Below are positions 1 through 17,043 of a DNA stretch of 17,043 nt, in pieces. The translations under genes and the position numbers were made by a program. The notes beneath the pieces are model-generated. The model saw only the letters and a list, made by a program, of their open reading frames with translations. It was not told where the DNA came from and did no database searches. This stretch comes from Candidatus Diapherotrites archaeon CG10_big_fil_rev_8_21_14_0_10_31_34 (lineage in GTDB: Archaea; Iainarchaeota; Iainarchaeia; Iainarchaeales; 1-14-0-10-31-34): the NCBI GenBank assembly GCA_002763225.1, contig PFAI01000056.1, positions 707-17,749 of the forward strand, given 5' to 3'. Numbering within the stretch: the first letter of the stretch is position 1; each line of letters begins with the position of its first letter.

Positions 1-203
1 CAGGAGTTCCAAGAAACATAAGAAAAGCAGTGGATGAATCAAAAGAAAAAATTCAGGCAAAAGATGAATTAGAAGTAAATATTAGTTCAGCAATATACCT
101 GCTTGACGACATAAGCAATGACATTAATATGCCCCAGCATACAAGAACAGAAATCTGGACAATAATAAGCGAGTTAGAAAACCTAAAAGAAAAAATAAAG
201 TAG
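1..203 (+). CDS. UPF0147 family protein, 5'-truncated by window edge
   Basis: Frame +3 is open from the window start to TAG at 201-203 and reads GVPRNIRKAVDESKEKIQAKDELEVNISSAIYLLDDISNDINMPQHTRTEIWTIISELENLKEKIK. The VPRNIR and LDDISNDxNMPxHTRTxIW motifs are typical of archaeal UPF0147. It is absent from the ORF track because no start lies in the window. Confidence 0.9.
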   Translation, partial: GVPRNIRKAVDESKEKIQAKDELEVNISSAIYLLDDISNDINMPQHTRTEIWTIISELENLKEKIK

Positions 204-208
204 TTAAA

Positions 209-1717
209 ATGGAACAAAAAGAAATAATTGAATTTGGGTCAGAAAAAAACATTATAATAGAAAATTCAGCAGTTGATTTAATCATAGAACAAAATCTGGA
301 TTACAAAAAAATAATTGAAGAAGCAATAGAAAAAGGATTGTTTGTAATTAAAAGAAAAATGATTGAAGAAAAAATAGTTTTAGATTCAACTAAACTGTCT
401 TCAACAAAAAAAGAAGAAACAATAAAATCTTTTTCTCCTAAAGCAGAAGAAATTGAATCAGATTATCAAATATTAGAAGAATTAAATGTGACAAACCAGT
501 CTTGTTCTGAAGGAAAAGTAAAAAATTTCCTGGAATTTTTCAGAGACAAATTCACTTCAATAGAAAAAATGCTTAAAGCAAGAGGAATGACAAATAAGCC
601 GATTAAAAGAATTAAAACTGTTTCAAAAGGCAATGAAGTTGAATTAATTGCAATGGTATTAGAAAAATGGAAAACAAAAAACGGGCACATTGGATTTAAA
701 TTAGAGGACTTAGAAGCAAACTGCATTGGAATAATTTTGAAAGACGATTTAGCTTTAATGAAAGAAAGTGAAAGAATTTTATGCGATAATGTTTTAGGAT
801 TTAAAGGAATTAAAGGAAACGAAGAAATGATTATAATCAAAGACGTGATTTTTCCTGAAATTCCTGTAAATAGTTTTAAAGGATCAAAAAGAGATGTTTT
901 TATGGTATGCATTTCAGACATGCATGTCGGAAGCAAACTGTTTTTAGAGGATTCATTTCAAAAATTTCTTTTATGGCTGAAAGGAAACACTGATAACCCA
1001 AAAGAAAAAGAAATAATAAACAAAATAAAATATTTGTGTGTTTTAGGAGACAATATTGACGGAATAGGGGTTTACCCAGACCAAATAAAAGAATTAAGCA
1101 TTAAAGACATTGGAAAACAATACGACAAATTTGTTGAATTAATTAAAGAAGTTCCTGATCATATTGAAGTATTTATTATTCCAGGACAGCATGATGCAGT
1201 AAGGTTTGCTGACCCACAACCAGCAATCCCAAAAGAATTTGTGGAAAAATTATATGAAAAAAAGAATTTTCATTTTTTAAGTTCTCCTGGCTGGGCTGAA
1301 ATAGAAGGACTAAAAGTATTGTTTTATCATGGTCCATCATTACACGATTTATATTCTAGTGTGAGTTTTTTAAGTTATTCTAATCCGGCTAAAGCAATAG
1401 AAGAACTAATAAAAAAAAGAGATTTAATGCCAGTTTATGGATTGAAAAGACCTTATGTTCCGGAAAAAAATAATTATATGGTAATCAAAGAAGTTCCGGA
1501 TATTTATTTAGGCGGAGACTTACACCATTATTCAATTGGAACTTACAGGGGAACAAAAATAATCAGCTGCGGAACATTTCAGGAAAGAACTAATTTTCAG
1601 ACACAACAAGGACATGTTCCGACTCCTGGCGCAGTAATATTATTAGAACTAAAAACAGGAAAAGTTTATGAAAAAAATTTTTATAAAGAAGAAGAAGTGT
1701 TAGAAAAAACGGTGTGA
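209..1717 (+). CDS. polB: DNA polymerase D small subunit DP1 (OB fold + calcineurin-like phosphoesterase / 3'-5' exonuclease), 502 aa
   Basis: Motifs ISDMHVGS, GDNIDGIGVYPDQ, PGQHDAVR..PQP, YHGPSL, KRDLMPVYG, PDIYLGGDLHH, GTFQERTNFQ and PTPG, plus an OB-like ELIAMVLEKWKTKNGH segment. It lies directly upstream of DP2. Confidence 0.96.
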   Translation: MEQKEIIEFGSEKNIIIENSAVDLIIEQNLDYKKIIEEAIEKGLFVIKRKMIEEKIVLDSTKLSSTKKEETIKSFSPKAEEIESDYQILEELNVTNQSCSEGKVKNFLEFFRDKFTSIEKMLKARGMTNKPIKRIKTVSKGNEVELIAMVLEKWKTKNGHIGFKLEDLEANCIGIILKDDLALMKESERILCDNVLGFKGIKGNEEMIIIKDVIFPEIPVNSFKGSKRDVFMVCISDMHVGSKLFLEDSFQKFLLWLKGNTDNPKEKEIINKIKYLCVLGDNIDGIGVYPDQIKELSIKDIGKQYDKFVELIKEVPDHIEVFIIPGQHDAVRFADPQPAIPKEFVEKLYEKKNFHFLSSPGWAEIEGLKVLFYHGPSLHDLYSSVSFLSYSNPAKAIEELIKKRDLMPVYGLKRPYVPEKNNYMVIKEVPDIYLGGDLHHYSIGTYRGTKIISCGTFQERTNFQTQQGHVPTPGAVILLELKTGKVYEKNFYKEEEVLEKTV

Positions 1718-1720
1718 AAA

Positions 1721-1829
1721 AACAACTTTTTAGAAAAAAGTTGTATCAAAAAAACCTTTTTAGAAAAAGGGTTTATCAAAAACAAAAGGTTGAACAAAAA
1801 AAACCTTCAGCAAAAAAGTTTAACAAAAA
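1721..1829 (+). repeat. Tandem palindromic (hairpin) repeat, 30-bp unit: two full copies plus two partial/degenerate copies
   Basis: Copy 1 (1721-1750) is AACAACTTTTTAGAAAAAAGTTGTATCAAA and copy 2 (1751-1780) is AAAACCTTTTTAGAAAAAGGGTTTATCAAA, 25/30 identical. Each has a 10-bp stem with an AGA loop. A half copy lies at 1784-1800 and a degenerate copy at 1801-1829. Confidence 0.85.
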
Positions 1830-1989
1830 TAAAATTAGAAAAAGAAAAAAAAATTAAAACAAAAAAATTAATTGAAAAAAAGAAATAAAAACAAAAAAAA
1901 GAAAAAAAATGAAGTAAAAAAAGACAAAAAAAACATTAAAAAATTAATTGAAAAAATTAAAATAAATGAAAAAAAAGAAATAAACTAAA
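1830..1989 (+). other. Extremely A-rich low-complexity intergenic tract
   Basis: Long A runs interrupted by recurring AAAAATTAATTGAAAAAA and GAAAAAAAGAAATAAA motifs, with almost no G/C and no credible ORF. Confidence 0.75.
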
Positions 1990-1998
1990 GTGAAAAAA

Positions 1999-4900
1999 AT
2001 GGAAGAAAAAGAAAACAAAACACCAGCAACAGAAACAATAGCTGAAACAAACACAACAACTGAAATAAATGCAACAACTGAAACAAAAGAAATTCCAGAA
2101 ACAAAAGGGATGTCAGAAACAAAAGAAACAGTTGAAACAAAAATAATTTCAGAAACAAAAGAAACAAAAACAGAAACAAACGCAACAACTGAAACAAAAG
2201 TAATTCCAGAACTAAAAGCAATCGTCGAAATACAAGATTATTTTAAAGAATTAGACAAAAAAGTAAGAATTCAATATAATTTAGCAAAAAATGCAAGAGA
2301 AACAGGGTTAGATTTAAGTGATAAAGTCGAATGTGTTCCTGTGACAGATTTAGCTGAAAGAACTGAAAGCATTATTGGCCCAAAAGGAGTAGCCAAAAGA
2401 TACAGAGAATTAGTTAAAGAACTAAAAGGAGACAGACTAAAAATAATGTTTACTTTATGCAAAGAAATAATCGAACAAGACTGGTGTGAAATTCCTGATG
2501 ACTCAAAAAGAATTGAACAAGCAATCAAAACCTGTTTGGTAATTGAAACAGAAGGAGTTGTTGTTGCGCCATTAGACGGAGTACCAGAAATAAAAATCAG
2601 TAAAAATATGGATGGAAGCAAATTTATTGACATTTATTTTGCCGGACCAATAAGAGCAGCAGGAGGAAGTTCAACTGTTTTACCATTAATTTTAGGAGAC
2701 TATGCAAGACATTTAATGGAATTAGACAGATACAAGCCAACAGAAGAAGAAGTTGAAAGATATGTTGAAGAAATAACAATTTATCAGACAGAAATTTTTT
2801 CAAGGCAATACAAAATTAGTGAAGATGAAATCAGAACTATTGTAAGAGGATGCCCTGTATGCATTAATGGAGTTCCAACAGAAGAAAAAGAAGTTTCAGT
2901 TCACAGAGATTTAGAAAGAATTCCTTCAAACAGAATCAGAGGAGGAATGGGATTAGTTATAACAGAAGGAGTTGCATTAAAAGCAATGAAAATAATGGAT
3001 TGGTCAAAAAAATTGGGTTTGGATTGGAGTTGGTTAGAAAAAATAATTAAAGTAAAAAAAGGAAGTGAAGAAAAAACAGAAATTAAGCCGAATTACAAGT
3101 ATTTGGATTCAATTGCTGCAGGAAGACCATTACTTGCTTATCCAATGAAATACGGCGGATTCAGGTTAAGGTATGGAAGAGGAAGAAACACAGGAATAAT
3201 GGGAAAAGCAATCAATCCTGCTACTATGGTTGTATTAGATGAATTTATTGCGGTCGGAACACACATTAGAATTGAACGACCTGGAAAAGCCGCTCAATTA
3301 TTTCCCTGTAATTCAATTGACGGCCCAATAGTTAAACTCAAAAATGGCAATGTAATGCGTTTGGATTCAGAAGAAGAAGCAGTAAAAGTAAAACCTCAAA
3401 TAGAAAAAATTTTATTTTTAGGAGACATTTTAGTTTCTTTAGGAGATTTCAGAAAAAGTTCTCATCCATTAATTCCAAGCTCTTTTGTAGAAGAATGGTT
3501 TGAATTAGAATTAAAAAAAGAATTAAAAGAAGGAAAACTTGAAGGAATAAAAGAAAAAGACATTAAAGATGTAAATTCAATTGATTGTTTTACTGCAGTT
3601 GAATTAAGCATGCAGTCAGGAATTCCATTGCATCCAAAGTTTTTGCATTATTATACTGCATTAAATTCAGAAGAAATAATTGAATTAATAAAAGAAGCAA
3701 AAAAAGCCGAAAAAGTTTTTGAAGGAGACAAAATAACAGGAGCAAAATTTGAGTTAACAGAAAAAACAAAGGAACTAATGGAAAAAATTGGTTTGCCCCA
3801 CAAACTTCAGGAAGAAAAAATTTTGATTGAAAAAGAATATGCTTATCCATTGCTTAAAACTTTAGGTGCATTAAGCACAAAAGAAATTCAAAAAACAGAA
3901 AAAGAAAAAAGTGTTTTAGATTTATTGACAGAAATTTCAGGGATAAAAATAATGGATAAAGGAGCAAGTTTTGTCGGAGCAAGAATGGGAAGACCTGAAC
4001 AGGCAAAACCAAGAGAAATGAAAGGAAACCCCCACGGATTATTCCCAATAGGAAATTACGGAGGAAATACCAGAAGTATTAACAAAGCAATTAATGCATT
4101 GAGTTCATCAAACAAAAAATTAAAAGCAGAACTGGCTTTATTTCGCTGTCCTAAATGCACTAAAATAATTCCTTTTTCTAACTGCAGGGAATGCGGAATA
4201 GAAACTCTTAGAGTAAGCAAGTGTTCAAAATGCGGCTGGATTGGAAAACAAGATGAAAAAAACTGCAAGCAATGCAAAGGAATAATGATTAAATCAGAAG
4301 AAAGAGAAATAGATTTAGAGGAAACAGTTAATGCTGGATTAGAAAAATTAAATGTCAGGATGCCAAACTTAATTAAAGGGGTAAAAGGATTAATTTCAGA
4401 TTTAAAAGAACCTGAACCAATAGAAAAAGCAATTTTAAGAGCAAAACATGAAATACATCTTTTTAGAGATGGAACAATGAGATTTGAATTACTTAATGCG
4501 CCAATAACTCATTTTAAACCAAAAGAAATTAATTTAAGTGTAGAAAAAGTAAAAGAATTAGGTTATAAAAAAGACTTTAAAGGAAACGAAATTACTTCAG
4601 AAGAACAAATAATTGAAATTTTTCCGCAAGACATTATTGTAAACGAAACTGCAGGAGACTGGATGCTGAAAGTAACTGCTTTTATTGATGAACTGCTAAA
4701 AAAATTTTATGGATTAAAAAGTTTTTATAACGCAAAAACAAAAGAAGATTTAATCGGAGAATTAGTAATTGGTTTGGCTCCGCACACTTCAGCAGGAATA
4801 ATTGGAAGAATTTTAGGTTACAGTAATTCAAGACTTGGCTGGGGCCATCCGTATTTTATCAGCTGCAAAAGAAGGAATTGTTTAACCGGAGATACCCCTG

Positions 4901-7077
4901 TTTTGATTCAGAATGGGAAAAAAATGAAAATCGTTTCAATAAACCATTTTGATGATAAAAGCGAAAAAGAAGAAATACCTTTAGAAAATGTTTTCACTTA
5001 TACAATTGATGAAAAAGGAATGCTTAAAACAAGAAAAGTTAATGCACTACTAAAACAAAAAGCGCCAAAACAATTGCTTAAATTCAAAACAAGGTTTGGA
5101 AGAGAAATAACTGCAACAGAAAATCATAAGCTTTTGACTTTTGACGGAATAAAAGTGTTTGAAAAACAGGCTTCAGAATTTAAAGAAGGAGAAAACTTAT
5201 TGGCATTGCATTCAATTAAATCAAATCAAATTCAAAAAGAATTCAATGCACTTGAATACTACCTAAAAAAACCTATTTTACAAAAAAAACTTTTGAGAGT
5301 CCATGGGTTAAAAAAAGAATTAAGAGAATTTGTTTTAAAAAATAAAGGGTTTACTGAAACGGCAAAAAGAATTGGCTGGAGAAACGGAAAAGCATTGCAT
5401 ACTGCAGTTGATTTTGATTCAGTTCCACTGGATTTATTTGAACTGCTTTTAAAAGACATGAAAAAACACGCAAAAGATTTTAGAAAATGCTTTATTGGAT
5501 ACAATAAACAGAAAAGCACTATCCCAGCAGTAATCCCTTTCAGCAAAGAATTAGGGGAATTGATTGGATACTTTCTTGCAGATGGATGGGCAAGAAATTC
5601 AAAAGAAAAAAACCAAGAGAAATTTGTTTGTCAAGTAAATTTTGTTTCAAATGAAAAAAAAATAACAGAAAAATTAGAGAAATCAATAAACAAAATATTT
5701 GGAAGAAAAGTTTCAGTTCAAAAAAGAAAACTTGATTATATTACTTTAAGTGGAAGAGTTTACTTTGAATTCTTTACTGAAATGCTTTGCGCAGGAAACA
5801 ATGCAAAAAACAAAAGAATTCCTTTCTTGCTTTTCAATGCAACAAAAGAATGCCTGCAGGGACTTCTTGCAGGATATATTGTAGGAGACGGGCATATTAA
5901 TTCTAATTCAATCAAAATGACTTCAGTTAACCAAAACCTGATAAACGATTTTGGGTTAGTCTGCAATCTGCTTGGGTTGTTCCCGCATTTTATTAATGAA
6001 AAAGAAAGAGAAATCAAATCAGGCTGTTTAAAAGAGTTTTATGAAAAAAAAGGAAAAAAAATTTTAATCAAAGCATACGGAATAAGGCTTTACTCAGAAG
6101 ACTTAAAGGAAATTGGAGGGAATTTATTTGGAAGAAAAAAAGAAAAATTCAAGGAAATTAATTTAACTCATAACTTCAGGAAAAAAAGACTGAAAAGAAT
6201 TGGAAACTTTGCATTAGATTCAATAAAAGAAATAAACAAAATTACAAGCAAAGAAAAATGGGTTTATGATTTAATGGTTGAAGGAGAAAAAAATTATATT
6301 GCAGGTTTTGGCAATCTAGCAGTATATGACTGCGACGGAGACCAGGATTCAATTATGCTGTTAATGGACGCACTGCTAAACTTTTCTGAACATTACCTGC
6401 CGAGCTCAAGAGGAGGAAGAATGGACGCCCCATTAGTTTTTACCACAGTATTAAATCCATCAGAAATAGACAACGAAGTATATGAAATGGAAACAGTTTC
6501 TTCTTATCCATTAAAATTCTATTATAATACATTAAATTATGCTGAACCAAGCCAGCAGGAAGTTGAAATAGTTAAAAAAAGATTAGGGAAAGTCGGACAA
6601 TACTCTGGATTGAATTTCACTCACAATACTGAAACATTTGACCAGGGCCCAAAACAGTCAATGTATGTTCAATTGAAAACAATGGAAGAAAAAATTAAAA
6701 GACAGGCAAAATTACAGCATAAAATTAGTGCAGTAGAAGAAAAAGACGCATTAGAAAGAGTTTTACTCTCTCATTTCCTTCCAGACATAATCGGAAATAC
6801 AAGAGCATTTTCAAAACAAAATTTTCGTTGCACTGCATGCAACACAAAATACAGGAGAGTTCCATTAGTAGGCAAATGCACTAAATGCTCTGGAAACCTG
6901 ATTTTAACTATTGCAGAAGGGTCAGTTAAAAAATACTTAAAAATTGCAAAAGAAATCATTCAAGAATATGAGTTAAGCAATTACTTAAAACAAAGAATTG
7001 AATTAGCAGAAAAAGAAATTTCTTCTGTATTCAAAAACGACAAAATAGAACAAAAATCTTTGCACGAATACCTTTAA
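1999..7077 (+). CDS. polC: DNA polymerase D large subunit DP2, intein-containing precursor (~1,692 aa; ~1,208 aa after splicing)
   Basis: DP2 motifs [90 protein letters not shown] and FLPDIIGN, with CxxC zinc fingers and a C-terminal PIP-like box. The start is either ATG 1999 (preceded by AAGTGA) or in-frame GTG 1990. Confidence 0.98.
   Translation: [1692 protein letters not shown]
2020..2220 (+). repeat. In-frame ~18-bp tandem repeat encoding an (x-x-E-T-K-x)n low-complexity N-terminal extension of DP2
   Basis: Translation [67 protein letters not shown]. Positions 2071-2100 and 2182-2211 are 29/30 identical. Confidence 0.85.
4879..6330 (+). mobile_element. Intein in DP2 (484 aa) with LAGLIDADG homing endonuclease
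   Basis: It interrupts the conserved KRRN|CDGD motif. Block A is CLTGDTPV, block B is [10 protein letters not shown], the two LAGLIDADG motifs are [12 protein letters not shown] (5551-5586) and [11 protein letters not shown] (~5860-5892), and block F is [16 protein letters not shown]. The C-terminus is AVYD followed by +1 Cys. Confidence 0.95.
7051..7074 (+). other. PCNA-interacting (PIP-box-like) motif at DP2 C-terminus
   Basis: Terminal QKSLHEYL fits Q-x-x-L-x-x-aromatic-hydrophobic. A C-terminal PIP box is known in DP2. Confidence 0.75.
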
Positions 7078-7079
7078 AT
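7073..7079 (+). promoter_or_regulatory. Putative TATA box for a leaderless transcript of the 7103 ORF
   Basis: TTTAAAT starts 30 nt upstream of ATG 7103 and is preceded by a BRE-like CGAATA. There is no SD, and the geometry matches that upstream of cdc6. Confidence 0.4.
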
Positions 7080-7102
7080 TAATTACTTGCCTTGAATTAG
7101 CT

Positions 7103-7483
7103 ATGCCTGTGCTAAAAAGACAAAGACCATTAAACAAAAAGTTTGAATACAAAGATCCTGCTTCTGGAAGGCATAGAACCCTACCAACAAGACCTTTAAT
7201 AAACTCTGCAGGGAAAGTCAAGAATCCAAAAGATATTATAACTAGAAAAACACAAGCATTAACAACTGAAAAATTAAAAATTACTCCTGAACTGACTTAC
7301 CAAGAAGCATTTAAAATTCTTCGAGGGTCAGGATTTAAAATAACCAACAATTTTATTTCTTCAAATACTGGAGTTAAATCCAAATTTACTGGCGGGAAAC
7401 TAACTGCAAAAGTCTCTGCAGGAACAGCAAGAAACTTAAACCGGCTTTTACAAGAAAACTTAAAAAGAAAGCAAAACAGATAA
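7103..7483 (+). CDS. Small highly basic hypothetical protein (126 aa)
   Basis: ATG-started ORF that fills the gap between DP2 and the convergent gene, with host-like codon usage. It is K/R-rich and no family was confidently recognised. Confidence 0.75.
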   Translation: MPVLKRQRPLNKKFEYKDPASGRHRTLPTRPLINSAGKVKNPKDIITRKTQALTTEKLKITPELTYQEAFKILRGSGFKITNNFISSNTGVKSKFTGGKLTAKVSAGTARNLNRLLQENLKRKQNR

Positions 7484-7490
7484 ACTAATT

Positions 7491-8264
7491 CTAGAAATTA
7501 AGATAACCTAAACTCCAAAGGACTATTAGAATTAAAATTATTAATAAAATAAATGACTGATACTTCCAGTTATGCAAAAGATTATGCATTAAATTTCCTG
7601 AAAAAGTATTTTTGACAACAAAATTAGCTGAATCAGAAATAACTGAAGTAGTATAATTAATCCAGGAAGAAGGAGACTTTAATTCATTTAATGTTTCTGA
7701 AGTGATTTCCCAGAAACCCAGTTCTCTTTCAGGAATTTCTTCTTCTAAAATAACTGAACCATCTACTCCGGAAACAGTGAACTGAAAAGTTTGTTCTTCA
7801 ACAGAAAAATCAATTATCCAGACAGGATACAAAACTTTTTTGATTGAATGAATTATCACATTATCTTTTCCTGTCCTCAAATGATGCGCTGTTTTAATCT
7901 GAACTATTTGCTCAATTTTTTCTGTTAACTCAAAAGATTTTTCTTCAAAAGGAATGTTTTCAGGAAGCTCTTCAATTTCTTTAACTAATTCATCTGATTC
8001 AGGAACAGAAATGCTTTCATCTAATTCTCCTGTCAAGCCGTTTAATGCAAGTTTTCCATTAGATGTGTCAGAAACAATTTTTTTGCCTTCTTCGTCTGAT
8101 TCAAAGAAAGCCTCAAAAGAATAAAAATAGTAGGGAACAAAAACGATTTTTACTTCAATTACTTCAAATTCAAACCAGTTTTTTTCCTCTAAAGTTTGTT
8201 TAATGAAATCTGTTGTTTCCTGTAAAGAAAAAGATAAAGGAAAAGAGTTTTCTTTTAACTTCAT
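7491..8264 (-). CDS. Acidic hypothetical protein with C-terminal transmembrane anchor (257 aa)
   Basis: ORF begins 9 bp after the sepF stop. It has a C-terminal hydrophobic stretch FILLIILILIVLWSLGYL and two related segments, VFVPYYFY...LNGLTGEL and VLYPVWII...VSGVDGSV. Confidence 0.88.
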   Translation of the reverse strand: MKLKENSFPLSFSLQETTDFIKQTLEEKNWFEFEVIEVKIVFVPYYFYSFEAFFESDEEGKKIVSDTSNGKLALNGLTGELDESISVPESDELVKEIEELPENIPFEEKSFELTEKIEQIVQIKTAHHLRTGKDNVIIHSIKKVLYPVWIIDFSVEEQTFQFTVSGVDGSVILEEEIPERELGFWEITSETLNELKSPSSWINYTTSVISDSANFVVKNTFSGNLMHNLLHNWKYQSFILLIILILIVLWSLGYLNF

Positions 8265-8273
8265 AATAAAAGA

Positions 8274-8630
8274 TTATTCTTTTCTCTTAATAATTTTAAC
8301 TTTTGCAGGAGTAACAAGAATTCTTTCAGTTGAAATCCTTGCAATGTCTCCATTTATTTCATCTGCAACATTTCTGATTTGTTTTACTAAGTCTCTTAAC
8401 TTGATTGCATTTCTTTTTGACAAATCTCCAATGTTTAACAGAATTATATTTCCTTTTCTTAATTCAGCTATAACCATTGCAGTGTCTTCGTCTCCAGTTA
8501 AAGAAATAGGTTTGACATATGCATCTGCATCTTCAACCATTGTTTCTTCTTCTACATCCAAGTTATTCAAAAATTCTTCTATATCCACATTATCTTCTTG
8601 TTTCTTGAACATTTTATCCATTAAACCCAA
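8274..8630 (-). CDS. sepF: Cell division protein SepF (archaeal type), ~118 aa
   Basis: YVKPISL...ELRKGNIILLNI...L+DLVKQIRNVADEINGDIARISTERILVTPAKVKI is the archaeal SepF core. The N-terminus is amphipathic (MGLMDKMFKK) and followed by an acidic linker. The start is reassigned to TTG 8630 because of an SD 4 nt upstream; ATG 8621 is the alternative. Confidence 0.92.
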   Translation of the reverse strand: MGLMDKMFKKQEDNVDIEEFLNNLDVEEETMVEDADAYVKPISLTGDEDTAMVIAELRKGNIILLNIGDLSKRNAIKLRDLVKQIRNVADEINGDIARISTERILVTPAKVKIIKRKE

Positions 8631-8634
8631 AAAT

Positions 8635-8643
8635 ATCACCCCT
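8635..8643 (-). promoter_or_regulatory. Shine-Dalgarno site of sepF
   Basis: Minus strand reads AGGGGTGAT-ATTT-TTG, close to the archaeal GGAGGTGAT consensus. Confidence 0.75.
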
Positions 8644-8685
8644 AAAAATAAACGAAATTCTACAATACTATCTGAAAAGAACATA

Positions 8686-8735
8686 TTTTAAAAGAATAGT
8701 TGAATCTTCAGAAAACAAACTAGTCTAATTTAAAT
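8686..8735. promoter_or_regulatory. Divergent promoter region sepF / cdc6 with candidate TATA boxes
   Basis: TTTAAAT at 8729-8735 starts 31 nt before the cdc6 ATG, consistent with a leaderless transcript. TTTTAAAA at 8686-8693 is suitably placed for sepF on the - strand. The AT-rich background lowers specificity. Confidence 0.45.
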
Positions 8736-8759
8736 CATTTTTCGTGCAAAGATTAATTT

Positions 8760-9968
8760 ATGCCAAACCTATTTGAAGCAGAATTAAAAAAAGAAAGCAT
8801 TTTCAAAGACAGAGATGCAATTTCTCAGCACTATTTTCCAAAAGAACTTCCGTTCAGGGAAAAACAAATTGAAGAAATAACAAAAATTTTAACTCCTGCA
8901 TTAAAAGGAAAAAAACCAGATAATTTATTTTTGTACGGAAAAGTAGGAACAGGAAAAACAACTGTAACTTTTCATGTAATAAAACAATTAGAAGATTTTG
9001 TTAAACAAAATAATGCTAAAGTTGCATGCACTTACATTAACTGCAGAAACCATAACTCTAAATACAAGGTTTTGATTAAAGGAATAAAAAAATTTTATCC
9101 AGACGAAAATTTTATTGGTTATTCAGCAGGATTTATTCAGGAAAAACTAATTGATTACTGTAAAAAAGAAAATCAGATTGTATTGATTTTAGATGAAATA
9201 GATAAAGTAAAAGATGTAGATGAATTAGTTTATTCTTTAAGCAGAAGCAATGACGAAATAGAAAAAGGAAGCATTTCAATTATTGGAATTTCAAATAATT
9301 TAATGTTTAAAGAAAAACTTGATGCCAGAACTAAAAGCTCTTTATGCGAAAAAGAAATGGTTTTTCCGCCGTATAACGCAGAAGAATTAAGGGCAATACT
9401 ACAGGCAAGAGTTGAATTAGCTTTTTTTCCTAATGCAGTGGCAGATTCAGCAATAAACCTGGCTGCAGCAATTGCTGCACAAGAATCAGGTGACGCAAGA
9501 ACTGCAGTAATGCTTTTGATGAGAGCAGGAGAAATAGCTGAAAGCAGTAAAGCAAAAAAAGTAACTGACTTGGAAGTACAAAAAGCAAAAAAGAAAGTAG
9601 AAGAAGACATTATTTTTAACATGGTTTCAACTCTGCCGGAACAACAGCAATTAGTTTTAAAGGCAATAGCAGTTCTTTCAATGAGCACTAAAGGAATAAG
9701 AAAAATTACCGGAAAAGAAGAAGCAGGCGTATTGTATTCAGGAGAAGTATATGAAAAATACAAGCAATTAAGTTTAGCATTAAAAGAAACCAGCGTGAGT
9801 TCAAGATGGTACAGGCAGTATATTAATGAATTAGAAACTTATGGATTGATTTTAACTTCTGCTTCCGGTCCTGGAATAAAAGGACAAACCAAATTAATCA
9901 AACTTGGTTTTGACCCGGAAAAAATTAATTCAATTTTAGAAACAGAAATTAAAGGCAGTGAAAATTAA
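8760..9968 (+). CDS. cdc6: Orc1/Cdc6 replication initiator (AAA+ ATPase + winged helix), 402 aa
   Basis: LPFREKQIEEI, Walker A GKVGTGKT, YINC, Walker B LILDEID, sensor I IGISN, FPPYNAEEL, sensor II GDAR, and a C-terminal winged helix (SGEVYEKY...INELETYGLI). Confidence 0.97.
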   Translation: MPNLFEAELKKESIFKDRDAISQHYFPKELPFREKQIEEITKILTPALKGKKPDNLFLYGKVGTGKTTVTFHVIKQLEDFVKQNNAKVACTYINCRNHNSKYKVLIKGIKKFYPDENFIGYSAGFIQEKLIDYCKKENQIVLILDEIDKVKDVDELVYSLSRSNDEIEKGSISIIGISNNLMFKEKLDARTKSSLCEKEMVFPPYNAEELRAILQARVELAFFPNAVADSAINLAAAIAAQESGDARTAVMLLMRAGEIAESSKAKKVTDLEVQKAKKKVEEDIIFNMVSTLPEQQQLVLKAIAVLSMSTKGIRKITGKEEAGVLYSGEVYEKYKQLSLALKETSVSSRWYRQYINELETYGLILTSASGPGIKGQTKLIKLGFDPEKINSILETEIKGSEN

Positions 9969-10196
9969 AAAATGTTTTTAAATCAAAAAAAACAGTGAAA
10001 ATTAAAAAATTGATCAAAAAACAATGAAAATTAAAAAAAGGTTTTTCTAAATAAAAAAAACAGGGAAACTTAAAAAAATGTTTTTATGAACTTTAAAAGC
10101 AGTAAAAAAAATACATAATATTAATCAAAAAAAAGCTTTTCTGAATCAAAAATCAGTGAAAAAAAATTAAAAAAAGCTTTTCTGAATCAAAAATCA
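9956..10196 (+). repeat. Degenerate tandem repeat array (six units, 29-54 bp) filling the cdc6 3' intergenic region
   Basis: Units start at 9956, 9993, 10022, 10061, 10100 and 10154, with approximate consensus CAGTGAAAATTAAAAAAAxGTTTTTxTxAATCAAAAA. An exact 28-bp direct repeat AAAAAAAGCTTTTCTGAATCAAAAATCA lies at 10128-10155 and 10169-10196. Confidence 0.8.
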
Positions 10197-13100
10197 ATTA
10201 GTAATGCAGTCTGATTCAACGAATAAATTATGTTCATCTTCAATTCCTGCATCAGCAATTACTTCTGATTCATTCCAGACAATATAAGTGAAATTTCCTT
10301 CATTTTTAAAACAGGCTTTTCCTTGGTCAACTAAATCAAACAAGTCTTTTAATGAATTAAGAGAATTAGAGGAATCCAATGAAATTGAATTTTGTTGAGA
10401 GTTAGTTGAATCACTTAAACCATCTTTTGAATACAATTTAACTGTAAAAGGATTATTGTTTTGGTTAGTAAAAGGAAGAATCTTTAAAGTGCGTGGAGGC
10501 GCATTTGAAGGAGAATAAACAATTGAAGTAAAAAAAGTTTTTCCTGTTTTTGAAGCATAATTCCAGTATAATTTAAATGCATTATCCAAGTTAGTTAAAT
10601 TAACTGAATCTGAATTATCTGCTTTTTGGTCAACATAAATATTGTTTTGAGTTGAATTTCCTTTAAAGTCAACACATTCTTTTCCTAAACCATTCCAAGT
10701 CAGTAAATTATCTGAAAGAATTTCTTCTCTTTCTTCTTCCAGAGAATTATAAATTGAATAATAAATCAATGCATTTCCTGTTTTATTTAAATCTGCTTCC
10801 ATTATCAAAGCAGTCGGAGTAGTTGGATAAAAATTCATTGTCCTTAATTTACTGGCATTATCTTTTGCAATCTCTAATAAAGCTGACTTATAAAAATTTT
10901 CATTTAAAGAAGCAAAATCATCGTGCTGGATTACTTGCAGCAGTTTATATCCGTCTAATTCAGAAGAAAAAATATTAAATCCTGCAGTTTCATTGACTTT
11001 AAACAATCCATCAGGAGATTGCACATCAAAGCTTGAACCATAATTAGCTCTTTTAAATTCGCTGTCCTTTAACCCTATTTTTCCGTCAAACGGAATATAA
11101 TAAAAAGCACTGTCTTCCAAGCCAGTTATTGACTCTAAATCAGCTGAAGATTGAATTAAATCAAGGTCAATGTCAATTCTGTTTTCTTCCACGCTAACAT
11201 TAACATCATACCATCCAGGAACTTTAATTTTTGAACCCCAAGAATTCTTTTCTTTATCAAAAACATTAACATTAATTTTTCCTTCAGCAAAATATTTTCT
11301 AACTAAATTATAATAATAGTCTTCCTGGTTTGTGTAGTCAGTTGGGGCATCAGCTAATGTGCTCATTGCCCATTCATCAAAGTCTTTAAAAAAAGCAGTT
11401 GATAAATTATCTGAAATTAATGTTGCTTTATAATGAAAGTTTCCTGTCTTATGTTCATCTTCTGCTTTAAATGCAAAAATTCTGTAAAATAATTCCATTG
11501 AAAATTGGGCTGCATCACAAAAAGTATAATCATTATATTCTGTAGTATCTTTGCCGCAGATTCCGTTTACTGTGTAATCGTCATTAATAATAAAAGAAGA
11601 AAAACTCCAGTCTAATTTTATTTTTGGGGGTTCACTGGAACATTGATCAGAAGAAATTTTTTCCCCTATATTGCATCCAATCCAAAAGCTTACATCAAAT
11701 TGGGAATCAGAACTATCATTTAATGCTCCTTCTCCAATGCATGCCTGTAAATTAAATGAATTTGACTCAATTTCTTTTGGAGCAGTTAAAATTGAAACAG
11801 TCAGAGGAATTGTTTTATTAAAATCTCTTCCTGCAGCAGAATATTCAACTAAAATTTCTCCTTCAAAATATTTGCTGGAATCAATTTCTTTTCCCTCAGA
11901 AGTTAAATTCAAAGTAAAATTAATGTCTTTGCCTGAATTAGTTATTGAACTGGAATAAATTGGAGGAACAGCTGAAACATAAACTGAACTTAAATCAAAG
12001 ACAATATCAGTTAAATTTAATTCAAGGAAATTTGAATCGCTTTTAAAGTTAAGGGTTTTAGTCTGAGAAAAAACTTCTGTCTCTAATTCAAACATATAAG
12101 TTAATTCATCTGGAACAACTGTTAAAGTGTCTTTTGAAAAAAGGATTTCAACTTTAAACGGAAGAACAATAAAATCAGGCATTCCATTTACATCAAAACT
12201 TAATTTGATTTCGCCTGACTCAATTTTTTCCTGATTAATGGTTGAAGCCGAAGAAGACAAAAAAGCAGTAAAATCAATTAATAACCCGTCAGAGTCAACA
12301 AGCCTGTTTTCCTGTAATTCAATTGAATCCTGCATTTTAGATAAATTAAGGTAAGTTGAATCAGAAAATAATTCAATTGAATTTATAGTTAATTCTGCTT
12401 CACCAATATTTTTTCTTTGCAGTTCAAATTGAGTTGCTTTAGAATCATCATCTGAAAACAAGGAAACTATAATAGGATTTGATGAATTAATATCCTGATT
12501 TGAATTTACTGGGAAAAACGCATTTAAATAATTTGATTCAACTCCTCCTGCAGCATTAATTACTATTGAAACAGGAATAATTTTTTCAAAATCAAATTCA
12601 TTTATTTTTATGTTCAAAATTAATTCAGAATTAATTGAAAGGTTTTCATTTAAGCCTGCTGTTTCGCCAGTGTCTAAAGCAAGATTTAGTTTAGTGATAA
12701 TTCCTTCAACAGTGAATTTTTCTCCATTCCATTCTCTAAATGATTGTTCAGAAAAGAATTCTGAATTAGAAGAAAAGTCAACTGAATAAGAGTCAATTTT
12801 TTGGTCAAGGAATCCTGCAGACAAATCAAAGAAATTAATTTCTTTTGTTTTAGTGCTTGAATCAATAGAAGAAAAATTAAATTTTAATGATTTAGGAGCA
12901 AAATCAAAAGTATTTATATCACTTACAGTAATTTCTTTAGAAGAAATAGTTCCATCAGGCAGTTCAACACTGATTTTAACTTTAGATAAAGGATATAAAG
13001 CAGGAATTCTTTCAGAACCATTAAACACAACTAAACCCAATGAATCTGTTTCCTGCGGAGAACGCAATTCTTTTTCTCCTGAAACAGAATCAGTTATTTC

Positions 13101-16100
13101 TAATATTACTGCCGCATCTTTTATTGGCTTTCCTTCAATATCCAGTAATTCTATTGTCAGGTTAGTTTCAGTGAAAGCAGAAATTTCTTCAGGGTCAATT
13201 AAAATATTAAAATTTGAGTCACCTCTTATTCTTAGTTCCTGATAGTTTTTATCTATTATTCCAGGGTCGGATAAAGCAGTTTTAATTGAAGGAATTTTAT
13301 TGTTGATTGTTTTAACTAATTTAATTGGAGTGAAATCGGCTTCAGAATAAATTAATCCTTTTTTTGTTAAATCAATTGTTTCCTGAATTATTCTTGAATC
13401 TGCGTTTCCAGTTAAATTCTGCTTTTTTGTTTTAATCAAAAAAGAATTAAATAAAAGCGCATCTAATTCGGCTCCTGCAACAGTGGAATTTTCAATAGAA
13501 AAATCAACTGAAGAATAATCTTCTTTGTTATTTAAAATCAAAGAAGAAAATTCATACGGACAATTTAATTTAACTTTTGAAACCGAACCCAAAGAAATTA
13601 CTTTACAGTCTGGTTCAGAAGACTTACTTGAAACTAGATAAGAATAACAAAAAGGCTTGTCACAAAAACTTAATTCCTGAATTTTAGTTTTAGAATAAGT
13701 ATATGCATTTAATGAAGTGAATTCTCTGTCGTCTTTTGGATCCAAATGGAATTCCGGTTCAGCAAAAGAATTTCCTACAGCCAAGGCCTTGAAAAACAAA
13801 ATTAAGTTATTTGCATCCAAAGTCTGTTTAGTTAACTGTTCTTTATTTAATTTAATTTCAACTGAAACAGTAAAAGCTGTTTCCTCAAAATCTCTTTTAT
13901 CAAAGTCATCAAATTCCACTAAAACTGCTTTTGAGTTCCCTTCAGTTAAATTAGCTGAATTTTCAAAATCAGTCTGATAGTTTCCTGTAAAAGACGTTGT
14001 TTTTAAAATCTGGGCTTCATCAGTAAAAGGATTATTAAAAGAAGAAATAAACAAAGAATCTTGCGCCATTGAAGTCCCTCTTCCTGTTCCAATCAAAAAA
14101 TTAAAATAAAACAAGTCAGGGTCAGGCGAAACAGCTAAAGTGAATTCAGCTGAATACACTTTATTTAAATCAATTAAATCAACTTTTTCTCCGTTTAAAT
14201 TATATAATCCATTAAAATGAATTTCAACAGCTTCTCCTAACTGAGGCAAAGCAATGTTAACTGTTGCCCTTGTTTTTGCTTTAACAACAAAATTCTTTGA
14301 ACGAGTAACATGATAACCTTGTTTTGAAATTATTGCATAATAAGAGCCTTCATCAAAAGAATAAACATCATTTTTTTCATCAAAAACAAAATCTGATTCA
14401 GGAACTTTAATCAAAGACAAAGCATTAAAGAATTCAACTTCAAAGCCAGTTAGTTTAGCAGAAGAATTTAATTTAGTTACATTTAATTTAACTGTTCCCC
14501 TTACTTTTTTCATTCCGACTTCAAAGTTTACAAGCCTGTTTTTATCAATGTTTTTTGAATCAGAAATTCCTTTTTGTTCATTAGTTATTGCTTCAGCATA
14601 ATAATTTCCCGGAGAAATTCCTGTAATCACTGCTTCTCCTGTAAAACCAATTGAACTGGAATAAGAATTAATCCTGTAATCCTTTAATGCACCTGAACCA
14701 AACCTTAAATACACTTTTCCGACAGAAGCAGGGTTTCCGTCTTCATCAAAAACTTTTATTTCAGCGGTTCCGGAATTAGCAGGAGTAAATTTAACTAATT
14801 CAACAGTCAAAGAACTTCCTTTATTCAGGATTTCTGTTTCATCAAAATAAACCATGTAGCCTGAACTAGAAACTATTACAGTAAAATCTTTGTCTTCTGA
14901 AACAGCAAAAGAAACATTAGAACCTTGTTTTAAAGCAATAAACTCAAATCTATTGTCTTTTTTTTGCAGTAATTCAATAGTTGATTCAACCAGAGTCTTT
15001 GAAGCTGAATCAATTACTTTAACTGAAATCAAGCCATTTAAATCTCCTTGAGTTAATTTAGTGCAGGTTACTCCAAAAGTTATTTGTCCTTCTTCAGTTA
15101 ACTCTTTTTCAGCTGAATCACTGCAAGAATATTCCGGAATTGCATCTGGATCAAAAACAGAAATAAAATAAGTTCCTGGATCCATTGAAAAATCTTTTAT
15201 TCCATCAAAAACTGAAACTGAATCAAATGCACTTAAAGGACTGGAATCTCCTTCTTCAAACAAAGAAAACTTCATTTTTTTCTGAATAAAGTCTCCTTCT
15301 TCATCATAGATTTTAATATGAATTGTTCCTTTTGAACCATTCTCTTTTCTGGTTAAAACTATTATTTTGTTTTCAGCCAAAACCTGTTTATCTATTTTTT
15401 CATATTCAGTTGACTCAACACTAACTAAAACATTACCACATGAATCTTTTGTTTTAATCTGAATTAAACCAGTAGTGGTAGTTGAAGTCAAAGAACTTTC
15501 TCCTACAACTTCAATTTCATTTTGAGCTGAACACTTAAATGAAACCCTTAAAAATTCTGTTACAGTTCTTCCGCTTTCGCTTCCCTCTTTAAACCTTATT
15601 GTTTTACTGCTCCACCCTGAATCAATTACTGGCTTCTTTTTTAATTCAATTTCAAAAGAGTTTTCTTTTTCTGCAGTAACAAAAGATTTATTGAAATCCT
15701 CGTATTGAGGGACATCATTTACTTCAACTTTGACTTTAGAGCCTATAATTAAATTCTCTAAAGTAATCTGGGCATTTTTGTCAGTTGTAATTGTTCTTTT
15801 ATTTCCTTCAACCCATACGTTAATTTTATAGCCAGACATTATTTCAGTTGAATTCTCTTTAGTTAAAGTTAAAACTAATTTTCCTGTTTGATCTGAAGGA
15901 GGAAACACAAAAAAAGATAAAAGTAAAATCAACAAAACCAGAATTATTCCTAAAAACAATAAAAATGAAGGGACAATATTGTCTATCGGGTCAATTACTT
16001 TATACACAGGAATTTTTTCGTTTACTTTATCCAAAAAATTGTAATAACCATCTTCCAAAGAATAATAAAAAGCCATTAATTTATCTTTCAAACTTCCATC

Positions 16101-16487
16101 AGATTCGTTTAAGCCTGATTTAGATTCTTTTGCTCCTGCACCGGATTTAAAAGAAGTTCCTTTTTCTTGCGATAAAAAGTCTTTTTTTTCTTCTGTTTTA
16201 GTTTGTTCAGTGAAAGCAAACTTTCCTTGTTTTTCTGAGTTAGTTTCCAGCTCTTTTTTTGGTTTTTTTCTTAAAAAAGAAAAAAAATCTTTTTTTGGCT
16301 GCTGTGATTTAACCTGTTCTTTTGCAAGCTTTTTTAGTTCTTGTTTTTGTTTTTTTATTTCCCTGTTCTCTGTTTTTTGTAACCCGAAGTTTTGCTTTTC
16401 TGTTTCACTGCTTTTGGATTTATTTTCGGGAATTGGTTTTTTCTTTACTAATCCTTTTAATGCATTTAATTCGTCTTTAATGCTCAT
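10194..16487 (-). CDS. Giant membrane-anchored cell-surface protein (~2,097 aa) with tandem beta-sandwich domains
   Basis: Uninterrupted ORF with a K/E-rich N-terminus and a single TM helix (FLLFLGIILVLLILLLSFFVF, ~15903-15970). The long S/N/T/D-rich region has carboxypeptidase-regulatory/prealbumin-like patterns (IKVFDEDGNP...ITGISPGNYYAEA; GSYYAIISKQGY; LLDIEGKPIKDAAVIL...TDSLGLVVF) and a Cys-containing C-terminal region. The start is set to ATG 16487 because of SD GAGGT 7 nt upstream and an ATGA overlap with the upstream stop. Confidence 0.9.
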   Translation of the reverse strand: MSIKDELNALKGLVKKKPIPENKSKSSETEKQNFGLQKTENREIKKQKQELKKLAKEQVKSQQPKKDFFSFLRKKPKKELETNSEKQGKFAFTEQTKTEEKKDFLSQEKGTSFKSGAGAKESKSGLNESDGSLKDKLMAFYYSLEDGYYNFLDKVNEKIPVYKVIDPIDNIVPSFLLFLGIILVLLILLLSFFVFPPSDQTGKLVLTLTKENSTEIMSGYKINVWVEGNKRTITTDKNAQITLENLIIGSKVKVEVNDVPQYEDFNKSFVTAEKENSFEIELKKKPVIDSGWSSKTIRFKEGSESGRTVTEFLRVSFKCSAQNEIEVVGESSLTSTTTTGLIQIKTKDSCGNVLVSVESTEYEKIDKQVLAENKIIVLTRKENGSKGTIHIKIYDEEGDFIQKKMKFSLFEEGDSSPLSAFDSVSVFDGIKDFSMDPGTYFISVFDPDAIPEYSCSDSAEKELTEEGQITFGVTCTKLTQGDLNGLISVKVIDSASKTLVESTIELLQKKDNRFEFIALKQGSNVSFAVSEDKDFTVIVSSSGYMVYFDETEILNKGSSLTVELVKFTPANSGTAEIKVFDEDGNPASVGKVYLRFGSGALKDYRINSYSSSIGFTGEAVITGISPGNYYAEAITNEQKGISDSKNIDKNRLVNFEVGMKKVRGTVKLNVTKLNSSAKLTGFEVEFFNALSLIKVPESDFVFDEKNDVYSFDEGSYYAIISKQGYHVTRSKNFVVKAKTRATVNIALPQLGEAVEIHFNGLYNLNGEKVDLIDLNKVYSAEFTLAVSPDPDLFYFNFLIGTGRGTSMAQDSLFISSFNNPFTDEAQILKTTSFTGNYQTDFENSANLTEGNSKAVLVEFDDFDKRDFEETAFTVSVEIKLNKEQLTKQTLDANNLILFFKALAVGNSFAEPEFHLDPKDDREFTSLNAYTYSKTKIQELSFCDKPFCYSYLVSSKSSEPDCKVISLGSVSKVKLNCPYEFSSLILNNKEDYSSVDFSIENSTVAGAELDALLFNSFLIKTKKQNLTGNADSRIIQETIDLTKKGLIYSEADFTPIKLVKTINNKIPSIKTALSDPGIIDKNYQELRIRGDSNFNILIDPEEISAFTETNLTIELLDIEGKPIKDAAVILEITDSVSGEKELRSPQETDSLGLVVFNGSERIPALYPLSKVKISVELPDGTISSKEITVSDINTFDFAPKSLKFNFSSIDSSTKTKEINFFDLSAGFLDQKIDSYSVDFSSNSEFFSEQSFREWNGEKFTVEGIITKLNLALDTGETAGLNENLSINSELILNIKINEFDFEKIIPVSIVINAAGGVESNYLNAFFPVNSNQDINSSNPIIVSLFSDDDSKATQFELQRKNIGEAELTINSIELFSDSTYLNLSKMQDSIELQENRLVDSDGLLIDFTAFLSSSASTINQEKIESGEIKLSFDVNGMPDFIVLPFKVEILFSKDTLTVVPDELTYMFELETEVFSQTKTLNFKSDSNFLELNLTDIVFDLSSVYVSAVPPIYSSSITNSGKDINFTLNLTSEGKEIDSSKYFEGEILVEYSAAGRDFNKTIPLTVSILTAPKEIESNSFNLQACIGEGALNDSSDSQFDVSFWIGCNIGEKISSDQCSSEPPKIKLDWSFSSFIINDDYTVNGICGKDTTEYNDYTFCDAAQFSMELFYRIFAFKAEDEHKTGNFHYKATLISDNLSTAFFKDFDEWAMSTLADAPTDYTNQEDYYYNLVRKYFAEGKINVNVFDKEKNSWGSKIKVPGWYDVNVSVEENRIDIDLDLIQSSADLESITGLEDSAFYYIPFDGKIGLKDSEFKRANYGSSFDVQSPDGLFKVNETAGFNIFSSELDGYKLLQVIQHDDFASLNENFYKSALLEIAKDNASKLRTMNFYPTTPTALIMEADLNKTGNALIYYSIYNSLEEEREEILSDNLLTWNGLGKECVDFKGNSTQNNIYVDQKADNSDSVNLTNLDNAFKLYWNYASKTGKTFFTSIVYSPSNAPPRTLKILPFTNQNNNPFTVKLYSKDGLSDSTNSQQNSISLDSSNSLNSLKDLFDLVDQGKACFKNEGNFTYIVWNESEVIADAGIEDEHNLFVESDCITN

Positions 16488-17043
16488 TGCCATAACCTCT
16501 TCCAAGTAAAGAAATTAAAAGAAAAGTCTTTGCAGTTAGCTGAAGACCTGCAAACAGTAAAATTAATTGTATAAAAAGTGTTTGGATAAAGTGATGCATT
16601 AATTTCAGTGGAAAACATTTCATTTGAAAAATCTCTTTGAGTAGAGTCTAATTCAAAATCAATTAATCCATTAGCAATATTAGTTATTTTAATGTTTTTA
16701 ACAAAACCTGAATTGACTCCATTAATTTTTCCGTTAAAAGGCAGAACCATGTCTTTTTTTTCGCTTGCAGTCAAATTGCACACTTCATTTTTATGATGAG
16801 TTACAGAGTTATTAGCATTTAATTCAACTCTGTCATAAAACTTTAATGGATTAAATACATTAAAATCAATTGAGTTTGCATCAATTGAAACCAAAGGAAG
16901 ATTACCTGAACCAAATCCAAGCATTGCATCTCCTTTTAACCTGCAACCAGTAATCTGGACATCTCCTAAAGCAGTATATTTTGTTTCAGGAAAAAAATAA
17001 AGGTATTCAAATGGTTTTGATTTAATTGAAATGTTTTCTGCTC
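16484..17043 (-). CDS. 3' part of a hypothetical, probably extracellular protein (5'-truncated by window edge)
   Basis: The frame stays open from TGA 16484 to the window end (…ENISIKSKPFEYLYFFPETKYTALGDVQITGCRLKGDAMLGFGSG…), so the ATG at 16924 is probably internal. It is Asn/Ser-rich with NxS/T sequons and paired Cys (CRSSANC). Confidence 0.8.
   Translation of the reverse strand, partial: AENISIKSKPFEYLYFFPETKYTALGDVQITGCRLKGDAMLGFGSGNLPLVSIDANSIDFNVFNPLKFYDRVELNANNSVTHHKNEVCNLTASEKKDMVLPFNGKINGVNSGFVKNIKITNIANGLIDFELDSTQRDFSNEMFSTEINASLYPNTFYTINFTVCRSSANCKDFSFNFFTWKRLWQ

Follow-up and report, generated by a model that had tools for sequence, protein, structure and literature searches.

A Tyr-Asp-ending intein in the large subunit of archaeal DNA polymerase D belongs to a conserved mobile group and most likely finishes protein splicing by a rare, little-studied route

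The window analyzed here is the whole 17,043-nucleotide stretch of DNA from Candidatus Diapherotrites archaeon CG10_big_fil_rev_8_21_14_0_10_31_34, a small groundwater archaeon. It encodes both subunits of DNA polymerase D (PolD) beside a replication initiator, and the large subunit, DP2, carries one intein. The features are as follows, in window coordinates.

209..1717, + strand: DP1, PolD's small (exonuclease) subunit; 502-aa open reading frame with Pfam DNA_pol_E_B and Metallophos
1990..7077, + strand: gene for the precursor of DP2, PolD's large catalytic subunit, which carries one intein; open reading frame of 1695 codons plus stop
1990..4878, + strand: N-extein, with KRRN at its end; assigned from the sequence and from intein-free same-genus alleles
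4879..6330, + strand: intein of 484 aa, with a LAGLIDADG homing endonuclease set within its HINT splicing domain; assigned from Pfam, AlphaFold2, Foldseek and phmmer
4879..4881, + strand: Cys1 (TGT), the block A nucleophile
5116..5127, + strand: block B T80-E-N-H83 (Thr B:7, His B:10); assigned from the sequence and alignment
5560..5589, + strand: LAGLIDADG motif 1, LIGYFLADGW, with G230 and G236 conserved
5863..5895, + strand: LAGLIDADG motif 2, LLAGYIVGDGH, with G-D invariant in the intein alignment
6262..6306, + strand: block F, VYDLMVEGEKNYIAG, with Asp464 (F:4, in VYDL) at 6268-6270 and Lys471 at 6289-6291
6304..6330, + strand: block G, GFGNLAVYD, with G476-x-G478, Tyr483 at 6325-6327 and Asp484 at 6328-6330
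6331..6348, + strand: Cys+1 and the DP2 catalytic loop CDGDQD; assigned from the sequence and from the P. abyssi DP2 catalytic loop as given in a section of PMC4996933
6331..7077, + strand: C-extein including the stop codon; assigned from the open reading frame and Pfam
8760..9968, + strand: Orc1/Cdc6 replication initiator, a neighbour of the DP1-DP2 pair that gives its context; Pfam Cdc6_lid, Cdc6_C and AAA families

The DP2 frame is open throughout its 5088 bases, and its exteins match Pfam PolC_DP2_N, PolC_DP2_central and PolC_DP2_cat with E-values from 3e-93 to 1.9e-123 (each domain at E <1e-90). Inspection of the N-terminal junction reveals AAA AGA AGG AAT (KRRN) followed by TGT, which is Cys1. 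The C-terminal junction reads GCA GTA TAT GAC / TGC GAC GGA GAC, where the TGC at 6331-6333 is Cys+1. Intein-free alleles from the same genus read KRRN/CDGDQD (genome G013) and KRRN/ADGDQD (genome G015), and these fix the intein boundaries exactly. The original prediction placed the intein at 4879..6345; its start stands, but the true end is 6330, and the last five codons of that span are extein (CDGDQ). An intein end at the Asn of GFGN, or a boundary one Cys off, is ruled out by the intein-free KRRN-CDGD alleles, and the GFGN boundary also because Leu is unfit as a +1 residue. According to a section of PMC4996933, D956 and D958 serve catalysis in P. abyssi DP2 and the intein site lies within the catalytic loop, which bears out the prediction that the insert stands directly ahead of the catalytic Asp residues. 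The loop itself varies among relatives, reading CDGE, CDSD or CDAD in P0018, P0019, P0030 and P0033.

The insert is recognized by Pfam Intein_splicing (PF14890; E 1.3e-18, 67.7 bits, the cut-off being 35.8) and by LAGLIDADG_3 (PF14528; E 7.1e-10) over two stretches, one of which covers intein residues 325-371. Two LAGLIDADG motifs, each with an acidic residue, are found within it. An AlphaFold2 model has a mean pLDDT of 91.1, and the top fold matches returned by Foldseek are all inteins, with intein homing endonucleases as the best. The class 1 residues are present throughout, namely Cys1, the Thr-x-x-His of block B, the block F Asp and Cys+1, so that the residues of splicing steps 1 and 2 (Cys1, T80-E-N-H83, Asp464, Cys+1) are as intact as had been predicted. 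Cys+1 is weak evidence for splicing because intein-free DP2, as in G013, usually has Cys there too. The intein lacks the C-terminal Asn (G:7), the His just before it (G:6) and that of block F (F:13), and has Asp484, Tyr483 and Lys471 instead, where Lys471 lies opposite the 'HNF'-motif His of sister inteins and occupies the block-F His position.

The terminal codon at 6328-6330 is GAC, with no variant at 6325-6330 in the Logan contigs of four public runs, one of them perhaps the source sample; rare variants escape contigs. The nearby difference among the four runs is one synonymous C>T at 6336 in a single run. The AVYD/CDGD junction, the Tyr-Asp terminus and the block-F Lys on which the prediction was built were read again in the sequence and are the same in the contigs of all four runs, where a search for AAC at 6328-6330 returned GAC each time. 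A 99%-identical protein has the Asp terminus too, as do another 34 distinct relatives, and both Asp codons are used. Across the loci of 18 genomes (L006-L016, L018-L024), GAC and GAT each encode the junction Asp in 9, and Tyr is encoded by TAT in 12 and by TAC in 6. The presence of Asp in 36/36 members of a deep clade marks it as a feature and not chance. The Tyr-Asp terminus, in place of His-Asn, is genuine and belongs to a conserved mobile intein group.

A relaxed junction pattern gathered 86 distinct DP2-site inteins, with P0073 and P0217-P0223 outside the count; P0073 has the terminus ID/CDGDEI. The C-terminal residue among the 86 is Asp in 36, Gln in 14 and Arg in 4. At the DP2 site the earlier view of a C-terminal Asp as a great rarity fails, and DP2 homologues do not all end in Asn. 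Within the Asp-ending group, Cys1, Thr B:7, Asp F:4, Lys471, G476, G478, Asp484 and Cys+1 are each found in 36/36 members and His B:10 in 33/36. Tyr483 is likewise found in 33/36, the other three having Ile or Phe, and the terminal Asp is never replaced by Glu, Ser or any other residue (36/36). Cys1 is also present in all 46 Asn/Gln-ending inteins of the site, of which 37 have the block-F His, compared with Lys in 36/36 of the Asp-ending group. The three deviations reported by the prediction are therefore real and linked, Asp-ending inteins having the block-F Lys in every case and the penultimate Tyr in 33. The missing penultimate His, which had been put forward as an oddity, is the rule at this site, where His occurs in only 8/84 rows. 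The window intein fits the clade definition Lys...GxG...Tyr-Asp at the KRRN/CDGD site, and three endonuclease-less mini-inteins of the clade (P0043, P0045 and P0203; 170-196 aa) still carry the Lys and have YD or FD at their ends. The Arg-ending inteins share a Gln-x-Arg terminus, come from the same archaeal family and have both Cys1 and Cys+1.

In a tree of the site inteins, built by quick search with the block-F columns kept (3 trait-linked columns of 487), the 36 Asp-ending inteins form one side of a single branch (SH-aLRT 99) that needs 1 change and shows no reversion to Asn. The window intein is nested inside this branch with support of 99-100. Asn and Gln termini switch several times, all labels together needing 7 changes, and the Arg-ending inteins form a separate branch. 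Asp (GAC/GAT) is one G-to-A transition away from Asn. The Asp-ending clade spans DPANN and Asgard archaea. The YD-type intein is found in 19/215 genomes of the phylum (12 families) and in 3/5 other genomes of the genus (4/6 including the source genome). Comparison of the window intein with three same-genus inteins gives dN/dS of 0.11-0.20 overall, 0.12-0.14 for the splicing part and 0.10-0.24 for the endonuclease. The intein is under purifying selection, and the clade is patchily distributed.

In the host genome, the 11 other inteins whose C-termini were read all end in Asn (9 HN, 2 SN), which rules out an organism-wide cause such as an intracellular chemistry favouring Asp. The Asp terminus is lineage-specific, not organism-specific. 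Two of the host's other inteins have no block-F His. Its absence was also treated as an oddity in the original prediction, but it recurs in ordinary His-Asn inteins, namely these two and, presumably, PI-PkoII. Asp-ending inteins were also met in Rpb1 and in a radical-SAM protein, which count further against the supposed rarity of Asp termini; in neither does Lys stand at the aligned position, which means that an Asp terminus does not in general require Lys.

What is known of step 3 in protein splicing comes almost entirely from Asn-ending inteins with two helper histidines. At neutral pH, Asp cyclises less readily than Asn. From the findings above we infer that the DP2 intein splices. The reading that we favour, and consider probable, is that of a working mobile class 1 intein from a monophyletic DPANN/Asgard clade, in which step 3 is a cyclisation of Asp that probably yields an anhydride, and Lys and Tyr take over from the two His. 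Steps 1 and 2 would follow the ordinary class 1 course, with an N-S acyl shift at Cys1 aided by Thr80/His83 and Asp464, and then transesterification to Cys+1. In step 3, Asp484, replacing Asn, would attack its own main-chain carbonyl through its side-chain carboxyl, releasing the C-extein amine and leaving on the intein a cyclic aspartyl (succinic) anhydride that would be hydrolysed later. Lys471 and Tyr483 may act as stand-ins for the two His, positioning and polarising the carboxyl and the scissile carbonyl and stabilising the tetrahedral intermediate. The C-terminal module of the clade is Lys...G-x-G...Tyr-Asp instead of His...His-Asn. The anhydride chemistry is a hypothesis, and so are the parts given to Lys471 and Tyr483, which are proposed from covariation. 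The LAGLIDADG domain would keep the element mobile, homing into intein-free DP2 alleles.

A more far-reaching version, which we advance tentatively and as somewhat less than an even chance, is that Lys...G-x-G...Tyr-Asp represents a distinct co-adapted catalytic solution, a Lys-assisted aspartyl anhydride, and hence a mechanistic subclass that is stable across DPANN/Asgard archaea with no simple reversion to Asn. Were this so, excision would release the intein with a reactive anhydride at its C-terminus, in natural analogy to engineered ligation modules that form anhydrides, and with a pH dependence unlike that of all studied inteins. For inteins that end in Asp, Gln or Glu, the portion of the review PMC4031507 consulted gives cyclisation of the last residue as the presumed splicing route, with the proviso that 'other mechanisms are possible'. 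The same portion treats such termini, or the loss of either His, as known class 1 variants, and gives His F:13 and His G:6 as dispensable in some inteins. Asp termini as such are already in print; a description of the Tyr-Asp or Lys-bearing DP2 intein clade was not found in the open-access full texts searched.

The quoted proviso for Asp, Gln and Glu termini (PMC4031507, in part) gives room to an alternative in which the intein splices without cyclisation of Asp, the branch being resolved by direct hydrolysis or by Lys471/Tyr483 as general acid/base, and Asp484 merely positioning a water or the Lys. The invariance of Lys471 (36/36) would fit such a direct catalytic role, and the Arg-ending sister group indicates that the DP2 site tolerates non-cyclising termini. 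We nevertheless regard this route as unlikely, given that simple hydrolysis has no need of Asp specifically and that the Asp is invariant (36/36), as expected if side-chain length matters for a five-membered ring.

The original prediction also raised slow or conditional splicing (by pH, temperature or redox) that gates PolD maturation and hence replication. Neither the sequence nor its context bears a sign of regulation, same-genus relatives without the intein indicate that the host needs no gate, and a homing endonuclease under purifying selection, together with patchy distribution, is the signature of a selfish mobile element. Gating would gain from the slow Gln-ending PolII inteins at the DP2 site, which splice better once the residue is Asn, and from the preference of C-terminal cleavage for low pH in some inteins, both described in the consulted portion of PMC4031507. 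It would gain too from the fact that the clade has never gone back to Asn though one transition suffices, but a coadaptation of Lys and Tyr-Asp explains this equally well. As a proposal it is unsupported, the same portion of PMC4031507 calling only the Gln-ending PolII inteins slow, and we judge it distinctly improbable.

It is harder still to believe that the insert does not splice and persists as a permanent domain of mature DP2, or that DP2 is dead and PolB replicates the genome. The two ends of an intein are close together, such that a surface loop could conceivably carry the insert unspliced, and a family-B polymerase gene is also encoded in the host genome, so PolD is formally not the host's sole polymerase. 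However, the clade retains residues that are not known to serve anything but splicing (36/36 for Cys1, Thr B:7 and Asp F:4, 33/36 for His B:10), the dN/dS of the splicing part is low at 0.12-0.14, and a retained insert would split the catalytic loop one residue ahead of the catalytic Asp residues (PMC4996933, in part). A dead DP2 is at odds with the open 5088-base frame and with the strong matches to all DP2 domains. A sequencing or assembly error that hides a true AAC (Asn) codon has a negligible chance, as GAC stands in the contigs of four runs, and Asp, by both codons, is also found in the 99%-identical protein and in another 34 distinct relatives.

Non-standard branch resolution through Asp, as the prediction had it, is the most economical reading, and in the DP2 intein we most likely have a functioning instance of a rare, little-studied finish to protein splicing. 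For the source genome alone the finding is modest, where the PolD intein is an ordinary clade member. Its wider interest lies in a large natural family, residing in PolD, an essential replication enzyme, across two archaeal superphyla, in which Asn to Asp, His to Tyr and His to Lys are replaced jointly and have been retained through deep divergence. The view of Asp termini as rarities is corrected by the 36 of 86 at the DP2 site. The clade would allow a direct test of Asp-to-anhydride cyclisation as a real enzyme-assisted route and of its helpers, and it offers many natural sequences, including mini-inteins of 170-196 residues fit for structural work. Protein engineering could profit from an intein released as an anhydride, or from one with a different pH response.

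The closest solved structure is PI-PkoII (Thermococcus kodakarensis Pol-2, PDB 2CW7; phmmer E 2.1e-17, Foldseek E 3.7e-30), which has the two-domain build of the DP2 intein and, likewise, a G-F-G motif four residues from its end. The alignment sets GFGNL (query residue 480) opposite chain residue 533/537, with four residues left in both. PI-PkoII has Glu at the block-F position, likewise no His, but its host is a family-B polymerase, not DP2, and its terminus is, we take it, an ordinary His-Asn. The PolII inteins of P. abyssi, P. horikoshii and Methanoculleus marisnigri (2LCJ, 5BKH, 7OEC) reside in the same host protein, DP2, presumably at the same KRRN/CDGD insertion site, and are akin to the DP2 intein in being class 1, with Cys1, Cys+1 and a non-Asn terminus. 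They match its N-terminal splicing region by sequence (E 5e-6 to 3e-4) and also by fold. In contrast to the 484 aa here, these solved PolII inteins are endonuclease-less mini-inteins of 168-186 residues, and PMC4031507, in the portion consulted, gives PolII inteins as Gln-ending, compared with Asp here. Gln- and Asn-ending DP2-site inteins lie on the opposite side of the branch from all 36 Asp-ending ones.

A precedent for the proposed step 3 is FrpC of Neisseria meningitidis, a self-processing module in which an Asp side chain forms an anhydride and thereby cuts the peptide bond C-terminal to itself, in Asp-Pro autocleavage (PMC7846742). FrpC has an unrelated fold, is calcium-triggered and does not ligate its flanks, and the resemblance is one of mechanism alone. 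Arg-ending DP2 inteins share the site, Cys1 and Cys+1 and have Arg in place of Asp; Arg cannot cyclise, and they therefore pose a different, harder mechanistic problem. The case described for such a terminus is the Carboxydothermus hydrogenoformans RNR (Chy RIR1) intein, which has a native C-terminal Asp as here and reportedly splices (Amitai, Dassa and Pietrokovski 2004, J Biol Chem 279:3121). That intein is a single case in a bacterial RNR host, which contrasts with an archaeal DP2 clade of at least 36 members.

Within the window, the genes for DP1, DP2 and Orc1/Cdc6 are grouped between 209 and 9968, in an arrangement presumably similar to the origin-proximal replication island of Pyrococcus; by this analogy, a replication origin may lie close to the cluster. 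The features of the locus are as follows:

209-1717, + strand: DP1, replication gene cluster
1990-7077, + strand: DP2, 1695 codons open, three Pfam DP2 domains (E 3e-93 to 1.9e-123)
4879-6330, + strand: intein of 484 residues, Pfam Intein_splicing plus LAGLIDADG_3, sole insert in DP2
6325-6330, + strand: Tyr-Asp codons TAT GAC, C-terminal end of the intein
6331-6333, + strand: Cys+1 codon TGC, start of the C-extein
7103-7483, + strand: open frame without Pfam match at E <= 0.001
8760-9968, + strand: Orc1/Cdc6 gene, replication gene cluster
10194-16505, - strand: open frame of 2103 aa without Pfam match at E <= 0.001
16484-17041, - strand: open frame without Pfam match at E <= 0.001

DP2 opens with ~80 Thr/Glu/Lys-rich, ETKE-like repeat residues (1990-2235), and its Pfam N-domain begins only at residue 83, after this stretch. 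The protein has 1695 residues versus 1622 in most homologues, which are ~70 residues shorter, and the real start codon may be located further downstream, or the repeats may be a low-complexity extension. The genome also encodes a family-B polymerase, and PolD is described in PMC7708050 as the essential replicase of most archaea.

Inspection of the intein reveals a class-1 LAGLIDADG element that departs from its class at three C-terminal catalytic positions. The junctions read KRRN|CLTGDTPV and GFGNLAVYD|CDGDQD, block B is T80-E-N-H83, and block F, VYDLMVEGEKNYIAG, carries Asp464 and Lys471, the latter aligned with the position at which sister inteins have the His of their 'HNF' motif. Both LAGLIDADG motifs (LIGYFLADGW and LLAGYIVGDGH) are intact. 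An AlphaFold2 model built from a 16-row alignment has a mean pLDDT of 91.1, and its top solved matches are intein homing endonucleases, with PI-PkoII (2cw7, E 3.7e-30) first, followed by the TliVMA intein (7qsu, 7qss) and PI-PfuI. Intein-free DP2 alleles in two further genomes of the genus (KRRN|CDGDQD and KRRN|ADGDQD) fix the boundaries to the residue. The original prediction described the terminus accurately and its span was right overall, except that 6331-6345 is extein and the intein stops at 6330. It also placed the intein beside catalytic residues, and the P. abyssi structure paper (PMC4996933) backs this: D956 and D958 serve catalysis there, and the catalytic loop contains the intein site. 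One of the intein-free alleles (L037, genome G015) has GCA (Ala) for TGC (Cys) at +1, and the polymerase therefore has no strict need for that Cys. Lacking the nucleophile and with an altered target, this allele may be immune to intein invasion.

The Tyr-Asp terminus is confirmed. Contigs from four public groundwater runs, one of them possibly the source of the window DNA, span 6325-6330 and show no letter that differs from the window, and the terminus is common to a 99%-identical protein and many remoter ones. The closest variant position is 6336, where one run (X2) reads T instead of C; this synonymous change, which turns the codon of the first catalytic Asp from GAC into GAT, indicates that a closely related strain is present in another groundwater sample.

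To place the terminus among its relatives, the intein was queried against a word-indexed set of 5.8 billion and by a HMMER scan of 1.84 billion representatives (2091 matches at E <= 0.001, best 150 listed), and site inteins were extracted by junction pattern. Both searches together yielded, among the matches listed, at least 86 distinct inteins at the DP2 KRRN|CDGD site, ending in Asp (36), Asn (32), Gln (14) or Arg (4). The Asp terminus had been called very rare; it is in fact the commonest of these (36/86 among the matches listed). The missing penultimate His was likewise given too much weight, since only 8 of 84 site inteins among the matches listed have it. The Asp-ending inteins listed close with Tyr-Asp (33), Ile-Asp (2) or Phe-Asp (1), and all 36 share Cys1, Thr B:7, Asp F:4, Lys471, Gly476, Gly478, Asp484 and Cys+1. 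Tyr483 is present in 33/36 of the matches listed, as is His B:10, replaced by Gln in the other three. At the position of Lys471, 37 of the 46 Asn/Gln-ending site inteins listed have His. Block-B Gln cases include L017 (genome G009, protein P0019) and L018 (G007, P0021), with the motifs TGKQ and TPKQ; the block-B His ranks in PMC4031507 as the best-conserved residue of inteins. Such members are thus left with none of the three customary catalytic histidines.

A maximum-likelihood tree (quick IQ-TREE search, 86 inteins, 487 columns) was computed without the last two intein residues and +1, the block-F columns being retained (3 of 487). A single branch (SH-aLRT 99, one change) separates all 36 Asp-ending inteins from the rest, whereas Asn and Gln swap repeatedly; all four terminus labels together need seven changes. 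The window's subclade comprises DPANN MAGs named Iainarchaeum, Diapherotrites and Micrarchaeota, and a second (A-T-Y-D|CDGDED) comprises Asgard MAGs named Thor-, Loki-, Atabey- and Asgardarchaeia, so that by source names the Asp clade spans two archaeal superphyla. The catalytic loop after the intein varies from the usual CDGD (CDGEQD in proteins P0018 and P0019, locus L017; CDSDED in P0030; CDADED in P0033). Inteins ending Leu-Leu-Gln-x-Arg|CDGD were also observed at the DP2 site, as mini-inteins of 180-186 aa (loci L038/L039, same family, genomes G018/G016) and at ~510 aa (proteins P0055-P0057, P0141). At the F:4-like position these Arg-ending DP2 inteins carry a Cys (Y-C-L-E/D), and they occupy a tree branch of their own (SH-aLRT 91). 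Because an Arg side chain cannot cyclise, they are the harder mechanistic puzzle.

The YD-type DP2 intein occurs in 19 of 215 genomes of the window's phylum, across 12 families, and in 3 of 5 other genomes of its genus, a patchy, mobile-element pattern. Nothing favours the suggested gating of replication: close relatives do without the intein, which shows the traits of a selfish homing element. Nei-Gojobori dN/dS of the window intein against three inteins from its genus, remoter pairs being saturated at synonymous sites, is 0.11-0.20 overall, 0.12-0.14 in the splicing part and 0.10-0.24 in the endonuclease part. Across the 18 phylum genomes for which junction codons were read, Asp is encoded by GAC (9) and GAT (9), and Tyr by TAT (12) and TAC (6). 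Asn is one transition away, yet none of the 36 Asp-clade inteins among the matches listed has it. Three Asp-clade mini-inteins (170-196 residues) without endonuclease retain the Lys and a YD/FD terminus. The genome itself (1.04 Mb, 81% complete) is very intein-rich, its 21 Pfam Intein_splicing matches being spread over 12 or more open frames. Eleven other intein C-termini read in it (contigs C3, C13, C15, C22, C25, C28, C35, C51, C52, C55 and C60) all end in Asn, nine as His-Asn and two as Ser-Asn; the Asp terminus thus characterises this intein lineage, not the organism.

We consider it likely that the intein is functional and splices via its terminal Asp. Because the residues for steps one and two of class-1 splicing are all present and conserved, the usual N-S shift at Cys1, followed by transfer to Cys+1, would come first. 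In the simplest reading of the third step, Asp484 would then attack its own carbonyl to form a five-membered anhydride, with Lys471 and Tyr483 standing in for the histidines, as their strict coupling with Asp, a covariation, suggests. We offer the anhydride route, already put forward in the original prediction and the best available reading, and the Lys/Tyr roles as hypotheses; that interpretation is, overall, partly supported. An aspartic anhydride is documented to cleave peptide in the unrelated FrpC module (PMC7846742), and the same is proposed for Asp484. Mills, Johnson and Perler (PMC4031507) state in their review that Asn cyclisation is activated by His F:13 and His G:6, yet that some inteins can do without these, His G:6 being absent from about 5% of functional ones. 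An Asp, Gln or Glu terminus is presumed there to cyclise likewise, though 'other mechanisms are possible', and Gln-ending PolII inteins splice slowly. Asp-ending inteins also occur in Rpb1 domains (proteins P0102, P0189, P0209, P0191) and in a radical-SAM protein (P0214), at junctions G-L/M-G-x-x-D|T or ...CFD|T; Asp termini are thus more widespread than the literature consulted suggests. These inteins have Leu, Thr or Tyr where Lys471 aligns, and on this alignment an Asp terminus does not generally go with Lys.

In the literature searched, with partial coverage, we found no paper on the Lys/Tyr-Asp clade of DP2 inteins. The window intein is an ordinary member, and the clade itself is the object of interest. 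By site, the Gln-ending PolII inteins of Pyrococcus and Methanoculleus are the nearest described relatives of the window intein. PI-PkoII, the nearest by structure, likewise lacks the block-F His and has Glu there, as do two of the genome's His-Asn-ending inteins (C3, C52); judged from these residues, a missing block-F His alone is nothing special. The nearest by chemistry is the Asp-ending Chy RIR1 intein, as summarised in the review (PMC4031507), and the three deviant C-terminal positions of the window intein fall within the variants that this review admits for class 1.
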